From Escherichia phage HX01: a stretch of DNA of 64,000 bases. Of the stretch, positions 1 to 64,000 are shown in pieces. Where the stretch lies: sequence record NC_018855.1. One strand, written 5' to 3'. Below the pieces are notes generated by a model. The model was not told the origin of the DNA. It made no database searches and saw nothing but the letters and a program-made list of their open reading frames with translations. A program made the position numbers and the translations under genes. How positions within the stretch are numbered: the first letter of the stretch is position 1; each line of letters starts with the position of its first letter.

Positions 1-486
1 TTTAAATCCTTCGTTCACGATACGGTACCCTTTATTGGTGTCGGTTAAAGAACCAAGACCACGAGAGGAAACACCTGGAATCCAACCAGCTCGTATATTA
101 GCAGCTAATTTATCGCCGGGACCATGGTCGCCTTCAATAATTCTAGCACGTCCATATACATCGTTTCCTTTCCACCACATATCTTCAATAATGATAGCGG
201 CTTGCATAGGGTCAACATTTGCACGAGGTGGATGGTTTAATTCTCCAAGGGCTTGTTTGGTTGCGACTTGTTCTTTAATATAGTCACTTACTGCTTTTTC
301 CAAAACGCGTTTAGGATATAAACGTTTATTTCGGTTAACAACCTCTGCCTGAAGAAAAATACCTTCTATATAAAGCCCTGGTTTTAAGCCAGAATCTTTT
401 CCATCATGAGATTCCAACATTGGAACGCCATCAATAATCTCACCGGGTTGACCCCAAGTTTCAATAAGTAACTCGGGTTTATTCAT
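1..486 (-). CDS. 21: Prohead core protein/protease gp21, N-terminal part only (gene continues past window start)
   Basis: Minus-strand ORF starting ATG at 486 ([20 protein letters not shown]...), matches T4 gp21 N-terminus by recall; upstream of gene 68 as in T4. Confidence 0.85.
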   Translation of the reverse strand, partial: MNKPELLIETWGQPGEIIDGVPMLESHDGKDSGLKPGLYIEGIFLQAEVVNRNKRLYPKRVLEKAVSDYIKEQVATKQALGELNHPPRANVDPMQAAIIIEDMWWKGNDVYGRARIIEGDHGPGDKLAANIRAGWIPGVSSRGLGSLTDTNKGYRIVNEGFK

Positions 487-911
487 TAGCTTAATCCTAA
501 TGCTTTACGACGTTTAAGAGCCTTTTTACGCTTACGCAAGCCTTTAACTTGGCCTGAAGGGTTAGCTTTTTTAGCTTTAACGACCTTACGAGCGATTTGT
601 CTACGTTTTGCTTTAGAAAGACCAGTGGTTTGGAACGCGTTACGTTCACGAGTTTTACGGTCTTTAGTGCGGGTGACTTCACCACGAGAAGAAACATGTT
701 TAACGATAAACTCATTTAACTGTTCTTCATTAATAATGGAAGCCATTGCAACAGCTAAATCCGTTTCAGTTTCAAGCATGTTCTCGATAATAGTATTTAT
801 ATCGTCAATATCGAGAGCAGAAGACAATGCATCGATTCGGCCCTGTGCTTCAGGAATAAGTGCTTCGACATTTTCGAGTACCAATTCATAAGATTCAGGG
901 ATAAGATACAT
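486..911 (-). CDS. 68: Prohead core protein gp68
   Basis: 141 aa, basic C-terminus, position and size match T4 gp68; stop overlaps gp21 start (TAATG). Confidence 0.8.
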
Positions 912-1147
912 TATTCATCGTCCTCATCATCTTCGTCTTCGTCGTCATCGCCTTCATCAGCGTCGTCTTCCGAAGCTTTAGCTTTCTTTTCTTCTTCAGG
1001 TTCTTCGCCTTCAATTAAAAATTGAGAAGCGATTTCTGCTTTGCGTGCTTCAATCAAACGAACCGTTTTTTCTGCCATTGCACTTTCAAAAAACTTTCGA
1101 GTAGCAACGAGGTCGTTTGATTTAATAGCTTGAATTAAATCGTCCAT
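911..1147 (-). CDS. 67: Prohead core protein gp67 (acidic tail)
   Basis: 78 aa ending in poly-Asp/Glu ([18 protein letters not shown]); position between 20 and 68 as in T4. Confidence 0.75.
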
Positions 1148-2718
1148 TAAAAATCCTCTTGTTCTTGGTCGGGGTCTTGGAAACGAGCCTCTTTCGACTC
1201 TTCTTCAATTTGCTTAGCCTCTTGTTCAATTTCCTCGTCAGACATCTGAAGAATATCTTTCATAGCTGTTCTGTGAGAAATATATTTACCAATAAATGGT
1301 TCGGCCATCTGAAGCATATTAATGCGGCGCTCCAGAATCTCAGCATCCTTTAATTCCGAGAAATAACTATCCCGATGAAATTTTATCTTAATATTATTTA
1401 TTTCATCATTCCACTCATCTTCTGTAATAATTCCTTTAAGAATTAAATTAGTTTTAAGCGGGTCTAGGAATATCTCTTCAAATTTATGTTGCAGCTCACG
1501 AATAAATTTACCAAACGACAATTCATCTCGTGTAATAGAAGTACCAGCATCAAACTGTATACCACCTTGGTCACTTGGAATACGGGTAATAGGAATACGT
1601 AAAGCCATATAAAGCGCATTACGGAACCAACGTACATCTTCCATATTTCCAGTATTATCTGCACCTGGTAATGTATCAACTTCTGTTACTGCTTTACCAT
1701 CACGTCGTTGTAACCAATAATCTTCGGTCATCGACATAATATGCTGCTGGTTTTTAATCTTGCCTGTAGTAGCATCATATGCAATACGGTTTTTCATCGT
1801 ATTCATAACATGTTGCATATGTTCTGCTGCTTTTCTTGAAGGCATATTACCTGTATCAACGTACCATACACGACGATCTGGAGCACGAGTAATACGATAA
1901 ATTACAACGGCATCTTCAAGAAGTTTTAATTGGTTCGCCGGCTTAATAGCCCGATGCAAATAACCAATGATATTTTTACCACAACAATCAACTAAACCAG
2001 AATGGGCATAAACAATCGCGGCTTTAGGGATTTTTATTTTTGTGCCAGCTTCATATATGCGACCATCACAAGCATAAGATTCGTGTGATGTGTCATAAAT
2101 GAAATATTCTTTATAACCCTTGACTATTTTAACACCGGCTTCAGTGGTTGTAATAACTTCACGGACATATTGAACTTGGCGTGGGTCTAAACGACGAAGC
2201 TCTTTAATACCTTCTTTAGGGCGTTTAGGGTCAATAATTTTATGGAAGAAAATTCGAGAATCTACATACCAACGCCTAAAATGGTCTGAACCTTTACGTT
2301 GGAAAGATAAATGATTCAACACTTCGTTAAATTCATCCAACATCATTGATTTTATATTTGGACTAAATTTTGTGTTGTCTAAATTTATAGAAACGACTTC
2401 TGTATCATCTTCATATACGATAGCATCGGAAACTATTTCAGAGACTGCATTATCCACTTCATAGTTCGTCATCAAATTTCGATACGTATCGATTAATTCA
2501 CGGGTTGATTTGAGCCCTGGTTCTTGACTACCAAACATTCTCTGAAACATAGCATTATATGTTTGCTGTGCTTCATTTTCAGATACTTCGTATTCTTTAG
2601 CACCATCGTCTAATTTTGGTGTGGTGATAGATTCTAAATTTTCTTTTTCTTGGTCTTTGTAATCACGTTCGTCCATTTTTGCCCATGGAGCAAACAAACT
2701 TAAGATATTAAATTTCAT
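1147..2718 (-). CDS. 20: Portal vertex protein gp20
   Basis: 523 aa, size and synteny with T4 gp20 (524 aa). Confidence 0.9.
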
Positions 2719-2746
2719 TGTATTCTCCGAATGGGAATTATAGTTA

Positions 2747-2754
2747 TATTTATA
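2747..2754 (-). promoter_or_regulatory. T4-type late promoter (TATAAATA) for gene 20
   Basis: Plus-strand TATTTATA = minus TATAAATA in the 19-20 intergenic region. Confidence 0.6.
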
Positions 2755-2802
2755 TGGACTTCTCCGTCATCACGGGAAGCTGGGGATTTCTCCCCAACCA
2801 GA

Positions 2803-3294
2803 TTATTCCCACCAATCAAGAGCAAGAGTTACTTCGAACGTTTCAATCTCGTTATTCGAATCCCAATCAAGAGATACTTCACCAACGTTAGTAGGCCACA
2901 AGCCGACAATTTCAACTTCTTTAGTGACCGTTTTAGCATCACGAGCAAATTGACGAACGATAGCAGTCTTTTTATATTCAGCAGGTTTACCACCGGTAAT
3001 TTCATTACCTTGTCCTGCTGCAATACCTTGCCAATCAACAAATTTCTGACGAATGCTATGAGCATCATCGTTCATTACTGTAATAGTCCAATCATCGAAT
3101 GTACGATCACCGGCCACGTTAATTTTACGGTTCATATAAGAAACAGGAACCTTTTCAACGATCGCAGCAGGAAGAGCCGTAGCACGACACTGGAAGCTAA
3201 AGTTTTGCCCAAGATAAGAGATTTCTACTTCGAACAGGTTAGGGCGAGCGAAATCACCTGATTCGAAGGCACGAGTTACGTCATCTACAAACAT
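2803..3294 (-). CDS. 19: Tail tube protein gp19
   Basis: 163 aa, same length as T4 gp19; synteny. Confidence 0.9.
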   Translation of the reverse strand: MFVDDVTRAFESGDFARPNLFEVEISYLGQNFSFQCRATALPAAIVEKVPVSYMNRKINVAGDRTFDDWTITVMNDDAHSIRQKFVDWQGIAAGQGNEITGGKPAEYKKTAIVRQFARDAKTVTKEVEIVGLWPTNVGEVSLDWDSNNEIETFEVTLALDWWE

Positions 3295-3366
3295 ATTAGC
3301 CTCTGTAGTAATATGGGCTTAGGATTAACCTGATGCCCATAGAATTAATTTTTAAACGATATAGTA

Positions 3367-3374
3367 TATTTATA
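3367..3374 (-). promoter_or_regulatory. T4-type late promoter (TATAAATA) for gene 19
   Basis: Minus-strand TATAAATA in the 18-19 intergenic region, next to a GGGCTA/TAGCCC hairpin. Confidence 0.6.
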
Positions 3375-3406
3375 TGGGCTACCGAAATAGCCCATCAGGC
3401 GTCTTA

Positions 3407-5389
3407 TTAGCCACTTACAGTACCAATTAGTTCGTCGAAATCGGCACCAGTTGCTGTTGCTACAAAGTTCAACGTAATATAATTTATCGAGCGGGCCGGT
3501 TGTAAGTAGAAAGTAGCTACAAATTCATTACGGTCGATAACTGCTGGGGTGTTATTGGTAGTATCACAAACAACTTTAAAGTTATATACACCACCAAGAG
3601 CTTTAATACCCTGTAGATATTGAGAAGTCTCTGTACGGAAAGAAGAACGGGTAAATGCGTTGTTCAATTCAAACAGGCGATATTTAGATGCTGAACCAAT
3701 GTTCGTTTTAACCATATTGAACAAACGACGAACGTTAATACGGTCAAATGGTGAAGGAACAGAAGTGGCAGTTTTATCACCATACAGAACATACCCGTCA
3801 CCACCGGTACCAGTAACAGGGTTAATAGCTTCCTGATACAAACGATCACGCTGTGGTTGGCGAGTTTCAATTGCAAGCTTAATAACGTTAAGAATTTGTC
3901 CACGATTATAACCGGCAGGAGACATCCAAGGCTGAGAAATATTGTCTGTGCGAGCACAAAGACCGGCGATATCAGCAGCTAACGGAACCCAACGATTCAC
4001 ATCATTATATTTATCATATTGATATTTATAGTTACCGTCAATAGCGGCATAAGTAGAACTTACATTAAAGTTATTATCAGTGTAAGTTCCTGACGCAGTA
4101 CGCCAATCAACCAGATTATCAACTGCACGATTAACAGGAATACCGACTATAGTTGCACGTGGTGGTGAGCAAAGAACCAAGCAATCTTGGCGAGAATCAC
4201 CAATTGCTACAACATGTTTCTGAACTGTAGAAGCAACTTCTAAAGATTCACCTGCACAAGAACCTGCAATAAACAACTGCGCATTAACAGATTCGCGGTC
4301 AGCAAACAAATCCCAAGCTTCCATTAAATCACCAGCGTCAACCGTTTCATTAGATGATAAGCCACCACCCAGTTTGATTACACCAGAGAAACCTTTTGGC
4401 CAACCTTGTGCAGTAGCGAAAATATAATTGCTTGCACCTTTAGCAAAGAAATCATCAATAAAGATATTACTACCATAAATATCGCGTTCACCACGTTTAG
4501 TAGAAAGAATTACGCTCTGAACTACAGCATCGTTACGACGAACGATAATTGCATATTGGTCATCAGTTTGTGGGCCATACCCAAAGATTGCTTTAGCAGT
4601 AGATGCACGAGTACCACCATCAGGATAAATTTTTAACTGGGCTGAAGCACCTTTGTCGTAGTCTGCTTTAGATACGATTTCAATTTCGAGCTGGTCGCCA
4701 AGTTCACCAGGATAAAGAGCAACTACGCCTGGGACACCATATTTTTTAATAGATTCTTGGAAAGTTAGAGAAGTAATAGCTTCTTCAGAAGTTTCAACTT
4801 CAGTTAACAGAATACCCGAATCGGTTACGATAGAACCAATTGTAATAACGCCAGAAAGTCCAGAAGAAGAACTGGCAACTTCGGCGGTCCAGTTAGAACC
4901 CAATGCCGGATATTCATTAATTTCTTTTGCACGAGCAATAATTTTACCGGTTGGGATATAAATGTTAAGAATTTTACCATCGACATCAACTGAAGTGACA
5001 TAACCATCTGCTTCAACAGTTTCGGTCAAATACTTAACGATAATTTTATCACCAACTGCATAGTTACTACCAGCAGCAGAGATTGTGAATTCAATATTGC
5101 CTGCTACAGGAGATGAGTTCTTAGCAGTATCACGGTCAACTGCGCGTACAACACGAAGGTCATTACCATATTGAAGGAAGTTCATAGCAGACATGAAATA
5201 ATCTGCTGTATCCGTATTAGGAGTACCAAACATATCAACTAACGCAACTTCATCAGTGATTTGTTTAATCTGGAATGCAGGTCCCCATTGGAATTTTCCA
5301 GCCAGGGCAGCAGTACCAGTGGAGTTATTAACTACAGTACTCTGTACGGTAGTTTCTTTGAGCTCAACGCCCGGAGAGAGAAGTGCCAT
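3407..5389 (-). CDS. 18: Tail sheath protein gp18
   Basis: 660 aa (T4 gp18 659 aa); synteny. Confidence 0.9.
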   Translation of the reverse strand: MALLSPGVELKETTVQSTVVNNSTGTAALAGKFQWGPAFQIKQITDEVALVDMFGTPNTDTADYFMSAMNFLQYGNDLRVVRAVDRDTAKNSSPVAGNIEFTISAAGSNYAVGDKIIVKYLTETVEADGYVTSVDVDGKILNIYIPTGKIIARAKEINEYPALGSNWTAEVASSSSGLSGVITIGSIVTDSGILLTEVETSEEAITSLTFQESIKKYGVPGVVALYPGELGDQLEIEIVSKADYDKGASAQLKIYPDGGTRASTAKAIFGYGPQTDDQYAIIVRRNDAVVQSVILSTKRGERDIYGSNIFIDDFFAKGASNYIFATAQGWPKGFSGVIKLGGGLSSNETVDAGDLMEAWDLFADRESVNAQLFIAGSCAGESLEVASTVQKHVVAIGDSRQDCLVLCSPPRATIVGIPVNRAVDNLVDWRTASGTYTDNNFNVSSTYAAIDGNYKYQYDKYNDVNRWVPLAADIAGLCARTDNISQPWMSPAGYNRGQILNVIKLAIETRQPQRDRLYQEAINPVTGTGGDGYVLYGDKTATSVPSPFDRINVRRLFNMVKTNIGSASKYRLFELNNAFTRSSFRTETSQYLQGIKALGGVYNFKVVCDTTNNTPAVIDRNEFVATFYLQPARSINYITLNFVATATGADFDELIGTVSG

Positions 5390-5416
5390 TTTAATTCCTC
5401 TTAATTTGCTTTATTT

Positions 5417-7742
<2,326 letters not shown>

Positions 7743-8567
7743 TTATTGTTTTCTAGGACCAGGAGGGGTTGGTGGAGTCGGGATTGGAATATCATGAGTA
7801 TAAGTTTGTTCAACTTCACCATTCCAATCTTGTGCTTCAACGTCTCTCGGTTTAATTTCTGTATCAACTGATTCAAAAACGCTGGCGGCTGTTTGAAGGT
7901 CTCGTTCATTAGCATGAAAATCAAGATAAGTCGTTTTAATAAGGCCTTCTGCTGCGCCTACCGGAGGATACATCCATCCATTTACTTCAAATGTTAATGA
8001 CCACTCTAAACGTCGACGGGATAAATTATCACCGTCTATTTGTTCATCCATTGCTGCTGCCATCCATACGACTTTAATATCCCTTTCAAATGGAATATCC
8101 TGCCCATATTGCTCAATCATAGTCGTATTAAAATGCGGCTGAAAATATGGAATAATTTGCTCAACGATTTGGAACATATCATCTTCATAACGAGTAAAGA
8201 TGCTCAGTTCAAAAATCATTTTAATTGGTGATGGGTTGTATTGGTCTACAATATCCTTAGTCGATTTACTCAAAAGAGAGTTATTCAATATATTTGTTTT
8301 AAACGTTGGGTTATAAACGAAATCTACCATTTGTAGATTTATACGTGGTAGAATAGTTTCGACTTTAGCCACATCTTCTTGTGAGTTTATAGAGGTCCAT
8401 TTATTAAGTTTCATCATAAAGTGCTCTTTAGATGCATACGTAATAGGAACTCTAATTAATTTATTGCCTGTAGACAATTGACGGTTAACTTGGATATTTG
8501 AAAACAAATCGCCCATCATTGTGATATATCGCCTGAACGACGAGTTGTAAAAATAACCAAACATCAT
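7743..8567 (-). CDS. 15: Tail sheath stabiliser/connector gp15
   Basis: 274 aa (T4 272 aa); synteny. Confidence 0.8.
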   Translation of the reverse strand: MMFGYFYNSSFRRYITMMGDLFSNIQVNRQLSTGNKLIRVPITYASKEHFMMKLNKWTSINSQEDVAKVETILPRINLQMVDFVYNPTFKTNILNNSLLSKSTKDIVDQYNPSPIKMIFELSIFTRYEDDMFQIVEQIIPYFQPHFNTTMIEQYGQDIPFERDIKVVWMAAAMDEQIDGDNLSRRRLEWSLTFEVNGWMYPPVGAAEGLIKTTYLDFHANERDLQTAASVFESVDTEIKPRDVEAQDWNGEVEQTYTHDIPIPTPPTPPGPRKQ

Positions 8568-8616
8568 TTCTCCTAACCGGCCTTTCGACCGGTGTTTGCT
8601 TTATCTTATCTATTTA

Positions 8617-9381
8617 TTAATTCATAAACCCATCGTCAAATGGTGAATTTTGTCTACCACGGTTGTTAACTACTACATACGGCTCAACGTATTCACTTGC
8701 CTCTGAATTGATTTGCTCAACTTCAGAATATTCATCGATATTAATGTCATGGATACCGTCAAGATTTCTAACAGGGTTAAGTTCCAAGTCACTAAATTCA
8801 GGTATATTGATACCTTCATTTTTCTGAAGCACCGGATTGATTTCTTCGCCAGAGTAAATAAACTTGCCTGCAGTAATTTTACGAATCGCATTTTTACCTA
8901 CTTGATAGAACGGGTCATATGGTTCAACCCAGTTAATCTCAAACAAACTATTGTCCATTGGGAAGTATATTAAATCACCTTCCTTGGGCTCCTGATTGTT
9001 GACCTGGTGTTTGAAAAGACCTGGGTTAATAGATAATGTAACTTCGTCTTGAACTTGCATTCCGAAGTTGCTGAAGAACGATTTCGCTCCTTCATAACCT
9101 TCAAAAGAGTTCAGATATGCAGCAAATTTCCATGCTTTAGTAAATTTATTTTTAAGGTCCTCACCAAAGATAAGGTCCACGGCAACATATTCACGTGGAA
9201 CATAAAAACATTCGATACCGCGCATCTGTATGCTTTCTGCCACTAGAACATCGGCTAATGTCTGACTATTCTCATAGTTATTAAAATTGACAAATGGATT
9301 GAGAATTTCAGTCTCATTTGTCTGAGAATACCCACCACTATTTTCTAGTTTGGCGAAAAGATTTTTATCATAAGTTGCCAT
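8617..9381 (-). CDS. 14: Neck protein gp14
   Basis: 254 aa (T4 256 aa); synteny. Confidence 0.8.
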
Positions 9382-9382
9382 A

Positions 9383-10309
9383 TTAACCTACCAAAATACC
9401 TGCAGGAGGGTCCAGTAAATATAACTCTTCTCGTAAAGCTTCTTTCTCTAAACGAGCTTCTTCAATTAATCGAACACCGTCAACAGTGACGCCACCCGGT
9501 AACATCATACCTTGATGTTTAGCAAGAATTTGTCCATTAAGCTCTTTAGCTAATGCAGTTGCATAATCTTTAACCCAGCGGTTGTTATATGCGCCTTGTT
9601 TAGTTGCAGGATCTTCACCAACTCGACGTCCGACTAAATTATGGTCTGGATTATCATAACGTTCAGAAATAGACCATGAATCACGAGGACCTACTTGACC
9701 GTACCCTACTGTATTTCCTACCATCTTATGGGTCTCGATATAAGAGCGAACATACGATTCAACGATAATTACATCTTTCTGTCTAAAGTTACCCATTACT
9801 TTTAATTGCTCGTTTGCAGAGTTAAACCAAAAATCTGGAAGAGGAGCAATCATATCTTGAAGCATACCCATATAAGATACTAATTGAGAATAATACCCGA
9901 GATCAGCGCCAAAAGCGTTCGGACCGTAGAATTTACCGCAATTACTACCCATACCACCTGAAACACCGGCCATTCCTAAAAGGAAATCAGTGAACCATGG
10001 ATAAGTTGCATTACCGTCCATTGAAGTAATAGAGCCAACGTTTGTTCTTATAATTCTTGTTACAGCAAATACGTTAGAACCACGCATATCAAATACGCCG
10101 TGACGGTATTTTTCTTCGTCATCAACAAAAAATACATGGAAACCTTTATTCAACCCGTCAAAATGGTATTCGCCATAAAGTTCTAACGCTCGTGAAATAC
10201 AATCATAAATTTGATCTGTAGTTAATTCAACATTTACAATAGGAGCGCCTAAACGACGTAATATTACGTCCTTTAATTCTTTAGGGTTTTGTGCATTATA
10301 ACCTGACAT
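9383..10309 (-). CDS. 13: Neck protein gp13
   Basis: 308 aa (T4 309 aa); synteny. Confidence 0.8.
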
Positions 10310-10341
10310 ATAAATCCTTTAGGGCCCGAAGGCCCTTTTCA

Positions 10342-11790
10342 TTAAGCTGTAGGAAGTTCAACCCATGCACCGTCTTTGCGAACATAGAATTTACCGTCTG
10401 AAGGAGCATCTTCAATATATCCAGCGTCCTTAAGAGTTTGGATTTCGGCTTCTGCAGCGGCCAAATCAGTTTCAAGAGTAGCAATTCTAGAAGTTAAACC
10501 ATTAATTGTCGTATCATGACTTTTAACTGTAGGCAATATACCACGTTCTTCAACAGTCGAACCATTTGGGTTGGTGCCATTTATAAGAGTATTTAATGTG
10601 TTTACAGAACCCTTAATCCCTGTGGCATTAGTCCCAACATCAGTTTGAATGTTCTGAATGTCATTACTCATCTCACCGATAGATCCTTCAAGCGCTCGAG
10701 TACGATAAAGCAAAGAGCCGTCTGGTTCCGGTTTCCCACCTGAAGCGTCAACACCGACTACGTTATTTAACCATGACACATTAAAACGCAATCCTGACGA
10801 AGAATCAGAGCCGACAACAGTGTTCAATGCTCCGATAGCATCAGTATTGAGTTTAATACGTCCTTGAATTGTAGTAGGCAAATCATCGGTGCCGATGGCA
10901 GTTTCTACTGTAGTCAAACGAGGTTTAATACCACCTGATTGATTGAGCTCAAGATTAATGTCGTTTATTGCTGAACTATTTGCATTAGTGGTAGTGATAA
11001 TAGAAGTCGTATTAGGATACCCAATAGACTGTTTAATGCCATCCAAGTCAGCATTTTGACGCGACAAAGTTAAATCAATACCGGAAAGACGACTAAATAC
11101 TGGAGTAGTGAAAGAAGTGCGAGGTCCCATTTCTTCGCGTAAGTGTTCGACTTCATTAGTTAAAGAGCCGACGTCAGAATCAGCAAATTTAGTTTCTAAA
11201 TCAGTTAATCGAACACCGTGGTCAACAATTACGGAGCTATTAGTCATAATACGGCGTTTCATACCAGTGCTATCATTTCCTGGAGTAGGAACCCCATTAA
11301 TATCTTGACCAGTATATTGTCCTAATTCATTTTTAATCCAAAGCAGGTCGTTACGAACCGTTCTATAAACTGAATCTTTTTCCTGATTATAAACACCAAT
11401 ATCATCAGTATTCGCATCAATATGTTCATTCAAATCATTCAATTCACTGGCATGGGTTTGAACTGTGACTTTAATGACATCGATATCTTGGGTGTTCTGG
11501 CCTATCTGTGCAAGAGCATCAACATCCCCAGAAACATCTAAAATACCTTGAATAACTTTGATATCTTCATTGGCCGTATTCAAAGAAGATGCTATAGTTT
11601 TAATATTAACATCTAACGCTTCTACGTTACGTTGAACTTCAACAATAGGACGGTTCATTACACCTTCAGAACCGTATTTTGTGTCAGCACCTGTTATTTC
11701 TTCATCGTTTTTAATCCATTCAATACGACTCTGACCCGCGTCTGGCGGGCCGTCAACATATGGTAAATCTACCAGAGATATATCAGCCAT
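10342..11790 (-). CDS. wac: Fibritin (whisker) Wac
   Basis: 482 aa coiled-coil protein ending in foldon-like GYIEDAPSDGKFYVRKDGAWVELPTA. Confidence 0.85.
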   Translation of the reverse strand: MADISLVDLPYVDGPPDAGQSRIEWIKNDEEITGADTKYGSEGVMNRPIVEVQRNVEALDVNIKTIASSLNTANEDIKVIQGILDVSGDVDALAQIGQNTQDIDVIKVTVQTHASELNDLNEHIDANTDDIGVYNQEKDSVYRTVRNDLLWIKNELGQYTGQDINGVPTPGNDSTGMKRRIMTNSSVIVDHGVRLTDLETKFADSDVGSLTNEVEHLREEMGPRTSFTTPVFSRLSGIDLTLSRQNADLDGIKQSIGYPNTTSIITTTNANSSAINDINLELNQSGGIKPRLTTVETAIGTDDLPTTIQGRIKLNTDAIGALNTVVGSDSSSGLRFNVSWLNNVVGVDASGGKPEPDGSLLYRTRALEGSIGEMSNDIQNIQTDVGTNATGIKGSVNTLNTLINGTNPNGSTVEERGILPTVKSHDTTINGLTSRIATLETDLAAAEAEIQTLKDAGYIEDAPSDGKFYVRKDGAWVELPTA

Positions 11791-13373
11791 TATTTTACCT
11801 TAATGATATAGTTTAAAGAAATGTTCCATGGGCGTGTTTCATTTCCAATTAATTCAGGACGATTTAATGTATATTTGGAATTTCGTTGTGATGCCGGGTC
11901 AATTTCATATCCGTCATTGGTGAAGTATGAACGGTTATCCCAGTCAAGTCCTTTACGTGTACCAACAAAATTTGATCTACGGGTATTACCGAATGCTCCA
12001 GAATCATCATGCTCACCAAATCCGCCAGCGTGTTTATGATAAGACATCTGTTGTTTCTGTACTTCACCAACATATCCACCAGTACAACCTACACCTAATC
12101 TAGGCTTACCAAACTGGTCATTACCATTAACATTTGGATTTGTTAAGTGAGAGCCACGACCTGAGCCACGAACAAATAATCCACGCATATCAGGCAAGCC
12201 TGGGTTAGAAGAACTACCACCATATCGTGTCCCAATTCTGGAAGCATATACCGGACATTCTGAAGCAGAAACGGTCCCACCATGACAGAAGCGCCAGTCA
12301 GAACTCGGTAAACTATCTGCAGCCCACATTGTAATAGCGCCAACTGGAAGAATTCGGTCTAATTCATTTTGAGTCACAATACGATTGCCTTGAATATAAC
12401 CACCGGACATATTGACATTGCCCGTTATATTAGCGCCGCCAGAACCAACCGTCAACGTATTATTAATGCGAAGTGTGCCATTAATAGTTTGTCCGCCTCG
12501 TTGGTGGATAACATCAGCATTCCAAGCAAGAGCAGAAGAACCATCACCACCTGATTGGCTACCCGCTTGTGTAGTTAAACGAACAACTCCACGTAAAGAA
12601 GTTGTAGCCCCACGCCCGTTTAATGTTGCGCCGGTCACTACAACTGAAGAGTTGTTACTATTTACTTCAGTCTGTGTCCCTAGTTTAACGACGCCTTTAT
12701 TAGTTTCTGATGCTACTGAATTCATAAAGGTATAAGGCGAAATTGCATAGCCTTCACGCAGGGTGCCTTGTTGTGCTTGAGCAACTGTAGCCAAACGAAC
12801 AACACCGGTAATAGATTCGGTGGCGTCGCTATTATTTGGAGCAATTTGTGAAATAAGTTTAATTGCTAATTGTTGCGTTTTTAACGGAGTCATTGCTGTT
12901 GTATCGTCAGAACCAGCTAATGCCGCAGCAGAAGTTGAAATTTTAATTACACCATTTGTTGCTTCTGTTGACACTTTTGTCTGAAATACATTGTCTATTT
13001 TTTGATTCAATTTAAGCGGAGTAATTGATGCATCGTCAATAGTTCCGGTTACTGCTTCATCTTCAGTAGCATAACGAGTTAAGCCATATTGAGTTTCGGT
13101 TGCATTAGGATATTGTAGACGAGCATTCAGTGATGCCGGAGTAACAGCTTTATTATTATCTAATCCATCAATAACTTCTTGTGGAGTAGCTATTTGAATA
13201 ATTCCTGGTGTAGTAGTTGTTGCTTCCGGTACACCATTAACACCTGAAGGAGAAATAGCAGCTAATGCGGCTTGGACATTAGTGACTGTATCTGGAAAAT
13301 TCGTCCCCGTAGGGTCGAATTCAACGTAAATGGATTCGTTTGAAACGTGTTGGTATGTATTGTTATTACTCAT
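11790..13373 (-). CDS. 12: Short tail fibre gp12
   Basis: 527 aa, identical length to T4 gp12; synteny. Confidence 0.85.
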
Positions 13374-14047
13374 GAGGCTCTCACAAAGTGGTAGAAAACG
13401 GTAGGAGTATCATGGTTATCAAGAGTAACCGTTTGGGCACCCAATAAATTCCATGTTCCGTATCCGGATTTTGCTTCAGACAAAATTTCTTGCGAAATTG
13501 TTACACCAAACGAAGCATATGTTGGCAACACATGACGTTGGTTATCTAAATATGTCACCTGAAGTTTATTACCTTCAGTTGGATGGTCTTTATAAGAAGA
13601 AATAGCGATTTGATTAGCAATGGCCTCTTGTAAAGCTATACGAACTTGTGCCGTTAATTCGTTATCAGTCATACCGATTGTTGCTTTAACGGCAAGTCCA
13701 AATACGTTAATAACGACTGGCGTTCCAGTGTCCAAAGTATCGTCGAGAACATCACCGGAAAAAGTCCAATAATCAACTTGTGCTGCACCTTCAGGCGATA
13801 CGCCTGAAGTGTTTGTGACAACAGTACCAATATCAGCTCGTGCCATATTATGGACATCATTTATTGCAGATTCTACGTTAGCATCATAAAAACCGCGAGC
13901 TAACTGAGAAATAGTCACGGAACCTACAGCTTGGTTGTTTAAAACATCGATTTGAGCTGGATTTTTTCTGTAATTCAAAAAATCAGCATGACGGGAAATA
14001 ACTCCCGCCTTTGTATTAAGTACAGTCATTATGCAATCCTTACCCAA
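13370..14047 (-). CDS. 11: Baseplate wedge protein gp11
   Basis: 225 aa; synteny between 10 and 12. Confidence 0.8.
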
Positions 14048-15834
14048 CGGTATACAGTTATAGATGGCTGAATATTAGTTATAGAACGCGCTGGAACATG
14101 AGATCCATTAGTCTTTGCATGGTCTTCACGATATTTAGTGTAAATAGGACCTTCTGCATCCGGGTCATATTGGCAACCGCCTATAATTACTGTACCATTA
14201 TCATCAGAAATAAGAACCTTTTCATCGGTTTGTGTAGCTGGTAAATCAGCATTTTCTAATGTGATAGTTGTTACACCAACGGTACCACCTGCGGTATGAG
14301 TAGGGTTACCATTGATGTCAAGGTCATTATTATTTAATGCAAAATTAGGATCCGATGCGTCATCATTCCAACCGGCTAATACTTTGCCTTGTCCCCAAAT
14401 TTTCCACGAACCAAAACCTAAATAAGTGGCCGGATTATTAGGGTTAACCGCATTTTCGTAAATAGTCCCGACAGGATAAATTGTATCAAATATTGCTGAG
14501 ATAGTCGAGAATTCACGTTCATACTTAGGAACAGGTTCTACATTAGGCCATCCAATTTTATCGAAATCGGTTAATGCAACGTCACCAGTAATTTCAATGT
14601 TAGACCCTTGAGAAACATATTTCTCATCAGCGACATCAAGGATTTCTTCCATTTCAAGAAGAGTTCCTAAATCGTTATTAAACCATGTGATGGTAATAAT
14701 GTCTTGGTCTTCAAATTGACGGTCAAATAGAATTGCGCTAGGGATATTATCAGTATATTCAATCGCGTAATCTGTATACGATTGAGTCCATGTCCCGCCG
14801 AGATTAGCGCATGACTCTTCAGAATCGGCATCCACACCTTCACAATGGAAAATAGGAGTTCCAACAGTACCAGCTAATTCTTGGAGAATACCATTGAAGC
14901 GAACTTCTAATGAATTCGGGTTAGGTGGTTCTGTAGGATTAATACCAAATGCTGTAAATGGAATAGACCGGAACGTACTCAAATCAGTGACGTAAATACT
15001 TCCGTCAATAGACTTTTTAGCAGTCAATTTACTATCTAAAATGCGAACTTGGCGACGAGTATATGAACTACGCCACTGAGAAACACCATCTAGGAATGTC
15101 TCAATTTGTACAGTGTCCCCAACATTACATGGTTGGCGTAATCTAATATTAAATCCATCAAGTGCAACCAGTTCACCAGGATTAGCGCCAGGAGAACCAA
15201 AATCACTATTATCACTGAACACATCACCATAATATAATTCGTTGCCACGATGTTTTACGCGAATGTTGTTAACGTTATAAGAGGTCCCGTTAAAAACATC
15301 CATGAAATCGGTCTGACCTTGGGTTTCAACCAGATATTCTCTACGGGCAACATTACTAATGTCAGAGCTAACTATTTTATCAATTTGTTTGTTCTTGATG
15401 TATTCCCAACGTCCAGGAGCACAATAAACTAATTCTAAATCAGAGAACTGAACGTTAATTTCTACTGGAGATGAAGAACCTTTAATCGTGTCTCCGTTTG
15501 CCGGAATTAAAGTAACAGGGTTAATGTTCCAAGTTGCAAATACGTCACGAGCACGAATAACTTTATTATAGTCTGCAATTGTCCCTTTAGGAAGATTTAC
15601 CGAAACTCGCCCGGAAGTAGTATTAATTGCATAAGATTTACCCCAAGCAGCCTTAAGATTAAGACCATCAGCCGCGTCATAAGTCTTCCATGCGCCAGCG
15701 GCATAAGGAACTTCACCATCACCTAATTCATAATAGATTTCGTCGAAGTTCTCATTTATTTTTTCACCACCTCGACGAAGGTAATCGCCTTGTCCGTCAT
15801 CAACGACGTTACCAATTTTAATATTTTGTTTCAT
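14029..15834 (-). CDS. 10: Baseplate wedge protein gp10
   Basis: 601 aa (T4 602 aa); synteny. Confidence 0.85.
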
Positions 15835-16706
15835 TATTGAGCGACCCCAATTTTCTGTGTTGAGATAATTTTAACTGCTGAACGTAATCCAATAATATCG
15901 GATGTAATCGTCATAGTAGCAAAGTTGTTAATAATACTAAAGCTAATATTAGCAATCTCGTCGGTTTCATCTACATTACCAACTCGCATTACTGCAAATT
16001 CAGTAGAAAGAACTTCTGAGTTAATTGTATCTATTAGAATATTTATTTCGCATGTTTTTATTTTTCTACCGTCGGCGGATTGGCATGTAACAAGCAATTT
16101 AGCCATGTTATAATCTGTGCGATAAAACAGAGGAATAGAAACTGTGTTTCCTGTAAGACTCCAAGTCCCATCGACAGGAGATTCTTTCTGCCCAAACATG
16201 CTATCAGTAGAATAATTCCATACTGAAGTTGGCCCATTAAGTTCAATACAACGAAGAACAACGTGGGTATAAGGGGTGGAAATAACAAGATTATTAAGAA
16301 CACCTTTAATTGAACCATCAGTTACTTGGATACTTAAAGGATTGTTAACAGAAATAGATCCATTAGAGTTTATGAATTCTACAGAGTCACCTAATTCAGG
16401 ACGGTCAATAATAACAATCACACCACCATCAGAAGCATCAATATCATGCATGGTGCCGGGTTTAATAGGAGTTTGATAATCGACCGCCTTTCCTTTTTGA
16501 TAATAACCTGTGGCATGAATAGTTTGACCTGTAGGCCCGGTTCCATCTGCTACAGCCATTTTACGTTGATCGCCAAATGCATTGTAAATAGCGTTGATAT
16601 CGTCATTTATTTTATTACCACCGTCGAATAAGATATCACCTGTTGAGGCATTACCAATTTCGCCGGTATCGATTAATTGTTTAGGAGTTTGCTTAAAAAA
16701 TGCCAT
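15834..16706 (-). CDS. 9: Baseplate wedge protein gp9 (long tail fibre socket)
   Basis: 290 aa (T4 288 aa); synteny. Confidence 0.8.
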   Translation of the reverse strand: MAFFKQTPKQLIDTGEIGNASTGDILFDGGNKINDDINAIYNAFGDQRKMAVADGTGPTGQTIHATGYYQKGKAVDYQTPIKPGTMHDIDASDGGVIVIIDRPELGDSVEFINSNGSISVNNPLSIQVTDGSIKGVLNNLVISTPYTHVVLRCIELNGPTSVWNYSTDSMFGQKESPVDGTWSLTGNTVSIPLFYRTDYNMAKLLVTCQSADGRKIKTCEINILIDTINSEVLSTEFAVMRVGNVDETDEIANISFSIINNFATMTITSDIIGLRSAVKIISTQKIGVAQ

Positions 16707-16738
16707 AATTCTGCCTTTTGTTGTCCGATATTATATTC

Positions 16739-16746
16739 TATTTATA
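16739..16746 (-). promoter_or_regulatory. T4-type late promoter (TATAAATA) for gene 9
   Basis: Minus-strand TATAAATA in the 8-9 intergenic region, just downstream of a terminator hairpin. Confidence 0.55.
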
Positions 16747-16750
16747 GATA

Positions 16751-16775
16751 CAAAAATGGGAGCCCGAAGGCTCCC
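16751..16775 (-). terminator. Rho-independent terminator after gene 8
   Basis: Minus-strand GGGAGCC-UUCG-GGCUCCC hairpin followed by AUUUUU. Confidence 0.6.
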
Positions 16776-16778
16776 TAA

Positions 16779-17783
16779 TTAAAACATAAACAAAATGTTA
16801 ATTTCTTCTGTTTGGTCCATTGCCATAATAACAGGTGGTCGGTTTTCCATATAAATCATTTCACCGGAATGACGCTGCAGGTCTCTAGGGTCATAATAAT
16901 CCTTTTCTGCTTTAACATTAGGGTCATTTGGATTTTTCTTAGCTTCTAACGGGTTTGCGATAATTGATATCTGTCTAAAACCCTTGTTACCAGGCAAAGC
17001 TGCCTCAGGGAAATAAACAGAATCAAAATATGCTTTAAACCGCATCGTATTGGCTTTAACACGGTAAATCAAGCCGTAGTCATCTTGTTGCCAAGTTAAG
17101 TTATTTTCATATCCCCAACGGGCGGGGTCTTCTTTAATTTCTTCCGGCCATGGAACTACAAGATATTCGTTAGTGCAACGGTTAATTGACACATCGGCAG
17201 GAATCTCATAAAGATACTCCCAAATATATCCATCACCGGTTTCGATAACCCCATTAGCATCGCCTCTGCCTTCAGGAGGAGACATAGAACGAACAGACGG
17301 AGTCCATTTACCACCTAATTTAAGACATTCATCTTTATTATCTAAAGATTCTATTGAACAGAGCCCTACGTCAGGGACATCTAAACAACGGTAAATTAAC
17401 CAACCAGCTCCAACTTCTGTCGCGTTGTACGGAGCAGTATTACATGCGACTATATCGTTAATTCTAAACGTGTAAGGGTCTGGATATCGCACATCTCCCC
17501 AATCACGTCTAGGAATAACAGAATCTAACATTGAAGGTAAAACTTTAACAGTACCCATCATATGGGTCCACATATCAGTAACACCAAGAACAGAATCTGT
17601 AGGATAAGGTGGGGCGAAGCCCACCTCATTTTCATTTGACGCCCAAGGTTCTGAACGTCCAAACGTAATATAAATGGAGTTCTTATCGTCTCCATCCCCA
17701 ACTGAATTATAAAAATTCAGCATTTTCTCTGTTCTAAATTTTGATGTAACTATTGCACGATAGATAACACTTGAATCATTCAT
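16779..17783 (-). CDS. 8: Baseplate wedge protein gp8
   Basis: 334 aa, same length as T4 gp8. Confidence 0.85.
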   Translation of the reverse strand: MNDSSVIYRAIVTSKFRTEKMLNFYNSVGDGDDKNSIYITFGRSEPWASNENEVGFAPPYPTDSVLGVTDMWTHMMGTVKVLPSMLDSVIPRRDWGDVRYPDPYTFRINDIVACNTAPYNATEVGAGWLIYRCLDVPDVGLCSIESLDNKDECLKLGGKWTPSVRSMSPPEGRGDANGVIETGDGYIWEYLYEIPADVSINRCTNEYLVVPWPEEIKEDPARWGYENNLTWQQDDYGLIYRVKANTMRFKAYFDSVYFPEAALPGNKGFRQISIIANPLEAKKNPNDPNVKAEKDYYDPRDLQRHSGEMIYMENRPPVIMAMDQTEEINILFMF

Positions 17784-20700
17784 CTAATTTAACCTGTGGT
17801 GGATTCACGGGGTCTCTTGGATTTCCTACATTATCGATTAACCGTTGTTCAACCAAATCTCTAAATCTAGAGAATGTTGTTCCGGACGCATCAAATAACG
17901 GGCTCATCAGTTTACGTCGTTCCGATGGAAGTTGACCTTGAAATATGGAGTTATTGTTTTCAGCGTTATAATCTTCAGGCAATGGATAATCTTGACCAGC
18001 CATAGGGCCTATTTCATATATCGCTTTACCTGTAATAGGGTCAAACTCAACATTTCCTTGTGGGTCTAATTTAGCCACTCGGTCTGCATATTTAGTTGGT
18101 AATCCAGAATCCCACTTATAGTTTTTGTATTTATTAATAATGGTTTCAACATGTTTAAGTGTTAATCCGGTGTTAATAAACATTGTGAGAAGGGTAATTG
18201 CGATAAATCCAAATCCAACCGGATGAACAAAACGTAATACGTCTGATTTCCAACGAGATGATGGAAGTTTAGATTTAATCTTCATTACGTAGTATGCTCT
18301 ACCACGATTTATGTAATCGATGTTGTTCTGAGAAAGCTCTTTACCTTTAATACCACGAACAATTTCACCTTCAAAACCAGGGAGTCTTTCAGCTTTAACT
18401 TCCTGTCCTTGGATTAAACGACCTAAGAGGTTGTGAATTGTTACGGCCCATTGTAATTTACCTTTAGAGTAACTTCTCTCGATATACGTCACATTACAAC
18501 GTCCTGTAGCGGTGTATATGGTTTGTCCGACCAAATCTTCTGTCAACGAATCAGATTCAATGATGATATCATATTCGGTCCCGGAACTAGATTCAATTTC
18601 AATTTCAACATCTTCGTTATAAAGCACTTTAAACAAGAATTTATATGATGCTTCAGTTCCTTTAGTTGAATAGAAGTCATAACTTCTTGATTCAAAGAAA
18701 CGAGATACTAAATCGCGTTTTTCGGCGTTTAAGTAAATGTTTCGTTTATAAATCTCAGACCATAAATATTCCCACGCATGTTCTTCGCGCGGATATTGAT
18801 TTTTAATAAGATTTAAAAGGTTGTTATAATGGGTCCCATAGCCGTCAGAAAGATACTGAATATAAGCCTCGCAGAATGCTTCGAAGTTTGTATTATCTAA
18901 AAGATAAGACTCCGGCATCATTGTAGTGAGCAATGGTCGTAAGTCTGGGTCCGCAATACCGTTCTCTTCTACAGGAGTCCATGTTGTATCTTTTTCTTGG
19001 TTTTGTAACGATGCTGTTAAGAATATATTAGTAGGCTTCCAAATTATAGAAACATTATCTCTAACACGATAACTAAAATCATAATAAGAAATAATCTCAC
19101 CTGATGCTTTATAGAAAATCATGCCAGATGCATATTTTTTAAATCCGGTGAAATCTACGTTAGGCATCACTATTGTACAGTCGCCGTCCTTCCAATATTC
19201 ATGAACTTCACGGTCTGAAGAACTAAGTGGATGATTCTCAATAACCTTAGTGTAAAGTAAATCAGAATAAATTACAACGGCCTTGTCTGAGTTATTAATC
19301 CAACACCGAGTACCAGACTTTCTAGAATAACTAAAGAATGGCTCGGCATAGTATTCCATAGGTTGTGGAGTGAACGATTCCCATTGAGAGTCTTCAGTTG
19401 AAATAAATGCCATCATATGATAATGTTTATCAGCCAACCATTCGCGAGGATACTCATATTTAACAGCACCTATTAAACCGTACTTGGCTTGTGTTTTTGG
19501 GTCATCAACAATATCTGATTCTAAAAATTTAAAATTACTAGATGAAATAGATAACTCAACACCATCAGTAGACATACTGGTGTACCCTGGTTCAATACGA
19601 CGGCGTTCTTCTTCAGTATTACCAAACACGCGTTTAAATGTGCCAGCATCATGGTCTAGAACGTAAACACCCTTATCAGCAGAATCAACAATAGGAGTGG
19701 TCCTCGGGTCGTCATTAAGATTAACAACTTCACCGATAATCAGTGCAAATATTTTACCACCAACAGAATCCATTTTATAGCAAACTGCCTTAGGGTTACC
19801 TGTGATGTTAAATGTTTCTTGTTCAAACAAACGTTCGGAATATGTCGGAGATAATGGGTCCGAATCAATAGGGGCATTACTAGTTTTAATAAAACGAACT
19901 TTATCTCGAGCAGCAACGTATACATAATCGTCATTGCAAACGATAGCTTCTGCAATACGCGATACGTTAGCAGGTAATGATGCGTAGTTACCAAATATTT
20001 CTACATCAAATCCTAAATTTAATTGGTCGCCAATTTTAGCAAATGTTATATCTTGAGAACTAAATCTCACATCATCAGCAGACCAACGAACGTCAGTTGA
20101 TTTACGGCCGTAAAATAATTTATCATACCCAAGAACATACGTGGTGTGATCCGTCTGGTAATACACTGTTCTTGATACAGGGTACCCTACACGGTCATTA
20201 AACAATTTAACCGATTTCCAGGTTTGTCCCTTATCATTAGAGACTTTAACCACAGGCTGGTACCGTTCAAACAAATAAAGAATTCCTTCGGATTCCATCA
20301 AATAAACACGGTTTATATCATGACATACTTGTTGAATCGAACCTTGAATTTCATGATACTCATTTTCGCCAATAATGAAATTTTTAATAGATGAAATATC
20401 CGCATAAGCAGGGCTAAATTGGAACGATTCATTCATTAGAGCTGCCATTATAGTGTCGTTATTAAAATCGACATAAGCCGTGTTGTTATTTGTAAATTTT
20501 TCTCTAATAAAAGTGTTAGCCAATTGCATTTCAATCATATGTTGAAATGTATACGCGTTGGTCTGAAATGATTCAAATATTTCGGTATATACCCAATCAG
20601 ATCTCTCGAAGCCTTCGGCGGCAGTTGATACACGAATAATATAAGAAGTTAATGGGTCTAAGCTACTTTCGAACCAATTGCTATTAGGAGTATATCCTAA

Positions 20701-20874
20701 ATTTATCCATCTGTAGCTGGCAGGGGGAATTAATTCCCCGTCTGCCGTTTTAGTCTCAGCGATTTCTACGAAATAGTAGAAATTAGCACCAACGTCATCC
20801 CAGCGTATTTGAACTTGGTTAGCGGACAACTTGGATATTCTGAGACTTGTGACTGCTGGCGCTTTTACTGTCAT
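17776..20874 (-). CDS. 7: Baseplate wedge protein gp7
   Basis: 1032 aa, same length as T4 gp7. Confidence 0.85.
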   Translation of the reverse strand: MTVKAPAVTSLRISKLSANQVQIRWDDVGANFYYFVEIAETKTADGELIPPASYRWINLGYTPNSNWFESSLDPLTSYIIRVSTAAEGFERSDWVYTEIFESFQTNAYTFQHMIEMQLANTFIREKFTNNNTAYVDFNNDTIMAALMNESFQFSPAYADISSIKNFIIGENEYHEIQGSIQQVCHDINRVYLMESEGILYLFERYQPVVKVSNDKGQTWKSVKLFNDRVGYPVSRTVYYQTDHTTYVLGYDKLFYGRKSTDVRWSADDVRFSSQDITFAKIGDQLNLGFDVEIFGNYASLPANVSRIAEAIVCNDDYVYVAARDKVRFIKTSNAPIDSDPLSPTYSERLFEQETFNITGNPKAVCYKMDSVGGKIFALIIGEVVNLNDDPRTTPIVDSADKGVYVLDHDAGTFKRVFGNTEEERRRIEPGYTSMSTDGVELSISSSNFKFLESDIVDDPKTQAKYGLIGAVKYEYPREWLADKHYHMMAFISTEDSQWESFTPQPMEYYAEPFFSYSRKSGTRCWINNSDKAVVIYSDLLYTKVIENHPLSSSDREVHEYWKDGDCTIVMPNVDFTGFKKYASGMIFYKASGEIISYYDFSYRVRDNVSIIWKPTNIFLTASLQNQEKDTTWTPVEENGIADPDLRPLLTTMMPESYLLDNTNFEAFCEAYIQYLSDGYGTHYNNLLNLIKNQYPREEHAWEYLWSEIYKRNIYLNAEKRDLVSRFFESRSYDFYSTKGTEASYKFLFKVLYNEDVEIEIESSSGTEYDIIIESDSLTEDLVGQTIYTATGRCNVTYIERSYSKGKLQWAVTIHNLLGRLIQGQEVKAERLPGFEGEIVRGIKGKELSQNNIDYINRGRAYYVMKIKSKLPSSRWKSDVLRFVHPVGFGFIAITLLTMFINTGLTLKHVETIINKYKNYKWDSGLPTKYADRVAKLDPQGNVEFDPITGKAIYEIGPMAGQDYPLPEDYNAENNNSIFQGQLPSERRKLMSPLFDASGTTFSRFRDLVEQRLIDNVGNPRDPVNPPQVKLDE

Positions 20875-22844
20875 TGTGAAATAGGCTCCAAATCTATAGT
20901 TAAGTACTGAGGACGTAAGTCATTTTCGAATACGATTAAAGAACCATCCTTTGTAAAAATAATATCATCTGCAGGGTCGGAATAAAGTTCAATTGTTTGA
21001 ACTTCAAAACGGTCTGAAGTGAGGTCAATTTTAGCAATGTTCCAATAAATCGAATCGGCAGGATAATTCACTTCACCAATTGAATAGTATTTGTTTCGTC
21101 CGTCAGTAACAGTAAGTTTATTAAAATCATTACCTGTATAAGGTTGTATATTTTCGTTTTCAACAACATCACCGTCTGCAAATGGACCAATAATAACTTG
21201 ACCTATGCCACGGTCATTACGGTCAGAAGATACTATGCGAACACCGTATTTAATAGTTTCGTTTGCATTTTCTGGATTAGGTCTATGCGAATCAAACGAG
21301 AATATATTAGATTCCATCGATCTATCTTTAATCTGATTATTGTATTTAATACCGGCCTCAGGCGTTTTATAGAAGTTTTGTACTTCGCGAACCATTTGAA
21401 TAGTAGCTGAAGAACCAATAATAGAAATATCTGCATCATCAACATAAGTTAGCATTTTAGATTTTGCAAACGATGAGTTAAAAATTTCTACATCTTCAAT
21501 ATAATAACGGTCAATTTTATTAATAATTTGCCCTTCAAGATATTGTTCTGATTCCTGGAGTTTATTCAAAGCGTACGTAACTTTGATATTCATTTTGATA
21601 AACAAATAATCAGGCGAAATAACAACAGGTGTAATAGTCCCTAAGTTATAATCATTCAAATAGTTTTTGATATCATCTCGTTGGACGGAAGTCAAATACA
21701 ACCCAGACTTAGGTTTAGCAGCAATAAATGCGTACCCAGGCTTAGATGAATCTGTGAATGTTTGAACCGCTTGAATAATAGAACCAAACCGCTCAGAGAC
21801 GAATGTGTCATAGTCAGAAGCGGTTACACAACGTTGTTGAGTTTCGCGTTTAATTGTGCCTAATTCGCGGATACGTTCAATATCTTCAGGGTCGCCACCG
21901 CCATCAGCCCCAACAAAGTCTGGGTTATTGCTAGGGTTCTCGTTAATATCGATTACCGTGATATTAGCTAATGTATCAGCATAAGAAAATCCTACAGCAC
22001 CGTTAGCATCTGCGCCATTAGTAGAAATATACTCAATTACGATTTTAGAACCCTGAACAGGTTTAAGGCCACCAATATAGTTAGATGTTAACGCACCTTC
22101 TGATGTGTTAATAGAGATTTCACCTTCACCAAAATAAAATTCAGTGTTCCCATCAACTGTTTCACGCATATAATAGATTGTTGACGTAGAACCAGCGTGA
22201 ACCATCGACTTACGAGTCCAGTTAATCCATTCTGCTCCGTCAACATACAACTTAACTAAATTACGGTCAATGTTCTTATCACGAATAATGATAGGTTTTA
22301 ATCTATCAAATGTTAATTCAGTGCGAACAATACGACCCTGAGCTAATCGAAGACGTGGAAAATATTGGTTATTTTTGTCTTTAACTACAATGACATCTTC
22401 AGTAGAAACAAAGTTATACGGGTTAACAGAAGTATCTTTAGCGTATGCTAAGAAACGAGTGCCACGTGGAATGGTGATATAGTTTCTATTTAATGCATCC
22501 GTACATGTGAGCATAATTTCTGTTTGTGCTGCTGATTTAGATGAAGGCAGATATCCGTTATCTTGAGCCGCTTGTACAACAGAACTACGCAAGTTTGCAG
22601 TACGCATAAAACTTTCATACACTGCACTATTACTGAACTGTTGGATGTAAAGAGTGTTATATGCTAAAAGGTCACACAATACGTTTAAACGCGAACCTTC
22701 AAAATCATAATCAAGAAATTCATTCTGCCCGTTGAGCCATTCGATAATGTTCTGTTTGATTTCGGCAAATGTGCCCCCGATAAAAATCTCGGGAATAGCA
22801 TTCGCTGTTCGGGTTAATTGATAATTTACAGGAGTGTTTGCCAT
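20871..22844 (-). CDS. 6: Baseplate wedge protein gp6
   Basis: Start placed at MANTPVNYQLTR (ATG 22844) matching T4 gp6 N-terminus; the ORF-track start at 22901 is an upstream extension. Confidence 0.9.
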   Translation of the reverse strand: MANTPVNYQLTRTANAIPEIFIGGTFAEIKQNIIEWLNGQNEFLDYDFEGSRLNVLCDLLAYNTLYIQQFSNSAVYESFMRTANLRSSVVQAAQDNGYLPSSKSAAQTEIMLTCTDALNRNYITIPRGTRFLAYAKDTSVNPYNFVSTEDVIVVKDKNNQYFPRLRLAQGRIVRTELTFDRLKPIIIRDKNIDRNLVKLYVDGAEWINWTRKSMVHAGSTSTIYYMRETVDGNTEFYFGEGEISINTSEGALTSNYIGGLKPVQGSKIVIEYISTNGADANGAVGFSYADTLANITVIDINENPSNNPDFVGADGGGDPEDIERIRELGTIKRETQQRCVTASDYDTFVSERFGSIIQAVQTFTDSSKPGYAFIAAKPKSGLYLTSVQRDDIKNYLNDYNLGTITPVVISPDYLFIKMNIKVTYALNKLQESEQYLEGQIINKIDRYYIEDVEIFNSSFAKSKMLTYVDDADISIIGSSATIQMVREVQNFYKTPEAGIKYNNQIKDRSMESNIFSFDSHRPNPENANETIKYGVRIVSSDRNDRGIGQVIIGPFADGDVVENENIQPYTGNDFNKLTVTDGRNKYYSIGEVNYPADSIYWNIAKIDLTSDRFEVQTIELYSDPADDIIFTKDGSLIVFENDLRPQYLTIDLEPISQ

Positions 22845-22852
22845 TTTAATTC

Positions 22853-23146
22853 CTATTTTATAAAGACTTTTGACGAGGCCTGAGAAACAGTATCCCCGCA
22901 TGAAATTGGGTCGGCCATTTGAACGGCCTTTTTACCGGTGACGTATACTTTGGATGTACGAGGTTCAGTAACACCTCCATGAGTCTCGTATGGTTTTTTA
23001 ATTTCTGTATGAGGTGTTATTTGGTCTCCTGCCACAAGAACAGGAATACCACCGGTGAACACTTTAGATTGGGAAGCATTTATTACAGTAGGAGGCCATG
23101 CTTCATGACCTGTTGTAACGCACTTGTCGTAACTTAAGCCAGACAT
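22853..23146 (-). CDS. 5.4: PAAR-like spike tip protein gp5.4
   Basis: 97-aa core [21 protein letters not shown]... matches T4 gp5.4; start trimmed from ORF-track 23200. Confidence 0.8.
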
Positions 23147-23148
23147 TT

Positions 23149-23664
23149 TCACGGCCTCACATAAACATAGTTTCGTAATTGTTGAGCCCATTTGCTCCAA
23201 TTTCCTACTATAGTTTTTGTATAAACCTTAGTAAGAGTTTTTTGTACTGGAGCCGGTGGAGGTTCTGTACCAGAGTCACTTCTAGAACCGCCTGATGAAC
23301 TTTCTTCTTGGTAGTTATAAATCATTTCAACCGTATAACTAAACACTTTACGAAGATTCTGAGGAGCTCTCCACAAATATAACTGTGTGGATTCATCTTT
23401 TGGTAAATCATCCCATGAAGATGCGGTTTCAAAATCATCATTTAATCGGTATTTCAATGCATCCGAAGAAAAGCTAAACACACTTTCATATGTTCCATAT
23501 AAACGATTACCATCTACCGTAATGCCTTGTGTCGGTTCATAATCTGTTATATTTATTGACACTAAAGTTTCGGTTGGTTCTAACTGTGGAGTAAAAAGGA
23601 CGTCAATAGACGCCCCTTCCATGTCTTCTCCTAAGTCGGTATTTAAAGGAAGTATTTGTGCCAT
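23149..23664 (-). CDS. Hypothetical protein, gp5.1-like by position
   Basis: 171-aa ORF between gene 5 and 5.4. Confidence 0.55.
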
Positions 23665-23667
23665 ATA

Positions 23668-25401
23668 TTACCCAATATCAATACGAGATCCGTCAACAGT
23701 GTATTGTCCTGAAGCTACTGAGCTCATTGTAGACATTGTTTCCGCCCAATCCCCGGCAACAGTCATATCAACATTACCATTAACAGTCCATTTAACGTTT
23801 CCGTTGACGGTGTAATCATGATTCCCTTCGACCTGAGTTTTAGCATCACCTTTAACAAGAATATCCGCATTTCCGTCAACGACTATTTTGATATTACCCT
23901 TAACGTAAAGAGTTCCATCGCCTTCAACAGTTTTAGATTGGTTACCACGAATAAAGATTGTGTCATTGCCGTCTATTTGATGGAGGCGGTCTGCCATGTT
24001 ATAATATATTTCATTAGCACCAACGTTAACAAGTTTATCACCAGAAATCAAGAAGTTCCCATCGCCATTAGTGATGTCAAAAAGGTCTTCTACAGTTTTA
24101 CGAGTACGACGCCCAGACGGAGAAACTTCCTCATATGACCCTGTTGGATGAACTAAGCGATAACGTTCATTACCTGGAGTATCGTCAAATTCTTGGATAT
24201 GACCGCTTTCCGTTTCCATAGCATGAACGTATGGATACTCACCACGATAACTTGATTCAGGTTCTTTAAAAAGGATACGTGAATCTAACGGAACAGGAGG
24301 ACCAGCTGGGTCTTCTGGATCAGTATTTCTAGTAACTAAATCGGCACCAACTCCTGGTGAAGGTGGTGTTTTAACAGGAACGCCATATGATTCCATGTTA
24401 CCAGTTAAAATAATTGTTGTTACACGTGAAGCACGCCCTTTAGTCTGTTGGAACCATAACGAATCACGCCCAGATTTGTATGCGGTTTTCCAATCACCTG
24501 TGGCCATTGCTTTAAGCATAGTATTGAATTTTGCTACACCGCCGACGCCCATCTGGAAGCACATGTTTTCTAATGCCATTTGGCGAGATCTGTTCATTTT
24601 AGCATAAACAGGACCTACTTTAGAATTAGAACGAATGTCTTTCTGCATCTTAGCAAGGTCCTTCTCAAATAACGCTGTTGCTTCTTCTAATGTAATAGTT
24701 CCCGGATTTCCTGTTACTTCACGCCCTACTTGATCAGATAACAATTTATTAATTCGAGACATATCTCTGGTCTTTTCCATTACGATAAGGTGTCCAATAC
24801 CTACTGTAGGATACCCGAGATGGTCCCAATACACTTTATCACGAAGACCTTCGTCACGACGTAACATTTCTGTTATTGTAAAATTAGGGTCATCATCTTC
24901 TGGAATATTTGCTAAATCTGTATCATCTGGGTTTATACCATAATCCAAGTTGTTATCTTGAATTACGTTAGAGTTTGAATAATAACCAGCTTCACCACCT
25001 TGGTTTAATACGTTCGTATCATTACCTAAACGTCGCGGATACTGGCCTGTCGGGTCTGAAAAACCTTCAAGTCTATTGGGCTTTTCACGTACTATTCCGC
25101 CGTATGTACCAAGTACAATCCCGTTTGTTTTCCATTTGTCTAAGAAATGACCATATACTCGAGTTCCTTCAACAGGACCTGTAACAGAACCACCAATACC
25201 TGACATTGATGCAGACGTAATAGGTTGAATAACAGTCATCCATGGAAGTTTTTCTGTAGGAATACCTTGTACATCACCTTGTGTTCTTTGCGCCGGATGA
25301 AGACCAACGACTCGAACTCGAACTCGCCCTTGTTTTAATGGGTCCATTCTGTCCTCGACAACACCAACGAACCAATTAAGGCTACTGCTAATCATTTCCA
25401 T
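23668..25401 (-). CDS. 5: Baseplate hub / tail lysozyme gp5
   Basis: 577 aa; central lysozyme-like segment (TVGIGHLIV...) and C-terminal VxGxxxxx beta-helix repeats. Confidence 0.9.
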   Translation of the reverse strand: MEMISSSLNWFVGVVEDRMDPLKQGRVRVRVVGLHPAQRTQGDVQGIPTEKLPWMTVIQPITSASMSGIGGSVTGPVEGTRVYGHFLDKWKTNGIVLGTYGGIVREKPNRLEGFSDPTGQYPRRLGNDTNVLNQGGEAGYYSNSNVIQDNNLDYGINPDDTDLANIPEDDDPNFTITEMLRRDEGLRDKVYWDHLGYPTVGIGHLIVMEKTRDMSRINKLLSDQVGREVTGNPGTITLEEATALFEKDLAKMQKDIRSNSKVGPVYAKMNRSRQMALENMCFQMGVGGVAKFNTMLKAMATGDWKTAYKSGRDSLWFQQTKGRASRVTTIILTGNMESYGVPVKTPPSPGVGADLVTRNTDPEDPAGPPVPLDSRILFKEPESSYRGEYPYVHAMETESGHIQEFDDTPGNERYRLVHPTGSYEEVSPSGRRTRKTVEDLFDITNGDGNFLISGDKLVNVGANEIYYNMADRLHQIDGNDTIFIRGNQSKTVEGDGTLYVKGNIKIVVDGNADILVKGDAKTQVEGNHDYTVNGNVKWTVNGNVDMTVAGDWAETMSTMSSVASGQYTVDGSRIDIG

Positions 25402-25976
25402 TATGCAATCTCCATCTCACGAATCAAATCTGTGATAAACGAGTTTATATCTTCTTTTGCAACAATTTTTATTTTACGAAGTTTTTCATTATCTAATACT
25501 GCCGCTTCATAAGTATCTACTGCAGCTAAAGGTCCTTTATATTGTGGATACTTACGTGCTTCATCACCTTTATCGTACCACACTAAAGGCTCGTCCGGAT
25601 ATGAAACCAAATTGTAAAATTTCTCACGATTTTCATTAATATGATAAAGAACTTGGTCGCCGCCGGCATTAGCATATTTCTGAATAGAAGCTTGATACGC
25701 TGCTTCCTGAGATGTAATCCAACCATAATACGGATCATAGTTGTCATTGCACATCAAAAGGACCCAGTATAATTGAGGGTTGCCATAAATTATGTTTGCT
25801 AGTTCTTCAGGACGCGGAGAGCCTTTAATATAATAAGAACGTAATCTATAATTGGCAGCAACACGTTTAAAGTACTCTTTATAGTTACGAAATATGTCTG
25901 TCATAGGAATAGTAGGTGCATTCTTATTAACTGTTTTAGCACTATATCCTATTGGGTCGAAGAATGTAAATAACAA
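25401..25976 (-). CDS. 53: Baseplate wedge protein gp53
   Basis: 191 aa beginning (M)LFTFFDPIGY as T4 gp53; apparent TTG start with AGGAG 7 nt upstream. Confidence 0.85.
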   Translation of the reverse strand: MLFTFFDPIGYSAKTVNKNAPTIPMTDIFRNYKEYFKRVAANYRLRSYYIKGSPRPEELANIIYGNPQLYWVLLMCNDNYDPYYGWITSQEAAYQASIQKYANAGGDQVLYHINENREKFYNLVSYPDEPLVWYDKGDEARKYPQYKGPLAAVDTYEAAVLDNEKLRKIKIVAKEDINSFITDLIREMEIA

Positions 25977-26003
25977 GATAGTCTCCTTCCAATATGAAAT
26001 TGG

Positions 26004-26011
26004 TATAAATA
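26004..26011 (+). promoter_or_regulatory. T4-type late promoter (TATAAATA) for gene 4
   Basis: TATAAATA 27 nt upstream of gp4 ATG, followed by AGGAGG. Confidence 0.6.
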
Positions 26012-26018
26012 ATAATAC

Positions 26019-26026
26019 TATTTATA
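26019..26026 (-). promoter_or_regulatory. T4-type late promoter (TATAAATA) for gene 53
   Basis: Minus-strand TATAAATA about 40 nt upstream of gp53 start; divergent from gene 4 promoter. Confidence 0.55.
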
Positions 26027-26037
26027 AGGAGGACAAC

Positions 26038-26487
26038 ATGGCCTACTCTGGTAAATGGGTCCCAAAAAATTTAAAAAAATACCGTGGAGACCATACCAAA
26101 ATAACGTATCGTTCAAACTGGGAAAAATTCTTTTTCGAATGGTTGGATAAAAATCCAGAAATTATTGCATGGGGTAGTGAAACAGCAGTAATTCCATATT
26201 TTTGTAATGCTGAAGGTAAGAAACGTCGATACTATATGGACATATGGATGAAAGATGCATCAGGTCAAGAGTTTTTTGTAGAAATAAAACCAAAGAAAGA
26301 AACTCAACCACCTATTAAGCCTGCAAATCTTACGACTGCAGCAAAGAAACGTTATATGAACGAGATCTACGTGTGGTCTGTGAACTGTGATAAATGGAAA
26401 GCGGCGTCAGCATTAGCGGCTAAAAGAAATATTAAATTCAGAATTCTCACAGAAGACGGTTTACGTCGTTTAGGATATAAGGGATGA
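26038..26487 (+). CDS. 4: Head completion protein gp4
   Basis: MAYSGKWVPKNLKKYRG... 149 aa with AGGAGGA RBS; matches T4 gp4 by recall; ORF-track start 25894 is an upstream extension. Confidence 0.8.
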   Translation: MAYSGKWVPKNLKKYRGDHTKITYRSNWEKFFFEWLDKNPEIIAWGSETAVIPYFCNAEGKKRRYYMDIWMKDASGQEFFVEIKPKKETQPPIKPANLTTAAKKRYMNEIYVWSVNCDKWKAASALAAKRNIKFRILTEDGLRRLGYKG

Positions 26488-26488
26488 T

Positions 26489-27139
26489 ATGTATACTGTA
26501 TATAAAATAACTAACATCGTAAATAATAAAATTTATATAGGTGTTCATAAAACTAATAACCCGGATGATTCTTATAAAGGAACAGGTAAAATTATCTTAA
26601 AAGCCCATGCTAAATACGGATTAGATAATTTTGTAAAAGAAGTATTATATGTGTATGATACCGGTGACGAATTACTAAATGAAGAAATGGCTTTCCAAAA
26701 GGAAGCAGAATTAGTTGATCAATCTTTTGTGGATAGAGAAGATACATATAATATAGACCTAGGAGGAAAGGGAGGACGAGGCCGTTCTATTGATGTGCGA
26801 AAAAGAATAGGCGATTCATCCAGAGGTAGAAAATTAGGTCCTATTTCCGAAGAATCTAAAAAGAAAATGAGTTTAGCTAAGAAGGGTAAGAAATTATCCG
26901 AAGAGCATAAAGCTAAAATAGGTAAAGCAGGCCGAGGCAGGATAATGCCTAAAGAGATTAGAGACAAAATAAAAAATACTCTTACAGGACGAAATAGAAC
27001 TCCTGAAGAAAAGGAAAACATGAGATTAGGATACTTAAATACTCCTAATAAGATATGCCAATACTGCGGTATAGAATGTAAACCTGCGCCTTATAAACGT
27101 TGGCATGGTGATAATTGTAAAATGAGGAAAGTTGAATGA
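26489..27139 (+). mobile_element. GIY-YIG homing endonuclease (Seg-like)
   Basis: N-terminal GIY-YIG module (VYKITNIVNNKIYIGVH), NUMOD3-like lysine-rich repeats, C-terminal Cys/His cluster; inserted between genes 4 and 2. Confidence 0.8.
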
Positions 27140-27957
27140 GCATATTCCAAATTATATCTGAAGGCGTACAAGCCCCTAAGATTGCTCAGTCTATGAATGA
27201 AAGAAAATGGATTGAGATAGGATTAGAATACAAGAAAGCTAAAGAGAAAGGAATCACTGCAAAAGCATTTGCAGAATCAAAAGGAATAAAATACTCGTCG
27301 TTTACATCTGCAATGTCTAGATATGCATCATCTATTAAGACTGCACAGAAAATTGAAACGCTTGAATCTAAACCTAAAAATAAACTCAATAAGCAAGAAC
27401 GTCAACTTCTGATGATAAACTCGTTTCGCAGTTCAATACGAGAAAAGATTAGAAATGAAGGCGCAGCAGTAAACAACAAATCATCTAAGTGGTTTGTTGA
27501 AACAATTAAGAAAAGTGTAAAAGGTCATAAAGTAGTCAAGCCTACGCCAGGCAAAATTTATACTTACGTTTATGATGCTAAACATAAAGATACTCTGCCA
27601 TACTGGGACCAATATCCTTTGATTATTTATTTAGGATTAGGTAAACATAATTTGATGTATGGGTTAAACTTGCACTATATCCCACCTAAAGCACGTCAAC
27701 AGTTTCTTGAAGAATTGCTGAAGCAATATGCTAGCACAACTACTATTACTAATAACACAAAGTTGAAGATAGACTGGAGCAAGGTGAAAGGATTTCAAGG
27801 TGCTGACAAAATGATTAAAGCATACCTGCCAGGCCACATTAGAGGAACAATAACAGAAATAGCTCCTAAAGACTGGGCTAACATAATCATGTTACCTACT
27901 CAGCAGTTTATGTCAAAAGGAAAACGTTTCTCTGCGAATACTGTTTGGAAATCTTAA
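27136..27957 (+). CDS. 2: DNA end-protector protein gp2 (by size and synteny)
   Basis: 273 aa (T4 gp2 274 aa) between gene 4 region and gene 3. Confidence 0.6.
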
Positions 27958-28059
27958 TTCTATTCTCTTCCGTTCATCTGATATTCTGCTGAACCGGATT
28001 AATGGAAAAGACCTAAAACCATTATACTGCATTTTTATTAAAGCGTTTTTGAGGTGCTT

Positions 28060-28644
28060 ATGACTCGTCCAGCGAGACAGATTTTTAACCAAACAAATAT
28101 AACAAACTTTGTTGTGGATATCCCAGATAGTACACGAACTTCAGGTTTTGTGCTCAATGCCCAAACGGCTCCATTGCCAGGTGTGAGAATTCCTGTTGTT
28201 GAAACTGTGACAGGCACAATGGGGCTAGGACGTGCAATGCGTGCAGGCACCACATTTGAATATGACCCTTTTATTGTACGATTTATAGTTGATGAAGACA
28301 TGACGTCCTGGATGAACATGTATAAATGGATGCTCAGCACTAATAACTATATAACCGGCCATAATACGGCCCACTCTGATGGTCCTGAGTTTGTTACTTT
28401 GCACATTTTAAACAACAATAAGACCGAAGTAGTTTTGACGGCAAATTTCTATAAACCATGGATTTCCGATTTGAGTGAAATTGAATTTAGTTACACTGAA
28501 GACTCTGACCCTGCCGTTACTTGCGTAGCAACTATTCATTACGCGTATATGACGATAGAAAAAGATGGCGAAGTCATTGTATCTCAACAACCACGTCAAG
28601 CGGTCGAATCTAAATCCATTTCTAGACACCCTTCCTTGCGTTAA
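28060..28644 (+). CDS. 3: Tail completion / sheath stabiliser gp3 (by synteny)
   Basis: 194 aa between gene 2 and gene 1; ATG 28060 preceded by GAGG. Confidence 0.55.
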   Translation: MTRPARQIFNQTNITNFVVDIPDSTRTSGFVLNAQTAPLPGVRIPVVETVTGTMGLGRAMRAGTTFEYDPFIVRFIVDEDMTSWMNMYKWMLSTNNYITGHNTAHSDGPEFVTLHILNNNKTEVVLTANFYKPWISDLSEIEFSYTEDSDPAVTCVATIHYAYMTIEKDGEVIVSQQPRQAVESKSISRHPSLR

Positions 28645-28697
28645 TCGCTTCTAGCTCCGTATGTTATAATCACTCATAAATTATATGAGGAAAACCT

Positions 28698-29432
28698 ATG
28701 GAGCTAATCTTTTTAAGTGGCATCAAACGTAGTGGTAAAGACACTACTGCTGATTACATCAATTCAAACTTTAAATCCGTAAAATACCAATTGGCATATC
28801 CGATTAAAGACGCTCTAGCAATAGCCTGGGGACGTAGGCATGCTGAAAACCCTGATGTATTCACAGAGTTGAAATACGAATACTTTGAAGGCATTGGATA
28901 CGACCGTGAAACACCATTAAATCTCAATAAGTTGGATGTTATTGAATTATTGGAAGAAGCGCTAATTTATTTGCAAAGTCAATATTTACCAATTAATAAT
29001 GTTAAAGTATTATCATCGTTAGAAGGTGGATATTCGTATCTAGATATTAAACCATATGAAGCCCTGCGTGAAGCTATAAATAATATCAACGACACATGGT
29101 CAATCCGCCGTCTTATGCAAGCCCTCGGTACGGATGTTGTCGTTAATTTATTTGACCGTATGTATTGGGTTAAACTTTTTGCATTAAACTATATGGATTA
29201 TATTGGAAGTGATTTCGATTACTATGTCGTAACCGATACACGTCAAGTCCATGAAATGGAAACCGCTAGAGCGATGGGTGCTACAGTTATTCATGTGGTT
29301 CGCTCTGGTACGGAATCCACCGATAAACATATTACAGAAGCTGGGTTGCCTATTGAAGAAGGCGATTTAGTTATTACAAACGACGGCTCTTTAGAAGAGC
29401 TTTATTCTAAAATTGAAACAATCTTAAGGTAA
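28698..29432 (+). CDS. 1: dNMP kinase gp1
   Basis: MELIFLSGIKRSGKDTTADYI... P-loop; near-identical to T4 gp1 over its length by recall. Confidence 0.9.
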   Translation: MELIFLSGIKRSGKDTTADYINSNFKSVKYQLAYPIKDALAIAWGRRHAENPDVFTELKYEYFEGIGYDRETPLNLNKLDVIELLEEALIYLQSQYLPINNVKVLSSLEGGYSYLDIKPYEALREAINNINDTWSIRRLMQALGTDVVVNLFDRMYWVKLFALNYMDYIGSDFDYYVVTDTRQVHEMETARAMGATVIHVVRSGTESTDKHITEAGLPIEEGDLVITNDGSLEELYSKIETILR

Positions 29433-29436
29433 TAAA

Positions 29437-30122
<686 letters not shown>

Positions 30123-30135
30123 TTTTCACAAAACA

Positions 30136-30166
30136 GTTTACATAAGGATGATGGTGTGTTACTATC
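30136..30166 (+). promoter_or_regulatory. T4-type early promoter with stem-loop upstream of ipI
   Basis: GTTTAC -35, TACTAT -10, flanked by inverted repeat AGGATGAT/ATCATCCT. Confidence 0.55.
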
Positions 30167-30199
30167 ATCCTATCAAATAAACAACCTCAAGGAAATAAA

Positions 30200-30487
30200 A
30201 TGAAAACCTATAAAGAATTTATATCACCTGTTGCTAACGTTTCTACTCTGACTGAAGCAACCCTTACTTCCGAAGTTATTAAAGCAAACAAAGGCCGTGA
30301 GGGTAAACCAATGATTAGTCTAGCTGACGGCGAAGAAGTAAAAGGTACTGTTTACTTAGGAGACGGGTGGTCCGCTAAGAAAGATGGCGCTACTATTGTT
30401 ATCTCTCCGGCTGAAGAGACTGCACTGTTTAAAGCTAAGCACATTTCTGTAGCTCAGCTTAAAATTATTGCAAAAACTCTTCTGTAA
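30200..30487 (+). CDS. ipI: Internal protein I-like (capsid-targeted)
   Basis: 95 aa, N-terminal MKTYKEFI capsid-targeting-like sequence; position after 57B. Confidence 0.7.
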   Translation: MKTYKEFISPVANVSTLTEATLTSEVIKANKGREGKPMISLADGEEVKGTVYLGDGWSAKKDGATIVISPAEETALFKAKHISVAQLKIIAKTLL

Positions 30488-30490
30488 GTA

Positions 30491-30528
30491 GTTTACACGC
30501 TGATAGGACTATGTTATAGTAGTCCTAT
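30491..30528 (+). promoter_or_regulatory. T4-type early promoter embedded in stem-loop (PeSL-like)
   Basis: GTTTAC, 18-nt spacer, TATAGT; perfect inverted repeat GATAGGACTA...TAGTCCTATC around the -10. Confidence 0.55.
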
Positions 30529-30558
30529 CAAAACAAAATGAGTAAATGGAGAAATAAA

Positions 30559-30744
30559 ATGAAACGCGCTGAACTGATTCGTAATGTTGCTGTAGTAATT
30601 GCTTCAATGGCTTTTAGTTTTTCGATGTTTGTAGGATTCATTTGTGGACTACTGACAACAACAGAAAATTCTATCTCATTGGTAGTAGCATTTCTAATCG
30701 GCTTAATCGCTATCGTTATGGATAAAATTGCAAAAGGTGAGTAA
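30559..30744 (+). CDS. Small membrane protein (2 predicted TM helices)
   Basis: 61 aa, GGAG RBS 8 nt upstream of ATG 30559; hydrophobic segments. Confidence 0.5.
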   Translation: MKRAELIRNVAVVIASMAFSFSMFVGFICGLLTTTENSISLVVAFLIGLIAIVMDKIAKGE

Positions 30745-30745
30745 A

Positions 30746-31108
30746 ATGAAATATCACGTATATGCGGATTTTGAAGCAAATCCTTCTAAAGACCCTGATT
30801 GTCGTTTGATACGCAGACCATTTGATTCAGCAGCTCAAGCATGGGCTTGGATTAAATCTAAATCGCCTGGTTATATGTTCTTTGAAGTAGTCGATGACAA
30901 TGGTACACTGCATCCGGCCCCTACAGAAACTATTAATTTCCTTCTGTTTGCCGGTTACGACTGTTATCCTCTTGGCGGTATTGACGACCTTGTTGCTACA
31001 GGAAAAACTGTTGAGGCTCTTCGCGAAATTTGTAAAAACGCAGAAGAAAATTTTGACTGGTATCATATTGTTGATGCTCATACCTTTGAAATGGTGGAAC
31101 ATTCATGA
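30746..31108 (+). CDS. Hypothetical protein
   Basis: 120 aa, RBS AAAGGTGAG; tightly packed with neighbours. Confidence 0.5.
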   Translation: MKYHVYADFEANPSKDPDCRLIRRPFDSAAQAWAWIKSKSPGYMFFEVVDDNGTLHPAPTETINFLLFAGYDCYPLGGIDDLVATGKTVEALREICKNAEENFDWYHIVDAHTFEMVEHS

Positions 31109-31395
31109 TTCTTTATGCTAAGGTAAAATCCGTTGAGAATGGATATGAAAGCGACCGAGCTGCAGCTAAAGCACTAGTCGATTACTATGGTATTTTGACC
31201 CACTTTGAAGTTGAAAAGGTTTACGTCGACCGTTCATCTTCACAGGTTAAATTACTTTGGGAAGACCGCAAATTTAATAGTGTGAACTTTGATTTCTTTA
31301 TTGAAACAGAAAAAGGTCCTCTTGAATATGATATTTTCAAGAATCCTTTGAAATTATGTTGCATTGAATATAATTACATTAATATGGTACGGTGA
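31105..31395 (+). CDS. Hypothetical protein
   Basis: 96 aa, ATGA start/stop overlap with upstream gene. Confidence 0.5.
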   Translation: MILYAKVKSVENGYESDRAAAKALVDYYGILTHFEVEKVYVDRSSSQVKLLWEDRKFNSVNFDFFIETEKGPLEYDIFKNPLKLCCIEYNYINMVR

Positions 31396-31399
31396 GTAA

Positions 31400-31915
31400 A
31401 TGAATATTTGTTTAGGCAGTACAATTCCTAAAGGTTACGTAATTGATGTCACTACTTGGGAAAATGACGGCGACAACTATAAAACCAAAACATTATTTGG
31501 TGTAGAAGAGCATGAGCTCCAACAGTTTAAATATCTCTTGAAGAAATTTAAGAGTCGTCATTCTAGCACTAAAGCTGAACGTTACTGTGGTAATACACCA
31601 TTCAGTGATTGCTCGCTTTTAATCTATGAATACTTGGTTGAAGGACTGTTCTCAGACCAGCTTTATCCAGAATTCATTAAAAAGGTCTTTGATATTGAAG
31701 TCGACCTTGGTAATAAATCTGAAGAAGACGAATCGCGTGTATTCGACCTGTTCTTTGTGAAAGGCGATGAGATATCCCAAGGCCTTATTGATATTCTTGG
31801 CTATGCTTCTGAATACTACGACTATGATTTCTTGCGTGTAGTTGAACGTGTTGAATTCGCTTATATTGAAGAAGAAATTGTTTTGCCGACTGTTAAAATG
31901 ATTGATTTGCTTTAA
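31400..31915 (+). CDS. Hypothetical protein
   Basis: 171 aa ORF. Confidence 0.5.
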   Translation: MNICLGSTIPKGYVIDVTTWENDGDNYKTKTLFGVEEHELQQFKYLLKKFKSRHSSTKAERYCGNTPFSDCSLLIYEYLVEGLFSDQLYPEFIKKVFDIEVDLGNKSEEDESRVFDLFFVKGDEISQGLIDILGYASEYYDYDFLRVVERVEFAYIEEEIVLPTVKMIDLL

Positions 31916-31994
31916 GAATTATGTGTTATTATTAATTCATACCCTCTATTACCAAAGGTGCTCTAAAGTGCCTTTCATAATAGAAAGTTATTTA

Positions 31995-32069
31995 GGCCCT
32001 GTAGCTCAATGGGAGAGCTGTCAGCTCATAACTGATAGGTAGCTGGATCGAAACCAGCCAGGGTCACCA
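31995..32069 (+). tRNA. tRNA with CAU anticodon (Met or Ile2-type)
   Basis: Hand-folded cloverleaf: acceptor GGCCCTG/CAGGGTC, U8A9, D-arm GCTC/GAGC, anticodon loop CTCATAA, T-arm GCTGG/CCAGC, encoded CCA. Confidence 0.8.
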
Positions 32070-32072
32070 ATC

Positions 32073-32149
<77 letters not shown>

Positions 32150-32167
32150 ACTTTAAGTGAGGAAAAT

Positions 32168-32512
32168 ATGAAAGGCAATATTTATCTGGTAGTTCATGAC
32201 TTAACGTTTTATTTTAACGAACGTGAAACAGTTATTTCCGATAGGTTAATTAATTCGCTGTATCAGCATGCTGATTATGTCTATTTTCAAAATGAATTCG
32301 GACATTGGAAGTTTCTTAAAAACCGTTCCGGGTTAACTAGTTTTGAATACTTTGACCGTAAAGACCTTTTAAACGAAATTCCATTACAACATCGGTTCCA
32401 GAAACGCGAATCACTATACTATTGTCGTCATATACCAAATGCTGAATGTGTTGATGAAGTAATTAATCTATGGCGTAGACGTAGAGAACAAATTGATGAT
32501 ATGTCAAAATAA
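32168..32512 (+). CDS. Hypothetical protein
   Basis: 114 aa from ATG 32168 with GAGGAAAA RBS just after tRNA-Arg. Confidence 0.5.
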   Translation: MKGNIYLVVHDLTFYFNERETVISDRLINSLYQHADYVYFQNEFGHWKFLKNRSGLTSFEYFDRKDLLNEIPLQHRFQKRESLYYCRHIPNAECVDEVINLWRRRREQIDDMSK

Positions 32513-32610
32513 GAAGCCGGGTCGCTACCGGCAAGTCGTCGGACTGATGTTCCCTGAGTAAGGACTGGTCTTAATAAATCTTTATGATTTGTTAATATCC
32601 CCTTACATCA

Positions 32611-32772
32611 CAGCAGAAACGGCGCAAAGAATTATCGATTCGAGGAAATATCTTTGCCGTAAGCCGAGTAGCGTTTTTGACGGAACGTTCGGATATGGTC
32701 GAGATATGGCCTTTTAAAAATATTGAGTAGCGTCAACTGCTTAATAACCGGGTTCGAATCCCGGCGTTTCGT
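32611..32772 (+). ncRNA. Candidate tRNA-like stable RNA (T4 rnaC/rnaD analogue)
   Basis: Non-coding stretch with canonical T-arm CCGGG-TTCGAAT-CCCGG and possible acceptor pairing GAAACG/CGTTTC; no ORF; ends before a terminator. Confidence 0.3.
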
Positions 32773-32814
32773 ACAAACACTTGCCTTAGTAGGTGGAAAC
32801 CCCGACAAGGTATA

Positions 32815-32843
32815 TAGCCCCTTCCGAAAGGTTGGGGCTTTTT
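32815..32843 (+). terminator. Rho-independent terminator
   Basis: AGCCCC...GGGGCT hairpin followed by TTTTTT. Confidence 0.7.
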
Positions 32844-32844
32844 T

Positions 32845-32852
32845 GTATAAAT
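32845..32852 (+). promoter_or_regulatory. T4-type late promoter (TATAAATA)
   Basis: TATAAATA directly after the terminator, 37 nt upstream of the 32889 ORF. Confidence 0.55.
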
Positions 32853-32888
32853 ATAGTAAACAATAAACCTACTTTCTAAGGACCAGCA

Positions 32889-33515
32889 ATGTATACTTTT
32901 AATGAATTTTTAGCCGAAACGGAAGTAATCACCGAAGCCGGTGTACGTATGACAAAAGAGAAATGGCAAGCTGCTTACGATGCTATTTCTGGTACAAAAA
33001 CTAGTACAGAGTTTTTCAAAAACGTTCAAGCCATGTATGGTATCGACACTTCCAGCCAAAAAGAATATTACAGAGCTTCTAAAGCATTCAAAGATATTGT
33101 TAGTGGCGGTGTTTCTGCTAAATCGGGTTCGCCTAAAGTAAAACCTGCTCCTACCGTTCCTAAACCTGCGACCCCTAAAGCAATAGCAAAACCTGAGCCT
33201 AAGCCGGAAGTAAAAGCAACTCCTAAAGCTCCTGCTCTTAAGTTTGATACTTCTAGCCTGGAAAAAAAATATAAACAACTATCTTCGCTTGTTCGTGATA
33301 TTGAATCCGATACATCTTCACTCGTTCGTGAATTCAACAGTCTTCGTAATGGCCAACATATCAACAACCTTGATACCCCAGACCTTTATCGTCTTTATTT
33401 GACTATCGAAGGTTTGAAGTATACTCAACCACTTCACGATGCGATTAAAGAAAAACTTCGTCAGGCAGGTCGTTTGGCTGCTGACGCTGCTCAGTATGCA
33501 AAAACTCGTAAGTAA
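32889..33515 (+). CDS. Internal-protein-like capsid-targeted protein (novel IP candidate)
   Basis: 208 aa; N-terminal MYTFNEFLAE resembles the IP capsid-targeting sequence with a gp21-type LxE cleavage site; Lys/Pro/Ala-rich repeats; late promoter upstream. Confidence 0.6.
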   Translation: MYTFNEFLAETEVITEAGVRMTKEKWQAAYDAISGTKTSTEFFKNVQAMYGIDTSSQKEYYRASKAFKDIVSGGVSAKSGSPKVKPAPTVPKPATPKAIAKPEPKPEVKATPKAPALKFDTSSLEKKYKQLSSLVRDIESDTSSLVREFNSLRNGQHINNLDTPDLYRLYLTIEGLKYTQPLHDAIKEKLRQAGRLAADAAQYAKTRK

Positions 33516-33567
33516 AGAATGGGGACTTCGGTCCCCATTAGGGGGTCTATAACTTACTGAAAAAGTT

Positions 33568-33596
33568 GTTTACTTCTTCCCTAGATGTGTTACTAT
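33568..33596 (+). promoter_or_regulatory. T4-type early promoter
   Basis: GTTTAC, 17-nt spacer, TACTAT. Confidence 0.5.
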
Positions 33597-33624
33597 AGAC
33601 CTATAAAAACATGAGGAAAATGTT

Positions 33625-33930
33625 ATGAGTCTTTATACCGAACTGAATAAAAAATCTGAAGAATCTGCTGAAACTATTTTTAAAAACGTGCAAAAGCGTA
33701 TTTTAGAAAAGATGTATAACACTGCAGCTAAAGGTGAAAAATCTTGCCGGTTTCCGATGAGGTGTTCTTCAGATTTATGCGCAAATACTATTGAATGGCT
33801 GGAAAGTGAAGGTCTTACGGTAGAGAAAAACCCGGCGACTTCTATTGACAGTGAATCATATATTAGTATTTCTTGGGATAAACCACGTATGAATGAAGGA
33901 CACTACAAGTTGTTAAGTTGGAAAAAATAA
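33625..33930 (+). CDS. Hypothetical protein
   Basis: 101 aa, RBS GAGGAAAA. Confidence 0.5.
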   Translation: MSLYTELNKKSEESAETIFKNVQKRILEKMYNTAAKGEKSCRFPMRCSSDLCANTIEWLESEGLTVEKNPATSIDSESYISISWDKPRMNEGHYKLLSWKK

Positions 33931-33997
33931 AATAATGATGTACAAGCACCAAGGATGGTGATACTATAGACTTATCAACTACAGTGGAGTAAACAAA

Positions 33998-34162
33998 ATG
34001 ACTACTTTAATTATTTGGTTTGACGAAAATGAAGAAACATACTGTGTGAACATTGGCGAAAGCCCAATGCCTGAATTTGAATCCTCAGATAAAAACTCTG
34101 TTGTATCTTGGGCTGAAGGTTATAAAGCCGCTAAAGGTGACGTTGAAATAATTTACATCTAA
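33998..34162 (+). CDS. Small hypothetical protein (54 aa, not in ORF track)
   Basis: ATG 33998 after GGAG RBS and an early-promoter-like element; open to TAA at 34160. Confidence 0.4.
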   Translation: MTTLIIWFDENEETYCVNIGESPMPEFESSDKNSVVSWAEGYKAAKGDVEIIYI

Positions 34163-34208
34163 GTAAGTTTATGTTATAGTAATCACATCAAATCAAGAGG
34201 AAAACAAA

Positions 34209-34436
34209 ATGGCTAAAGTTAGTATTGATGTCGTTGATTATGAATACACCGAAGAAGTTATTCGCAACCGTCACCCTGAAGTTCGTATCGATTCAGTCCA
34301 AGATTCCAAGTTCTGGACAACTGAGCTTAATCTAAGTGGTCCTTATGAAGCTGTTAAGAAGTTCATGGTTGAAGAATACTGTGAAGGCATGCACCCAGAA
34401 GACGCCGAGTTTTATGTCAATTTGATTAAAAAATAA
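34209..34436 (+). CDS. Hypothetical protein
   Basis: 75 aa, RBS AGAGGAAAA; early promoter ATTTAC/TATAGT upstream. Confidence 0.5.
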   Translation: MAKVSIDVVDYEYTEEVIRNRHPEVRIDSVQDSKFWTTELNLSGPYEAVKKFMVEEYCEGMHPEDAEFYVNLIKK

Positions 34437-34471
34437 TTTACAAACTCTTGAGAGCAGAGTATAATGCTCTC
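34437..34471 (+). promoter_or_regulatory. T4-type early promoter in stem-loop; copy A of a repeated 45-bp module
   Basis: TTTACA, 17-nt spacer, TATAAT with -10 in loop of GAGAGCA/TGCTCTC stem; near-identical copy at 63914-63965. Confidence 0.6.
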
Positions 34472-34506
34472 GTTGGATAACAAACCACCAATTGAAAGGT
34501 AATAAT

Positions 34507-35100
34507 ATGAACACACTGAAGAAACTTGTTGAATTCATCCGCACTAAACTGGGTACTGCTATGGCTAAAAATCTGACTGTAGAAGAACAGTATAACGCAG
34601 CTGCAGATAAGTTGATTACCCAAATCAAAGAACTAAAAACGGCTTCTGTTAAATCTATTAATGAAGAAAAACGTATTCGCGAACTTGTTAATGAAAAGAA
34701 CAAGCAAGCCGCTTCTAAGGAACGTGAAATTCGTAAGCTCCTGGCTGAAGGACAAGATGTTACCATGCATGCTAAGCTTGGTCTTCTGTATCGTCGAACG
34801 GCTGAACAACTTAATACAAAAGCTGACGGGTATGCCGCTATGCGAATTGAAATTGCTCGTAAGGTGGTTGAACTTGACGATGCTCGTCAGAACCTGGCAA
34901 TCAAACTCGAATACATTCGTGAAACTCGAGCAGCCAATGCCCTTGGTATCTCTACGGCTGATGATGTAATTGAAATCGCTGCACTAACTAAGGTTGATAT
35001 TGAAGACACTCTGACTCGTGTTGAAACGTTCAATGGCACTCCAACCGGTGTCGAAACCACTTCTGCTGATGTACAAGAATATATTAACTCTTTGAAATAA
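34507..35100 (+). CDS. Coiled-coil protein, function unknown
   Basis: 198 aa from ATG 34507 (RBS AAAGGTAA); heptad-rich helical sequence. Confidence 0.55.
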
Positions 35101-35108
35101 AATAATAC

Positions 35109-35130
35109 GGAGGACTCCGGTCCTCCTTTT
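35109..35130 (+). terminator. Rho-independent terminator
   Basis: GGAGGAC-TCCG-GTCCTCC hairpin followed by TTTT. Confidence 0.7.
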
Positions 35131-35149
35131 GGATAATAAAGGAGTTAAC

Positions 35150-35746
35150 ATGCGAAACCAAAATAATGATATTGACTCAATGTTCGAAGAGTTCCGAAAT
35201 AAGGTAAATCCACCTACGTCTTTAGTTGATTCATTACGATATGTTGCAACTGGACGTAAATGGTATTGGTCGTCTTCTTATGAGACAACTGAATATGCAA
35301 ATAACCGAAAATCTTTATTAGCCCCAGGTATTATGATTCATGATATCGGAGCTATTGCTAAACTAGTTGCAGACCATGATATTAGATTCACTGATTTCGT
35401 TGCTCCTACGTGGTCTGTTTGTTGTTTAAACACTGAATGGGACTATATCAGTGAACGTTCAGATGATTACATAGGCTTTAGAGACAAGCTTTTAAGGTCT
35501 AACATGTTTTATATTGATACAGAAGTTCTGGTCAATAATAAAAAATACTACTTCACTTTAATCGTCGATTCTGAAACTATGTATGAAGGCAAGCCTTTGC
35601 TTAAAAGAGTTGATGCTTTAAGTGCTATTGATGCGCTTTATGAAACCATGGTTGTTAGTCCTAATTTCACTAACAATTTAATCCTTGAGCAATTTATTAT
35701 GGAATGTAGAGAATATGTCAAAGCCAACCCTATACATGCCAAGTAA
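35150..35746 (+). CDS. Hypothetical protein with C-terminal EQFIMECR motif
   Basis: 198 aa from ATG 35150 (RBS AAAGGAG). Confidence 0.55.
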   Translation: MRNQNNDIDSMFEEFRNKVNPPTSLVDSLRYVATGRKWYWSSSYETTEYANNRKSLLAPGIMIHDIGAIAKLVADHDIRFTDFVAPTWSVCCLNTEWDYISERSDDYIGFRDKLLRSNMFYIDTEVLVNNKKYYFTLIVDSETMYEGKPLLKRVDALSAIDALYETMVVSPNFTNNLILEQFIMECREYVKANPIHAK

Positions 35747-36110
35747 GCCCTGGGCGTATGAATACAAGCGTAAATTAATCCCAAATGAAGTACTATTTGG
35801 CCCTATTTTAGCTTTAGCATTTTTAATCTTTATGATTATAGGAGCTGTTTTAGATTCCAATAAAGTTATATCGTCTGATGCAGCGTTTTCATTAATGTTC
35901 GTCGCACCACTTATTGTACCGTTTTTATTAATGCCTATTAATTGGGCAGGATATTGGCACCAAGGCCGTCATCACAGAGCCCGATTAAGAGAATGGAAAG
36001 TTCAGTGCGCAAAAGCCCAAGCTCAGTATGATGAAGCTGTTAAAAAGTATGAATATGAAGAAGCTATGGAATTCGTTAAGGAAATAAGATGCAAAAACCT
36101 CAACTCTTAA
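35715..36110 (+). CDS. Small membrane protein, FVKEIRC family variant
   Basis: 131 aa, two hydrophobic helices, C-terminus ...MEFVKEIRCKNLNS. Confidence 0.5.
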   Translation: MSKPTLYMPSKPWAYEYKRKLIPNEVLFGPILALAFLIFMIIGAVLDSNKVISSDAAFSLMFVAPLIVPFLLMPINWAGYWHQGRHHRARLREWKVQCAKAQAQYDEAVKKYEYEEAMEFVKEIRCKNLNS

Positions 36111-36451
36111 CCGTATGGCCTTCTCTTGGTGAGAACATTCTAATTTTTATTATGAGTATTGGCATGGGATTTGCCTTTGGATTAGTTGGATTTCTTATTG
36201 ACGGCGTTGTGTTAGGATTTATAGGGAACACTGGTGGATTCACAGACCAATGGCAGGACTTACGGTATACCCAAGCCTTTGCATCCATCGCATCATTTTG
36301 TACTGTAGTCTATTTTTACTACGATTTTATAAACCATAACAAGAAAAATAAAAAGGTTTACGCTTCTCAAATGATTAGTTATAATGAACTCCTAGCTAGA
36401 CGTGAAAATGAAACAATAGAAAACTTTATTAAGGAATGTAGAAATGAGTAA
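36089..36451 (+). CDS. Small membrane protein, C-terminal ENFIKECR motif family
   Basis: 120 aa, hydrophobic N-terminal half, ends ...ENFIKECRNE. Confidence 0.55.
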   Translation: MQKPQLLTVWPSLGENILIFIMSIGMGFAFGLVGFLIDGVVLGFIGNTGGFTDQWQDLRYTQAFASIASFCTVVYFYYDFINHNKKNKKVYASQMISYNELLARRENETIENFIKECRNE

Positions 36452-36749
36452 GATTATTGAAATTAAAGTACCAGAGTTTAATGATGCCAAATCCGCTTCA
36501 GATGCAATTTATAAACTTCTGAATCAAGCTGAACGTATCGAAGAAGAAGCAACAAAGATCGCAGACCAATATGCCGTATCATTTTCTGTAGGTGATTATG
36601 GTAGCGGTCGTACTTATTATCCTAAGGGTGAAATCGTATCCCAGTGGATGAAAGATGAAATTGAAAATAATGGTGGCGATGTTAAGCGTGAAGGTAATGG
36701 TTACGTTATTACTGAAGGTGCTTGGGTTTCGTCTTCTGCGTTGTGCTAA
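36444..36749 (+). CDS. Small protein, tandem paralogue 1 (C-terminal GxWVSSSxxC)
   Basis: 101 aa ending EGAWVSSSALC. Confidence 0.55.
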   Translation: MSKIIEIKVPEFNDAKSASDAIYKLLNQAERIEEEATKIADQYAVSFSVGDYGSGRTYYPKGEIVSQWMKDEIENNGGDVKREGNGYVITEGAWVSSSALC

Positions 36750-36758
36750 GGAATCATT

Positions 36759-37031
36759 ATGTCTAAAGAACAAACCGAACTGGCTGAAGCTGTAGCAAAA
36801 ATCTATGCAGCTATTGAGGCTGCCAAAGAAATTGCTGATAAACAAAACACAACATTCGACTTGTATCCAGCTTATGGTATGGGTGGAACATATCATTCAC
36901 CCGGACAGCTTAAAGCCGATCTTGAACGTTGTACAAAAAACGGCTATGCTGAATGGGCTGACGTTTACCAATACGACTACAACCTGAGCCTCGAAACTGG
37001 TGGTTGGATCGCATCTTCTCACACTTGCTAA
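36759..37031 (+). CDS. Small protein, tandem paralogue 2
   Basis: 90 aa ending GGWIASSHTC; 9-nt spacer TAAGGAAxCAT to neighbour. Confidence 0.55.
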   Translation: MSKEQTELAEAVAKIYAAIEAAKEIADKQNTTFDLYPAYGMGGTYHSPGQLKADLERCTKNGYAEWADVYQYDYNLSLETGGWIASSHTC

Positions 37032-37040
37032 GGAAACCAT

Positions 37041-37238
37041 ATGTCTCGTGAATTAGATTGTGCTGTACGTACGGCAGTAGCTGCCCTGGAAAACCTGTTC
37101 CAAATTGCAACAGAAGAACGCGAAGAAGTTACATTGTGGATTGAAGATAACGCAGGTCTGAATCTCCAGAACGCGATCTCATTATCCCACAATAGTATCA
37201 CTGTTCAAGGCTGGGTATCATCTAGTTATTCTTGCTAA
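37041..37238 (+). CDS. Small protein, tandem paralogue 3
   Basis: 65 aa ending QGWVSSSYSC. Confidence 0.5.
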   Translation: MSRELDCAVRTAVAALENLFQIATEEREEVTLWIEDNAGLNLQNAISLSHNSITVQGWVSSSYSC

Positions 37239-37242
37239 AACA

Positions 37243-37280
37243 GTTTACAACAAGATAGGGCTATGTTATAGTAGTCCTAT
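37243..37280 (+). promoter_or_regulatory. T4-type early promoter embedded in stem-loop
   Basis: GTTTAC, 18-nt spacer, TATAGT; inverted repeat GATAGGGCTA/TAGTCCTATC. Confidence 0.55.
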
Positions 37281-37300
37281 CAAATTAAATGGAGTCCACA

Positions 37301-37540
37301 ATGATTTATTACGAAAGTATTGGAACCGAAGTGGTTGCTAAAACCATTACTCGTGAAAAGTTTGCAAAGATATTCGATATGCGTTATAAAAAATCTGAAC
37401 ACAAAGGCATCCGATTCGAAGATGCACACTGTACAATTTGCCCTTATAACGAAGACATAAATGGTACAATCGTTCCATTGGTAGAGGCTTCACACGATGA
37501 CCTCTGGGATGAATATGATATCGCATGTCGTGAAATTTAA
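37301..37540 (+). CDS. Hypothetical protein
   Basis: 79 aa from ATG 37301 (RBS AATGGAG). Confidence 0.5.
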   Translation: MIYYESIGTEVVAKTITREKFAKIFDMRYKKSEHKGIRFEDAHCTICPYNEDINGTIVPLVEASHDDLWDEYDIACREI

Positions 37541-37568
37541 GTTAATGAATTAATCCGAGGAAAATATT

Positions 37569-38525
37569 ATGATGTTAGTTATTGGTTCTCGTGCACTTCA
37601 CTATCACGGTCTTATTGATTCTAACGCTATCAAAAATAGTGACTGGGACTTTATTGCAGACCAAGGTTCTTGGAATGCATTCAAAAATCAAATGATGGGT
37701 GTATATGTTCACCAAGATAACCCTGATGTCCAAGTTTTCAAATGCTTCCATAATGGACGCGAAACTCATTTTGAAGCATATATTGTTCCGGCAATCACTA
37801 ATGTCCGTGAATTAGTAGGTGAACTCACTCCTGAAGATTTCACGTCTTCTTATGACCTTTTAAAATACGCCAAGAAAAATTTGACTAAAGACCGTTTGAA
37901 CGGGTTTTACTGGGCAACTCCTGAGATATGTCTTGCAATTAAGATGTCTCATCGTTTCAAGAAAAATAATCCATTCTTTTTAAAGACTATGAACCATATT
38001 CAGTATCTTCGTGGTAAAGGTGTTACACTGAACGATGAACTTACTGAAATTATGCTAAAACGCCAGAAAGAAACCTTGAACTATGCTCACCCAGTTCTTG
38101 ACACTTCTAAAAGTGCGTTCTTTAAAGATGACATCTATACATATGACCATGATACTATTCATGAAGCCATTGCACTAACAGACCGTCCAGCGTATACATT
38201 TTATATGAAAGACGGTTCTGAAGTCATGACATCACGCGAGAAGTTCGAATCATTACCAGAAATGGTCAAATTGGCCGGTGTATACGAAGAATCATGTGTA
38301 CTAGCATTAGAACGTTCTCAAATTCCTAATGACTTTAAAATTAACCCTGAAGCCAGTTTTATGATGGCATTAGAAAAAGTATGTACAAGCATCACCTCCG
38401 GTTGGTTCCGTGAGTATGCCTGGGAAAACTACAGCAAAGTAGTAAGTATGTACCAAAGCTTAGGACATGATGATTACGTCAAACGTTTCAAACAAAATTT
38501 CCATATGGTAAAACCTTTCAAATAA
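37569..38525 (+). CDS. Hypothetical 318-aa protein, possible nucleotidyltransferase-fold N-terminus
   Basis: N-terminal VIGSRA...x16...SDWDF resembles the G[GS]...DxD polymerase-beta-type motif; weak call. Confidence 0.6.
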   Translation: MMLVIGSRALHYHGLIDSNAIKNSDWDFIADQGSWNAFKNQMMGVYVHQDNPDVQVFKCFHNGRETHFEAYIVPAITNVRELVGELTPEDFTSSYDLLKYAKKNLTKDRLNGFYWATPEICLAIKMSHRFKKNNPFFLKTMNHIQYLRGKGVTLNDELTEIMLKRQKETLNYAHPVLDTSKSAFFKDDIYTYDHDTIHEAIALTDRPAYTFYMKDGSEVMTSREKFESLPEMVKLAGVYEESCVLALERSQIPNDFKINPEASFMMALEKVCTSITSGWFREYAWENYSKVVSMYQSLGHDDYVKRFKQNFHMVKPFK

Positions 38526-38537
38526 CTTCACAAAACT

Positions 38538-38575
38538 GTTTACACAATTATAGGGCTATATTATAGTAGTCCTAT
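38538..38575 (+). promoter_or_regulatory. T4-type early promoter embedded in stem-loop
   Basis: GTTTAC, 18-nt spacer, TATAGT; inverted repeat TATAGGGCTA/TAGTCCTAT. Confidence 0.55.
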
Positions 38576-38595
38576 TAAAACATGAGGAGAATATT

Positions 38596-38901
38596 ATGAA
38601 ATTAACAGAAACCAACCGAATTGGTCTTTTAACAATATTTGCATCACCTTTTTACGCAGCCCTTTCTGTTGCAGTATTACAAAAGGCTTACGATATGGAT
38701 GGTGTTCCTGGTTTTGTATTCTTATCACCGTTTTTATTATTCGTCGGAGCATTGTTATTATATGCCACGACTAGTTTCGACCATAATGTCTGGGTCAATT
38801 ATAAATGTAAATTGTCTGAAGAAGAACACGCAGAAGCTCGTAAAAAAGCTATTGAATCTACCAATCTAGAAAATTTCATTAAAGAATGTCGAGGAAAATA
38901 A
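38596..38901 (+). CDS. Small membrane protein, C-terminal ENFIKECR motif family
   Basis: 101 aa, two hydrophobic helices, ends ...NLENFIKECRGK. Confidence 0.55.
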   Translation: MKLTETNRIGLLTIFASPFYAALSVAVLQKAYDMDGVPGFVFLSPFLLFVGALLLYATTSFDHNVWVNYKCKLSEEEHAEARKKAIESTNLENFIKECRGK

Positions 38902-38902
38902 T

Positions 38903-39589
38903 ATGAATAGTTCTAAAGTGTTTAATAGTCAAGCTCGTGCAGTAGGTGGTTTCGCTGGTAAAATTTCTAACGATAAAATCAAAAACGAACCTATGTTCTT
39001 CAACAGCTCGTTAGCCTTCGCTTTTGATAATGGTGGCCCTATTACTCGCAGCTTCATCATGAACCTACCAGATGATTGGAACACCGACCAGGTTGTATTT
39101 GATTCACGAGTCCACATGCTGATGCCTGGTTGGTATCCTGCTATTCCTGGATATCACCATGATGACGTACCACGCCCTGATATTCCAGTTGGTCAACACT
39201 TTATTACTGCAGGACAACCTGATTATGACAATCCTCGCTATTTGTCTGAACATATTCTTGGTCTTGTTAACGCTGATGTGTGTCCTACTCATTTTGCAAC
39301 AGGAACTGCAGAGTTCAGTCAGATTCCTGATGGCGAACTTATCTATCGTCAGTGGCACAAAGAAGTCCTCGAAAAAATTGAAAAAGGTGAACTAGAGAAA
39401 TGGGAAGCTCCAGATCGTACTCTTCTTCAGTTTGATTGGCAAACATGGCACACTGGTTCTCGTGCAATTAGTAACGGATGGCGTTGGTTCGGACGTGTAT
39501 CTCGTAATACAGACCGAGTTAAAAAGATTACCAATGAAATTCGTGTCAATGCTCAAGTTTATCTGGAATTCCCTATGGAAGGCTGGTAA
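38903..39589 (+). CDS. Hypothetical protein
   Basis: 228-aa ORF, no recognisable motif. Confidence 0.55.
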   Translation: MNSSKVFNSQARAVGGFAGKISNDKIKNEPMFFNSSLAFAFDNGGPITRSFIMNLPDDWNTDQVVFDSRVHMLMPGWYPAIPGYHHDDVPRPDIPVGQHFITAGQPDYDNPRYLSEHILGLVNADVCPTHFATGTAEFSQIPDGELIYRQWHKEVLEKIEKGELEKWEAPDRTLLQFDWQTWHTGSRAISNGWRWFGRVSRNTDRVKKITNEIRVNAQVYLEFPMEGW

Positions 39590-40080
39590 TGATTAACAAA
39601 ACATATTGGTCTAATATAGACGATAGCAATGAAGGTATTTCATACTATTCAGTAGATTGGACAGGATGTCCATCCTACTTAGTGAAAAATATTTGCCAAG
39701 AATTTAAAATCGACCAGCCAGCAGGTATTATCGTGAACAGATACATTAATGGATATCAACCTATCGATGAAGTAATACGAACAACTCAAGCTGAGCTTGA
39801 AAGGTTTTTCAATAAGTGCCAATGGATAACAGGATGGATTATATTTGTACCATCTATATGGTTTTTCAGTACTAAGGTGAGTTCTTTCGGTTTTGTTGAT
39901 ATTATTGCTATCTTATTAGCATCTAGTATCATAAGTGTTGTTGGTGGCATCATTGGCGGCGGTACCGCCGCCATCATTATTAATCTTGTTAAAAGTAGTT
40001 TACAAGAACATAAAGACAAGATAAAAGCCAAGAATAATGAAGTTGAACGTTTTATTACCGAATGCAGGAATTTGAGATGA
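39589..40080 (+). CDS. Membrane protein, C-terminal ERFITECR motif family
   Basis: 163 aa, hydrophobic central region with Gly-rich TM helix, ends ...VERFITECRNLR. Confidence 0.55.
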   Translation: MINKTYWSNIDDSNEGISYYSVDWTGCPSYLVKNICQEFKIDQPAGIIVNRYINGYQPIDEVIRTTQAELERFFNKCQWITGWIIFVPSIWFFSTKVSSFGFVDIIAILLASSIISVVGGIIGGGTAAIIINLVKSSLQEHKDKIKAKNNEVERFITECRNLR

Positions 40081-40313
40081 GTATAGCAATTTACATTAAA
40101 TCAGAATCATGTGATTCTTATCTGTATTCCTATGATACCGGAACGTCAGAAGAGAAAATCAAAGAAGATTTAGAAAGCGACTTGGATATGTTCCGACCTA
40201 TTTCTGATTATATGGTCCAAATATCTGATAGTGAAAGTCCGTCAACAGAAACATGTGTTGAAATTATTATACGAGATATCTTTAAACAATCATGGGACCG
40301 AGATGATGAGTAA
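40077..40313 (+). CDS. Small acidic hypothetical protein
   Basis: 78 aa from ATG 40077; overlaps nudE start. Confidence 0.45.
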   Translation: MSIAIYIKSESCDSYLYSYDTGTSEEKIKEDLESDLDMFRPISDYMVQISDSESPSTETCVEIIIRDIFKQSWDRDDE

Positions 40314-40761
40314 GAAAAATAAAGTGAAAGAACTATCAGCCGGTATTATTTTCCTTACCGAAGATAAAGAATTATTCATGGGGCGTGTAACTGGTTCTCG
40401 TCCTAAAGGTTCTTTAGCTCATCGGTGGGATATTCCTAAAGGTCGTGTCGAGCCCGGTGAATCTCCTATCGAAGCCGCTATTCGTGAATGCGAAGAAGAA
40501 ACTGGGTTTACACAATATGACCCTGCCTTCCTGAAAGACCTAGGTGAACATCATTACTCAGACAATAAGAATATTCACCTGTTCCTATATACCATCCCTG
40601 TAGAGCACGAGCAATTCAGAAATAGTGTTTGTAATTCCTATCATACATTCCCAGACGGACGTCAGATTCCTGAATTTGATGCATTCGCTTTAATTAAACC
40701 TTCTCAATGGGAATATGTAATGGGCAAATCATTATATAAGGTGCTCACTACCCTCCTATAA
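40303..40761 (+). CDS. nudE: Nudix hydrolase NudE (e.1)
   Basis: Nudix box GRVEPGESPIEAAIRECEEETG; immediately upstream of e as in T4. Confidence 0.8.
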   Translation: MMSKKNKVKELSAGIIFLTEDKELFMGRVTGSRPKGSLAHRWDIPKGRVEPGESPIEAAIRECEEETGFTQYDPAFLKDLGEHHYSDNKNIHLFLYTIPVEHEQFRNSVCNSYHTFPDGRQIPEFDAFALIKPSQWEYVMGKSLYKVLTTLL

Positions 40762-40770
40762 GTAATAAAT

Positions 40771-40792
40771 ACCTCCTATAAACGTGGGAGGT
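40771..40792 (+). promoter_or_regulatory. RBS-sequestering hairpin upstream of e, with late-promoter-like TATAAA in loop
   Basis: ACCTCC-TATAAACGTG-GGAGGT; 3' arm is the e Shine-Dalgarno, as described for T4 e. Confidence 0.5.
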
Positions 40793-40795
40793 ATT

Positions 40796-41284
40796 ATGAA
40801 TATATTTGAAATGCTTCGTAATGACGAAGGTCTTAGACTGACTTTATACAAAGACACTGAAGGCTTTTGGACGATTGGCATAGGCCATTTAGTAACAAAG
40901 AACCCATCTTTAGCCGTAGCTAAAGCTGAACTTGACAGAATGATCGGCCGTAAATGCAACGGTACAATTACCCTTGATGAGGCTGAAAAGCTATTTAATG
41001 AAGACGTTGATAAAGCCGTTCGCGGAATCTTGGGTAATGCTAAACTTAAACCGGTATACGATTCTTTAGATGCGGTTCGTCGTTGTGCATTGGTCAATAT
41101 GGTCTTCCAAATGGGTGTAGCAGGCGTCGCCGGTTTTACTAATTCTCTTCGTATGCTTCAACAGAAACGTTGGGACGAAGCGGCAGTAAATCTAGCCCAA
41201 TCTAAATGGTATCGTCAGACACCCAATCGCGCGAAACGCGTAATATCAACATTTAAAACAGGAACTTGGAAAGCGTATATATGA
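40796..41284 (+). CDS. e: Endolysin (T4 lysozyme) gpe
   Basis: [32 protein letters not shown]... very close to T4 lysozyme by recall. Confidence 0.92.
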
Positions 41285-41549
41285 AAACATATAGTGAATT
41301 TTTATCAGAATCTATTCTTAACGAAGCTACTGACACATTTGCAACTAAGTTAGGTGCAGCTTTGGTTGAAGCCGAAAGTCTATTAGCACGTATTTTAAGA
41401 TAGATACTCGCAAATTTGAACGTACCAGTGATATCGTTAAGCTTGAAGCCTTGTTGCGTATGTGTGATAAACCGGAAGAAATCGCTAAGAACGGCTCGCT
41501 GATGAAACAACGTCTTGAAAAATATATTTCAGGCGCTTCAGAAAAATAG
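41281..41549 (+). pseudogene. Internal-protein-like gene interrupted by a frameshift
   Basis: [10 protein letters not shown] capsid-targeting-like start, in-frame TAG at 41401 after 40 codons, coding continues in the -1 frame for 48 codons to 41549. Confidence 0.45.
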
Positions 41550-41550
41550 T

Positions 41551-41605
41551 GTTTACTTCCTCCAAGGGTTTTGATACTATACATTCATCAACTACTTGGA
41601 GGAAA
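41551..41605 (+). promoter_or_regulatory. T4-type early promoter with long stem-loop enclosing -10 and denV RBS
   Basis: GTTTAC, 18-nt spacer, TACTAT; 10-bp inverted repeat TTCCTCCAAG...CTTGGAGGAA whose 3' arm is the SD. Confidence 0.55.
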
Positions 41606-41607
41606 TT

Positions 41608-42021
41608 ATGACTCGTATCAATTTAACACTTGTTTCTGAACTGACCGACCAACATCTTATGGCTGAGTATCGTGAATTACCACGCGTATTTGGTGCAGTC
41701 CGTAAACATGTTCAAAACGGTAAACGTGTAAAGGATTTTAAAATCTCCCCGACATTTATCTTAGGCACAGGTCATGTAACATTCTTTTACGACAAACTCG
41801 AATTTTTACGTTTACGTCAAATCGAGCTAATCGCTGAATGCTTGAAACGTGGTTTCAAAATCAAGGACACGACTGTCCAAGATATTTCCGACATCCCTGC
41901 CGAATTTCGTAATAATTATGTCCCGACCGAAGCGTCCATTGCGATAAGTCAAGCTCGTTTAGATGAAAAAATTGCTCAACGTCCTACTTGGTACAAATAC
42001 TATGGTAAATCAATTTACTAA
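41608..42021 (+). CDS. denV: Endonuclease V (pyrimidine-dimer glycosylase) DenV
   Basis: [34 protein letters not shown]... matches T4 endo V by recall. Confidence 0.92.
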
Positions 42022-42052
42022 GGAAAAAGGTTGCGATGGTAAAGCTTAAACA

Positions 42053-42082
42053 GTTTACGCTTAAGTATTAATATGGTATAAT
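42053..42082 (+). promoter_or_regulatory. T4-type early promoter
   Basis: GTTTAC, 18-nt spacer, TATAAT. Confidence 0.55.
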
Positions 42083-42112
42083 TACTCTATCAAAACAAAC
42101 AAGGAAACAAAA

Positions 42113-42415
42113 ATGAAAACATATCAAGAATTTATTACTGAAGCGCGAGTGAGTGCAGGTAAATTAGAAGCCGCTATAAATAAAAAGGCCCATTCATTTC
42201 ACGATTTGTCCGATAAAGACCGTAAGAAACTTGTAAGCCTTTATATTGACAAAGAGCGTATTCTCGCTCTTCCTGGCGCTAATGAAGGTAAACAGGCCAA
42301 GCCTTTGAATGCTGTTGAAAAGAAAATTGATAACTTTGCTTCTAAATTCGGTATGTCTATGGATGACCTTCAGCAAGCGGCTATCGAAGCAGCTAAAGTA
42401 ATTAAAGGTAAATAA
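42113..42415 (+). CDS. ipII: Internal protein II-like (capsid-targeted)
   Basis: 100 aa starting MKTYQEFITEA (canonical capsid-targeting sequence). Confidence 0.65.
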   Translation: MKTYQEFITEARVSAGKLEAAINKKAHSFHDLSDKDRKKLVSLYIDKERILALPGANEGKQAKPLNAVEKKIDNFASKFGMSMDDLQQAAIEAAKVIKGK

Positions 42416-42417
42416 CA

Positions 42418-42470
42418 GTTTACTTTCTCCTAGAATTGTGATAGTATAATCATAATTACTTGGAGAGGTA
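42418..42470 (+). promoter_or_regulatory. Early promoter/stem-loop duplicate driving a denV remnant
   Basis: GTTTAC ... TATAAT ... TTGGAGAGG, homologous to the denV promoter. Confidence 0.5.
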
Positions 42471-42472
42471 AA

Positions 42473-42525
42473 ATGACTCGATGAAAAAATTTTAATGAAG
42501 CCACACTGGTATAAGTATTAAGGCA
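42473..42525 (+). pseudogene. denV remnant (5' start fused to degraded 3' end)
   Basis: ATGACTCG (as denV start) then TGA after 3 codons; following GATGAAAAAATT...CACTGGTATAAGTAT matches denV 3' end DNA. Confidence 0.4.
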
Positions 42526-42687
42526 AAAATATTTACATTCAAATAACATGGGAACAAGCTGGACCTCATGATTCTATGAGGGATTCCCGCCAACCTGTAA
42601 TAAGGTCGAGTCCAAGTGCGGTAATGGGTAAATACAGAAATGGACAATTCATGTGCCATGGAATGGCCCAAACTTAGAGAGAACAAA

Positions 42688-43227
42688 ATGAAAACATTTT
42701 TAACTGGACCTTATCTATCCCTGATGAATGCTTTTACACACCATTCTGATGCTAGAGTAGAAGAAATTTGTAAGAACGGTTATGTCCCACCATTTGAAGA
42801 CATACTCAAGCAGTACTGTACACTTCGTTTAGACGGTGGCAGACAATCAGGTAAATCCACTGCAGTAACTAATTTTGCTGCTAATTGGCTGCACGACGAT
42901 GGAACAGTTATTGTTCTTTCTAATACTTCAGCTTATGCTAAAATTTCTGCTGGCAACATTAAAAAAGAATTTTCTCGTTATTCTAGCGACGATATTCGAT
43001 TCCGTTTATTTACTGATTCTGTCCGTAGTTTTATTGGCAATGAAGGTTCTAAATTCCGTGGATTAACGCTTTCTCGTATTCTGTATATAATTGACGAGCC
43101 TATTAAAGCTCCTGATATGGATAAGATTTACAACATACATATTAAAACAGTCCAACACTGTTGCAAAAGCAAATATTGCATCAGTGGTATTGCTCGTCCT
43201 CAATTTTTTGTGATTGGAATGCAATGA
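42688..43227 (+). CDS. P-loop NTPase, function unknown
   Basis: 179 aa; Walker A GGRQSGKST and Walker B-like LYIIDE. Confidence 0.6.
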   Translation: MKTFLTGPYLSLMNAFTHHSDARVEEICKNGYVPPFEDILKQYCTLRLDGGRQSGKSTAVTNFAANWLHDDGTVIVLSNTSAYAKISAGNIKKEFSRYSSDDIRFRLFTDSVRSFIGNEGSKFRGLTLSRILYIIDEPIKAPDMDKIYNIHIKTVQHCCKSKYCISGIARPQFFVIGMQ

Positions 43228-43532
43228 TGACCACTATTGAAGTTTTTGAGTATTGTTATAACAGCCCAGTATGCAATAAAAGGGCTCTTGTAGAAAATTA
43301 TGAGATTTACCATTTTAAACCTAAACGATACCGTTTGACTAAAGGTCCGTTCGCAGGGCAGCAGGTTCTTTGTACTGCTCCTAATGCACGGTTGATGACT
43401 AGTATTCCGCATTTCAAAATGGAATTTATTGATGGGCCATTTAAAGGATTAATCACTCAAAGTTTAATGGCGTTTAATTCCGACCCATTTTTGATTAAAG
43501 AAAAAACTTGGATAAATTTATTTTCTAATTGA
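43224..43532 (+). CDS. Hypothetical protein
   Basis: 102 aa, ATGATGA overlap with upstream stop. Confidence 0.5.
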   Translation: MMTTIEVFEYCYNSPVCNKRALVENYEIYHFKPKRYRLTKGPFAGQQVLCTAPNARLMTSIPHFKMEFIDGPFKGLITQSLMAFNSDPFLIKEKTWINLFSN

Positions 43533-43538
43533 GGTTAT

Positions 43539-43901
43539 ATGAAAGCATATCAAATTCTTGAAGGTGTACATAAAGGCACTATTTATTTTGAAGACGGTAC
43601 TCAAGCCCGGATTATCGTCTCTAAGACTTTTAAAGAAGACGCTATTGTAGACCCGGAAATTTTCTACGGTTTGAATGCCCGTGAAATTGAAATTGAACAT
43701 CAACCTAAAGTTAAAATTGAAGGTGGTCAACACCTGAACGTTAACGTTCTGCGTCGTGAAACTCTGGAAGATGCAGTTAAGCATCCGGAAAAATATCCGC
43801 AGCTGACCATCCGTGTATCCGGTTATGCAGTTCGCTTTAACTCTCTGACTCCGGAACAGCAGCGCGACGTTATCGCTCGGACATTTACCGAGAGTCTATA
43901 A
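43539..43901 (+). CDS. Autonomous glycyl-radical cofactor GrcA/YfiD-like
   Basis: C-terminal half ...[49 protein letters not shown] matches E. coli GrcA by recall incl. RVSGY glycine-radical motif; enterobacterial-like codons. Confidence 0.85.
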
Positions 43902-44125
43902 TGGCTAAATTGATTATAGAAGGGTCTGAAGATGTTTTAAAATGTTTTGCCGCCTGGTTTAGTTGCTCAGGCGAGCAATCATTCATTGAAGCATTTAGAA
44001 CGGGTGATATTACTGGAAAATATCCGTCAACCGATATCACTGTACGCGGATATGGTATTAATGAGCCTATCCAATTGGTCGAATATGACCTTGCCACCGA
44101 TGAGGAAATTCCTTATGTCGATTGA
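43901..44125 (+). CDS. Hypothetical protein
   Basis: 74-aa ORF coupled to GrcA-like gene (TAATG). Confidence 0.45.
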   Translation: MAKLIIEGSEDVLKCFAAWFSCSGEQSFIEAFRTGDITGKYPSTDITVRGYGINEPIQLVEYDLATDEEIPYVD

Positions 44126-44360
44126 AGACATCAAAGGCTACAAGCCGCATACCGATGATAAAATCGGTAAAGTGAACGCTATTAAAGATGCCGAAGTTCG
44201 TTTAGGACTTATTCTGGACGCCCTGGCAGAAGAAGCATTATCAGAAAATACTCCTGAAGCTCTGACGGCTTTGTCCCAACTTAACTGTGCTAAAGAGCGT
44301 CTAAAGGAAGCTAGTATGTGGGCGTGTCGTGCGGTATTTCGACCTGAGGAAAAATACTAA
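44115..44360 (+). CDS. Hypothetical protein
   Basis: 81 aa from ATG 44115 (RBS GAGGAAA); ORF-track start 43947 is an extension. Confidence 0.45.
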
Positions 44361-44659
44361 TGGCTCAAATCCTATCAGGCTTTGGAACTCATTATGAAGC
44401 ATCTCGACGCATAACTGAAAGCAATCCTTTTGGCCTTGTTCCGAAGCACAAGAAAATTCAAAGCCTTGATGACTTTGAGAATCGCCTATGGGCCCTCTTT
44501 AATGAGTACAAGGCATATCTGAAAGAAGACGCTGACGATTGTCTTGAAGAAGATGAGATTGCGTATTATGAACAACGCCTTGAACAGCTCAAGAACTTCC
44601 ACCAGGTTCGTGACGAAGTATCTAAAGCAGTTAAAAAGTTAATTCCTTTCAAAGAGTAG
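44360..44659 (+). CDS. Hypothetical protein
   Basis: 99 aa ORF. Confidence 0.5.
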
Positions 44660-44707
44660 TTTACTTCTCCTCTAGTTGTGTTACTATAGACCTGTCAACT
44701 AGAGGAG
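44659..44707 (+). promoter_or_regulatory. T4-type early promoter with 14-bp stem-loop enclosing -10 and regB RBS
   Basis: GTTTAC, 17-nt spacer, TACTAT; perfect inverted repeat TTCTCCTCTAGTTG...CAACTAGAGGAGAA. Confidence 0.6.
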
Positions 44708-44715
44708 AAATCAAA

Positions 44716-45174
44716 ATGACTATCAATTCAGACGTTTTTATCCGCCGTAATAAACTCCGTCGAATCTTTGAAACGGAGTTCCGCAAAATAAATGCCAGTA
44801 TAAAAGATGCTGCAAAGTCTCTTGGACTACCAGGCTTTCATATCAAGTATTCTCAACATCTCTTAGATCGTGCCATCCAGAGAGAAATAGATGAGAACTA
44901 CGTTTTTGAATTATTTCGTAAAGTAAAAAATCATGTTAAAGAAGTTGCAGAATTTTTATCAATGCCGGCACGTCCAGATGTTGATGAAGATTTTGTCGAA
45001 GGTGTTGAATATCGCCCAGGCCGTTTAGAAATAACTGACGGAAATCTTTGGTTAGGACTTACAGTTTGTCGCGAAAATCCTGCATTCAAAATGAAGACTC
45101 TTCAATGCAGAATGGCTATTATTAACAGTAAACGACTACCAGGAAAAGCTTCTAAAGCAGTGATTAAAATCTAG
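44716..45174 (+). CDS. regB: Endoribonuclease RegB
   Basis: MTINSDVFIRRNKLRR...HLLDRAIQREIDE... matches T4 RegB by recall. Confidence 0.9.
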   Translation: MTINSDVFIRRNKLRRIFETEFRKINASIKDAAKSLGLPGFHIKYSQHLLDRAIQREIDENYVFELFRKVKNHVKEVAEFLSMPARPDVDEDFVEGVEYRPGRLEITDGNLWLGLTVCRENPAFKMKTLQCRMAIINSKRLPGKASKAVIKI

Positions 45175-45182
45175 AGGTAAAC

Positions 45183-45725
45183 ATGAGAAAAGCACTACTC
45201 GCTGGTCTATTTGCTCTTTCATTATCAGCACATAGCTCCGAGCATACTTTTAGTAATGTCCAACTCGATAACTTGAATTATGCTTATCAGTTTGGGGAAC
45301 AGTTTTCTAAGGACGGAAAATTTAAAACGCATGAAAATATGCATAAGAAAGGACTTGGATACATAATGGCCGCAATACTATGGCAGGAATCATCTGCCGG
45401 TATTAATCTTAAAGATAAGAAAGGTCACCATGCGTATGGAATGTTCCAAAACTATCTACCAACAATGAGGGCAAGAGTTAACCAGCTTGGTTATAATATG
45501 ACTGATGCCCAAATTAAGAAAATGCTATCTAAGCGGTCTAATTCAGCAAGATGGGCTTATATCGAATTTTCTTATTGGTTAAATATACATAACGGGGATA
45601 TAAGGAAAGCCTTATCCTCATATAATGCGGGATGGAAGACAAGTGCTGGAAGTAAATATGCTTCTGAAGTCCTAGAAAAGGCCAATTACCTTAAATCAAA
45701 TAAACTACTGGAAATAAAAGAATGA
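45183..45725 (+). CDS. Secreted lytic-transglycosylase-like (SLT domain) protein
   Basis: Signal peptide MRKALLAGLFALSLSAHS; motifs WQESS, YGMFQ, SYNAGW typical of SLT domains. Confidence 0.6.
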   Translation: MRKALLAGLFALSLSAHSSEHTFSNVQLDNLNYAYQFGEQFSKDGKFKTHENMHKKGLGYIMAAILWQESSAGINLKDKKGHHAYGMFQNYLPTMRARVNQLGYNMTDAQIKKMLSKRSNSARWAYIEFSYWLNIHNGDIRKALSSYNAGWKTSAGSKYASEVLEKANYLKSNKLLEIKE

Positions 45726-46069
45726 CCAAAATGTTGGCTTTAATAGTTGGCTTGGTTTCATTTAACGCTCTTGCTAATACTACATATACTGATGTAACGG
45801 AGTATACAAACAGAACGGCGTCTGATTATTGTGGTAAAAGTCAAGAGTGTAAAGTAGATTTTTCACAAAAATTGTTATATGCGTATAAAGACGGAGAAAA
45901 AGATGGGGCGTCTAGTAGGTTCAAGGCGTCTACCTTAATTAAAAGATACTATAAAAAATGGCAAATATTAGAATGCTCGGTGGCGGAACCTAAAGATAAG
46001 GCAGCATGCAATTCTATGGTGGACCGTCTAGTTGACTCTTATAATAGAGGACTTGCAGCAAGTGATTAA
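45722..46069 (+). CDS. Secreted Cys-containing hypothetical protein
   Basis: 115 aa with N-terminal signal peptide and four Cys. Confidence 0.5.
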   Translation: MTKMLALIVGLVSFNALANTTYTDVTEYTNRTASDYCGKSQECKVDFSQKLLYAYKDGEKDGASSRFKASTLIKRYYKKWQILECSVAEPKDKAACNSMVDRLVDSYNRGLAASD

Positions 46070-46529
46070 AAACTATATCAAGGGCGATATTGTCGCCCTG
46101 TTTTCTAAAGGTAATAATATTGCTCATGGGTGCAATTGTTTTCATACAATGGGCGCCGGTGTAGCAGGTCAATTAGCAAAGGCTTATCCAAAAATTTTAG
46201 AAGCCGATAAACTTCAAACCGAATTCGGAGACGAGTCTAAACTTGGGACTTATTCGGTTTATGAAAAATATTTTAAGACCCATAAAGCTTATTGCTTTAA
46301 TCTTTATACACAGTTTGAGCCGGGACCTAATTTTGAGTACTCTGCTTTAATGAATTGTATAATAGAATTAAATGAATTCGGAAAAAATAAGATAACAAAG
46401 CCTGTAATTTATATGCCAAGAATTGGTGCGGGTATTGGTGGCGGAAACTGGGATGTCATCGAAGAGATTTTAGATACGTATTCCACTAAACTAGAAATTG
46501 TGATTGTTGATTGGGAACCATTATTATGA
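46032..46529 (+). CDS. Macrodomain (ADP-ribose-binding/hydrolase) protein
   Basis: GDIVALFSKGNNIAHGCNCFHTMGAGVAGQLA and PRIGAGIGGG resemble macrodomain signature loops; start ambiguous (TTG 46032 or GTG 46062). Confidence 0.65.
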   Translation: MTLIIEDLQQVIKNYIKGDIVALFSKGNNIAHGCNCFHTMGAGVAGQLAKAYPKILEADKLQTEFGDESKLGTYSVYEKYFKTHKAYCFNLYTQFEPGPNFEYSALMNCIIELNEFGKNKITKPVIYMPRIGAGIGGGNWDVIEEILDTYSTKLEIVIVDWEPLL

Positions 46530-46738
46530 ATATACATTATCCACATCCATATGACCCAAAGAATAAGGCAGTAATTATTCGTCAATGGGAACGCATTTGT
46601 CGTACCAAATGTCCAATTAATAGTCCACATGATGTAGATAAAGACTACATCGGAACATTCGTTGAATATACCTTTATTGATAAGAAAGGCCGTAAACAAC
46701 ATGTAGAAGAATATTGCTTAAAGGTGACATGGTTATGA
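46526..46738 (+). CDS. Hypothetical protein
   Basis: 70 aa, ATGA overlap with macrodomain gene stop. Confidence 0.45.
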   Translation: MNIHYPHPYDPKNKAVIIRQWERICRTKCPINSPHDVDKDYIGTFVEYTFIDKKGRKQHVEEYCLKVTWL

Positions 46739-46920
46739 GTTTAAGTAAAGAACAAAAAGACAGACTCTTTTCTCTTATCCACGAAGTTATGGATAAAAAT
46801 AGCGAATTGGAAAAAGTTTGTAATGAATGCGGTCCTTTTAGCGCAAACGAGTACGAAGAACTTTCTAAAGAATTCGATAATAAAGAACAAGAACTCATTG
46901 ATTATATAAATTCCTTATGA
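46735..46920 (+). CDS. Small helical protein, MxxxEQK paralogue A
   Basis: 61 aa MSLSKEQKDRLFSL... Confidence 0.45.
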   Translation: MSLSKEQKDRLFSLIHEVMDKNSELEKVCNECGPFSANEYEELSKEFDNKEQELIDYINSL

Positions 46921-47114
46921 TTACTCGCGAACAAAAGAACGAAATATTATTTTTAGTTGGTGAAATTATTAGTTTAGAAAAGGATTTGTCTTTTGAATTA
47001 TCTTCTGATTATGGAGATGCCGAAACATATTACGAATTAGTAAAATCTATCGATAAAGCTGAAAATGATTTGGAAACATATTTAGAAAATTTAACTAAGG
47101 ACTCTTATGGCTAG
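46917..47114 (+). CDS. Small helical protein, paralogue B
   Basis: 65 aa MITREQKNEILFLV...; tandem to paralogue A. Confidence 0.45.
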   Translation: MITREQKNEILFLVGEIISLEKDLSFELSSDYGDAETYYELVKSIDKAENDLETYLENLTKDSYG

Positions 47115-47688
47115 TTTAATTTTTACATATGCCGCTATGAACGCTGGTAAGTCTGCTTCATTACTTACTGCCGCACATAACTATAAAGAACGTGGCATGG
47201 GTGTATTAGTTCTTAAACCGGATATTGATACTCGCGATTCAAAAGGTGAAATAGTCTCTCGTATTGGTATTCGTCAGGACGCCAATATAATTACAAAAGA
47301 CATGGATATCTTTGAATTCTATAAATGGGCTGCAGCACAAAAGGATATTCATTGTGTATTTGTTGACGAAGCTCAGTTCTTAACTACTGAAAAGGTGTAT
47401 CAACTTAGTCGTATTGTTGACGTATACAATGTGCCGGTAATGGCATATGGACTACGAACAGATTTTAAAGGTAATCTATTTGAAGGTTCTCAAGCATTAA
47501 TGGCTATTGCCGATAAGCTTGTTGAACTTAAAGGTGTCTGTCATTGCGGTAAAAAAGCCACAATGGTAGCTAGAGTCACGGAAGATGGACTTCCAATTAC
47601 AGATGGCAGTCAAATTGAAATTGGTGATACCGATAGATATGTGTCATTATGCCGGAAGCATTGGAATGATTTGACAGGGTTGTTATAA
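47107..47688 (+). CDS. tk: Thymidine kinase
   Basis: MASLIFTYAAMNAGKSASLL... 193 aa, matches T4 Tk by recall. Confidence 0.92.
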   Translation: MASLIFTYAAMNAGKSASLLTAAHNYKERGMGVLVLKPDIDTRDSKGEIVSRIGIRQDANIITKDMDIFEFYKWAAAQKDIHCVFVDEAQFLTTEKVYQLSRIVDVYNVPVMAYGLRTDFKGNLFEGSQALMAIADKLVELKGVCHCGKKATMVARVTEDGLPITDGSQIEIGDTDRYVSLCRKHWNDLTGLL

Positions 47689-47715
47689 ATACTAATATCT
47701 AACCAAGAGGTATAT

Positions 47716-47928
47716 ATGCAGCAATTAAACGAAAGACAACTTCGTAATCTTACTGTAACCCAATTGGACGAAATCCGAAGAGAAATAGGACATTCTATTT
47801 CTCATTTAAACGAGGATATCCGTCAAACTGGTTCTAAAGCTGATTATACACGCAAGCGCAAGCTGGAAAAATACCTCACAGATGTTAAGGCCGTCCAAAG
47901 GCGAAAAATAAATACTGGCCAAAATTAA
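47716..47928 (+). CDS. Hypothetical protein (rI.1 position)
   Basis: 70 aa ORF between tk and rI. Confidence 0.5.
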
Positions 47929-47940
47929 CAGGAGGCCTAT

Positions 47941-48243
47941 ATGGCCTTAAGAGCGATAGCTGTCATGGCGATGCTGGGGTTTTTTGCAGCAACAACTCCT
48001 AACGTTGGTACTGCGTACACCGACCCATATTTTGATAACTTTATGGAATCAGGGATTAAAAACGTATATACTTTGTTTGAAATTCAAAATGTCGAGAATT
48101 CTGAAAAATTCTATAAGTATATGGCAAAGCATTACAAAAATAGCCCCTGTGATGATGCATTTGAATGCCATGAACAAGGCATAAAAACTGCCAGACAATT
48201 TGCCGAGTTCATGAAAATAAAATTAGAGCCTACATCTATCTAA
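47941..48243 (+). CDS. rI: Lysis-inhibition regulator RI (antiholin)
   Basis: MALRAIAVMAMLGFFAA... signal-anchor then ...DPYFDNFMESGIKNVYTLFE... resembles T4 RI. Confidence 0.8.
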   Translation: MALRAIAVMAMLGFFAATTPNVGTAYTDPYFDNFMESGIKNVYTLFEIQNVENSEKFYKYMAKHYKNSPCDDAFECHEQGIKTARQFAEFMKIKLEPTSI

Positions 48244-48249
48244 TTTACT

Positions 48250-48278
48250 AGCCCCTTCCTTACGGTTGGGGCTTTTTT
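48250..48278 (+). terminator. Rho-independent terminator after rI
   Basis: AGCCCC...GGGGCT hairpin + TTTTTT; near-duplicate of the 32815 terminator. Confidence 0.7.
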
Positions 48279-48288
48279 GCATTTAGCA

Positions 48289-48340
48289 GTTTACTTCTCC
48301 TCAGGTTGTGTTATAGTAGACCTTACTTACTAGAGGAGAA
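48289..48340 (+). promoter_or_regulatory. T4-type early promoter with stem-loop enclosing -10 and RBS
   Basis: GTTTAC, 17-nt spacer, TATAGT; inverted repeat TTCTCCTC...GAGGAGAA. Confidence 0.55.
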
Positions 48341-48344
48341 CGTT

Positions 48345-48524
48345 ATGTCACGTAAAGAAAAGATTTCTAAGTTGATGTTTTTGATTGAAGAGTATGCTAA
48401 TGCGGTATCTGATTGGGAAAATGCTCATGGTTGCGAAGATGGAGACATCGACATTAACAGAGCTATGAAAAAGATGGCCGAAGCCCACACCGAATTGCAA
48501 ATGTATGTTAACGAGATTATGTGA
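48345..48524 (+). CDS. Small hypothetical protein
   Basis: 59 aa from ATG 48345 (RBS AGAGGAGAA). Confidence 0.45.
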   Translation: MSRKEKISKLMFLIEEYANAVSDWENAHGCEDGDIDINRAMKKMAEAHTELQMYVNEIM

Positions 48525-48531
48525 GGATATT

Positions 48532-48696
48532 ATGCTTTACGATTATACTGGAAAATCTGAAGACGGCGTACTTGAACTTTTACCTGAAAGCGCTGAAGAT
48601 GATATGGTGGTGATATATTGTGTTGGTTGTCAATCAATGCGTGATGAAATTTTTAAACGTGAACCAAGAAACTGTTGGCACAGGAGCATGAGATGA
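48532..48696 (+). CDS. Small protein, MLYD paralogue A
   Basis: 54 aa MLYDYTGKSEDGVLELLPE... Confidence 0.45.
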   Translation: MLYDYTGKSEDGVLELLPESAEDDMVVIYCVGCQSMRDEIFKREPRNCWHRSMR

Positions 48697-48788
48697 TTTA
48701 CTATCTTGAACCTTGGGCTTGGTTAACAATGGCTATAGGGCCTGTTTTAATTGGTTTATTCTTTTCATGGTTAGCGAGGAAACTGTAA
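48693..48788 (+). CDS. 31-aa single-TM peptide (not in ORF track)
   Basis: ATG 48693 six nt after CAGGAG; MIYYLEPWAWLTMAIGPVLIGLFFSWLARKL; stop overlaps next ATG. Confidence 0.35.
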   Translation: MIYYLEPWAWLTMAIGPVLIGLFFSWLARKL

Positions 48789-49003
48789 TGCTGTATGACC
48801 CAAGTGGTAATTTTGAAAATGGTGTGATTGTTCTGGAACCTGAGCATCCAGTTGGTGACGTATACCGCCCAGTTGAAGTATGTGAATGTAATTTTGTTGC
48901 AGGTAATACTGGTGGGATTTCCATTGAGCAAGATGATGATGTTATTTACCTGGATGCAAGCCAAGTAGAAGCGCTTTATAGTATTTTAAAACACAATCGG
49001 TAG
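48788..49003 (+). CDS. Small protein, MLYD paralogue B
   Basis: 71 aa MLYDPSGNFENGVIVLEPE... Confidence 0.45.
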   Translation: MLYDPSGNFENGVIVLEPEHPVGDVYRPVEVCECNFVAGNTGGISIEQDDDVIYLDASQVEALYSILKHNR

Positions 49004-49043
49004 TTTACGTCTTGGTAGGACTATGATATAGTAATCCTACCAA
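49003..49043 (+). promoter_or_regulatory. T4-type early promoter embedded in stem-loop
   Basis: GTTTAC, 18-nt spacer, TATAGT; inverted repeat GGTAGGACTA...TAGTAATCCTACC. Confidence 0.55.
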
Positions 49044-49060
49044 GACAAATGGAGAACAAA

Positions 49061-49171
49061 ATGAAACTTTTGCTTATCGCTTATGTTGTAGTACAATACA
49101 ATTATCCGATGTTTACTTATAACATGGTAAACGGCATAGTGAATCTTATTGAAACGAGTATGGTAAAATGA
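49061..49171 (+). CDS. 36-aa hydrophobic peptide (not in ORF track)
   Basis: ATG 49061 after AATGGAGAACAAA; MKLLLIAYVVVQYNYPMF... Confidence 0.3.
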   Translation: MKLLLIAYVVVQYNYPMFTYNMVNGIVNLIETSMVK

Positions 49172-49347
49172 CCCGTGAACAAGCTAATAAATTGATGGAC
49201 CTTATCCATGACTTACGTGAAGCCGATTCAGATTTGAATGATGTAGCTTATCATGCGGTAAATGATAACGGAGACTTTTATGAAAATCAGGTTGATGCTT
49301 GCCAGAATGCTTTGGTGAATTTTGTTGAAACTTTAATTGGTGAATAA
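49168..49347 (+). CDS. Small helical protein, MxxxEQK paralogue C (not in ORF track)
   Basis: 59 aa MTREQANKLMDLIHDLREADSDL..., similar to 46735 and 46917 proteins. Confidence 0.4.
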   Translation: MTREQANKLMDLIHDLREADSDLNDVAYHAVNDNGDFYENQVDACQNALVNFVETLIGE

Positions 49348-49348
49348 T

Positions 49349-49879
49349 ATGAAAACTGTAATTGAAACAACCGAGTTGTTTGGTGATTTATGTATCGAAA
49401 AACGTGGTTATGTGTATGTTCTGACACAAGAAGATGATGCTGCTACTATTCTTCCTATGGAACTGGACAAGATTTTGAAACTCAATCCACCCGGCCATGC
49501 ATCTGTAATTAACATTGATGAAGACCTTCAAGTTCGTTTTTATCACGGACTTTATAGTGGGGTTAATATCGAAACTGAAGACGAATGTTTTTCTATTAAT
49601 AATTGGAAAACATTCGTCACTAAGGTGAAAGAATTCATGGAATCTGAAACAGTCAAAAAAGCCAAACTTCAATGGGCTAAATGCCGTAATGCTTTTATTA
49701 CAAATCAGGACCGCCCTGACTATACAACGATCCTAGGTGTTAATCCTTCTTATGAAGATGGCGATGTTGTAGTTATTCGTCAAATTGATGACCTTCGTCA
49801 GCATATCGTTACATTAGACAAAGATGAAGCAGTTGCTCTTAAAGCTTATCTCGATTCTATTATCCCAACTTTGAAATAA
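49349..49879 (+). CDS. Hypothetical protein
   Basis: 176 aa from ATG 49349. Confidence 0.55.
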   Translation: MKTVIETTELFGDLCIEKRGYVYVLTQEDDAATILPMELDKILKLNPPGHASVINIDEDLQVRFYHGLYSGVNIETEDECFSINNWKTFVTKVKEFMESETVKKAKLQWAKCRNAFITNQDRPDYTTILGVNPSYEDGDVVVIRQIDDLRQHIVTLDKDEAVALKAYLDSIIPTLK

Positions 49880-49888
49880 GGAATTATT

Positions 49889-50362
49889 ATGATTATCAAT
49901 GAAAACTCTTGGCACTTTAAAATTTACGCCGCGTTCAATAGTACATGGAATCGCCCGAAAACGTTGTGTGCTTATTTTTGGAAAACGTTTCTCCCGGTAT
50001 TGTTTGTTTCGATTATTGGATTTGCGATTTTAGCAGCGGCCACAATCGTTGGCCAGGAAATTTTAACTAAATTCTTTGTCTTTAGTAGTTTATGGACATT
50101 AGTTCCGGCCTCAATTGGTGTAGGTGTTTTATTCATTGCATTATGTGTTGGTATTTCTATAGTTTTAGTATTAGGCATACCGTGGCTAATCGACTTATAC
50201 AGAGAGCGGAAGTATTATAAAGAAGTTGAGCTCATTGCACAAAACCAAGAACGAATTAAAAATGGACTTGAGCCTATTGAACGTAAGAAATCATTAATAG
50301 GTGAATACCTTAAAGCTCGTAAAGAAAAAGTCTGTCCTACTCTTGAATATAAGGCTAAATGA
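49889..50362 (+). CDS. Membrane protein
   Basis: 157 aa with two long hydrophobic helices. Confidence 0.55.
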   Translation: MIINENSWHFKIYAAFNSTWNRPKTLCAYFWKTFLPVLFVSIIGFAILAAATIVGQEILTKFFVFSSLWTLVPASIGVGVLFIALCVGISIVLVLGIPWLIDLYRERKYYKEVELIAQNQERIKNGLEPIERKKSLIGEYLKARKEKVCPTLEYKAK

Positions 50363-51372
50363 TGAAAACAATTGTGAAAACTTATTTTGGTAGTCACCTT
50401 TATGGAACGTCTACTCCTGAATCTGACGTCGATTTTAAAGAAATTTACGTCCCTCATGCTCGTGATATCTTGACCGGTAACGTTAAAGAACATATGAGCA
50501 AGAACACGAATAACACGTCTTCTAAGAACACAAAAGACGACGTGGACCATGAGTTGTATAGTCTCAAATATTTCTTTAAACTAGCTGCAGATGGTGAAAC
50601 AGTCGCATTAGATATGCTTCACACTCCACCAAGTTTAGTAGTTAAATCTGATTTGCCTGACGTGTGGAAGTATATTCAAGACAACAGGTCTCGTTTCTAT
50701 ACTACTAACATGAAATCTTATTTAGGGTATGTCCGTAAGCAAGCTTCTAAATATGGCGTCAAGGGTTCTCGATTGGCCGCATTACGTGATGTATTGAAAG
50801 TAGTTAATCAAATCCCTGACCAGTGGGTTGATTACCAAGAGGGAATTCCAGATCGTTTACGCCGAACTAAGGTAGAAGATATCAAACACCGACTCCCTGA
50901 AAACGAGTTTTGTGAATGGGTATTCCATAATCATGAGAAAACCGGTCCACAAACGTTCTACACTGTGTTGGGTCGTAAATATCAGACAACACTTTCTCTT
51001 ATTGAGCTTAAGCAGTCTTTGAATAAACTTGATGCCGAATACGGTGAACGTGCTCGTAAGGCAGAAGCTAACGAAGGTATTGACTGGAAAGCATTGAGTC
51101 ATGCATGCCGTGGTGGACTTCAATTATTGGAAATTTACAAAACCGGCGACCTGGTTTACCCGCTTCAAGATGCTCCATTTATTCTCGATGTTAAGCTTGG
51201 TAAACATACGTTTAAAACTGTACAAGAATTCCTGGAAGATATTGTTGACCAGGTAGAACATGCGTCAGAACAAGCCGCTAAGAATGGTATGCAGCAAAAA
51301 GTAGATATGAGTTTCTGGGATGACTTCCTTGAACAAGTTTACTTAGAAAACCACAATTCGTACTATAAATGA
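50359..51372 (+). CDS. Nucleotidyltransferase-fold protein (pol-beta superfamily)
   Basis: N-terminal YFGSHLYGTSTPESDVDF = G[GS]x9-13DxD motif, downstream acidic DDVDHE; 337 aa. Confidence 0.6.
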   Translation: MMKTIVKTYFGSHLYGTSTPESDVDFKEIYVPHARDILTGNVKEHMSKNTNNTSSKNTKDDVDHELYSLKYFFKLAADGETVALDMLHTPPSLVVKSDLPDVWKYIQDNRSRFYTTNMKSYLGYVRKQASKYGVKGSRLAALRDVLKVVNQIPDQWVDYQEGIPDRLRRTKVEDIKHRLPENEFCEWVFHNHEKTGPQTFYTVLGRKYQTTLSLIELKQSLNKLDAEYGERARKAEANEGIDWKALSHACRGGLQLLEIYKTGDLVYPLQDAPFILDVKLGKHTFKTVQEFLEDIVDQVEHASEQAAKNGMQQKVDMSFWDDFLEQVYLENHNSYYK

Positions 51373-51419
51373 TAAGGGCCTGAAGGCCCTTTAGGGGGAT
51401 AAAATATTTTTAAAAAGTG

Positions 51420-51448
51420 GTGTACATGCTTTTAGGATATGTTATTAT
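51420..51448 (+). promoter_or_regulatory. T4-type early promoter
   Basis: GTGTAC, 17-nt spacer, TATTAT upstream of the AAA+ ATPase gene. Confidence 0.5.
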
Positions 51449-51486
51449 AGACCTATCGAAACGAAATGAGTAAATTGGAGAATAAA

Positions 51487-52467
51487 ATGTTCAACGTTCA
51501 AATCAAAAAAGGTATCTATCGTAATAACGAAATCTCCGGTTCTTATGTTGCCACAAAGACATGGTTCCCGGCAAAGCTTAATCCTGAATGTTCCCACTTA
51601 GGTGACGGTAAAATTTTCGTTATGATCGATGGTTCTGAACGTGGAGTATGGGTCTTCAAATCAGACATCGTAATGGAAGGAGTTGAGACGTCACCAGTTG
51701 CAGTTGTTGAAAGCACTGAAGATATGAAAACTCGTATCAACAAACGCTTTAAAGTAATGAACATGATGACGAATGGCATTATCGATGGCAAAATTCGTTC
51801 ACTCATTATTTCAGGTGCAGCTGGTATTGGTAAGACGTATTCTCTGGATAAAGCACTTAATAATGCTAATGATAACGGTTTCATCAAATACAAAAGCATT
51901 AATGGTAAAATCTCTGGTATTGGCCTTTACGAACAACTTTGGCTCAACCGTGATGCGGACAGCGTTCTCTTAATCGACGACGTTGACGTATTCTCAGATA
52001 TGGACATCTTGAACCTTCTTAAAGCAGCATTAGATACTGGAGATAAACGCAAAGTTTGCTGGAGCACTGCGTCATCTTATCTCGATGATAAGGGTATTGA
52101 TAAAGAATTTGAGTTTGAAGGTACTATCGTTTTCATTACAAACGTTGATATCGATAAAGAGTTAGAACGCGGTTCGAAACTTGCCCCACACCTTCAAGCT
52201 TTAGTATCTCGTTCAGTGTATCTCGACCTTGGAGTACACTCTAATGAAGAGATTATGGTTCGAGTTGAAGATGTAATATTATCTACTGACATGATGCAGA
52301 AACGTGGTCTGACGGATGCAGAAACGTATAAAGCATTGTCCTGGATGAAGGCCAACGTATCTCGTCTTCGCAATGTATCATTACGTACGGCTCTTTATGT
52401 AGCAGATTTTATTTCAACTGATAAAGATGGTTGGGAAGAAATCTCTGAAGTAACTTTACTGAAATAA
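51487..52467 (+). CDS. AAA+ family ATPase
   Basis: Walker A ISGAAGIGKTY, Walker B VLLIDDVD, sensor-1-like VFITN; 326 aa from ATG 51487. Confidence 0.65.
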   Translation: MFNVQIKKGIYRNNEISGSYVATKTWFPAKLNPECSHLGDGKIFVMIDGSERGVWVFKSDIVMEGVETSPVAVVESTEDMKTRINKRFKVMNMMTNGIIDGKIRSLIISGAAGIGKTYSLDKALNNANDNGFIKYKSINGKISGIGLYEQLWLNRDADSVLLIDDVDVFSDMDILNLLKAALDTGDKRKVCWSTASSYLDDKGIDKEFEFEGTIVFITNVDIDKELERGSKLAPHLQALVSRSVYLDLGVHSNEEIMVRVEDVILSTDMMQKRGLTDAETYKALSWMKANVSRLRNVSLRTALYVADFISTDKDGWEEISEVTLLK

Positions 52468-52605
52468 GCTTATAGGAAGTTCTGAGGTAACAAAAGCCAT
52501 AAAGATGAATAATCATATGGCTTACCTCAAAGAAGGACACCAGGAACCTACTGAGGGCATAGAAATATTTAAAAATAATGGTGTACAAATCAAAGAGGAT
52601 ATGTT

Positions 52606-52893
52606 ATGGATTTTATGCAAAAAATTAAAGCCGCAGTCGAACTGTATGCTCATCGTATGGTTAGTTCTACGATGCAATATAGCGAGGAGGTTCGCCAGGA
52701 CTCTTCCTTGAAAGGAAAAACTAAAGCCTTAATTACCTTAGACCGTCTACAAAAGAATGCCCTAGAGTTGTTCCAGTACGACAAGGATGCATATAAGAAA
52801 GAACAGGAAGAGAAACTTAAATCCGAAAAATTACAGAAAGTCCCGAAGTCTGTTTGGTTCAGTGGAAAAAATACCGAAAAAAGTTTCTTTTAG
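52606..52893 (+). CDS. Hypothetical protein
   Basis: 95 aa, RBS AAAGAGGA. Confidence 0.5.
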   Translation: MDFMQKIKAAVELYAHRMVSSTMQYSEEVRQDSSLKGKTKALITLDRLQKNALELFQYDKDAYKKEQEEKLKSEKLQKVPKSVWFSGKNTEKSFF

Positions 52894-52895
52894 TT

Positions 52896-52935
52896 GTTTA
52901 CAAGGTCTATGGTTATGTTATTATAGACCTATCAA
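52896..52935 (+). promoter_or_regulatory. T4-type early promoter embedded in stem-loop
   Basis: GTTTAC, 17-nt spacer, TATTAT; inverted repeat GGTCTAT...ATAGACC. Confidence 0.55.
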
Positions 52936-52951
52936 CTACTGGAGGTAAAAC

Positions 52952-53479
52952 ATGAACGCTAAAGATATTTTCAACCTGGTAAATTATAACGACGGTAAAT
53001 TTAAATCTGAAGCACAAAGCAAGTTCTTTAATGACGTTGCTTATGGTAACGAGATTACCGTGGACGGAGGTCAGATTTTCAAATCTCGCTGGAATTGGAT
53101 TGCTATCATCGATTCAGTTGGAATTGTGGAAGTCTACAAAAACACTAACAAAAAACGTACATTATTCTGGTCTCGTGAAACTAACGAGCAGTACAAAAAG
53201 GATAAAGCATCTCGTTTATCCAAAGTAACCCAGGAAGATATCGAGTTTATCAAGAAAGATATCGAGATGTACGAAAATTTAATCGCTGAAGACCAGGCAG
53301 TACTCGATAAGTTTGATGAAATTAAAGCTTCTCGTGAAATCCCTGACTTCATGAAAGAAACAGTAAACGAACGATACGCTCTCACTTCAGAACGTATTGC
53401 AAACTATACAAAACAGAAAGCAGAACGTATTAGTACTCTTCGGAAATTTGAAGAACGTTTAAAGACGGTTCACGCATAA
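52952..53479 (+). CDS. Hypothetical protein
   Basis: 175 aa ORF. Confidence 0.55.
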   Translation: MNAKDIFNLVNYNDGKFKSEAQSKFFNDVAYGNEITVDGGQIFKSRWNWIAIIDSVGIVEVYKNTNKKRTLFWSRETNEQYKKDKASRLSKVTQEDIEFIKKDIEMYENLIAEDQAVLDKFDEIKASREIPDFMKETVNERYALTSERIANYTKQKAERISTLRKFEERLKTVHA

Positions 53480-53541
53480 ACGCTTTACCCAAGGACGGGT
53501 TATAATGGTTTTGAGTTCCAATTCAATCTGAGGAAATAGAT

Positions 53542-54537
53542 ATGAGCATTACATCTGATGCGGTAAAACATGAAATTAACGGTTTATGTGCTTCACAGAT
53601 TAAAGTATGGTTTAAAGACCATAATGATCGCAGAGCACTTAATTATGAGCAAATTGCTATCCAAGTTCATCAATTACTGACTAGTAAATTTGATTTTCAT
53701 ATGCCGTCTGAAATCTATACTAATCTACCGCGAGCGCTTATTAAAGCGTGTAAAGGTTACGGAAAATCAATGGCCGATGGAATCTTCAGCGCGCTGAATA
53801 AACTTAACGTTCTGTCGATGATTAACTCTAACAACATCCTGCGTAATCTAGGACGTACTGATTTGTTCGGTCGTGAACAGTGTAAAATGCCTTTGAAATG
53901 GATTGTTGCTCATCTTAACGAGAACCAAACACGTTTTATGGCCGTATCAGCACGCTTACAAATGGGCCTAGATCGTCAGATGAACTTTAAAACTCATCCA
54001 CGGTATTCAGGTTCAACAGACTTTTATAAATGTGAGCTTCAAAAGGTTGCAGGTAAAACTGTCTTAGTAGTTCGTGTAACGTTTGAAGGACGACGTCAAG
54101 GATATTTTGACCTAATCGGCTCTGGTCTTAAACATTGTGGATTTATTGACGAAGTTGATATTAAGCGAGACGGCATTGGATACCGTATTGGATATGTTTG
54201 TACTCTTAAAGAAGAGATTTCAGGACCAGCACCAGGACTAAAAGACGTTAGATATAAAGACGAGCTTGTTGAAGAAATAAAAGAAGTTGAATATGATATC
54301 AACCAAGAAGATGCTCTTAAAGACCTTATTGATGAACTAAACCAAGACATTATTCCGGTTCAGAAATTTGAATCAAAACATGTTGAGCAAATCAAATACT
54401 TTGAAGCTTTGATTAACGAACTTAATGTAACTATTCAACAGACTGATGATGAAATCTCACGATTAGCAGGCTTAAATGGTAAAAATAAAACGGAACGAGC
54501 TAATCTTATTCAAGTAGTAAAACTTCTTAAGGAATGA
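53542..54537 (+). CDS. Hypothetical 331-aa protein with C-terminal coiled coil (tandem family member 1)
   Basis: Long ORF, RBS GAGGAAA, C-terminal heptad-rich tail. Confidence 0.6.
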   Translation: MSITSDAVKHEINGLCASQIKVWFKDHNDRRALNYEQIAIQVHQLLTSKFDFHMPSEIYTNLPRALIKACKGYGKSMADGIFSALNKLNVLSMINSNNILRNLGRTDLFGREQCKMPLKWIVAHLNENQTRFMAVSARLQMGLDRQMNFKTHPRYSGSTDFYKCELQKVAGKTVLVVRVTFEGRRQGYFDLIGSGLKHCGFIDEVDIKRDGIGYRIGYVCTLKEEISGPAPGLKDVRYKDELVEEIKEVEYDINQEDALKDLIDELNQDIIPVQKFESKHVEQIKYFEALINELNVTIQQTDDEISRLAGLNGKNKTERANLIQVVKLLKE

Positions 54538-54566
54538 TGTACAACCAGGGATGGTTGGAGTATAAT
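54538..54566 (+). promoter_or_regulatory. T4-type early promoter with CAACCA/TGGTTG stem-loop
   Basis: TGTACA, 17-nt spacer, TATAAT; near-duplicate of 55533 promoter. Confidence 0.55.
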
Positions 54567-54592
54567 AAATTTTTCAACATGAGGAATATAAA

Positions 54593-55528
54593 ATGGCTTC
54601 TATTACACGTAGAGAACTTATCAAAGAATTTACCTCGAACGCATATACCCCAGGACCTAATCCTATCCGTATGCCTGTAAAGACTCCTGAAGAGATTGAG
54701 GAAATCTGTTCATATTATGGGATTAATTCTCGTAAGTTTACTCAATTTGAATGCGTTACTAACACACCCGTTAAAGAGTTCATTAAAAATGGTGAGTTCA
54801 GCCGTTTATTAGCCAAACAGAAACTTCGTAATTTTTGTATTGGCGGTGAAGGACAATATTTCGCTAAGCAGTTCAGGAATAACCTTAACAATCTGATGGC
54901 CATTGCTTCTCGTATTCGTCCTCAAGCAATTAACATGAAACATTTGAAATATACTTACGATAAGTTAGAAATCATGGTTATCAGTGAGAACGAGTTCACT
55001 CTTACGTATAAACCTAAGAATGATAACGTTGCTCGTGTATTCCACCAAGCGTTGGAAGTGTTAGGTGATAATATCCACCAGATTAAAGCAATTTATTCTC
55101 GTGAGCTTAATATTATCAACCCTATCAAGAATAAGGGCCATATCGCTATCCAGGCTCGTGTATCTATTGGTAAAAAGGTTCCTGCGCCATGGTGGCACAA
55201 AGACTCTGAATACTATCAAAATCTTAAAAAGGAAAATGCAACGTTCGAAGCGTCAATTACTACAACCCCAATTGGCAATGCTGAAGTTCAAGGTGCATAT
55301 TTTACTGCTCCATCTATATACACTTCACCGTCGACTAAACTGGAAATCTCTAACGGTCTTCTTCCTGCCGAAGATTACTATTATAATCAAATCAAAGCCA
55401 CTGTGGACCAACTGTCTGTTGAACTTGACAAAGCACAAGCTAAGCTTCGTGATGCTCAACAAGTAGTTACCAAGCTCCAGTTGCAGTACTCTAAACTTTT
55501 TAACGCAATGAATGCATTAAAATCATAA
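54593..55528 (+). CDS. Hypothetical 311-aa protein with C-terminal coiled coil (tandem family member 2)
   Basis: Long ORF with own early promoter; C-terminal heptad-rich tail. Confidence 0.6.
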   Translation: MASITRRELIKEFTSNAYTPGPNPIRMPVKTPEEIEEICSYYGINSRKFTQFECVTNTPVKEFIKNGEFSRLLAKQKLRNFCIGGEGQYFAKQFRNNLNNLMAIASRIRPQAINMKHLKYTYDKLEIMVISENEFTLTYKPKNDNVARVFHQALEVLGDNIHQIKAIYSRELNIINPIKNKGHIAIQARVSIGKKVPAPWWHKDSEYYQNLKKENATFEASITTTPIGNAEVQGAYFTAPSIYTSPSTKLEISNGLLPAEDYYYNQIKATVDQLSVELDKAQAKLRDAQQVVTKLQLQYSKLFNAMNALKS

Positions 55529-55532
55529 ATCA

Positions 55533-55562
55533 GTTTACAACCAAGGATGGTTGGAGTATAAT
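55533..55562 (+). promoter_or_regulatory. T4-type early promoter with CAACCA/TGGTTG stem-loop
   Basis: GTTTAC, 18-nt spacer, TATAAT. Confidence 0.55.
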
Positions 55563-55590
55563 CTTTCTATCTTAACGAGAGGAAAATATT

Positions 55591-56541
55591 ATGACACGTT
55601 CACATTACATTGATTATTTTGCAGGTCTTATCGCTAACGTTCATGCCCAACGTGCTTCTGGTTCATTAGGATTTGATGTTCCACACCGAGTTGTAGTAAG
55701 TGGTATTCTTCGCGATTTTGGTACATACACAGGCCAAGAAAATCATATCTGTAAAGATACTCAGAATGCATATTCTCATTCATTAGGGACACTGCTTCAA
55801 TGGTTCAAACGTTCTCGTTTATTATCTTCTACTGTAGCTCGCGATAACATTAAAAACTTTATGAAGCCGAGCTTTATTAAATCTGTGACATCTAAAACCG
55901 ATTTGGTTGAATTCACTATTGTTAATGATGTTAAAAAGACTCATTTGGCTGATTGGTTATCTACCATTCCTGAAACTAAATTTGCTGATAAATTTGCTTG
56001 TCAGTTCAATGACCAAGTGAATATGCTTTTTAAGCATGCTCGTAAACTATTTACTGCAGGTGATGACCGTACAAATACAGTTCATGTTAAGGATTGGGTT
56101 ATTGCTGATGAAGTAACACATAAGCCAGGTGGTTCATCAGTATTAATTAATATTCAGGTTCCTTATTATTACTCACGTAATCTCGGCACCATGAACTCTA
56201 AAGAAATTAATAAGCACAACAAAACTATTCGTTCGTTGTCTTATAAACTCCGCATGATGTTAAAAATTATGGACGTAGTGGAAATGTATGACGAAACCGA
56301 AGATAATGGTTCAATGTTATACAGTTCACGCATTCTAATTAAACTGAAGAACCCTAATACATATAAGCCAAATGTAAAAGAACCTAAAGTAGAAAAGGTT
56401 GATAACCTGAGCGAAGAACGTGAATATCTCAAATCTCGACTAGTTGAAGTTGAAGTCCAGATTGCCGAACACACCAAATTGTTAAAAGCTCTTAATGCAA
56501 AAGCAAATGGTTTACGTAATGCTATTGAGGTATTGAAATGA
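55591..56541 (+). CDS. Hypothetical 316-aa protein with C-terminal coiled coil (tandem family member 3)
   Basis: Long ORF with own early promoter; C-terminal heptad-rich tail. Confidence 0.6.
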   Translation: MTRSHYIDYFAGLIANVHAQRASGSLGFDVPHRVVVSGILRDFGTYTGQENHICKDTQNAYSHSLGTLLQWFKRSRLLSSTVARDNIKNFMKPSFIKSVTSKTDLVEFTIVNDVKKTHLADWLSTIPETKFADKFACQFNDQVNMLFKHARKLFTAGDDRTNTVHVKDWVIADEVTHKPGGSSVLINIQVPYYYSRNLGTMNSKEINKHNKTIRSLSYKLRMMLKIMDVVEMYDETEDNGSMLYSSRILIKLKNPNTYKPNVKEPKVEKVDNLSEEREYLKSRLVEVEVQIAEHTKLLKALNAKANGLRNAIEVLK

Positions 56542-56855
56542 AAAAGCGTCTATTAGAAGATATTGCAGCTTCAAGTAATTCCAGTCTAATTAAAATTATT
56601 ATGGCTGGTGAAGAAGACGATTTAGAAATGCGCGGAAAGATTCATGGTTGTGACGATTTAGATTTTAAACCTCCGGCTTGGGATGCCATTATGGCTATGG
56701 TTAAACGTCGCGAAAGGGCTTCTAAAAACGTTCCTAATTGTCCTGAATGTGGTACTGAACAGGTTCAATTAGTTCATTGGCAGACTAGTAATCTTCGTTA
56801 TAAATGCCGTCATTGTAAACACCGATTTGACCGAGAAGAAAATGACAAAGCGTAA
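56538..56855 (+). CDS. Zn-ribbon hypothetical protein
   Basis: 105 aa with CPECG...CRHC four-Cys cluster. Confidence 0.5.
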
Positions 56856-57084
56856 AGAATATATGGAGACTGCTGAAAAGGCAGTCCGTGAATTAGCAAT
56901 AGCGTATTATAATGAACACGGTAAATTTCCTGATAGATACAGCGTGCTTAAATCTGCTTTAACTCGTTCATATAAAAATATGCTATCAGAAGTAAGTGAT
57001 ATTATATACAAACATAAAGAACAAACAGGTCAAAGTCTTGATTACGACGAGACTTTTAAACAAGTACTAGGAATTAAGGAATAA
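56842..57084 (+). CDS. Hypothetical protein
   Basis: 80 aa from ATG 56842; start uncertain. Confidence 0.45.
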
Positions 57085-57085
57085 T

Positions 57086-57349
57086 ATGTTTAAAGTATAT
57101 GGTTATGATAGCAGCATCCATAAATGTGTGTATTGCGATAATGCAAAACGTCTTTTGACCGTAAAGAAACAGCCGTTTGAATTTATCAACATTATGCCGA
57201 AAAAAGGTGTTTTTGATGATGAGAAAATTGCTGAGCTTCTGACTAAACTAGGTCGTGATACTCAAATTGGACTGACGATGCCACAAGTATTTGCTCCTGA
57301 TGGAAGTCATATTGGTGGATTTGACCAATTGCGGGAATACTTTAAATGA
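57086..57349 (+). CDS. nrdC: Thioredoxin/glutaredoxin NrdC
   Basis: MFKVYGYDSSIHKCVYCDNAKRLL... 87 aa, matches T4 NrdC by recall. Confidence 0.9.
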   Translation: MFKVYGYDSSIHKCVYCDNAKRLLTVKKQPFEFINIMPKKGVFDDEKIAELLTKLGRDTQIGLTMPQVFAPDGSHIGGFDQLREYFK

Positions 57350-57561
57350 TGCTTGAAGGAACTGATTATATCCATGACTACCGCGGAAGCGCGGTATATG
57401 TAGGTGATGAAGTCGCAGTTTATTATGGGTATGGAACTTTGATGACAGCAAAGGTTATTCAAATTAAAAATAATCATGCTAAACTCGAAGTTTATTATTC
57501 TAACGGTGAAAAGTCTATTTCTAAATGGAAATACGGCGATTGTATGGTCAAACTGGGGTAA
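57346..57561 (+). CDS. Hypothetical protein
   Basis: 71 aa, ATGA overlap with nrdC stop. Confidence 0.45.
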   Translation: MMLEGTDYIHDYRGSAVYVGDEVAVYYGYGTLMTAKVIQIKNNHAKLEVYYSNGEKSISKWKYGDCMVKLG

Positions 57562-57563
57562 AT

Positions 57564-57734
57564 ATGATTTACGATATTAGTGTATCAAGAACTCCGTCAA
57601 TGGTTACTATTCCTGCTGAAGAATTAGATCGTCTTCAGAAAATTGAAGAGCTTCTTTGGGAAATTGAATCTGATTTGCCATCAGGATTAGAATCCTGGAT
57701 TGATTATGAAGAACTTAATAAATTGCGAAATTAA
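57564..57734 (+). CDS. Small acidic hypothetical protein
   Basis: 56 aa from ATG 57564. Confidence 0.4.
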   Translation: MIYDISVSRTPSMVTIPAEELDRLQKIEELLWEIESDLPSGLESWIDYEELNKLRN

Positions 57735-57744
57735 GTGGTGACAA

Positions 57745-58065
57745 ATGACTATTGAAAATAAATTAGATGTTGATGCAGTTCTGAGTGAAATCATCGAAGA
57801 CCATGACGCATTTTCAGAAAATTATGATTTCGATTTTTCGGATTATCTTAAACCTGTCGAAATAGAAGATTGGGTACAAGATGGCAAATGCCAATATCGG
57901 CAGTGCGTTTATTTTAGTCCAAAACATAACGTTCATGTGTCTGTAAATGAATCTCGCTCAGGTTCTTACCATTCTGACTGGTATTATGCAGTTCCGACTG
58001 TTGAACTAGTTGAGCCTCGTGAACGTGTAGTAACTCAGACAATACGAGAATGGATTACGCTATAA
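57745..58065 (+). CDS. Hypothetical protein
   Basis: 106 aa ORF. Confidence 0.5.
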   Translation: MTIENKLDVDAVLSEIIEDHDAFSENYDFDFSDYLKPVEIEDWVQDGKCQYRQCVYFSPKHNVHVSVNESRSGSYHSDWYYAVPTVELVEPRERVVTQTIREWITL

Positions 58066-58188
58066 AACCTTGGTGGGCGGCTAGATGGGAAACAGTAGAG
58101 CCAGAGCCGGAAGAACCGGTTTACACTGATGAAGAAACAGTATATAATGAACCAACGATAAATGACTTAATTGATATGGAGATGGGAT

Positions 58189-58635
58189 ATGATTGCAGTA
58201 GATAAGTGGTTTAGAATTAATCGTGCTGATAAAGGGCTGTGTAATTACTGGCCGGAACTTAGTGCAGGTACTGTCTTTAAAGTTCGTGAACTCGCAAAAG
58301 AATGCGAAGATGATATAGAACCTGATATTGGAATTATTGAAATTGAACTTTCTGATGGAAAGATTATTAACATCTATGATAAGCCAATTACGTATTGGTG
58401 CTTGTGGAATACTGAATCCGCAGAAAATGGCGAGATTGAAGAAGTTGTAGAACGAGTTGATCAAGCTATTCATAAACCTAAAGCTGGATTTCAGGGTGAA
58501 CGTATTTCATATGCATTATCTAAATCGGCGTTGAAAAAAGATATTGATGATTACGAAGGAAATTTGATGCAAGCTGCGGCAGAATATATTGAATGGCTTG
58601 AAACTCAAATTTCTTTTTCTGACCGAGCGTTTTAA
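58189..58635 (+). CDS. Hypothetical protein
   Basis: 148 aa from ATG 58189 (RBS GGAGATGGG); ORF-track start 58171 is TTG. Confidence 0.5.
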   Translation: MIAVDKWFRINRADKGLCNYWPELSAGTVFKVRELAKECEDDIEPDIGIIEIELSDGKIINIYDKPITYWCLWNTESAENGEIEEVVERVDQAIHKPKAGFQGERISYALSKSALKKDIDDYEGNLMQAAAEYIEWLETQISFSDRAF

Positions 58636-58684
58636 TACTTGAAAATAATAAATACCTTTATCTATTCAAGGTAAGGGTTTTATT

Positions 58685-59158
58685 ATGTTATTGACTGGCA
58701 AATTATATAAAGAAGAAAAACAGAAATTTTATAATGCACAAAACGGTAAATGCTTAATTTGCCAACGAGAACTAAATCCTGATGTTCAAGCTAATCACCT
58801 TGACCATGACCATGAATTAAATGGACCAAAAGCAGGAAAGGTGCGTGGATTGCTCTGTAATCTTTGCAATGCTGCGGAAGGTCAAATGAAGCACAAATTT
58901 AATCGTTCTGGCTTAAAGGGACAAGGTGTTGATTATCTTGAATGGTTGGAAAATTTACTTACTTATTTAAAATCCGATTACACCCAAAATAATATTCACC
59001 CTAACTTCGTTGGAGATAAATCAAAGGAATTTTCTCGTTTAGGAAAAGAGGAAATGATGGCTGAGATGCTTCAAAGAGGATTTGAATATAATGAATCTGA
59101 CACTAAAACACAATTAATAGCTTCATTTAAGAAGCAGCTTAGAAAGAGTTTAAAATGA
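58685..59158 (+). CDS. 49: Endonuclease VII (Holliday junction resolvase) gp49
   Basis: MLLTGKLYKEEKQKFYNAQNGKCLICQRELNPDVQANHLDHDHELNGPKAGKVRGLLCNLCNAAEG... essentially T4 endo VII by recall. Confidence 0.92.
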   Translation: MLLTGKLYKEEKQKFYNAQNGKCLICQRELNPDVQANHLDHDHELNGPKAGKVRGLLCNLCNAAEGQMKHKFNRSGLKGQGVDYLEWLENLLTYLKSDYTQNNIHPNFVGDKSKEFSRLGKEEMMAEMLQRGFEYNESDTKTQLIASFKKQLRKSLK

Positions 59159-60972
59159 CAATTGAAAAAGAAATTGAAGGATTGATTCATAAAACTAATA
59201 AAGACCTTTTGAACGAGAATGCTAATAAAGATTCTCGTGTTTTTCCAACTCAACGGGACCTTATGGCTGGTATTGTGTCTAAGCACATTGCCAAAAATAT
59301 GGTCCCGTCTTTTATTATGAAAGCACATGAAAGCGGAATTATCCATTTCCATGATATTGATTATTCCCCTGCTCTTCCATTTACTAATTGCTGTTTAGTA
59401 GATTTAAAAGGAATGCTTGAAAACGGGTTTAAGCTAGGTAATGCTCAAATTGAAACGCCTAAATCGATTGGTGTTGCTACTGCAATTATGGCACAAATTA
59501 CCGCACAGGTTGCTTCACATCAGTACGGCGGAACGACTTTTGCTAATGTAGATAAAGTACTTTCTCCTTATGTTAAACGCACCTATGCAAAACATATTGA
59601 GGATGCAGAAAAATGGCAAATCGCTGATGCGTTGAATTATGCCCAATCTAAAACAGAAAAAGACGTATACGATGCATTTCAAGCTTATGAGTATGAAGTA
59701 AATACTCTTTTTAGCTCAAACGGTCAAACGCCTTTTGTAACAATTACATTTGGTACTGGAACTGACTGGACTGAACGAATTATTCAGAAAGCAATTCTTA
59801 AAAACCGCATTAAAGGCCTTGGTCGTGATGGAATAACTCCTATTTTCCCTAAACTTGTTATGTTCATTGAAGAGGGTGTCAATCTTTATAAAGACGACCC
59901 GAACTATGATATTAAGCAGCTTGCTCTAGAGTGTGCAAGCAAAAGAATGTATCCTGATATTATTTCAGTTAAGAACAATAAAGCTATCACTGGTTCATCT
60001 ATTCCTGTTTCTCCAATGGGTTGTCGTAGTTTCTTGAGTGTATGGAAAGATTCGACTGGAAATGAAATTCTTGATGGACGTAATAATCTTGGTGTTGTAA
60101 CACTGAATCTTCCTCGTATTGCGTTAGATTCTTATATTGGAACACAATTCAATGAACAGAAATTTGTTGAGCTATTTAATGAACGAATGGATCTGTGTTT
60201 TGAAGCCTTGATGTGTAGAATTAGTTCTTTAAAGGGTGTTAAAGCAACTGTTGCTCCTATTCTTTACCAAGAAGGTGCATTCGGGGTTCGTCTTAAACCT
60301 GATGACGATATAATTGAGTTATTTAAAAACGGTAGAAGTTCAGTGTCCCTAGGATACATTGGTATTCACGAATTGAATATTCTTGTCGGACGTGATATTG
60401 GACAGGAAATTTTGACTAAAATGAATGCTCGTCTTAAGCAGTGGACTGAAAGAACCGGTTTTGCTTTTAGCTTGTATTCTACTCCTGCTGAAAACCTGTG
60501 CTATCGCTTCTGTAAACTTGATACAGAAAAATATGGAAGTGTAAAGGATGTTACTGATAAAGGCTGGTACACTAACAGTTTCCATGTTTCAGTAGAAGAA
60601 AATATCACTCCGTTTGAAAAGATTTCTCGCGAAGCCCCATATCATTTCATTGCGACAGGTGGTCACATTTCTTATGTTGAACTTCCTGATATGAAAAATA
60701 ACCTAAAAGGTCTTGAGGCTGTATGGGATTATGCTGCACAGCATTTAGATTATTTTGGTGTTAATATGCCAGTAGATAAATGTTTTACATGTGGAAGTAC
60801 CCATGAAATGACTCCTACTGAAAACGGATTTGTTTGTTCTATTTGTGGAGAAACTGATCCTAAAAAGATGAACACCATAAGAAGAACATGCGGTTATCTT
60901 GGAAATCCGAACGAACGCGGATTTAATCTCGGCAAAAATAAAGAAATCATGCATAGGGTTAAACACCAATGA
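59155..60972 (+). CDS. nrdD: Anaerobic ribonucleotide reductase NrdD, uninterrupted
   Basis: 605 aa, C-terminal glycyl-radical motif RTCGYLG and Cys cluster; no intron. Confidence 0.92.
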   Translation: MTIEKEIEGLIHKTNKDLLNENANKDSRVFPTQRDLMAGIVSKHIAKNMVPSFIMKAHESGIIHFHDIDYSPALPFTNCCLVDLKGMLENGFKLGNAQIETPKSIGVATAIMAQITAQVASHQYGGTTFANVDKVLSPYVKRTYAKHIEDAEKWQIADALNYAQSKTEKDVYDAFQAYEYEVNTLFSSNGQTPFVTITFGTGTDWTERIIQKAILKNRIKGLGRDGITPIFPKLVMFIEEGVNLYKDDPNYDIKQLALECASKRMYPDIISVKNNKAITGSSIPVSPMGCRSFLSVWKDSTGNEILDGRNNLGVVTLNLPRIALDSYIGTQFNEQKFVELFNERMDLCFEALMCRISSLKGVKATVAPILYQEGAFGVRLKPDDDIIELFKNGRSSVSLGYIGIHELNILVGRDIGQEILTKMNARLKQWTERTGFAFSLYSTPAENLCYRFCKLDTEKYGSVKDVTDKGWYTNSFHVSVEENITPFEKISREAPYHFIATGGHISYVELPDMKNNLKGLEAVWDYAAQHLDYFGVNMPVDKCFTCGSTHEMTPTENGFVCSICGETDPKKMNTIRRTCGYLGNPNERGFNLGKNKEIMHRVKHQ

Positions 60973-61439
60973 ATTATGATAGATTTTATCCTTGCGATTT
61001 TGTGAATGGCCCTGGTTGCAGGGTCGTTCTTTTCGTTACAGGTTGTTTGCATAAATGCGAAGGGTGTTATAATAAATCAACATGGAACGCTAGAAATGGT
61101 ATTCCATTCACGGGTGAAACACTGGAACAATTAATTGAATGTTTGAATAATGATTATATAGAAGGATTAACTATAACTGGAGGAGACCCTCTCTATCCTG
61201 ATAACCGAGATGTTGTTCATTGCATTGTTCAAACAGTAAAAAATCTTTATCAAAATAAAAGCATTTGGTTGTGGACAGGATATAAGTTTGAAGATATTAA
61301 ACAACTAGAAATGCTTAAATATGTTGATGTTATTATTGATGGGAAGTATGAGAAAAATCTTCCGACCAAAAAACTGTGGCGAGGATCAGATAATCAGCGA
61401 CTTTGGTCAAATACCGATGGGGTGTGGAAACATGATTAA
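60969..61439 (+). CDS. nrdG: Anaerobic RNR activase NrdG (radical SAM)
   Basis: 156 aa, CxxxCxxC-type cluster (GCLHKCEGCYN); ATGA overlap with nrdD. Confidence 0.9.
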   Translation: MNYDRFYPCDFVNGPGCRVVLFVTGCLHKCEGCYNKSTWNARNGIPFTGETLEQLIECLNNDYIEGLTITGGDPLYPDNRDVVHCIVQTVKNLYQNKSIWLWTGYKFEDIKQLEMLKYVDVIIDGKYEKNLPTKKLWRGSDNQRLWSNTDGVWKHD

Positions 61440-61553
61440 ATTGAATTATATTATGGATACTATAAATGATATGATTTTTCATTTTGGTCCAGAATTTTAT
61501 TCGCAGTATAGTTTGGTGTTTATCAATGTTTGGTTAATCAATTAAGGGTAAAT

Positions 61554-61769
61554 ATGTATAAATTTCGTAAAGGTTTAGCTGATTTTCTTACAACTGTAAC
61601 GTTCTTTTTGTTTATGGCAGTTGGAGCTATTTTTCTTATTCCTTTTACTGTTGTATTTTTCTTGATTAGTTTAATTTCTCCGGAAAAGGGATTATCCTCC
61701 AGCGAATTCAATGAACGTTTGGACAAAATTACTAATAAACTGAATTCTGTTCTTGATAAAAAGGCTTAA
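61554..61769 (+). CDS. Small membrane protein
   Basis: 71 aa from ATG 61554, one long hydrophobic helix. Confidence 0.45.
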   Translation: MYKFRKGLADFLTTVTFFLFMAVGAIFLIPFTVVFFLISLISPEKGLSSSEFNERLDKITNKLNSVLDKKA

Positions 61770-61771
61770 TT

Positions 61772-62089
61772 ATGATTAGTTTTGAGCGGTATGTGGTAGA
61801 GAGTTGGAAAGGTTTTGATATGTTCGGTAATGACTATTATTTCTATGAATGTAGTCTAAATCCTAGTTTTTGGGCTGGACGTGAACGAGAACTCGAAGAA
61901 ATTAATAACCGTGCCGAATTGTTAGGTGAATTACCTACGGTTTATTTTACCTTTGATGCATCTGGATTTGTTATCCAGGTTTATTTTCCTGAAGAAAACT
62001 CTGGTGATGATTCTGTTAATCCTCCTTATTGGGCTTACCAAGGAATTATTTCTCGTGGAACAAAACTCGAACTTAAAGAACAAGATTGA
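61772..62089 (+). CDS. Hypothetical protein
   Basis: 105 aa ORF. Confidence 0.5.
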   Translation: MISFERYVVESWKGFDMFGNDYYFYECSLNPSFWAGRERELEEINNRAELLGELPTVYFTFDASGFVIQVYFPEENSGDDSVNPPYWAYQGIISRGTKLELKEQD

Positions 62090-62378
62090 AATTTATGGCA
62101 TCCCTGAAGAAGTAGGACGTTGTCCAGGATGTTATACTGTTACAAAACTTTTAAAGGAGCTCAATGCTCCTTATACATTTTATAAAGTCCTCACTAATAA
62201 TGGTAAGATTGAATATGACCGTCCTTTAATCGTATCTCTTGCTAAACGTGCAGGATTCACTTCACTTAATATTCGTTATCCTGTCATATTTTTAAATGAT
62301 AAGAAACAAAAGAATATTGCAGAGTTTAAAAAGTCCTTGATTTCATTAGGATATGACTCTGATATCATAGAAGATTGA
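62085..62378 (+). CDS. nrdH: Thioredoxin-fold protein (NrdH/glutaredoxin-like), start codon uncertain
   Basis: ...KIEIYGIPEEVGRCPGCYTV... CPGC redox motif; no in-frame ATG/GTG/TTG after upstream stop; candidate ATT at 62085. Confidence 0.55.
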   Translation: MEIYGIPEEVGRCPGCYTVTKLLKELNAPYTFYKVLTNNGKIEYDRPLIVSLAKRAGFTSLNIRYPVIFLNDKKQKNIAEFKKSLISLGYDSDIIED

Positions 62379-62404
62379 CCAGGTGCCGCCTGGTCTTCTT
62401 TATC
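62377..62404 (+). terminator. Rho-independent terminator after nrdH
   Basis: GACCAGG-TGCCG-CCTGGTC hairpin followed by TTCTTTATCT. Confidence 0.6.
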
Positions 62405-62486
62405 TCATTTCTAATATAATCCATTGGAATCTTCACTTCACTATCTCCTTGTGCCCCTCTCAAATCGAAAATATTTTCATAAAACA

Positions 62487-62515
62487 GTTTACATCCTCAA
62501 TAGATGTGTTAAGAT
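62487..62515 (+). promoter_or_regulatory. T4-type early promoter
   Basis: GTTTAC and TAAGAT-like -10, partial inverted repeat. Confidence 0.45.
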
Positions 62516-62543
62516 TAAACCATCTACTATAGAGGAAAATAAA

Positions 62544-62726
62544 ATGACAATTGAAGATAAAGAAATTAAGGTCGACCAGTACTATTCTGTCAATGGTAAT
62601 GCAGTACAGATAACCAGAGTTTCAAGCCTGGATGTTTGGTACCATTCAATCAAATATCCAGAAATTGGTGAAATGCTTTGTGACCGTGGTATCTTCTGTT
62701 CAATTGCGAAGGAAATTAAGCCATGA
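62544..62726 (+). CDS. Small hypothetical protein
   Basis: 60 aa from ATG 62544 (RBS AGAGGAAAA). Confidence 0.4.
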   Translation: MTIEDKEIKVDQYYSVNGNAVQITRVSSLDVWYHSIKYPEIGEMLCDRGIFCSIAKEIKP

Positions 62727-62971
62727 TTAGTTTAGATTCAAAGAAAGTTGTTCTAACTCTTAATGTAAACAACGAACGTCCGATATTCATTACCATTTCC
62801 GATTTGCATGTTGAAATTGCTAATGGCGTCCGTACTTATCAAACGTCTAAAACACAATGGGACTATATCCCAATGTTGACGCTTACTCAGCGTTTAGAAT
62901 CAATCGGTCTTAAAGACCTTTCAGTAAGTGAAGTGAATTTTATCAAACGCATTGTATCAATCAACCTCTGA
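62723..62971 (+). CDS. Hypothetical protein
   Basis: 82 aa, ATGA overlap. Confidence 0.45.
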   Translation: MISLDSKKVVLTLNVNNERPIFITISDLHVEIANGVRTYQTSKTQWDYIPMLTLTQRLESIGLKDLSVSEVNFIKRIVSINL

Positions 62972-62978
62972 GGTACTT

Positions 62979-63272
62979 ATGGGTAAAACATATCGTCGTA
63001 AAGATTTGAAAGTTCGCGATTACGACTATTTTGGTAAACGTAAAGCTCCTGACGGTGTTAGCCACAAAGACATGGTTGAAAACATTTTCCGCTCAGATAA
63101 ATGGAAACGTATGAAAGGCGTTGATTCTGAAGTCAAGAACGAAATGAATCGACAACTTCGCAAAGAAGTTCGTAAGTTGAAAAAAGATGTTTACAGTAAA
63201 GAAGAGTATGATTATAATACTTCTCATACTGAAGCCAAACGTAAAGCTAACGAATGTTATCGTTACAGTTGA
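62979..63272 (+). CDS. Small basic protein
   Basis: 97 aa Lys/Arg-rich from ATG 62979. Confidence 0.45.
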   Translation: MGKTYRRKDLKVRDYDYFGKRKAPDGVSHKDMVENIFRSDKWKRMKGVDSEVKNEMNRQLRKEVRKLKKDVYSKEEYDYNTSHTEAKRKANECYRYS

Positions 63273-63279
63273 GGAAATT

Positions 63280-63414
63280 ATGAATATCAAACGAATGCTT
63301 TTTAAGCAGGGATTATATACTTTAAATGTTAATCCAAAGGGTGATACAACTAAATGGTCTGTAAATGACTGGATTAAGTTCATCGATGAAAATGGGGCGT
63401 GGAACACAAAATGA
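63280..63414 (+). CDS. Small hypothetical protein
   Basis: 44 aa from ATG 63280 (RBS GAGGAAA). Confidence 0.3.
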   Translation: MNIKRMLFKQGLYTLNVNPKGDTTKWSVNDWIKFIDENGAWNTK

Positions 63415-63611
63415 ATCCTGAAAATATTGTGTCATGGCAACTTCGTGAAGAACGTGCCGAATTCTTTGCCAATATGAAACTCAACGGCGTTGAGGACGAA
63501 GACTTCTTACGCTGGTTCTGGATTTACAAATACAAAGAATGTCAACATGCTGTGCTATTGACTTGCGCAGCTATGTACGAAGGCTGGAAAGGCGCTAAAA
63601 AGTTCGGTTAA
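63411..63611 (+). CDS. Small hypothetical protein
   Basis: 66 aa from ATG 63411. Confidence 0.4.
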   Translation: MNPENIVSWQLREERAEFFANMKLNGVEDEDFLRWFWIYKYKECQHAVLLTCAAMYEGWKGAKKFG

Positions 63612-63613
63612 TA

Positions 63614-63658
63614 ATGTACAACGATAGGAAGACATGTTATTATCTTCCTATCGTCTTA
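63614..63658 (+). promoter_or_regulatory. T4-type early promoter embedded in stem-loop
   Basis: TGTACA, TATTAT; inverted repeat GATAGGAAGA...TCTTCCTATC. Confidence 0.55.
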
Positions 63659-63674
63659 AAATGAGGAAAATATC

Positions 63675-63914
63675 ATGGCCCAAGAATTAGATTTTATCAA
63701 ATTCAAAAAACACCTCGACGTTAAAATTGGGGATTCAATTGTTAGGATTGAGTATGACATTTTAACAGATGCTATTACTGTTAGTTGTGATGGAAATAGT
63801 TTCAGCTTCGATACAACAGAAAACAAATACCCAATATATAAAGGTATCTTTGATATGGGTGTCGATATCAGCCCACGCGATACAAATTACTTGCTTTTCA
63901 TGCTTAAAAAATAG
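63675..63914 (+). CDS. Hypothetical protein
   Basis: 79 aa, RBS GAGGAAAA. Confidence 0.45.
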   Translation: MAQELDFIKFKKHLDVKIGDSIVRIEYDILTDAITVSCDGNSFSFDTTENKYPIYKGIFDMGVDISPRDTNYLLFMLKK

Positions 63915-63949
63915 TGTACAGACTCTTGAGAGCAGAGTATAATGCTCTC
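63914..63949 (+). promoter_or_regulatory. T4-type early promoter in stem-loop; copy B of the repeated 45-bp module
   Basis: GTGTACA, 17-nt spacer, TATAAT in GAGAGCA/TGCTCTC stem; about 40 of 44 nt identical to 34444-34487. Confidence 0.6.
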
Positions 63950-63980
63950 ATTGGATAATAAAATAACCGAGGAAAATAAT

Positions 63981-64000
63981 ATGTCTACTAAAATCAAAAA
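63981..64000 (+). CDS. Start of an ORF truncated by window end
   Basis: ATG 63981 (MSTKIK...) after GAGGAAAATAAT. Confidence 0.3.

Follow-up and report, generated by a model that had tools for sequence, protein, structure and literature searches.

Three small genes lie in tandem in the window (the whole 64-kb stretch of DNA that was analysed), and a gene encoding a larger DUF7277+DUF7275 protein is located two genes downstream of them (Table 1). The initial annotation had recorded three consecutive plus-strand ORFs of 101, 90 and 65 aa, and their coordinates, MSK/MSR starts and C-terminal tails were confirmed exactly. ORF1 consists of an N-terminal helix, a GDYGSGRTYYP loop and a tail ending in cysteine (Cys tail), ORF2 of a helix, an AYGMGGTY(H) loop and a Cys tail, and ORF3 of a helix, short strands and a Cys tail, with the YG-G-TY loop missing. 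The helical N-terminus proposed earlier was borne out by the AlphaFold2 model of ORF1 (pLDDT 90.1), which has a long helix at residues 15-43. In the same model the tail lies within the folded domain, as strand 93-96 and helical turn 97-100, and thus the tail of ORF1 could be structural rather than chemical. Apart from ORF1-3, no real ORF of the window has a Cys tail. The source phage is RB69-like.

Table 1. Genes and sequence signals at the array and its downstream neighbours (positions in the window).
Feature	Position	Strand	Description
Promoter-like site TTTACG-17-TATAAT	36357-36385	+	Within e.3, at its 3' end, shortly before ORF1; consensus scan 10/12
ORF1	36444-36749	+	101 aa, MSK...GAWVSSSALC; A-type; equivalent of RB69ORF139c/138c
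ORF2	36759-37031	+	90 aa, MSK...GGWIASSHTC; B-type; equivalent of RB69ORF137c
ORF3	37041-37238	+	65 aa, MSR...QGWVSSSYSC; C-type, minimal member; equivalent of RB69ORF136c
Early-promoter-like site	37244-37272		Overlaps the hairpin
Stable hairpin	37254-37281	+	Directly after ORF3; RNA fold -16.1 kcal/mol, z = -4.1
79-aa gene	37301-37540	+	PHROG 3723; between the array and the enzyme gene
DUF7277+DUF7275 protein gene	37569-38525	+	318 aa; Pfam PF23942 (E 1e-27) and PF23940 (E 5e-79)

The spacers within the array had been described as identical. Both intergenic gaps are indeed 9 nt long, but their sequences differ (GGAATCATT vs GGAAACCAT, 6/9 bases), and the only elements common to both are TAA and GGAA, i.e., a stop codon followed by a Shine-Dalgarno core. 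The sequence TAAGGAANNNNNATG occurs four times in the 64-kb window, against 0.27 occurrences expected. Across Cys-tail arrays, a stop-to-ATG junction of 9 nt is the commonest spacing (24 of about 75 junctions) and is found in many unrelated phages, indicating that the junctions of this array are of an ordinary compact operon type and carry no duplication scar.

Profile searches assigned ORF1 and ORF2 to PHROG 899 (E 1.3e-22 and 1.9e-18, respectively) and to the family HMM built in the present study (3e-22 and 1.4e-20), and ORF3 to PHROG 4882 (E 1.2e-36); ORF3 did not match PHROG 899 and was not found by the family HMM at E <= 1e-3. PHROG 899 takes in the A, B, D and E paralogue types. In an exhaustive profile search (E <= 1e-3), the Cys-tail family comprised at least 262 clusters at 50% identity, nearly all of 70-140 aa, within an overall range of 65-140 aa and with a pI of about 4.5. 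The layout of the family runs from an amphipathic N-terminal helix through a Tyr/Gly-rich YG-G-TY hairpin (most members) and a variable acidic linker to the Cys tail. The central [YWF]-G-x-G...T-Y loop was detected in 129 of 146 representatives; it is present in ORF1 and ORF2 and absent from ORF3. Orthologues of ORF1, ORF2 and ORF3 were found in 393, 280 and 250 phage records, respectively, and arrays of Cys-tail genes hold one to five paralogues. The family is restricted to phages: the representative bacterial and archaeal genomes yielded 6 loci among 185,579, four of which were MAG contigs with the same phage-like array. A bacterial origin of the module was rejected, only these six loci having been found in those genomes. 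No Pfam, PDB or fold match was obtained for the small proteins, and the searched literature contained no mention of the RB69 ORF names, DUF7275/DUF7277 or PHROG 899/4882, general searches returning nothing specific.

The C-terminal Cys motif pointed out in the initial annotation proved to be real and under strong selection. Its consensus, W-x-[S/A/P]-S-S-x(0-3)-Cys, is near-invariant at the extreme C-terminus, and all of ORF1-3 carry it in the form W-x-[S/A/P]-S-S-x-x-Cys. Among 134 Cys-ending family representatives, W occupies position -7 in 133, S position -4 in 133 and S position -3 in 130, and the 52 distinct tails use both TCN and AGY serine codons; it is the protein sequence of the tail that is conserved. 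In the orthologues of ORF3, W58, S60-62 and C65 are invariant. Some members carry one or two extra internal W-[DEN]-S-S-x-C units (two in the E-type paralogues), so that the tail acts as a functional unit in its own right. Most members have one or two cysteines, a single one being found in 78 of 146 representatives. The Cys may plausibly be a modification or metal site; no known metal-binding motif was matched.

The interpretation of ORF1-3 as a paralogous tandem array was supported. ORF1 and ORF2 are paralogues, with an hhalign probability of 94.8% (E 5e-8) over 59 aligned columns that span the helix, the YG-G-TY loop and the tail. Similarity confined to the shared junction DNA, the outcome that would have undone the original proposal, thus fails as an account of this pair because the homology reaches well beyond the tail. 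ORF3 is the weak point, its similarity to ORF1 and ORF2 being statistically weak outside the 13-14 residue tail (ORF2 profile comparison 70%, E 4e-5; a tail-only match, 82%, to the Cys-tail family profile); E-type proteins, like ORF3, are related to the core family mainly via the tail. As an artefact of junction DNA the shared tail was rejected on three counts, i.e., the varied tail serine codons (TCN and AGY), the retention of the tail by the last gene of each array although no gene comes after it, and the 59 aligned columns shared by ORF1 and ORF2.

The tandem layout, the equal 9-nt spacers and the alike N- and C-termini had been read as a recent local triplication diverging fast in an arms race, which is now scarcely credible. 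Pairwise protein identity between the copies is just 28-30%, and DNA repeats between them are limited to motif-coding stretches of 25-48 nt at 63-76% identity, so that the high nucleotide identity along the whole length of the copies by which recent duplicates are recognized was not found in ORF1-3. For each of the three copies, separate orthologues (54-66% identity) exist in other genera, paralogue types related to ORF1-3 are present in another subfamily (Stephanstirmvirinae), and the 9-nt junction is generic. Moreover, dN/dS was 0.04-0.55 across all informative comparisons (ORF1, 0.07-0.29; ORF2, 0.15-0.55), always below 1, and all three genes are under purifying selection. Variation within Mosigvirus stems from recombination that replaced alleles or cassettes (LF82-16, LH01), not from local duplication. 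As part of the joint best explanation developed below, for which the balance of probability is slightly favourable, ORF1-3 would be old and diverged paralogues from a family of small acidic proteins that is confined to phages.

The 318-aa protein downstream belongs to a family found in more than 700 sequenced phages, including phages of Escherichia, Klebsiella, Acinetobacter, Enterobacter and Pseudomonas. Alignment of 17 diverse homologues revealed 13 invariant residues: G6, S7, D25, D27, K125, H128, H194, D195, H198, E240, E241, E248 and R249. The N-terminal G-S...D-x-D arrangement resembles hG[GS]-x(9-13)-Dh[DE]h as a pattern match only, with a spacing of 10 in the shortest homologue and 17 in the window protein, and an acidic position, a candidate for the third catalytic carboxylate, is conserved in the hydrophobic stretch that follows (FEAYI/VEAEV/IEFDT). 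The second domain is rich in His and Asp. On these motifs, the N-terminal domain looks like a polymerase-beta-type nucleotidyltransferase, and two GenBank records label a homologue a nucleotidyltransferase. At E <= 10, all 17 homologues matched only DUF7277 and DUF7275 in Pfam, with no cross-match to a nucleotidyltransferase family. For the 318-aa protein, no NCBIfam model scored above its cut-off (only hisJ_fam, E 0.002, far below), PADLOC gave no match and no PDB sequence match was found; the single-sequence AF2 model (pLDDT 36) was unusable. The homologue in an Acinetobacter phage is labelled 'DefenseFinder protein' in GenBank without a system name.

The small genes and the enzyme gene are linked nearly always across unrelated phage lineages. 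Among 21 small-protein-motif loci in IMG/VR, located by a back-translated AYGMGGTY DNA pattern and hence a sample biased toward arrays with a B-type gene, a DUF7275 homologue was found just downstream and on the same strand in each of the 17 whose sequence runs on for more than 500 bp past the array. The enzyme gene was also alongside in 3/3 further phages selected by their small proteins (phiWec181, FKP3 and XbC2). In the reverse search, starting from close enzyme homologues, clear Cys-tail genes adjoined the enzyme gene in eight of nine loci, the ninth (H101) showing a degenerate tail only. The two occur together in several T4-like subfamilies and also in Stephanstirmvirinae, Otagovirus, Menderavirus and jumbo phages, and because the surrounding genes differ between these lineages, the pair moves as a unit. 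Counts of ORF1 and of the enzyme per host genus are similar. In BUCT608 the order is reversed, with the array after the enzyme gene. The distant enzyme homologues of KVP40 and of Streptomyces and Gordonia phages had no Cys-tail neighbours; a second family of small proteins was seen beside the distant homologues. The PHROG 899 and 4882 records are clustering labels for families that include ORF1-2 and ORF3, respectively; they assign no function or partner, describe no motif, and contain nothing on the tail, the arrays or the link to the enzyme. The array habit and the constant DUF7277+DUF7275 neighbour are new in the present study.

With regard to expression, the phage SA79RD record has a T4 middle-type promoter annotated at the position equivalent to the promoter-like site upstream of ORF1. 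The same record annotates the hairpin after ORF3 as a terminator, which is to be regarded as putative since no T-run follows it. The 79-aa gene was seen only in T4-like loci; in phAPEC8, phiPsa374, XbC2 and others it is absent and the array abuts the enzyme gene, and it is probably outside the module. In this window, the hairpin, the second promoter-like site and the 79-aa gene intervene between the array and the enzyme gene, and thus the two need not be co-transcribed.

Our findings suggest a two-part phage system composed of the small proteins and the DUF7277+DUF7275 enzyme. Considered as a whole, the best explanation, which is given somewhat better than an even chance, is an early or middle module in which the small proteins may be the partners or substrates of the enzyme by way of the Cys tail. 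ORF1-3 would form a compact unit of three genes with early or middle transcription and would act jointly with the 318-aa protein, one enzyme serving several small partners or substrates that it contacts through their shared tail. Nucleotidylylation of a tail Ser, the Cys or a loop Tyr is one conceivable reaction, and the variable parts of the paralogues could confer differing host-directed specificities, in host takeover or counter-defence. Both the activity of the enzyme as a nucleotidyltransferase and its action on, or binding of, the tails are what we infer, as is the biological role. A more specific form of this proposal, tentative and rather doubtful, is a phage-specific modification module in which the nucleotidyltransferase covalently modifies the invariant W-x-S-S-S-x-x-Cys tails of a set of effectors and so activates their host-directed functions early in infection; the chemistry could be Ser/Cys nucleotidylylation, or Ser activation followed by thioether formation, and how many targets are reached would depend on the number of paralogues (1-5).

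Among nucleotidyltransferases that work with small proteins, the closest functional analogy is GlnD-PII. GlnD combines a polymerase-beta-type nucleotidyltransferase domain at the N-terminus with a His/Asp-rich domain after it and acts as uridylyltransferase and uridylyl-removing enzyme on the small PII protein, which is about 100 aa long with an exposed Tyr-containing loop. However, ORF1-3 have no sequence or fold similarity to PII, which lacks a Cys tail, and neither an HD nor a GlnD family of Pfam was matched by the 318-aa protein; furthermore, the system described here is phage-only and its partner genes are multiplied.

Several other accounts of the pairing were weighed against a partner or substrate role. 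The enzyme could be a growth-arresting nucleotidyltransferase (cf. AbiEii/MenT, MNT) that the small acidic proteins inhibit or regulate by tail binding, tuning its activity during infection in the manner of a toxin-antitoxin pair. Small acidic genes that immediately precede a larger, same-strand enzyme gene are in the usual antitoxin-toxin order, and the enzyme bears a nucleotidyltransferase-type motif. In MntA-HepT (MNT/HEPN type VII), a minimal nucleotidyltransferase is encoded beside a small partner that it poly-adenylylates on Tyr, and the operon order of small gene then enzyme is common to that system and the array. Nevertheless, ORF1-3 lack the HEPN Rx4-6H motif, searches of Pfam, NCBIfam and PADLOC with either component gave no match to MntA-HepT, AbiE (AbiEii), MenT, MNT or HEPN models or to an AbiEi/MenA-type antitoxin, and the genes reside in lytic phage genomes rather than bacterial defence islands. 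As many as five paralogues per enzyme would be unusual for an antitoxin, and the array of BUCT608 is on the other side of its enzyme gene. Over-expressed phage nucleotidyltransferases can be toxic (preprint 10.64898/2026.09.15.751885; Gad2 of SPbetaL7). On balance this regulatory role is considered unlikely. A reading of somewhat lower standing, and quite unlikely, treats the small proteins as independent effectors on host targets, with the Cys tail as a metal, Fe-S or disulfide-oligomerisation site that joins single-Cys paralogues, and the enzyme linked only by co-inheritance or loose co-function. It would accommodate the near-invariant terminal Cys in proteins that mostly have one or two cysteines, the further thiols supplied by internal W-x-S-S-x-C repeats, the long N-terminal helix, which could drive oligomerisation, the joint maintenance of several different paralogues, and the separate promoter-like sites before the array and before the downstream genes of the window. 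The adjacency of the enzyme in unrelated lineages with different flanks is, however, hard to explain without a functional tie, and no known metal-binding motif was matched.

A very unlikely alternative is maturation of the RiPP kind, in which the enzyme would activate a tail Ser (e.g., by adenylylation), elimination would follow, and attack by the terminal Cys would close a thioether ring, the arrays being precursors for one maturase. In lanthipeptide and other RiPP arrays many precursors are served by one synthetase, and class III precursors carry a Ser/Ser/Cys motif. The present loci are similar in having one enzyme gene accompanied by several small, precursor-like genes, whose products have a helical N-terminal region that could be a leader and a C-terminal Ser-Ser-(x)n-Cys unit that is repeated in some members. 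On the other hand, the eight neighbouring proteins include no enzyme of the LanB, LanM or LanKC type (nor LanC/LanL), protease or transporter, and to our knowledge no polymerase-beta-type enzyme acts as a lanthipeptide dehydratase. The conserved part here is the C-terminal unit and not the leader, and the proteins are predicted to be folded, ORF1 as a compact domain with its tail included.

A phage-encoded predicted nucleotidyltransferase is shared with Gad2, an anti-Gabija protein with a predicted nucleotidyltransferase domain that is found almost only in phages (bioRxiv 10.1101/2023.05.01.538930) and is used against host immunity. Gad2 is about 400 aa long and has no small partner genes reported, as opposed to 318 aa and an array in the present case; the 318-aa protein has no match in PADLOC and none above cut-off in NCBIfam, which may lack a Gad2 model.

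For most early genes of large lytic phages no function is known; in the region described here, three 'hypothetical proteins' become parts of a defined system that can be tested and that bears three marks, namely a tail ending in a free C-terminal Cys, multi-paralogue arrays and a fixed enzyme partnership. If the enzyme modifies the tails, this would represent new protein chemistry in phage infection and a likely mechanism of host takeover or counter-defence; if not, the family still constitutes a fold without a solved relative and with an unusually strict C-terminal motif. The phages that carry the enzyme family include several used for therapy. T4 lacks the module, which can therefore be approached as an accessory function of RB69-type phages.

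ORF1, ORF2 and ORF3, three adjacent small genes whose products end in GAWVSSSALC, GGWIASSHTC and QGWVSSSYSC, represent one case of a widespread module with no characterised relative, in which an array of genes encoding a Cys-terminated tail (W-x-[S/A/P]-S-S-x-x-Cys) accompanies a gene for a DUF7277+DUF7275 protein, here called the enzyme. The initial annotation had described the three genes as a recent tandem triplication; its observation was confirmed and its interpretation supported in part, the main interest lying in the module rather than in the triplication. The coordinates, lengths and termini of the three consecutive ORFs were all reproduced (table), and the tail was found in no other real ORF of the 64-kb window. 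The window phage is an RB69-type T4-like member of the genus Mosigvirus, and positions 36000-37600 share 98.8% identity with Escherichia phage PHB12 and have matches in 238 phage records. The lysozyme gene e and the tRNA genes bound the variable stretch that holds the array, which has e.3 on one side and the equivalents of RB69 ORF135c and ORF134c on the other. Promoter-like sequences of early/middle type surround the array, together with a hairpin that closes it. The RB69 counterparts of ORF1, ORF2 and ORF3 are RB69ORF139c/138c, ORF137c and ORF136c, respectively. The RB69 record shows ORF1 as two pieces, ORF139c (71 aa) and ORF138c. Its aligned stretch has 796 nt where the window has 795, which implies a 1-nt indel, and the split reflects either a genuine frameshift or an early sequencing error.

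Features of the array, its surroundings and related loci (positions in other phages count within the respective locus)
Feature	Sequence	Position	Strand	Product	Remark
e.3	window	36089-36451
ORF1	window	36444-36749	+	101 aa
ORF2	window	36759-37031	+	90 aa
ORF3	window	37041-37238	+	65 aa
79-aa ORF	window	37301-37540		79 aa	end ...DIACREI
DUF7277+DUF7275 gene	window	37569-38525	+	318 aa	two positions downstream of array
Membrane ORF	window	38596-38901		101 aa
228-aa ORF	window	38903-39589		228 aa	PHROG 1843, no Pfam
(E/Q)-x-F-I-x-E-C-R sites	window	35687-35746, 36392-36451, 38842-38901, 40021-40080
D-type ORF	JS98 NC_010105 (L003)	3290-3499		69 aa	end ...GFWFSSSMSC, unannotated
Split ORF1	RB69 AY303349 (L063)	101-407
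ORF2	LF82-16 (L060)	416-688
Array	LH01 (L061)	101-838
Array	BUCT608 (L048)	4207-4960
Enzyme neighbour	KVP40 (L053)	2360-2656
Enzyme neighbour	Wakanda (L051)	3594-3893
Enzyme neighbour	ClubL (L052)	3600-3890
Enzyme neighbour	DSS3_VP1 (L050)	4217-4612

The spacers between the copies had been taken as identical; both are indeed 9 nt long, but only six of the nine positions agree, the common part being a stop codon (TAA) and, after it, the Shine-Dalgarno core GGAA. Such 9-nt stop-to-ATG junctions are the commonest array spacing in T4-like phages, Stephanstirmvirinae and one jumbo Xanthomonas phage, so the spacer signals a tight operon rather than a fresh duplication. Recent duplication is further contradicted by the low pairwise protein identity of the copies (28-30%), by DNA similarity confined to the motif-coding pieces (63-76%) and by the separate orthologues of each copy, which were detected in 393, 280 and 250 phage records for ORF1, ORF2 and ORF3, respectively. 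Orthologues from Dhakavirus, Karamvirus and Klebsiella T4-like phages were 54-66% identical, and those from Aeromonas, Serratia and Yersinia phages less so. Likewise, dN/dS was 0.04-0.55 across all informative comparisons (Nei-Gojobori), indicating purifying selection instead of the proposed arms-race divergence. Judged from these low identities, orthologues and ratios, the duplication is ancient and all three genes are under purifying selection. Junction DNA read in frame does not account for the shared ends of ORF1 and ORF2, as their family profiles aligned across the helix, the Tyr/Gly loop and the tail (hhalign 94.8%, E 5e-8). ORF3 gave a weak full-length alignment with ORF2 (70%, E 4e-5); with ORF1 or the 146-member family profile, its alignment was confined to the final 13-14 residues.

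A profile of ORF1/ORF2 relatives searched against 1.84 billion representative proteins recovered 262 clusters (E<=1e-3), nearly all of 70-140 aa, with a median pI of 4.5 and a constant layout of a long helix (ending ...AE-IADE...F-F), a loop of the form (A)YGMGGTY(Y)P or GDYGSGRTYYP, a linker that is acidic and variable, and the tail. Most members contain one or two Cys. Cys was terminal in 134 of the 146 representatives, among which W occurred at -7 in 133, [S/A/P] at -5 in 131, and S at -4 and -3 in 133 and 130, respectively. Both Ser codon families are in use at the tail Ser positions, pointing to selection at the protein level; the array is an ancient, selected, phage-restricted set of paralogues with a protein-level Cys motif. 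Moreover, 11 representatives carry further W/F-[DEN]-[SN]-S-x-C units internally, one or two each. Among paralogue types, 0 to 3 residues separate S-S from the terminal Cys, so the tail looks like a flexible functional unit and not only a packing element.

Linkage of the array to this one enzyme family is tight and independent of lineage. Among 21 IMG/VR loci with family members, all 17 with >500 bp past the array had a DUF7277+DUF7275 homologue on that strand, directly or nearly directly downstream, the other four ending too early to judge. The same arrangement was found in phiWec181, FKP3 and the 368-kb XbC2, picked through weak ORF1/ORF2 tblastn matches. Conversely, among enzyme-selected loci (close homologues, E<=1e-54), clear tail genes adjoined the enzyme in 8/9, and the ninth, H101, had a degenerate end (...WYESRC). 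In the Stenotrophomonas phage BUCT608, the tail-bearing genes (81 aa, ...GWQASSQSC; 96 aa, ...LWMPSSQEGC; and a degenerate 67-aa ...NWERSWC) are located downstream of the enzyme, not upstream. The flanking genes depend on the lineage, so the pair travels as a unit; for example, Acinetobacter phage Kimel has helicase/primase there, phAPEC8 a Ser/Thr phosphatase and Sir2, and XbC2 polynucleotide kinase. The enzyme occurred in 732 phage records, and cellular genomes essentially lack the pair, with 6 loci that are mostly MAG contigs carrying the same array. No Cys-tail genes were found beside six distant, shorter homologues (KVP40, DSS3_VP1, Streptomyces and Gordonia phages, and two actinobacterial contigs). 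In KVP40, Wakanda, ClubL and DSS3_VP1, such a distant DUF7275 homologue adjoins a different protein of ~100-130 aa, and these neighbours have in common, though weakly, ...G-Y-x-S-[YW]-x-G...E-V-x-P/G...T...Y/W (pairwise E 0.001-0.04), which hints at a general pairing of the enzyme family with a small protein partner.

Scanning IMG/VR with a back-translated AYGMGGTY pattern and reading annotated phages revealed that tail-bearing genes usually form tandem sets of diverged paralogues. Recurrent types were named A, B and C (like ORF1, ORF2 and ORF3), D (...EEYIP...FWYSSSMxxC) and E, with two units (...DW-x-[NS]-S-x-C-[YF]-G-E... and terminal ...W-x-x-S-S-C). Homology with the core family is clear for the D type (97.4%, E 1e-11), and C and E are tied to that family mainly via tail, helix and position. 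The order is A-B-C in Mosigvirus, A-B-C-D-E in JS98, A-B-E-D...C in Marfa-like and CIP9-like phages, A-E in Karamvirus AS6 and Aeromonas CC2, and B-E-A in phAPEC8 and phiWec181, with four to five members in FKP3 and phiPsa374, two in XbC2 and two to four in unclassified contigs. The unannotated D-type ORF of JS98 lies between orf127 and orf126, giving this phage five consecutive tail-bearing genes. Variation within Mosigvirus comes from replacement: the C-terminal half of LF82-16 ORF2 is a Karamvirus-like allele (77% identity to window ORF2), and LH01 has a Dhakavirus-like A-type first gene and a D-type gene in second position, in place of ORF2. Both represent cassette exchange inside the genus.

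Alignment of 17 diverse enzyme homologues revealed invariant G6-S7 and D25-x-D27, spaced by at least 10, after which a hydrophobic stretch contains a conserved acidic residue. This G-S...D-x-D arrangement with a later acidic residue resembles the polymerase-beta-type nucleotidyltransferase pattern. The DUF7275 invariants (K125, H128, H194-D195, H198, E240-E241 and E248-R249) read as an H...HD...acidic pattern that recalls metal-dependent phosphohydrolases. Searches with the enzyme against curated models and solved structures gave no match, and two GenBank records label it "nucleotidyltransferase"; by its motifs, it is a putative nucleotidyltransferase.

In the most likely reading, the ORF1-3-type proteins would be partners or substrates of the enzyme via their common tail, their variable parts would aim at different host targets, and the module would serve host takeover or counter-defence. 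Confidence is high for the family, tail and linkage, and low for the proposed chemistry. The closest functional analogies include GlnD-PII and MntA-HepT, where a nucleotidyltransferase acts on a small protein partner, Gad2, a phage nucleotidyltransferase-like anti-defence protein, and multi-precursor RiPP clusters. As main rivals to the partner-or-substrate reading, an antitoxin-like role for the array products and a metal- or thiol-based assembly independent of the enzyme are both unlikely, and RiPP-like thioether maturation is very improbable. Each membership test run was negative or gave no clear outcome, so the module is filed under none of GlnD-PII, MntA-HepT, Gad2 or RiPP. The family is catalogued (PHROG 899 for ORF1 and ORF2, PHROG 4882 for ORF3, DUF7275/7277) yet undescribed, a literature search finding no paper on it. 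The module may be dispensable in principle, because the counts suggest that T4 is without it: enzyme-bearing Escherichia phage records number 258, and T4-type coliphages far exceed this figure.

Four flanking genes (e.5, e.3, the membrane ORF and e.2) share a C-terminal (E/Q)-x-F-I-x-E-C-R motif, also present in JS98 and AS6 homologues, and the 79-aa ORF has a similar end. In all four, the coding DNA, GAATGYMGR with a purine-rich run, is 5-15 nt ahead of the next gene's ATG, and the motif could be a second C-terminal family or a translation-initiation/coupling element read in frame. Downstream of the enzyme gene, the membrane ORF is succeeded by the 228-aa ORF, whose conservation is limited to several T4-like loci. 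Automatic annotations of public records matching 35700-38525 are inconsistent and probably spurious, with array members labelled 'tail completion protein', 'CAZy families GH13 protein' or 'Ig-like domain-containing protein', an e.4 homologue 'sulfurtransferase', and the enzyme 'prohead assembly scaffold protein' or 'DefenseFinder protein'.

Follow-up and report, generated by a model that had tools for sequence, protein, structure and literature searches.

We analysed a window of 64,000 nucleotides from Escherichia phage HX01 (sequence record NC_018855.1). A megablast search placed the window in the genus Mosigvirus, the RB69/JS09-like T-even phages; the best genomes are ~96-98% identical to it and none is identical. 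The subject of this section is a split, ip5-like open reading frame (ORF) at 41281-41549, which like its neighbours and the IPI-type gene described below lies on the + strand and is located between genes e and denV. Directly upstream we find gene e, which encodes a T4-type lysozyme (40796-41284; called lysozyme or glycoside hydrolase in relatives), and further upstream the Nudix hydrolase gene nudE (40231-40761). Directly downstream follows an intact denV, encoding endonuclease V (41608-42021), and then an intact ipII-type internal protein gene (42113-42415) with the N-terminus MKTYQEFITE, which matches PHROG 7857 with E = 4.5e-55 and represents the second internal protein (IP) gene of the e-denV-ipII locus. 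The other IP locus holds an intact IPI-type gene at 30200-30487 (PF11634 IPI_T4, E = 1.1e-49; PHROG 4363). Comparison of the gene contexts showed that the ip5-like gene sits beside ipII in one of the two polymorphic T-even IP loci. Gene e ends and the ip5-like gene begins within the same four bases, ATGA (41281-41284), where the stop and start codons overlap. This overlap is kept in all aligned relatives and suggests translational coupling of the two genes. Two antisense ORFs (41253-41510 and 41345-41584) were rejected as spurious, as they are without support and the gene opposite them is under purifying selection.

Direct translation showed that the ATG at 41281 starts an ORF of 40 codons, which is ended by a TAG at 41401-41403. 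In the +2 (equivalently -1) frame the last upstream stop is found at 41367-41369, after which the frame remains open through KIDTRKFERTSDIVKLEALLRMCDKPEEIAKNGSLMKQRLEKYISGASEK to a TAG at 41547-41549. The initial annotation had described the same layout, with 40 codons up to the TAG at 41401 and a further 48 codons in the -1 frame, and our translation confirmed both its coordinates and its counts. It had attributed the break to a single-nucleotide indel near 41395-41403, the repair of which would restore a protein of 88 aa. The alignments do not agree with either of these two points. Against SF, ZQ3, ECCR664, Shf125875 and mogra, 13 bp (CTGAACTTGCTAG) are missing between 41395 and 41396 in one clean gap, and the flanks on both sides are almost identical to these five intact relatives. 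The same gap is present against JS09 and against BYEP02. The intact gene in the relatives has 282 nt and a product of 93 aa, and both halves of the window copy align with it base for base. It was thus the alignment to internal protein genes of related phages, a check that had been proposed together with the first description, which located the 13-bp gap.

The 5' part of the gene (41281-41403) contains codons 1-38 in their native form, including the capsid targeting sequence, followed by two out-of-frame codons (L, R) and the premature TAG. The deletion at the junction 41395-41396 falls inside codons 39-43, and the 13 lost bases encode part of an R-I-x-E-L-A motif that is invariant in the alignment between the Mosigvirus proteins and Ip5 of T2. 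The 3' part (41397-41549) is out of frame and comprises codons 44-93 of the intact protein (KIDTRKF...GASEK) together with the native TAG. Inspection of the junction revealed no microhomology or repeat at either endpoint of the deletion. A slipped-strand origin was therefore rejected and the mutational mechanism is left unexplained. We also considered a C-terminal fragment produced by reinitiation. There is no Shine-Dalgarno sequence before the in-frame starts of frame 2 (TTG 41451, TTG 41454 and ATG 41460) and such a fragment would be without the targeting peptide as well, which makes it unlikely.

The reconstructed intact protein matched PHROG 3499, "internal head protein", with E = 1.2e-46, and the 40-aa stub alone still reached E = 3.8e-17. 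As both halves match one intact 282-nt gene and the stub by itself matches PHROG 3499, the two frames are not a chance pair of ORFs. Ip5 of T2 matches PHROG 3499 too (E = 1.8e-47) and is ~49% identical to the intact protein. A Pfam search found no domain in the intact protein, PF11634 IPI_T4 included. Using tblastn we detected homologues in 495 phage records. They form two groups, one 88-100% identical and the other ~48-51% identical, the latter including ip5 of T2, PP01, wV7 and fHoEco02. SF, ZQ3, ECCR664, Shf125875, mogra and JS09 each have a single intact gene of 282 nt between e and denV, and in these relatives it is annotated as "internal head protein" or as "similar to RB69ORF127c". The N-terminus encoded by 41281-41310 has the form of a T4-type capsid targeting sequence, with Y4, F7, L8 and E10; it is of the same type as MKTYQEFIAE of T4 IPII and IPIII. 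For T4 IPIII the first 10 residues are enough for head targeting (PMC9026906); positions 4 and 7 are of importance for the targeting itself, and positions 8 and 10 for the processing. The profile match and the similarity to T2 Ip5, the targeting sequence and the position in an IP locus all assign the gene to the Ip5 family. Its reading frame is broken, and the window copy is thus a disrupted allele and not a functional member. A frameshifted internal protein gene with a capsid-targeting-type N-terminus was also what the initial annotation had proposed, and this is borne out by the translation, the alignment and the PHROG 3499 match.

We compared the gene with its known counterparts. These include RB69 ORF127c and its Mosigvirus orthologues (JS09_055, SF gp075 and Shf125875 gp121), for which we observed the same gene order with the gene between e and denV, and 96-99% nucleotide identity to the window copy outside the deletion. 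They differ in being intact 282-nt genes, whereas the window lacks 13 bp and encodes a stub of 40 aa. Ip5 of T2 and of related Tequatroviruses (PP01, wV7) shares PHROG 3499 and ~49% identity over the whole length. T2 Ip5 also has an MKT(Y/F).EF N-terminus, a similar size (84 versus 93 aa) and the invariant motifs KLG.AL.EAE, RI.ELA and EIAKNGS.MK.RLE in common with the intact protein. However, the T2 gene is located between 57B and the tRNA region, while the window gene lies between e and denV and is frameshifted and truncated. Homologous ip5 cassettes are accordingly found at different IP loci (1501-1755 of the T2 piece, 57B-tRNA, and 41281-41549 of the window, e-denV), which would fit an exchange of IP genes from one locus to the other. 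Extra IP genes were reportedly named by Repoila et al. in 1994. The T4 internal proteins resemble the ip5-like gene in the type of capsid targeting sequence, the polymorphic IP loci, the small size and the dispensability (PMC9026906, PMC12373910), but they show no detectable sequence similarity to the Ip5-like protein beyond the targeting peptide. An AlphaFold model based on a 5-sequence alignment is all-helical, with helices at 4-44, 53-64 and 69-91. With a pLDDT of 71.7 and a pTM of 0.35 its confidence is low, and only the secondary structure can be trusted.

Several further characteristics of the neighbourhood were observed. At 41548-41613 we found an inverted repeat with the core TTCCTCCAAG/CTTGGAGGAA and arms at 41548-41566 and 41595-41613, which has a folding energy of -19.8 kcal/mol (z = -2.86). 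The fold buries the Shine-Dalgarno sequence GGAGG of denV and extends to its ATG at 41608. By eye we identified a T4-early-like promoter in the 5' arm and the loop, consisting of GTTTAC (41551-41556), TG (41572-41573) and TACTAT (41575-41580); a scan with a promoter consensus did not flag the candidate at 41551-41580. Transcripts starting at this candidate promoter would not contain the 5' arm, so that the ribosome site of denV would be accessible, whereas in read-through transcripts the site would be masked. The layout resembles the arrangement known from gene e of T4. The denV gene is intact and probably has expression signals of its own. The interval between denV and ipII (42022-42112 in the window, compared with L004 2842-3102, L005 2848-3744, and L008 24313-24801 and 25179-25316) is a polymorphic site for IP cassettes: it is empty in the window, SF and ZQ3, it holds one extra IP gene in Shf125875 and two, including ipIII, in mogra. 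In JS09 the interval contains a remnant of ORF125c and Ip10, and a short duplicated fragment of denV, absent from the window, lies downstream of ipII.

The intact alleles of the ip5-like gene showed a dN/dS of 0-0.14. Some pairs of intact alleles have as many as 16 synonymous differences without a single nonsynonymous one, and the most distant pair has ~26 synonymous versus 14 nonsynonymous differences. These rates indicate strong purifying selection, by which the intact gene is kept in nature. Only 4 sites separate the window copy from the nearest intact alleles, and its one private substitution, a C-to-T change at 41350, is synonymous (CTA to TTA). With a single private synonymous change the lesion is either very recent or not real, and the gene is not a pseudogene that has been decaying for a long time. 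The earlier reading as a decaying gene thus stands only if a gene that has just been inactivated is meant, and falls in the sense of an old decay.

The broken allele was found in the window only. We searched with an 80-nt query that had the junction at its middle and obtained hits in 170 phage records, each hit spanning 93 nt, so that the 13 bases are present in 170/170. Exact scans for the 29-mer at the junction showed that it is absent from IMG/VR, from metagenome contigs and from GTDB genome contigs, and the alleles were full-length in 6/6 IMG/VR contigs and 3/3 metagenome contigs. A large protein collection contained four full-length clusters of 93 aa and one entry of 59 aa. This "truncated" homologue (P0005) was rejected as a natural allele because its contig ends in vector-like sequence and represents a chimeric contig end.

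A different disruption was encountered in Escherichia phage BYEP02 (OR757454), where the ip5-like gene (~801-1159 of the compared piece) is interrupted close to its 5' end by a tandem duplication of 77 bp. As for the window, the gene is disrupted in a deposited genome, in which two short ORFs annotated as hypothetical stand in its place. The lesion is different and independent, being a 77-bp tandem duplication rather than a 13-bp deletion; it may be a natural knockout that arose separately, or else the record OR757454 has an assembly problem. Altogether two lesions, in the window and in BYEP02, were seen among several hundred records with the gene.

All indels that distinguish the window from 49 kb of JS09 were catalogued, and 134 ORFs were compared in the two sequences. 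Over the ~47 kb compared, no annotated gene other than the ip5-like gene has an uncompensated frame-breaking indel. All other indels against JS09 are intergenic, lie in replaced segments or form compensating sets (-1/+1, -1/-2/+3 and -1/-5/-15), and a difference of 1 nt at 36441 alters only the overlap of two intact ORFs. The absence of any other uncompensated frameshift against JS09 implies that the assembly is not generally error-prone, and the comparison favours a genuine deletion over an artefact.

The comparison with JS09 also revealed differences in gene content. The segments 56565-58643, 46740-47099 and 50777-51024, around the nrdC/ORF091c region, align with JS09 poorly (~78-81% identity) or not at all, and appear to be replaced or divergent blocks of accessory genes. 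Between the head-completion gene 4 and gene 2, an ORF of 216 aa (26489-27139) is absent from JS09, where the alignment has a gap of ~680 bp. It matches NUMOD3 at the Pfam cutoff and has a SegE-type GIY-YIG match just below the cutoff, and from these matches it is probably the insertion of a seg-like homing endonuclease.

Taking the results for the ip5-like gene together, the best explanation in our assessment is an ordinary, recent and strain-private knockout of this gene in an RB69-like phage, and we consider this reading probable. The lack of microhomology at the endpoints, the strong purifying selection on the intact gene, the weak structure model (pTM 0.35) and the missing Pfam domain are points against it.

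The strongest competitor is that the deletion is an artefact of assembly or consensus calling, or a minority variant that became fixed in the consensus, with the phage population carrying the intact 282-nt gene. The uniqueness of the broken allele among about 180 sampled alleles speaks for this, as do the strong purifying selection on the intact gene and the fact that the rest of the window copy, with its one private synonymous change, is essentially identical to the intact relatives, as if the gene were unharmed. A recent genuine deletion likewise predicts the absence of secondary decay, however, and the loss of 13 bp in sequence that is neither repetitive nor homopolymeric (the longest run at the site is TTTT) is untypical of a sequencing error. 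There is also no second uncompensated frameshift in the annotated genes along ~47 kb against JS09. The initial annotation had named a sequencing error among its options; the JS09 comparison makes it less likely and we judge the artefact to be unlikely overall, while it keeps a small share of the probability.

A second alternative accepts the deletion as real and regards it as positively selected: the full-length Ip5 could be sensed by a host defence, or the phage could have escaped a sequence-specific nuclease (CRISPR or restriction). The ip5-like gene has been disrupted independently in BYEP02, the deletion takes out a conserved motif and does so without the microhomology expected of slippage, and internal proteins stand at the interface of the arms race between phage and host (PMC12373910). 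Direct evidence for selection is however absent: there are just two lesions among several hundred records, that of BYEP02 being perhaps an assembly problem, and the data are accounted for just as well by neutral loss while the phage was propagated on a permissive laboratory host. We therefore regard positive selection as improbable. A more specific version, in which an adaptive and genuine deletion would escape a defence triggered by the injected Ip5 or a nuclease targeting the site, while the 40-aa stub, with its targeting sequence, would continue to enter the heads in the form of a short peptide, is in our view even less probable.

The weakest alternative is a recoding event, in which programmed ribosomal frameshifting, bypassing or transcriptional slippage would join both frames into a full-length protein, and to this we attach hardly any credence. 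The two frames do overlap by 34 nt (41370-41403), to which a rescue by a shift of frame would be confined, and there is a TTTT run at the junction; but we found no X_XXY_YYZ heptamer in any frame over 41360-41403, no homopolymer run >5 anywhere in the gene and only TTTT at the junction, and for the 86 nt that start at 41385 the folding energy is -14.4 kcal/mol compared to a shuffle mean of -15.2 (z = +0.31). Furthermore the two-frame layout occurs in 0/170 phage records, 0/6 IMG/VR contigs and 0/3 metagenome contigs, all of which have a single continuous frame. As the junction was created by a deletion that is absent from the relatives, a recoding signal at this site would be without evolutionary history, and in the fused product the invariant motif region would be five residues short. 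We also examined by eye a +4 hop between two AGA codons (41398-41400 and 41402-41404), which was rejected because it would land in a frame that stops at the TGA at 41417. Given the lack of a slippery heptamer, of downstream structure and of any relative with the split arrangement, the slippage site considered in the initial annotation is rejected.

For the preferred reading, a recent knockout, the course of events can be outlined by analogy with T4. The 10 N-terminal residues of an Ip5-family protein would direct it to the prohead core; the prohead protease would then trim it, and it would enter the host together with the DNA at injection. In the window the 13-bp deletion within codons 39-43 shifts the frame such that translation ends after 40 codons. 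The resulting stub keeps the targeting peptide and most of predicted helix 1, and the remainder of the protein, with predicted helices 2 and 3, is lost. The window copy is thus most likely a null allele. The lesion would be tolerated because internal proteins are expected to be dispensable on hosts without the matching defence; the IP genes of T4 are non-essential on standard hosts (PMC9026906). The second, independent break in BYEP02 fits the dispensability of the ip5-like gene.

With respect to function, T4 Ip1, Ip2 and Ip3 are inhibitors of GmrSD type IV restriction enzymes, each acting on a different one, and they are the only internal proteins with known targets (PMC12373910). By analogy we infer that the intact Ip5-like protein would be packaged and injected and might play an anti-restriction role. 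The protein itself has no homology to a characterised inhibitor and no Pfam match, and the likeness between Ip5 and IPII is limited to the targeting peptide, so that it was not classed as an injected GmrSD inhibitor. Our literature search returned no reported target for Ip5-type proteins and no report of RB69 ORF127c or Ip5 in the head. If the analogy holds, the loss of Ip5 would be free on a permissive propagation host but would narrow the host range on strains with the matching defence. The strong purifying selection on the intact gene implies that its loss should be costly in nature, and hence the broken allele may be confined to a laboratory stock.

The lesion is nothing new in kind: it is an ordinary one in a dispensable accessory gene of a known family and is of little import beyond annotation. 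The correct annotation of the locus is a disrupted ip5-like internal head protein gene with a 13-bp deletion, and neither two hypothetical ORFs nor a recoding site. If the deletion is real, the phage represents a natural Ip5 knockout in which the IPI-type and IPII-type genes are intact, and a comparison of this knockout with near-identical intact phages such as ZQ3, ECCR664 or SF on wild E. coli could show whether a host defence is countered by Ip5-type proteins, and which one.

Follow-up and report, generated by a model that had tools for sequence, protein, structure and literature searches.

The stretch of 64,000 nucleotides of Escherichia phage HX01 that we analyzed (NC_018855.1; referred to below as the window) contains, at positions 42418–42687, an interval lying between the genes ipII and vs.8 that an earlier note, made from the sequence alone, had described as the promoter and start of a second denV fused to a degraded denV 3′ end and followed by unexplained non-coding DNA. 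The locus thus raises the question of whether there ever was a second denV gene here and, if so, what became of it, and what the DNA behind it represents. We conclude that the interval very probably holds two things, namely, a dead second denV (42473–42542) and a gene-like element for a small structured RNA (42550–42670, + strand). The features quoted in the note, including the promoter-like block, the denV start, and a stop after three codons, were all found in place.

The region of HX01 is 98% identical to Escherichia phage vB_EcoM-ZQ3 (ZQ3) and close to vB_EcoM_JS09 (JS09). It belongs to an RB69/JS09-like T-even phage of the genus Mosigvirus (Tevenvirinae), as do ZQ3 and JS09. Every gene around the interval is carried on the + strand. 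The series starts with nudE (40231–40761) and the lysozyme gene e (40796–41284), followed by a small ip-like gene and an intact, resident denV (41608–42021), in the RB69/Mosigvirus position, that encodes endonuclease V of 137 amino acids (PHROG 1183, E = 1e-62). The gene directly upstream of the denV ghost (42113–42415) encodes an internal virion protein (PHROG 7857, E = 4.5e-55) and is annotated as IpII in JS09. Downstream of the interval lie vs.8 (42688–43227), which encodes a P-loop NTPase-like protein (PHROG 1488, E = 4e-78) with weak matches to Terminase_6N and AAA_14 that are below the Pfam cut-offs, then vs.7, and finally the GrcA-like vs.6 (43539–43901). The gene order in T4 is ipIII, ipII, denV, vs.8, and positions 42418–42687 of HX01 are therefore the slot of T4's only denV. 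Gene content at the denV/ipII locus differs among close relatives.

The interval opens with a promoter-like and SD block (42418–42472, +), which we assign to the dead denV on the basis of a four-way alignment of HX01, T4, JS09, and Tequatrovirus vB_VIPECOOM01 (VIPECOOM01), where it is near-identical to the block in JS09 and to that preceding an intact denV in VIPECOOM01. It comprises TTTACT (42419–42424), a 17-nt spacer, TAGTAT (42442–42447), an imperfect inverted repeat made up of TCTCCTAG (42426–42433) and CTTGGAGA (42459–42466), and the SD motif GGAG (42462–42465). The resident denV has a promoter/SD block of its own (41551–41607), with an equivalent repeat. Positions 42418–42448 are 81% identical over 31 nt to 41551–41581, and AATTACTTGGAG at 42454–42465 matches 41590–41601 at 11 of 12 positions. 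The PeSL early promoters of T4 and PST follow the pattern TTTACW-N17-TAYWAT (PMC4122927), to which the ghost block conforms in all but one base, a G where the consensus −10 hexamer has Y. The block was under the threshold of a generic sigma-70 scan, which reported no promoter there, and we regard its promoter activity as predicted from its likeness to the PeSL pattern.

PeSL (promoter-early stem-loop) cassettes are the proposed agents by which modules are shuffled among T4-type phages (Arbiol et al., 2010, PMC2839356; Comeau et al., 2014, PMC4122927). The HX01 locus resembles them in having a repeated early-promoter-plus-stem-loop block that bounds variable genes; the ghost block has its associated stem-loop and borders variable ORFs in the hyperplastic region. 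Such PeSL-like blocks may explain why denV is found on either side of ipII in different phages. The locus differs from the cassettes in its deletions, described below, which do not involve cassettes and whose end points are 5–6-bp microhomologies inside denV or the RNA element. Considering that the blocks of the two loci are alike, and that cassettes of this kind are repeated in T4-type genomes (PMC2839356, PMC4122927), the likeness to denV could be thought to stem from a shared regulatory cassette (promoter, stem-loop, and SD of the PeSL type) helped by chance, with no second denV ever having been present. That explanation, to which we assign next to no probability, is refuted by the DNA downstream of the block: T4 and VIPECOOM01 carry an intact denV in this exact slot, JS09 retains a different part (nt 1–105) of the same allele, and the similarity in HX01, rather than being confined to the promoter/RBS module, extends to a 3′ coding block in which 57 of 60 nt are identical to the VIPECOOM01 gene.

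The ghost proper begins with ATGACTCG at 42473–42480, identical to the start of the resident denV (41608–41615), and its frame, ATG ACT CGA TGA, is closed by a stop after three codons. This is followed by GATGAAAAAATT at 42480–42491, which matches 41962–41973 of the resident denV at all 12 positions, and by CACTGGTATAAGTAT at 42503–42517. The reported match to the denV 3′ end is therefore real, but the remnant runs to 42542 and not to 42525. Beyond the shared start and the 12-nt block, the likeness to the resident gene is loose overall, and a comparison of related phages located the source in a divergent allele: VIPECOOM01 has an intact 417-nt denV at the same position, preceded by the near-identical promoter/SD block and with the 3′ end ...GATGAAAAAATTTTAATGAAGCCGCACTGGTATAAGTATTACGGCAAAAATATTTACATTTAA. 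Relative to this allele, the first 8 nt of the ghost are identical and nt 9–355 are absent. The earlier reading, in which an internal deletion had scarred a second copy of denV, is thus borne out, with 347 bp missing. What is left is 8 nt of the 5′ end joined to the last 62 nt of the gene (42481–42542); 19 of 20 codons of the 3′ block agree with VIPECOOM01, and the two joined pieces together gave a BLAST E-value of 3e-24, well outside what chance would produce. The ghost is likewise homologous to T4 denV, which occupies the same slot between ipII and vs.8, and differs from it in keeping only these 8 and 62 nt. As 347 is not divisible by three, the deletion shifts the reading frame of the ghost, which closes after three codons. 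Within the 3′ remnant, a TAC codon has become TAA (42518–42520), and the old stop codon, TAA, has become CAA (42540–42542). AAAAATATTTACATT still codes for the original ...GKNIYI C-terminus, so that the remnant translates as DEKILMKPHWYKY, a stop, and GKNIYI, compared to DEKILMKPHWYKYYGKNIYI and a stop in the intact allele. ZQ3, a near-identical phage, carries this remnant as well, as detected by tblastn.

At the junction is a direct repeat of 6 bp, GACTCG, that occupies nt 3–8 and 350–355 of the intact allele and is found at 42475–42480 of HX01; judged from the sequence, this is the signature of slippage or of a microhomology-mediated deletion. The junction is real, and not an assembly artifact, because it is carried collinearly by 16 GenBank phage records at 95–100% identity, in which the deletion allele is unannotated or labelled only as a "hypothetical protein". 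The intact allele is found behind the same promoter in four records, and the 3′ end of the VIPECOOM01-type allele lies within an intact gene in about 170 Tequatrovirus records. The resident denV is 79% identical to T4 denV at the nucleotide level, and 69% identical to the VIPECOOM01-type allele. Because the two are different alleles, recent duplication of the resident gene cannot account for the ghost, and the alignments identify it as a divergent denV allele at the T4-type locus (ipII, denV, vs.8).

Could any enzyme still be made from it? The catalytic residues of T4 endonuclease V are the amino group of the N-terminal Thr2 and Glu23. The ghost lacks codons 4–118, and Glu23 among them. It is homologous to DenV (PHROG 1183), but the intact ORF of ~138 amino acids is absent, with 347 of 417 nt deleted. 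We therefore classify the ghost as a DenV-family pseudogene and not as a functional member of the family; no enzyme can be made from it.

Decay of the second denV has occurred repeatedly. Other phages carry three further deletion alleles, each formed at a 5–6-bp direct repeat. In JS09 and four relatives, nt 1–105 of the allele are kept and 292 bp have been lost between GGCAAA repeats; this relic, JS09_060, is already labelled a DenV fragment in GenBank. Phage 132 and its relatives have lost 507 bp between GGTAAA repeats, and TB004 has lost 187 bp between AATGG repeats. An intact upstream denV is present in HX01, ZQ3, JS09, and phage 132. In TB004, no intact denV was seen within 2.5 kb upstream of the deletion allele, and redundancy is therefore not a requirement for loss. 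Loss of the second denV is ordinary gene decay in a hyperplastic region, and the ghost by itself is routine. Its interest lies in documenting, through four independent alleles of a single locus, how microhomology-mediated deletion rids T-even phages of accessory genes that are redundant.

The history that we envisage is that of a phage with its working denV upstream of ipII, together with a T4-type module consisting of ipII, the promoter, denV, the RNA element, and vs.8. The divergent denV copy in this module lost 347 bp in a single step, by slippage or illegitimate recombination at the GACTCG repeats. This left a mini-ORF of three codons behind the promoter/SD block, together with 62 nt of the 3′ end, in which a nonsense change has arisen since. 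The deletion was tolerated, and inherited by a clade of phages, because denV is dispensable and, here, also redundant. As a result, 77 nt separate the former denV promoter block from the RNA element downstream, and the block now probably serves the element and vs.8.

The DNA behind the ghost turned out to be neither unexplained nor devoid of reading frames. The 160 nt at 42526–42687, thought to be free of ORFs, contain a 33-amino acid ORF on the + strand (42576–42677) and a 64-amino acid ORF on the − strand, neither of which is conserved as a reading frame. Most of this DNA, 42550–42670 (+), is a conserved structured RNA element of ~121 nt, identified by covariation and with a covariance model. 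The segment is almost invariant among T4, VIPECOOM01, JS09, and HX01, whereas the two flanking denV alleles are only about 70% identical to each other, and a 151-nt query of the element matched 1,065 phage records. Its most conserved part is the core ACCUGUAA[U/A/C]AAGGUCGAG-N5-7-[G/A/C]CGGUAA, at 42593–42624 in HX01. The core recurs at about 90% identity in unrelated phages: in Vequintavirus (Vequintavirinae), in the N4-like Schitoviridae phage KpCHEMY26, in Vibrio phage F98 and Karamvirus, and in many IMG/VR and metagenome contigs. The core covariance model scored 69.1 bits (E = 1.3e-18) in HX01 and found no further copies in the window, where the element is single copy. The core had no exact match among 185,579 species genomes of bacteria and archaea, and the element had no match in 5,426 E. 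coli genomes, on which grounds we rejected a host origin.

The architecture is built from several helices and a pseudoknot. P1 (42550–42554 with 42584–42588) is a long-range helix that encloses an internal loop and P2 (42564–42569 with 42576–42581), the latter being the CCTCAT/ATGAGG hairpin that had been noticed in the DNA and is indeed present. P3 is formed by the four nucleotides directly 5′ of ACCUG (42589–42592) and the five nucleotides directly 3′ of GGUAA, one of which is a bulged purine (42625 and 42627–42629 pair, with G42626 bulged), and it encloses the near-invariant 38-nt core. The 5′ strand of the pseudoknot, CUG (42559–42561), is located in J1/2 (42555–42563), and its 3′ strand, CAG, at 42635–42637, so that, in the pseudoknot, the tail 3′ of P3 pairs back with the internal loop of the P1/P2 (5′) domain. 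A 3′ hairpin (42655–42659 with 42663–42667) completes the element.

Compensatory changes support P1, P2, P3, a core hairpin, and the pseudoknot. Three P3 pairs are formed in all of 29 diverse sequences, as AU/UA/UG/CG, CG/UA, and CG/GC/AU, respectively, and in Karamvirus the helix is fully compensated (UGGU/A[G]CCA). Overall, 87.6% of P3 cells are paired, compared to 69% in shuffled alignments and 32–54% when the partner strand is slid; none of 500 shuffles reached either this value or the P3 covariation score, although our alignments A3 and A5 include related sequences and the shuffle statistics, here and below, are inflated for that reason. P1 reads GGGAA/UUCCC in T4, GGGAG/CUCCC, AAAGG/CCUUU, AAAGC/GCUUU, or AAAGA/UCUUU in other T4-likes, and GUACC/GGUAC in F98, whilst a variant P2 is CCUUAU/AUAAGG. 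The pseudoknot strands are CUG/CAG in T4; CCG/CGG, ACAC/GUGU, CGC/GCG, or AAACCG/CGGUUU in other T4-likes; and, outside the T4-likes, GAAG/CUUC in F98, CCAG/CUGG in Vequintavirus, and GGGUA/UACCC in locus L042. In 13 JS98-type sequences, 92.3% of the cells of the whole structure, pseudoknot included, are paired (25–45% when slid), with a covariation score of 0.186 versus 0.056 in shuffles (reached by 0 of 500); the two central pseudoknot pairs are never broken and occur as CG (7), AU (4), and GC (2), and as GC (7) and CG (6). A script check showed that 14 lineages with unrelated P1, P2, and pseudoknot sequences share this one architecture; in the non-T4 lineages, helices outside P3 had been assigned by eye before they were checked by script. 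In the core hairpin, a tandem second copy in the Karamvirus-like contig L089 replaces A:U by G:C (ACCU/AGGU to GCCU/AGGC). A conserved hairpin in the variable 6–7-nt segment of the core was also considered and rejected: only its closing pair (A3 columns 29:36; CG, UA, and UG, plus G:C in L092) is supported, and other registers are inconsistent.

All of the structural support comes from comparison and none from folding energy, the single-sequence MFE z-scores being uninformative (0.28 on the + strand and −0.44 on the − strand). Comparison does not yield the fold of the invariant core itself. RNAalifold, run on a MAFFT alignment, revealed the pseudoknot helix and missed P1 because of the pseudoknot.

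Does the conservation necessarily act on RNA? A DNA-level target, such as a site for recombination, homing, or protein binding, would suit the recombination-prone hyperplastic region, in which deletions repeatedly end in or near the element. However, the compensatory changes are accompanied by G:U pairs, which make sense only when the + strand is read and become A·C mismatches on the opposite strand, and the orientation is always that of local transcription and of the tRNA genes. We consider a DNA site very improbable. A small protein gene fares no better. The 33-amino acid ORF (MRDSRQPVIRSSPSAVMGKYRNGQFMCHGMAQT), whose frame is fused to vs.8 in T4, is open with an upstream start in HX01, T4, JS98, and loci L018, L020, L050, and L069, and Pyrodigal extends T4 vs.8 over it. 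Against its being translated, F98 and L042 have a stop codon within the core; the upstream start is missing in L015, RZH, both Vequintavirus types, L064, and L079; the frame is out of phase with vs.8 in HX01, JS09, and VIPECOOM01; and substitutions are compensatory in the helices rather than synonymous. Across all 15 lineages, neither strand has a reading frame that stays open behind an upstream start codon, and a coding function has, in our estimate, very little chance of being correct. What had been taken for a spacer, or been mistranslated as part of vs.8 or as a "hypothetical protein", is instead a pseudoknotted RNA supported by covariation.

The surroundings of the element differ between phage groups. 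In T4-likes, it is outside the tRNA cluster, preceded by denV or an ip gene and followed by vs.8 in nearly all of these phages, or else by another ip gene, and its end is always about 20 nt ahead of a start codon, usually that of vs.8. In other families, it is mostly in or beside tRNA clusters and runs on their strand. Copies of a repeated promoter-like motif flank the element on both sides in Vequintavirus and in the group of contigs most similar to the N4-like KpCHEMY26, which suggests a separate small transcription unit. The neighboring proteins are unrelated between phage families. In the whole HX01 window, two tRNAs at 31995–32149, the only ones that ARAGORN placed as well, are all that reached the gathering score of any Rfam model.

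The constant position directly 5′ of a gene in T4-likes is what would be expected of a cis-acting leader of vs.8, whether riboswitch-like or a translational operator. An invariant core locked by a pseudoknot also resembles an aptamer, and the HX01 core is complementary to vs.8 codons 6–9 at 11 of 12 positions. That complementarity, however, is not conserved in T4 or in JS98-type phages; an ip gene replaces vs.8 downstream in some T4-likes; and in Vequintavirus, Schitoviridae, and other contigs, the downstream sequences are tRNAs, promoter-like repeats, or other ORFs unrelated to vs.8. Thus, judged as a riboswitch, the element has a conserved core held by covarying helices, but no consistent class of gene downstream, where vs.8, ip genes, promoter-like repeats, and tRNAs all occur. 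We therefore view a vs.8 leader as unlikely, if possible.

The compact pseudoknotted fold, with about 33 invariant nucleotides, and the recurrent placement in or near tRNA clusters, whose transcripts need processing, could also be those of a self-cleaving ribozyme or another RNA-processing signal for polycistronic or tRNA-cluster transcripts. There is no match to a known ribozyme family at E ≤ 1, and no cleavage site is recognizable in the sequence; the chances of this explanation are, in our opinion, slim. An element similar to put, placed ahead of tRNA clusters and targeting host RNA polymerase, was weighed as well. N4-like phages transcribe their early and middle genes with their own polymerases, and the idea is weakened by the presence of the element in these phages and by the promoter-like repeats between it and the tRNAs.

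Our best guess is that the element is most likely a stand-alone, trans-acting structured small RNA, because it is present in unrelated families, near tRNA clusters, and between promoter-like motifs in at least two groups. Such an RNA would be cut out of the early message, or transcribed apart from it, and its invariant core would recognize a small ligand or a conserved partner from the host or the phage. Transcription, processing, and binding are all predicted here, and the element could instead be a ribozyme, sense a ligand, or act in cis as the leader of vs.8. Mimicry of 16S rRNA by the core segment GUAAUAAGGU (cf. 16S nt 1497–1506) was rejected as chance, given that local alignment of the core with both strands of the E. 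coli rrnH operon gave a score lower than the average of 300 shuffles.

We compared the element with known RNAs. None of the 4227 Rfam 15 models matched at E ≤ 1 within 41000–43500, Rfam 15 had no match on the element in six non-T4 loci, and neither ARAGORN nor the Rfam tRNA model placed a tRNA or tmRNA over it in HX01 or in the other loci. T4 rnaC and rnaD (species 2 and 1) are likewise small non-coding RNAs of a virulent phage that are tied to tRNA genes, but share no sequence or structure similarity with the element; paralogy with them was rejected because no hit of the core model R1, run with filters off, improved on E = 3 in L082, the T4 region that holds the tRNA, rnaC, and rnaD genes. 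The element is therefore outside the Rfam families, and is neither a tRNA or tmRNA nor rnaC or rnaD. The pseudoknotted riboswitches and ribozymes preQ1-II, SAM-II, pistol, and twister are similar to it in having a short hairpin that forms a pseudoknot, through its loop, with a downstream strand, and in their highly conserved core and variable peripheral helices; the element differs from them in having no Rfam 15 match and no consistent downstream gene or expression platform. GOLLD and ROOL are also phage-borne and associated with tRNA clusters, but at 500–800 nt they are far longer than the 120–150 nt or so of the element, and they have Rfam models of their own, which found no match here. Neither the core sequence nor an RNA between denV and vs.8 appeared in the literature searched, which covers publications other than the supplements of a catalog of 10,006 candidate viral structured RNAs (PMC10690425); priority for the element, with its core motif GUAAUAAGGUCGAG, is uncertain relative to those supplements.

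A bolder proposal is that the element is the first representative of a class of functional phage RNA not described so far, shared by Straboviridae (including T4), Vequintavirinae, Schitoviridae, and Vibrio phages, in which the pseudoknot-locked core has a specific biochemical task. Candidate tasks would be ligand sensing, catalysis, or the sequestration or modification of a conserved host factor, for instance one involved in translation, tRNA processing, or defense. We put this forward tentatively, as a possibility that has the odds somewhat against it; if true, the element would represent a new class of riboswitch, ribozyme, or decoy, and not a passive structured spacer.

The stand-alone RNA that we favor would also matter for T4 genetics. 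T4, one of the phages that carry the element, is the best studied of the virulent phages, and at least four other phage groups share it; the RNA may also bear on the role of stable RNAs in phage tRNA clusters. If expressed, it is a directly testable new non-coding RNA, for which natural knock-outs exist in collections: the 507-bp deletion allele of phage 132 and its relatives, with PTE-Eco05 and pSe_SNUABM_01 among the natural deletion phages, takes out the 5′ two-thirds of the element, core included, and the element is therefore dispensable.

In public records of other phages, annotated coding sequences overlap the conserved structured RNA that lies between ipII and vs.8 in the window (42550-42670, + strand). 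In the T4 record OZ209057.1 (1470-2120 of the locus compared), automatic annotation stretches the vs.8 coding sequence 5′ over the RNA element, so that the extended reading frame starts at an AUG within helix P2, and in many other phage records a "hypothetical protein" is annotated on the element. Both kinds of coding sequence call are likely to be mis-annotations.

In a Karamvirus-like contig (L089, 5089-5253, - strand), the RNA element is present twice, in tandem, between denV and vs.8. The second copy is diverged (44.9 bits), and its core hairpin is compensated. Repeated intergenic motifs were found on both sides of the RNA in Vequintavirus (CCCNUAGAGGGCUUGANAGUGC) and in a group of contigs for which the N4-like phage KpCHEMY26 is the best match in GenBank (AGUGCUNUUUCCGUUGUG). 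The sites lie at ~2405-2440 in L005, at ~50-80 and ~190-215 in the Vequintavirus-like contig L045, and in L087, L088, L090, L093, and L064 (alignment A8); the motifs look like candidate phage-specific promoters or processing sites. In L045, the RNA element is also followed, after ~3 kb, by a group I intron at 3115-3418 (81 bits with Rfam RF00028).

Within the window, the core segment AUAAGGUCGAGU (42600-42611) is complementary at 11 of 12 positions to codons 6-9 of vs.8 (42703-42714). This match is probably due to chance, because it is not kept in T4 or JS98-type phages. Additionally, CUGGACCUCAU (42559-42569) recurs within vs.8 as CUGGACCUUAU, and a 13-nt translation-start region, AAAATGAAAACAT, is identical in ipII (42110-42122) and vs.8 (42685-42697).

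Shigella phage TB004, a Tequatrovirus, has denV at the T4 position, between ipII and vs.8, with a 187-bp internal deletion (L084, 2570-2793). Since no second denV was found within the 2.5 kb upstream that was examined, TB004 may be without any endonuclease V.

In the window phage, the small ip-like gene that separates e from denV (41281-41549) lacks 13 bp (CTGAACTTGCTAG) after 41395, compared with its close relatives ZQ3 and JS09. The loss causes a frameshift, with a stop codon at 41401-41403. Either the gene is another pseudogene, the second in this phage, or the gap is an error in the sequencing.

Follow-up and report, generated by a model that had tools for sequence, protein, structure and literature searches.

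Vs.8 of T4-type phages, a predicted minimal single-domain ASCE NTPase encoded next to a conserved structured RNA

The gene at 42688-43227 in the 64,000-nt stretch of Escherichia phage HX01 analysed here (NC_018855.1; hereafter the window) is the orthologue of T4 vs.8, and its 179-residue product is a predicted NTPase of the ASCE division that lies outside all curated families. The gene itself was already known, and what is new is the classification of Vs.8 as a minimal single-domain ASCE NTPase. It is fairly probable that Vs.8 works as an early accessory RecA-like (ASCE) NTPase that oligomerises or pairs with Vs.7, the product of the next gene, and acts on nucleic acid. An earlier note, made from the sequence alone, had described a stand-alone small P-loop NTPase next to an ipII-like gene and had mentioned kinases and toxin-like ATPases as possible classes; it did not name 42688-43227 as the known T4 open reading frame vs.8. 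The coding features and promoter of the locus are as follows.

42054..42082, + strand: T4 early-type promoter TTTACG-N17-TATAAT with upstream TG (consensus scan, 10/12 matches)
42113..42415, + strand: ipII, internal virion protein, the upstream neighbour (PHROG 7857, E = 4.5e-55)
42688..43227, + strand: vs.8 coding sequence, predicted single-domain ASCE P-loop NTPase, 179 aa plus stop (ORF read and homology)
42835..42861, + strand: Walker A / P-loop G50-G-R-Q-S-G-K-S-T58, residues 50-58, with D49-K56 invariant in the alignment
43024..43062, + strand: Arg113 and Arg124-Gly125, between Walker A and Walker B, invariant in the alignment
43081..43098, + strand: Walker B L132-Y-I-I-D136-E137, residues 132-137, with the catalytic Glu right after the Asp
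43201..43224, + strand: C-terminal strand FFVIGMQ, with G177 and Q179 invariant
43224..43532, + strand: vs.7 homologue, 102 aa (PHROG 2049, E = 1e-48)

The window protein is 88% identical to residues 41-219 of T4 Vs.8 and matches the profile of PHROG 1488, a family of 'unknown function', from end to end (E = 4.2e-78, 177/177 profile positions). Homologues were found by tblastn in 1,008 phage records, 1,006 of them with at least 80% coverage, the denominator being the 2,111 records with a T4-type TerL. The gene is nearly universal in the T4-type phages of Escherichia (549/602 records) and Shigella (79/83), common in Klebsiella phages (162/276 records) and not detected in the cyanophage branch of the T4-type phages. 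It is annotated as 'vs.8' in RB51 and JS10 and mostly as 'hypothetical' in the remaining records, with the stray copied labels 'endoribonuclease' and 'terminase large subunit' also present on Vs.8 homologues. When 1.84 billion representative proteins were searched exhaustively with a profile, only 57 relatives were returned, all of them small (93-259 aa).

vs.8 is one of the accessory genes in the early e-denV-ip-vs-regB-tk region, and its product, a basic protein, has a mass of about 20 kDa. The order e-denV-Ip-vs.8-vs.7-vs.6-...-regB is common to RB51, T4 and CC31, the order nudE-e-denV-ipII-vs.8-vs.7-vs.6 in the window agrees with that of the T-even genomes, and in T4-type records vs.7 and vs.6 always lie downstream of vs.8. 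Conservation across the T-even phages, a matter raised in the earlier note, is thus borne out by both the number of records and the synteny. Relatives only 24-26% identical, in genomes of about 165 kb, keep the syntenic position, with a locus made up of endolysin, the Vs.8-like protein, an overlapping small ORF, a glycyl-radical protein, denV, regB, vs and tk; as such the Vs.8-Vs.7-Vs.6 block is old. The upstream neighbour in the window is indeed IpII (94% identical to T4 IpII), but the two genes are not immediately adjacent, a 272-nt spacer with a structured RNA intervening (see below). In the consensus scan, the nearest canonical promoter upstream of vs.8 is that at 42054-42082, and ipII, the RNA element and vs.8 are probably all transcribed from it.

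In NC_000866 (T4) vs.8 is annotated with 219 aa; the ORF in the window runs from an ATG to a TGA stop at 43225-43227 over 179 codons. All Vs.8 homologues align from M-K/R-T-F-L-T, and neither the T4 219-aa form nor the 195-aa form that would begin at the in-frame ATG at 42640 is conserved among them. The first 40 residues of the T4 form (MRDSRQPVIRSSPSAVMGKYRNGQFMCHGMAQT...) are translated conserved DNA upstream of the real start. The matching 33-codon ORF in the window (42576-42677) stops at TAG and lies in a frame different from that of vs.8, and in other phages this ORF is fused, truncated or has no start codon. Since the homologues align from the same residues and the upstream ORF is variable, the 179-aa form can be taken as the conserved protein and the ATG at 42688 as the conserved start, T4 vs.8 being by this comparison annotated 40 codons too long, with its N-terminal extension apparently an artefact of longest-ORF choice. 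A coding role for the upstream element itself was considered and rejected: the T4 extension is out of frame and stopped in the window, the rV5-like copies are without a start codon and all three codon positions are invariant.

The Walker A (GGRQSGKST) and Walker B (LYIIDE) motifs that the earlier note had pointed to are read directly from the sequence of the 179-aa protein and are genuine, being invariant or nearly so in an alignment of 20 homologues down to 37% identity. In this alignment D49-G-G-R-Q-S-G-K56, R113, R124-G125, L132, I134, E137, P138, G177 and Q179 are invariant and the Walker B residues I135 and D136 at least 90% conserved, while across 25 members down to 19% identity R52 is the sole invariant residue other than Met1. 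The complete chemistry of NTP hydrolysis (the P-loop Arg-Gln-x-Gly-Lys-Ser/Thr, the Walker B Asp and the adjacent Glu) appears to be conserved, and Vs.8, judged by its sequence, to be catalytically intact. In a sub-branch of the family (P0056, P0059, P0063 and P0064) the G-K-[ST] of Walker A is replaced by G-H-[ST] and the acidic residues of Walker B are missing; its members are probably inactive, acting by binding alone, and at least some members of the Vs.8 family would act without hydrolysis. This sub-branch, together with the truncation of Vs.8 to a single domain stopping at motif III (see below), is what would be seen if Vs.8 had decayed from a duplicated domain of a terminase or helicase and, having lost catalysis, were retained in a structural or adaptor role. 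Such an origin is very improbable, however, since the main branch, including the window protein, keeps every catalytic residue over more than 60% sequence divergence and such invariance would not be expected without selection on catalysis.

The AlphaFold2 model of Vs.8 (pLDDT 83, pTM 0.84) has one domain with a five-strand alpha/beta core alternating with helices, in which Walker A is modelled as a strand (45-48) followed by a helix (53-69) and Walker B lies on a beta-strand (131-137). The marks of the ASCE division are found together in the protein, with a Walker A of the form GxxxxGK[ST] on a strand-loop-helix, an hhhhD followed by a catalytic Glu and a RecA-like core, and Vs.8 is predicted to be one RecA-like (ASCE) domain and nothing else. 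A Foldseek search of the PDB matched the model to helicase, terminase and RecA domains (probability 0.9-1.0, E = 1e-4 to 5e-2, TMq 0.35-0.49), the best matches (E = 1e-4 to 4e-2, TMq 0.39-0.49) being the SLFN11 helicase domain, the DSH9 helicase, poxvirus VETF-s, the P74-26 TerL ATPase, RecD, UvsW and phi29 gp16, with further matches to RecD2, flavivirus NS3, RecA and KaiC. With TMq below 0.5 to solved structures the similarity is modest, and it is spread over many ASCE clades, so that no specific substrate follows from it.

Profile searches gave a similar picture. Window Vs.8 has sub-threshold Pfam matches to Terminase_6N (18.6 bits, cut-off 22), AAA_14 and AAA_30, and among 25 family members the same three recur weakly (AAA_14 in 16/25, Terminase_6N in 10/25 and AAA_30 in 4/25), with 0/25 reaching a curated Pfam threshold. 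All of the recurring weak matches are to P-loop families, which supports the P-loop assignment by profile. The NCBIfam search gave no match, and in a search of the PDB by sequence profile no E-value was lower than 0.12. Motif invariance, predicted fold and profile matches thus agree on the stand-alone small P-loop NTPase of the earlier note, and its statement that the protein has no other recognisable domain also holds, with nothing in NCBIfam, only sub-threshold matches in Pfam and a PHROG family that carries no function.

The two enzyme classes named in the earlier note fared less well. A small-molecule or nucleotide P-loop kinase would be in keeping with the small size of Vs.8, its Walker A motif and the existence of kinases in phage accessory regions, and CobU was weakly matched by 1/25 members (E = 0.038). 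However, no kinase family recurs among the Pfam and NCBIfam results, no kinase structure is found among the top 50 Foldseek PDB matches and the model is without a lid or acceptor-binding insertion. A catalytic Glu after Walker B is a mark of ASCE ATPases, not of kinases, and in Vs.8 the Glu directly follows the Walker B Asp. As such the kinase reading is largely refuted, and little credence is left for it. The toxin-like ATPase class found no support either, the best and sole match to the defence and toxin ATPases of PADLOC being an insignificant one to PtuA (14.7 bits, E = 0.003, over 72 residues around the P-loop).

The window phage is a Tequatrovirus, and its own large terminase gp17 (611 aa) is encoded at 5420-7255 on the - strand; several Escherichia T4-like phages have the same gp17 (100% identity). 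The P-loops of gp17 (SRQLGKTT) and Vs.8 (GRQSGKST) are both of the ASCE type with Arg-Gln in Walker A and a similar strand 2 after it, in both proteins there is an hhhhDE with the catalytic Glu and, a dozen residues ahead of Walker B, an Arg-Gly, and Terminase_6N (PF03237) is the best single Pfam match for window Vs.8. Smith-Waterman alignment of Walker A and strand 2 of Vs.8 with gp17 of the same phage scored 39 against 20.5 +/- 4.0 for shuffled sequences (5/2,000 shuffles), and hhalign aligned 42 columns at Walker A with a probability of 15%. The Walker B half scored 17, below the shuffle mean of 23; the Walker B region, FRGLTLSRILYIIDE, had been read as terminase-like by eye, a reading to which shuffle-controlled alignment gave no support. 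Because the Walker B half is not significantly similar, 'terminase-like' would seem to describe the P-loop of Vs.8 and not family membership. Membership of the large terminases was rejected, with 18.6 bits falling below the cut-off of 22, similarity over the whole core absent and the 179 aa amounting to one domain. Unlike a large terminase, Vs.8 is without ATPase subdomain II, an RNase H-like nuclease domain and a portal or small-terminase context. It further differs from the gp17 of the window, which carries both Terminase_6N and Terminase_6C, and is expressed from the early region, another difference from gp17.

The best solved-structure matches of Vs.8 are to domain 1 of the SF1/SF2 helicases (E = 1e-4 to 3e-2), the first RecA-like domain of which (RecD/AAA_30, SLFN11, DSH9, VETF-s and UvsW) has its strand order in common with Vs.8, although TMq is below 0.5 and sequence identity only 10-17%. 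In helicases, a second RecA-like domain provides the arginine finger and the nucleic-acid cleft. Membership of SF1/SF2 was rejected, Vs.8 being a single domain with no tandem RecA-like pair with motifs I-VI, and its chain would end at the position of motif III, the coupling motif of helicases and terminases. A fold like that of Vs.8 is also found in the BFVD models of small P-loop proteins (145-175 aa) from other large phages, among them Proteus phage phiP4-3, Aeromonas phage Aes012, Acinetobacter phage 133 and Pseudomonas phage 201phi2-1 (TM 0.5-0.69, E = 1e-4 to 7e-7), some of which lie at the same syntenic position in T4-type genomes. All of these relatives are uncharacterised, such that the comparison brings breadth and no mechanism.

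A lone RecA-like domain cannot close its own active site. Helicases and AAA+ proteins use a second domain or a lid, while RecA and the packaging ATPases are oligomers with an arginine supplied in trans. Because the single RecA-like domain predicted for Vs.8 could not complete an active site, Vs.8 would be expected to function as an oligomer or in a complex with Vs.7. Most likely, a Vs.8 homo-oligomer would hydrolyse ATP with the neighbouring subunit giving the arginine in trans, R113 and R124-G125 being candidates for the trans-acting arginine finger(s); alternatively, Vs.8 would be active in complex with Vs.7. The ATG of vs.7 overlaps the stop of vs.8 as ATGA (43224-43227), an arrangement that is the same in RB51, T4, CC31 and a 24%-identical relative. 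That the overlap is kept in distant relatives suggests that translation of vs.8 and vs.7 is coupled and that the two proteins possibly form a complex, and it is this gene overlap, with the synteny, that makes Vs.7 a likely partner. Vs.7 itself had no match in Pfam and only 3 homologues were found, and its AF2 model (pLDDT 51) is unusable. Since the Vs.8 family is basic (pI 8.5-9.7 in 22/25 members) and all of its nearest structural relatives are nucleic-acid motors, DNA or RNA would be the most economical guess for the substrate, which Vs.8 may bind or remodel during early infection.

It is also conceivable, if unlikely, that Vs.8 is a counter-defence or host-takeover factor, for instance one that imitates the P-loop domain of the terminase, or one that uses its ATPase activity to put an immune sensor of the host out of action. 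The accessory status of the gene, found in about half as many records as carry a T4-type TerL, would fit such a role, as would the internal proteins encoded just upstream and the resemblance of the P-loop segment to that of gp17. The surrounding region is rich in anti-defence genes, with Vs.4 of the vs cluster presumably being the anti-CBASS sponge Acb2. A passive decoy would, however, not need the invariant catalytic Glu and arginines of Vs.8, and the PADLOC match is insignificant. The only literature found on vs.8, vs.7 and vs.6 bears on both sides of the question: Vs.3 to Vs.8 were each cloned singly under the vs.8 promoter, and the inhibitor of type IV Thoeris, TadIV-1, was a member of the same cluster, namely Vs.3 and not Vs.8 (PMC13243611, 2026). 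No biochemical or genetic data on Vs.8 and no reported function were found in the searchable literature.

A second feature of the locus is a conserved structured RNA in the spacer between ipII and vs.8, with the following parts.

42540..42672, + strand: conserved structured RNA, directly 5' of vs.8 (covariance model and covariation)
42550-42554 paired with 42584-42588, + strand: P1 of the RNA element, a covarying stem
42564-42581, + strand: P1a hairpin of the RNA element, often enclosed by P1
42590-42627, + strand: P2 of the RNA element, with the invariant core at 42593-42624
42655-42667, + strand: 3' hairpin of the RNA element structure

In blastn searches with the 272-nt ipII-vs.8 spacer, about 80 nt (42590-42669) were 76-82% identical in T4-type phages of Klebsiella, Kosakonia and Yersinia, the Vs.8 proteins of which are only 36-45% identical, and by blastn the 40-nt core of the element is over 90% identical even in rV5-like phages. 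The core, ACCUGUAAnAAGGUCGAG(N5-11)GGUAA, has one copy in the window and is present in 1,054 phage records, among which are phages of Vibrio and Campylobacter as well as one 45-kb coliphage; it was also found in IMG/VR contigs of 43-177 kb and in 37 metagenome contigs. The 32-nt core had 0 matches in 185,579 bacterial and archaeal genomes, and a 17-nt sub-pattern matched cellular genomes 21 times against about 70 expected by chance, with the rest of the motif absent. At least 47 unique copies have a common architecture in which P1, often around P1a, is followed after 1-2 nt by P2, with the outer stem of P2 variable and its large apical region invariant.

The first test for covariation used an unbiased MAFFT alignment of 18 T4-type sequences. 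Pairing was seen in 94% of its cells, compared with 25-46% when the registers were slid; four pairs have compensatory changes on both sides (a number reached by 3/500 shuffles) and the covariation score is 0.148 against 0.064 +/- 0.011. The covariance model from this alignment finds one copy in the window (42540-42640, 61 bits, E about 6e-13) and recovers all the other lineages. The alignment made with the covariance model favours that model, having been fitted to it; here the share of pairing cells is 90%, compared with 31-44% when slid, 14/21 pairs are compensatory and all six P1 pairs covary. The case for an RNA structure rests on covariation and the invariant core because folding stability was negative, none of 15 lineage representatives being more stable than shuffles (z -0.8 to +1.2). 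The structure contains conserved G.U pairs and is therefore specific for the strand in the sense of vs.8.

A cmscan against Rfam 15 (E at most 1) gave no match to the element in the window or in 10 loci of other lineages, returning neighbouring tRNAs only, and the sequence of the element was not found in the searchable literature. Its identity as a tRNA, rnaC/rnaD, a PeSL cassette or an Rfam family was rejected by comparison with each, and an HDV-like or hammerhead-like fold, considered by eye, had no support. The PeSL cassettes of T4-type hyperplastic regions are, like the element, conserved non-coding DNA between variable early genes, each being a short stem-loop plus an early promoter (PMC4122927); a promoter of the PeSL type is that at 42054-42082 in the window. 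Unlike a PeSL, the element is about 125 nt long, has no promoter hexamers, carries an invariant 40-nt core with covarying stems and also occurs outside the T4-types. The T4 stable RNAs rnaC/rnaD, homologues of which lie at 32509-32773 in the window, are like the element phage non-coding RNAs associated with tRNA clusters, but there is no sequence similarity between them.

In all T4-type loci with enough flank (31 + 15), a Vs.8 gene follows the element at a distance of 15-130 nt, which grows to about 460 nt when an ip-like gene comes between the two; the gene upstream of the element varies (denV, ipII, Ip4 and others). In the T4-type phages the element is not in a tRNA cluster. In the non-T4-type lineages with the element, no Vs.8 homologue was found; the element is located in CDS-poor stretches there, and in 13/17 metagenome loci with enough flank it lies within about 1.2 kb of same-strand tRNA genes. 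Because the element occurs without vs.8 and vs.8 without the element in some lineages, the element is an autonomous RNA module.

Whether Vs.8 works together with this RNA, as an RNA-dependent NTPase or an RNP chaperone or with the RNA as its cis-regulator, is doubtful. The element is followed by the Vs.8 gene in 46/46 T4-type loci examined, on one contig the element lies about 700 nt from the gene for a very distant Vs.8 homologue, and strand specificity in the sense of vs.8 would be consistent with such a partnership. On the other hand rV5-like, Vibrio and 43-47-kb phages carry the element but no Vs.8 gene that could be detected, more distant T4-type phages have Vs.8 without the element, and the adjacency may be mere conserved synteny. 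There is likewise only a slim chance that the element is a new, widespread phage RNA class captured as the leader of vs.8, with Vs.8 binding, remodelling or being controlled by the RNA; in the same proposal, rather speculatively, the core and the covarying stems are likened to those of a ribozyme or of an RNA that binds a ligand or a protein.

If that proposal were true, the element and Vs.8 would form a ribonucleoprotein module, with other lineages keeping the RNA inside tRNA operons. The RNA element may matter more than Vs.8, being covarying, strand-specific, common to unrelated phage lineages and linked to tRNA operons. For work on the protein, the false N-terminus of 40 residues apparent in the T4 reference and copied annotations would compromise expression constructs. 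Vs.8 is one of many conserved T4 early genes without a function in the best-studied of all phages, and a 'hypothetical protein' now has defined mutants and assays, together with a likely partner in Vs.7.

Directly 5′ of vs.8, the gene for a 179-aa P-loop NTPase, lies an RNA element conserved in structure:

42540-42672, + strand: conserved structured RNA element with covarying stems, directly 5′ of vs.8

The covarying stems are P1, P1a and P2, and the 40-nt core (42593-42624) is invariant, with the folding stability of the element not being exceptional (z about 0). No Rfam 15 family matched the element and no report of it was found in the literature searched. In the T4 reference (L024, NC_000866) vs.8 is given as 219 aa, with residues 1-40 of the annotated protein being the RNA element translated (L024 2794-2913, - strand; equivalent to window 42576-42677). 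In the window the frame of this 40-residue extension is separate and terminated by TAG. The conserved Vs.8 protein is 179 aa, starting at Met41 of the T4 form, and the versions of 194-199 aa reflect an upstream in-frame ATG chosen by many gene callers.

Phages carrying the element are T4-type, rV5-like, Vibrio, Campylobacter or 43-47 kb in size; in those that are not T4-type it is located within tRNA clusters on the same strand. Two tandem copies, scoring 114 and 54 bits, were seen in one 177-kb T4-type contig (L035 5083-5313, - strand). In rV5-like phages (L003, L021 and related loci) a second repeated motif, UAGAGGGCUUGAWAGUGC, occurs ~50 nt upstream of the element, and in loci L021, L045 and L050 just downstream of it as well; after the motif comes a near-consensus sigma-70 promoter (TTGACA-N17-TATGAT). 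In the ~46 kb phages (L030, L032, L036, L042, L080, L088, L101 and L112) an extra 8-bp long-range stem (GUUGUGAC...GUCACAAC) surrounds the entire P1-P2 module. The loop of P1, CAAGCGGAUGAAA, is conserved in this lineage, and the element may form a single domain within a larger RNA ~260 nt upstream of a tRNA cluster. The window also has tRNA genes and homologues of T4 stable RNAs:

31995-32149: tRNA-Met and tRNA-Arg genes, ~360 nt upstream of the rnaD and rnaC homologues
32509-32773, + strand: rnaD and rnaC homologues, 86% (rnaD) and 99% (rnaC) identical to the T4 stable RNAs

Phage HX01 has only two tRNA genes, whereas T4 has eight.

Upstream of the element, two further regions may relate to internal protein (ip) genes:

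41266-41403, + strand: short ORF between e and denV with a capsid-targeting-like motif
42416-42540, + strand: spacer after ipII, starting with a near-copy of an early-promoter sequence

The start of the spacer resembles the early promoter at 42052-42082 (ACAGTTTAC...TATAAT), with a gap of 20 nt vs 17, and is followed by three mini-ORFs (MTR*, MKKF* and MKPHWYKY*). In other phages an ip gene lies between the two spacer halves, and the spacer looks like a recombination scar from ip-gene shuffling mediated by PeSL (promoter/stem-loop) cassettes. The motif of the short ORF is one that internal proteins have at their N-terminus, and the ORF could be a truncated remnant of ipIII type; in T4 this position is occupied by ipIII and ipII.

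Downstream, vs.8 is followed by two genes:

43224-43532, + strand: vs.7 homologue, 102 aa, its ATG overlapping the vs.8 stop
43539-43901, + strand: vs.6 homologue, Pfam Gly_radical (E = 1.9e-18)

The vs.7 homologue carries the GPFxG motif twice (KGPFAGQ and DGPFKGL) and homologues of Vs.7 contain Pfam PF26834; its AlphaFold model was unusable (pLDDT 51). The vs.6 homologue is an autonomous glycyl-radical cofactor of the GrcA/YfiD-like type, and a glycyl-radical gene still adjoins Vs.8-like genes in relatives only 24-26% identical (L075, L077). Within the Vs.8 family, four proteins of alignment A4 (P0056, P0059, P0063 and P0064) have a Walker A of G-H-[ST] rather than G-K-[ST], have lost the acidic Walker B and end in Glu, not Gln; this sub-branch is probably a catalytically dead lineage.

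Follow-up and report, generated by a model that had tools for sequence, protein, structure and literature searches.

A tract identical to Escherichia coli grcA within vs.6 of Escherichia phage HX01 and its probable origin by gene conversion

How does a small gene of a T4-like phage come to match the chromosome of its host base for base over one protein domain, and only loosely over the rest? The question is raised by a gene in a stretch of 64,000 nucleotides of Escherichia phage HX01 (NC_018855.1), referred to here as the window. The gene, vs.6, occupies 43539..43901 on the plus strand, as given by the ORF list and the sequence. It is a small stand-alone ORF of 120 aa with its own Shine–Dalgarno sequence and stop codon, in keeping with the GrcA class of proteins (~14 kDa, about 120–130 aa). 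The Shine–Dalgarno sequence GAGG (43531..43534, plus strand) lies 4 nt upstream of the ATG and overlaps the stop codon of vs.7, and vs.5, which follows, begins with an ATG that shares sequence with the TAA stop of vs.6. A scan for promoters and terminators around vs.6 gave signals at the level of shuffled sequence.

The gene is the ortholog of T4 vs.6, which encodes Y06I, and its product is an autonomous glycyl radical cofactor of the GrcA/YfiD type. The HX01 protein matches Pfam Gly_radical (PF01228) with an E value of 1.9e-18, the structure of E. coli GrcA (PDB 6owr) with 2e-42 and phrog_1209 with 1.5e-62. The top NCBIfam model by a wide margin is the GrcA equivalog TIGR04365, which covers residues 18–120 with 159.1 bits (E=6e-47); the score stays below the curated equivalog cutoff of 170 because the N-terminus is divergent. 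Orthologs with 97–98.6% identity in Mosigvirus genomes carry the annotation 'autonomous glycyl radical cofactor'.

A preliminary description of this locus had recognized the C-terminal ~60 residues, with the RVSGY motif, as those of E. coli GrcA/YfiD. Comparison of the C-terminal half with enterobacterial grcA bears this out at both levels: residues 61–120 agree with E. coli GrcA in all 60 positions, RVSGY included, and the DNA is identical over 163 of 163 nt. The same 60 residues share 48 positions (80%) with PflB 700–759. Translation and alignment to GrcA and PflB place the RVSGY motif at 43812..43826 and the codon of the radical glycine, G95, at 43821..43823, both on the plus strand; the equivalent residues are GrcA G102 and PflB G734. 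This glycine is not replaced in the alignment, as the motif is kept in all of the ~90 phage orthologs and bacterial grcA/pflB loci with a translated C-terminus that were compared.

The window belongs to a T4-like coliphage of the Mosigvirus type, with 97–98% identity over 1.4 kb to phages NHEP11, PNJ-9 and AlbertHofmann. Comparison with the annotations of T4 and JS98 places vs.6 between vs.7 and vs.5 in the T4-type gene order vs.8–vs.7–vs.6–vs.5…regB. A vs.8-like ORF is found at 42640-43227, regB at 44716-45174, a macro-domain gene at 46032-46529 and tk at 47107-47688, and gene 49 is also among the neighbors. The genes for NrdD and its activase NrdG, which the preliminary description had reported in the same window, lie at 59155-60972 and 60969-61439, respectively.

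Several segments of the window are unusually close to T4. The region 42550-42750, comprising intergenic DNA and the start of the vs.8-like ORF, is 95–99% identical to T4, with adjoining sequence at about 75–80%, and the end of the macro-domain gene with the DNA just downstream (46450-46750) is 91–97% identical. The longest segment, 55683-61754, extends from upstream of gene 49 through nrdD and nrdG and is 93.4% identical to T4, whereas the rest of the window is at about 72–78%; this block suggests a recent phage–phage exchange between genera. In Dhakavirus JS98 (NC_010105, 57097-57604), vs.4, a vs.5-like ORF, vs.7 and vs.8 are present with no vs.6 between them, so the spare-part gene is dispensable or lost in this genus of E. 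coli-infecting T-even phages. In phage JQD51 (PV204681.1), the name 'glycyl radical protein' sits on a small ORF at the vs.5 position and the true vs.6 is called hypothetical, which looks like an off-by-one annotation slip.

The two halves of vs.6 differ in composition. The N-terminal half (codons 1–59 and the first base of codon 60; 43539..43716, plus strand) has a GC content of 0.354 and a GC3 of 0.25, typical for the phage (coding mean 0.380, s.d. 0.038), whereas GC rises to 0.503 in codons 61–113 at 43717-43879 (Fisher p=0.006). Against a baseline of 12,353 windows of 53 codons from 50 phage ORFs of the 64-kb window, this GC content is reached in 0.024% of cases, and the GC3 of 0.43 (mean 0.28) falls in the top 2.5%. 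All five leucine codons in the tract are CTG, which accounts for 7% of leucine codons phage-wide, and all three proline codons are CCG, used in 15% of cases by the phage. The compositional shift that had been noticed from the letters is thus quantitatively real. It had been placed at about 43720 to 43901, and of these limits the start holds, as the host-identical run begins at 43717. The end does not: the run stops at 43879, 22 nt earlier, because the last seven codons differ from E. coli at six synonymous positions.

In the codon alignment, positions 43717..43879 on the plus strand form an exact run of 163 nt with E. coli grcA nt 200–362 (GrcA residues 68–120), identical at every synonymous site over 53 codons. 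The 5' edge of the identity is sharp, at 43716/43717. Upstream, identity to grcA drops to about 50–60%, and downstream there are 6 differences in 22 nt. These 22 nt are the 3' tail of the gene (codons 114–120 and the stop codon; 43880..43901, plus strand), where the amino acids equal those of GrcA and the 6 differences from E. coli are synonymous; its codons GAG AGT CTA are also found in phage lineages that lack the host-like tract. The tract covers nearly all of the structured domain that docks into pyruvate formate-lyase (PFL), with the disordered residues 1–60 of GrcA lying outside.

The tract is the sole match of the 64-kb window to E. coli genomes at the megablast level. The query containing it gave 10,838 places, the same number as the 163-nt tract alone, and no other host-like stretch was found in the window by this search. 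This explains the short match resembling host contamination that phage assemblies give at this locus. Among 5,426 complete E. coli genomes, roughly 40–45% match the tract at 100%, and nearly all others have 1–2 mismatches. The nearest species other than E. coli are cryptic Escherichia, at about 98.7–98.8%, followed by species at 91–92%. E. coli and K. pneumoniae differ at 21 sites of the tract, and HX01 has the E. coli base at every one of them. We also considered pflB, whose C-terminal glycyl radical domain in PflB/TdcE resembles vs.6 in fold and motif. Its DNA is 80% identical to the tract, as compared with 100% for grcA; pflB is therefore ruled out as the donor in favor of grcA.

Could the match have arisen with no transfer of DNA at all? 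In hundreds of sequences from phages and bacteria the last 60 residues hardly vary, and grcA is a highly expressed host gene, so that purifying selection together with selection for efficient codons might have made phage and host sequences converge. Nature supplies controls for this idea. The same 53 amino acids occur in 14 bacterial species and 4 phages, where the tract DNA is 84–92% identical (about 98.7% in cryptic Escherichia); over this stretch K. pneumoniae grcA is only 87% identical to that of E. coli, and the figure is only 84% for phages GAP161 and L013-15, whose amino acids are the same. The longest exact runs in the sampled non-Escherichia species and in phages without a converted tract are about 45 nt. 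Moreover, 53 codons match at every synonymous site and then 6 differences follow in the last 7 codons. We rejected convergence on the strength of the identical-protein controls and regard it as extremely improbable. The comparisons support the view that the C-terminal part of vs.6 is, as judged from its sequence, host-derived DNA.

The N-terminal half shows a different relationship. Although the first 20 residues are unrelated to GrcA, residues 22–60 alone align with GrcA 28–67 (BLASTP, 35% identity over 40 residues, E=3e-6). At the DNA level, this half follows phage relatedness, with 88% identity to the T4 clade and about 71–74% to Jiaodavirus; its assignment as phage-type rests on this and on BLASTP against GrcA 1–67. 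The preliminary description had proposed a host gene fragment fused to a phage-specific N-terminus. Its host-derived C-terminal DNA is upheld by the 163 identical nucleotides, whereas the phage-specific N-terminus gives way to the homology of residues 22–60 with GrcA.

The gene has its full length, and mostly phage-like C-terminal codons, in Slopekvirus, Karamvirus, Pseudotevenvirus, Krischvirus and T5-like phages, and the C-terminal half in the non-converted lineages has a GC3 of 0.22–0.30. A comparison of 80 IMG/VR loci with 80 bacterial grcA loci revealed no host-identical tract in Slopekvirus, Karamvirus, Pseudotevenvirus, T5-like or uncultivated Pasteurellaceae-type phages, with a background identity of 70–85%. 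One locus, L030, is 91% identical to a Yersinia grcA and also 87% identical upstream; it resembles a bacterial grcA from a short contig and was left out of account. Since unpatched relatives have a full-length, AT-rich homologue, the patch in vs.6 is best read as gene conversion of a pre-existing phage gene.

Within Slopekvirus, the Klebsiella phages L018, L019 and L173 on the one hand and L013-L015 on the other split between the residues LLDAVEH (Klebsiella-type) and LEDAVKH (E. coli-type). Both types occur without host-like codons, at 80–85% DNA identity, and may represent eroded older conversions or selection for host-matching residues.

An older, single capture of the whole host gene would also produce two unequal halves, if the disordered N-terminal half had drifted fast and the C-terminal half had been frozen. 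The N-terminal half is indeed recognizable as a GrcA homologue, and its disorder in GrcA would allow it to evolve quickly. Freezing of the protein, however, cannot hold synonymous sites, and the non-converted lineages have phage-like C-terminal codons. This explanation also has to face the age and the host specificity of the tract described below, and we consider it very unlikely.

Of the phage databases, some 1,500 records match vs.6. The tract is present at 95% identity or more in 641 phage records, which comprise Tequatrovirus, with T4 and T2, and Mosigvirus; 394 of them reach at least 99%, and the T4 and T2 records 100%. Host-identical DNA in the genome of a lytic phage is a classic signature of contamination, and an assembly chimera or host reads might be suspected here. 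Yet the tract lies in frame inside a conserved gene, and the same junctions recur in these 641 independent records, including T4, T2 and the RB phages, so that we assign an artifact negligible probability. Two records stand out by their labels: the 142-kb 'Pseudomonas phage' PV654520.1 has the E. coli tract at 100%, and in the 288-kb Klebsiella phage record PP355766.1 vs.6 lies beside tRNA genes and not beside vs.5. Both have the look of T4-like assemblies that were concatenated or wrongly labelled.

HX01 vs.6 and T4 Y06I correspond closely. Both genes lie between vs.7 and vs.5 and contain the same E. coli-identical tract; the HX01 protein has 120 aa and 94% aa identity to that of T4, with all 7 substitutions in the N-terminal half. 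They differ in that HX01 has a Mosigvirus-type N-terminal half (88% DNA identity) and an exact host identity that is 12 nt shorter. Between HX01 and T4, the flanking genes are about 75–78% identical, the N-terminal half of vs.6 88% and the tract 99–100%. Against a T4-clade locus (L004), HX01 has no differences in the 163 nt of the tract, as compared with 21 in the 178 nt of the N-terminal half (p=7e-7); for third positions the counts are 0 of 53 and 14 of 59 (p=7e-5). The tract is therefore younger than the split between Tequatrovirus and Mosigvirus, which speaks against the old whole-gene capture.

In both genera, the junctions fall at gene positions 178/179 and 353/354, and at vs.6 positions 354 and 357 the two genera have bases in common that are not those of E. 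coli. E. coli identity runs to gene position 353 in most relatives, whereas in HX01 three synonymous changes at 43880, 43883 and 43889 (G, A and C) end it at 341 (43879), 12 nt earlier. The changes are private to HX01 among the close relatives examined and lie within 10 nt at the 3' edge of the tract; they may stem from a small patch of recombination, or conversion may have ended at another point in this phage. Substitutions within the tract, of which HX01 has none, are mostly private to single phages. They coincide with E. coli alleles only at site 219 (T/C), in a single phage (L006), which does not suffice to infer separate E. coli donors.

The matching observation comes from Klebsiella phages of the genus Jiaodavirus, where vs.6 is found at the same place as in the coliphages. 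In JD18, KP185, AM_K4 and a fourth locus, L027, the tract is 96–98% identical to K. pneumoniae grcA and 88% to E. coli grcA, with a GC3 of 0.62–0.66. L027 has the most K. pneumoniae-like tract, containing an exact run of 140 nt. At the 21 tract sites that separate the two hosts, the coliphages have 19–21 E. coli bases, whereas the four Klebsiella phages have 17–19 K. pneumoniae bases within the same gene architecture, a further difficulty for a single whole-gene capture; this comparison rests on one K. pneumoniae grcA allele. The Jiaodavirus junctions, at 180/181 and 338/339, are nearly those of the coliphages. Two host-specific amino acid differences travel with the tract, which reads LEDAVKH in the E. 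coli version and LLDAVEH in the Klebsiella version. By these alignments, the sequence of the structured domain goes with the host and that of the N-terminal half with the phage lineage.

E. coli-like bases at edge positions 180 and 339 of the Klebsiella tract might hint at a nested conversion, an idea with two sites only to its credit. In L027 (IMGVR_UViG_2974754850_000001), the N-terminal half of vs.6 has a 1-nt deletion relative to JD18 about 80 nt upstream of position 1680, which is either a frameshift, making the gene a pseudogene, or a sequencing error. Two PLSDB 'plasmids', CP125156.1 (a 5.37-Mb K. pneumoniae replicon) and LR134122.1 (a 568-kb K. aerogenes piece), are mislabelled chromosomal sequences and were the source of Klebsiella grcA.

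We consider it highly probable that HX01 vs.6 is the ortholog of T4 vs.6, a spare part for PFL, and that the structured-domain DNA of an AT-rich phage homologue was overwritten by E. coli grcA. A full-length AT-rich phage gene would have existed first, and we infer that the overwriting occurred by homologous recombination (gene conversion). Strong conservation of the protein would hold the DNA of the phage gene at about 80% identity to that of the host gene, making strand invasion possible, and after conversion perfectly matched DNA would extend over more than 160 nt. Exchange would stop at the point where the homology runs out, and the common 5' junction at the domain boundary could have this cause. 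A separate event of the same kind, with K. pneumoniae grcA as the donor, would account for the Klebsiella-infecting relatives. T-even phages break up the DNA of the host and use recombination to replicate (Mosig et al., 2001). Two points weigh against this reading: because these phages degrade host DNA, conversions from host to phage should be rare, and laboratory T4 still has the allele that is not that of K-12 at the single common polymorphism of E. coli within the tract.

How often has such overwriting happened? One variant of gene conversion invokes a single host-to-phage event in one coliphage, followed by phage–phage spread in Tequatrovirus and Mosigvirus. It would account for the identical junctions 178/179 and 353/354 and the shared non-E. 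coli bases in both genera, and it agrees with the star-like pattern of mostly private substitutions and with the mosaic nature of T-even genomes, exemplified by the nrdD region (93% to T4 versus about 75% elsewhere). Common junctions, on the other hand, are also expected if tracts stop where homology ends, and the separate K. pneumoniae-derived tract of Jiaodavirus needs at least a second host-to-phage event, so that at least two such events are required overall. We see the single coliphage conversion as a serious candidate that falls just short of an even chance. For the wider proposal, that the docking domain of vs.6 is repeatedly overwritten by grcA of the current host (that of E. coli for Tequatrovirus and Mosigvirus, that of K. 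pneumoniae for Jiaodavirus), we consider the case evenly balanced.

The function of vs.6 is addressed by published work on T4. Y06I is activated by the PFL-activating enzyme (PFL-AE) and restores oxygen-cleaved PFL, according to Wagner et al. (2001) as cited in PMC8683613; the function of vs.6 is therefore already known. YfiD and Y06I are the only spare-part proteins that have been validated (PMC8683613). In GrcA, residues 61–127 form a structured PFL-like domain with the fold of PflB 693–759, and residues 1–60 are disordered, yet needed for binding cleaved PFL (PMC8683613). HX01 vs.6 is, like E. coli GrcA (YfiD, PDB 6OWR), a small stand-alone protein that has the same C-terminal 60 residues and a weakly homologous N-terminal half, and by analogy it is expected to dock to cleaved PflB and to be activated by PflA. 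Unlike GrcA, it is 7 residues shorter, is only about 35% identical over 40 residues of the N-terminal half and is expressed from the phage genome during infection. Since its docking domain equals that of E. coli GrcA residue for residue, the same PFL-rescue activity is expected. By orthology to T4 Y06I, HX01 vs.6 is thus inferred to be a GrcA-type spare part for host PFL.

In such a role, oxygen would cleave host PflB at its radical glycine, the phage C-terminal domain would dock in place of the lost PflB C-terminus, and the host activase PflA would install the radical on G95 of the vs.6 protein. PFL activity would return in a cell that is no longer able to express its own genes.

The preliminary description had suggested a spare glycyl-radical domain acting after oxygen damage, with NrdD and NrdG of the same window in mind. 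The spare-part role stands for PFL through the T4 ortholog (PMC8683613, as far as the work is cited there) and finds no support for NrdD. The presence of both NrdD and NrdG in the window might point to a spare part for the ribonucleotide reductase of the phage itself. NrdD is cleaved by oxygen at its radical glycine. In T4 NrdD the glycyl radical is at Gly580, as stated in the title of a reference, and a role for vs.6 in nucleotide metabolism was speculated in an older genome paper (PMC1524935). However, BLASTP of vs.6 against the NrdD of HX01 gave no significant alignment (best E=2.6), leaving no detectable pairwise similarity, and the docking domain is that of GrcA, 80% identical to the PflB C-terminus. 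The rescue work as cited in PMC8683613 covers PFL and PFL-AE only. We therefore regard a direct role as a spare domain for NrdD as very unlikely.

An indirect connection between PFL and NrdD is plausible on general biochemical grounds, as the formate that PFL produces serves class III ribonucleotide reductase as its reductant. Rescued PFL would keep acetyl-CoA, ATP and formate flowing, and the formate might feed the phage NrdD/NrdG, encoded 15 kb downstream.

The gene vs.6 and its function were known before, and the original observation at this locus adds no new biology. Our literature search for DNA-level exchange of grcA between phage and host, or for host-specific tracts, found no report; an earlier mention is possible in Wagner 2001, Miller 2003 (PMC150520) or Bowman 2019 (PMC6754787). 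The closest parallel is psbA of cyanophages, for which intragenic recombination between host and phage has reportedly been described (Zeidner et al. 2005; Sullivan et al. 2006). Both cases involve a host-derived metabolic gene in T4-like phages that has swapped segments with the host and is mosaic with compositional shifts. In contrast to psbA, the host in the vs.6 case is enteric and has its DNA destroyed by the T-even phages, the exchanged segment corresponds to a single structural domain, and host-specific tracts occur in two phage–host pairs.

The locus may be worth following up on two grounds: within a functional gene, a strictly lytic T-even phage has 163 nt of host chromosome without a single change, and in the sister phages of Klebsiella a Klebsiella version is bounded by almost identical junctions. 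If the docking domain is indeed repeatedly overwritten, vs.6 would be a self-reinforcing gene-conversion trap, in which conservation keeps the homology and each conversion raises it, and a clear case of ongoing flow of DNA from the chromosome to lytic phages that destroy host DNA. The tract could then act as a molecular record of the hosts that a phage lineage has recently used. Should the phenomenon prove general, it would offer a natural and easily scored system to measure recombination between the host chromosome and T-even phages, it could test the need of spare-part proteins to match host PFL and activase, and recent host use would be readable from phage genomes.
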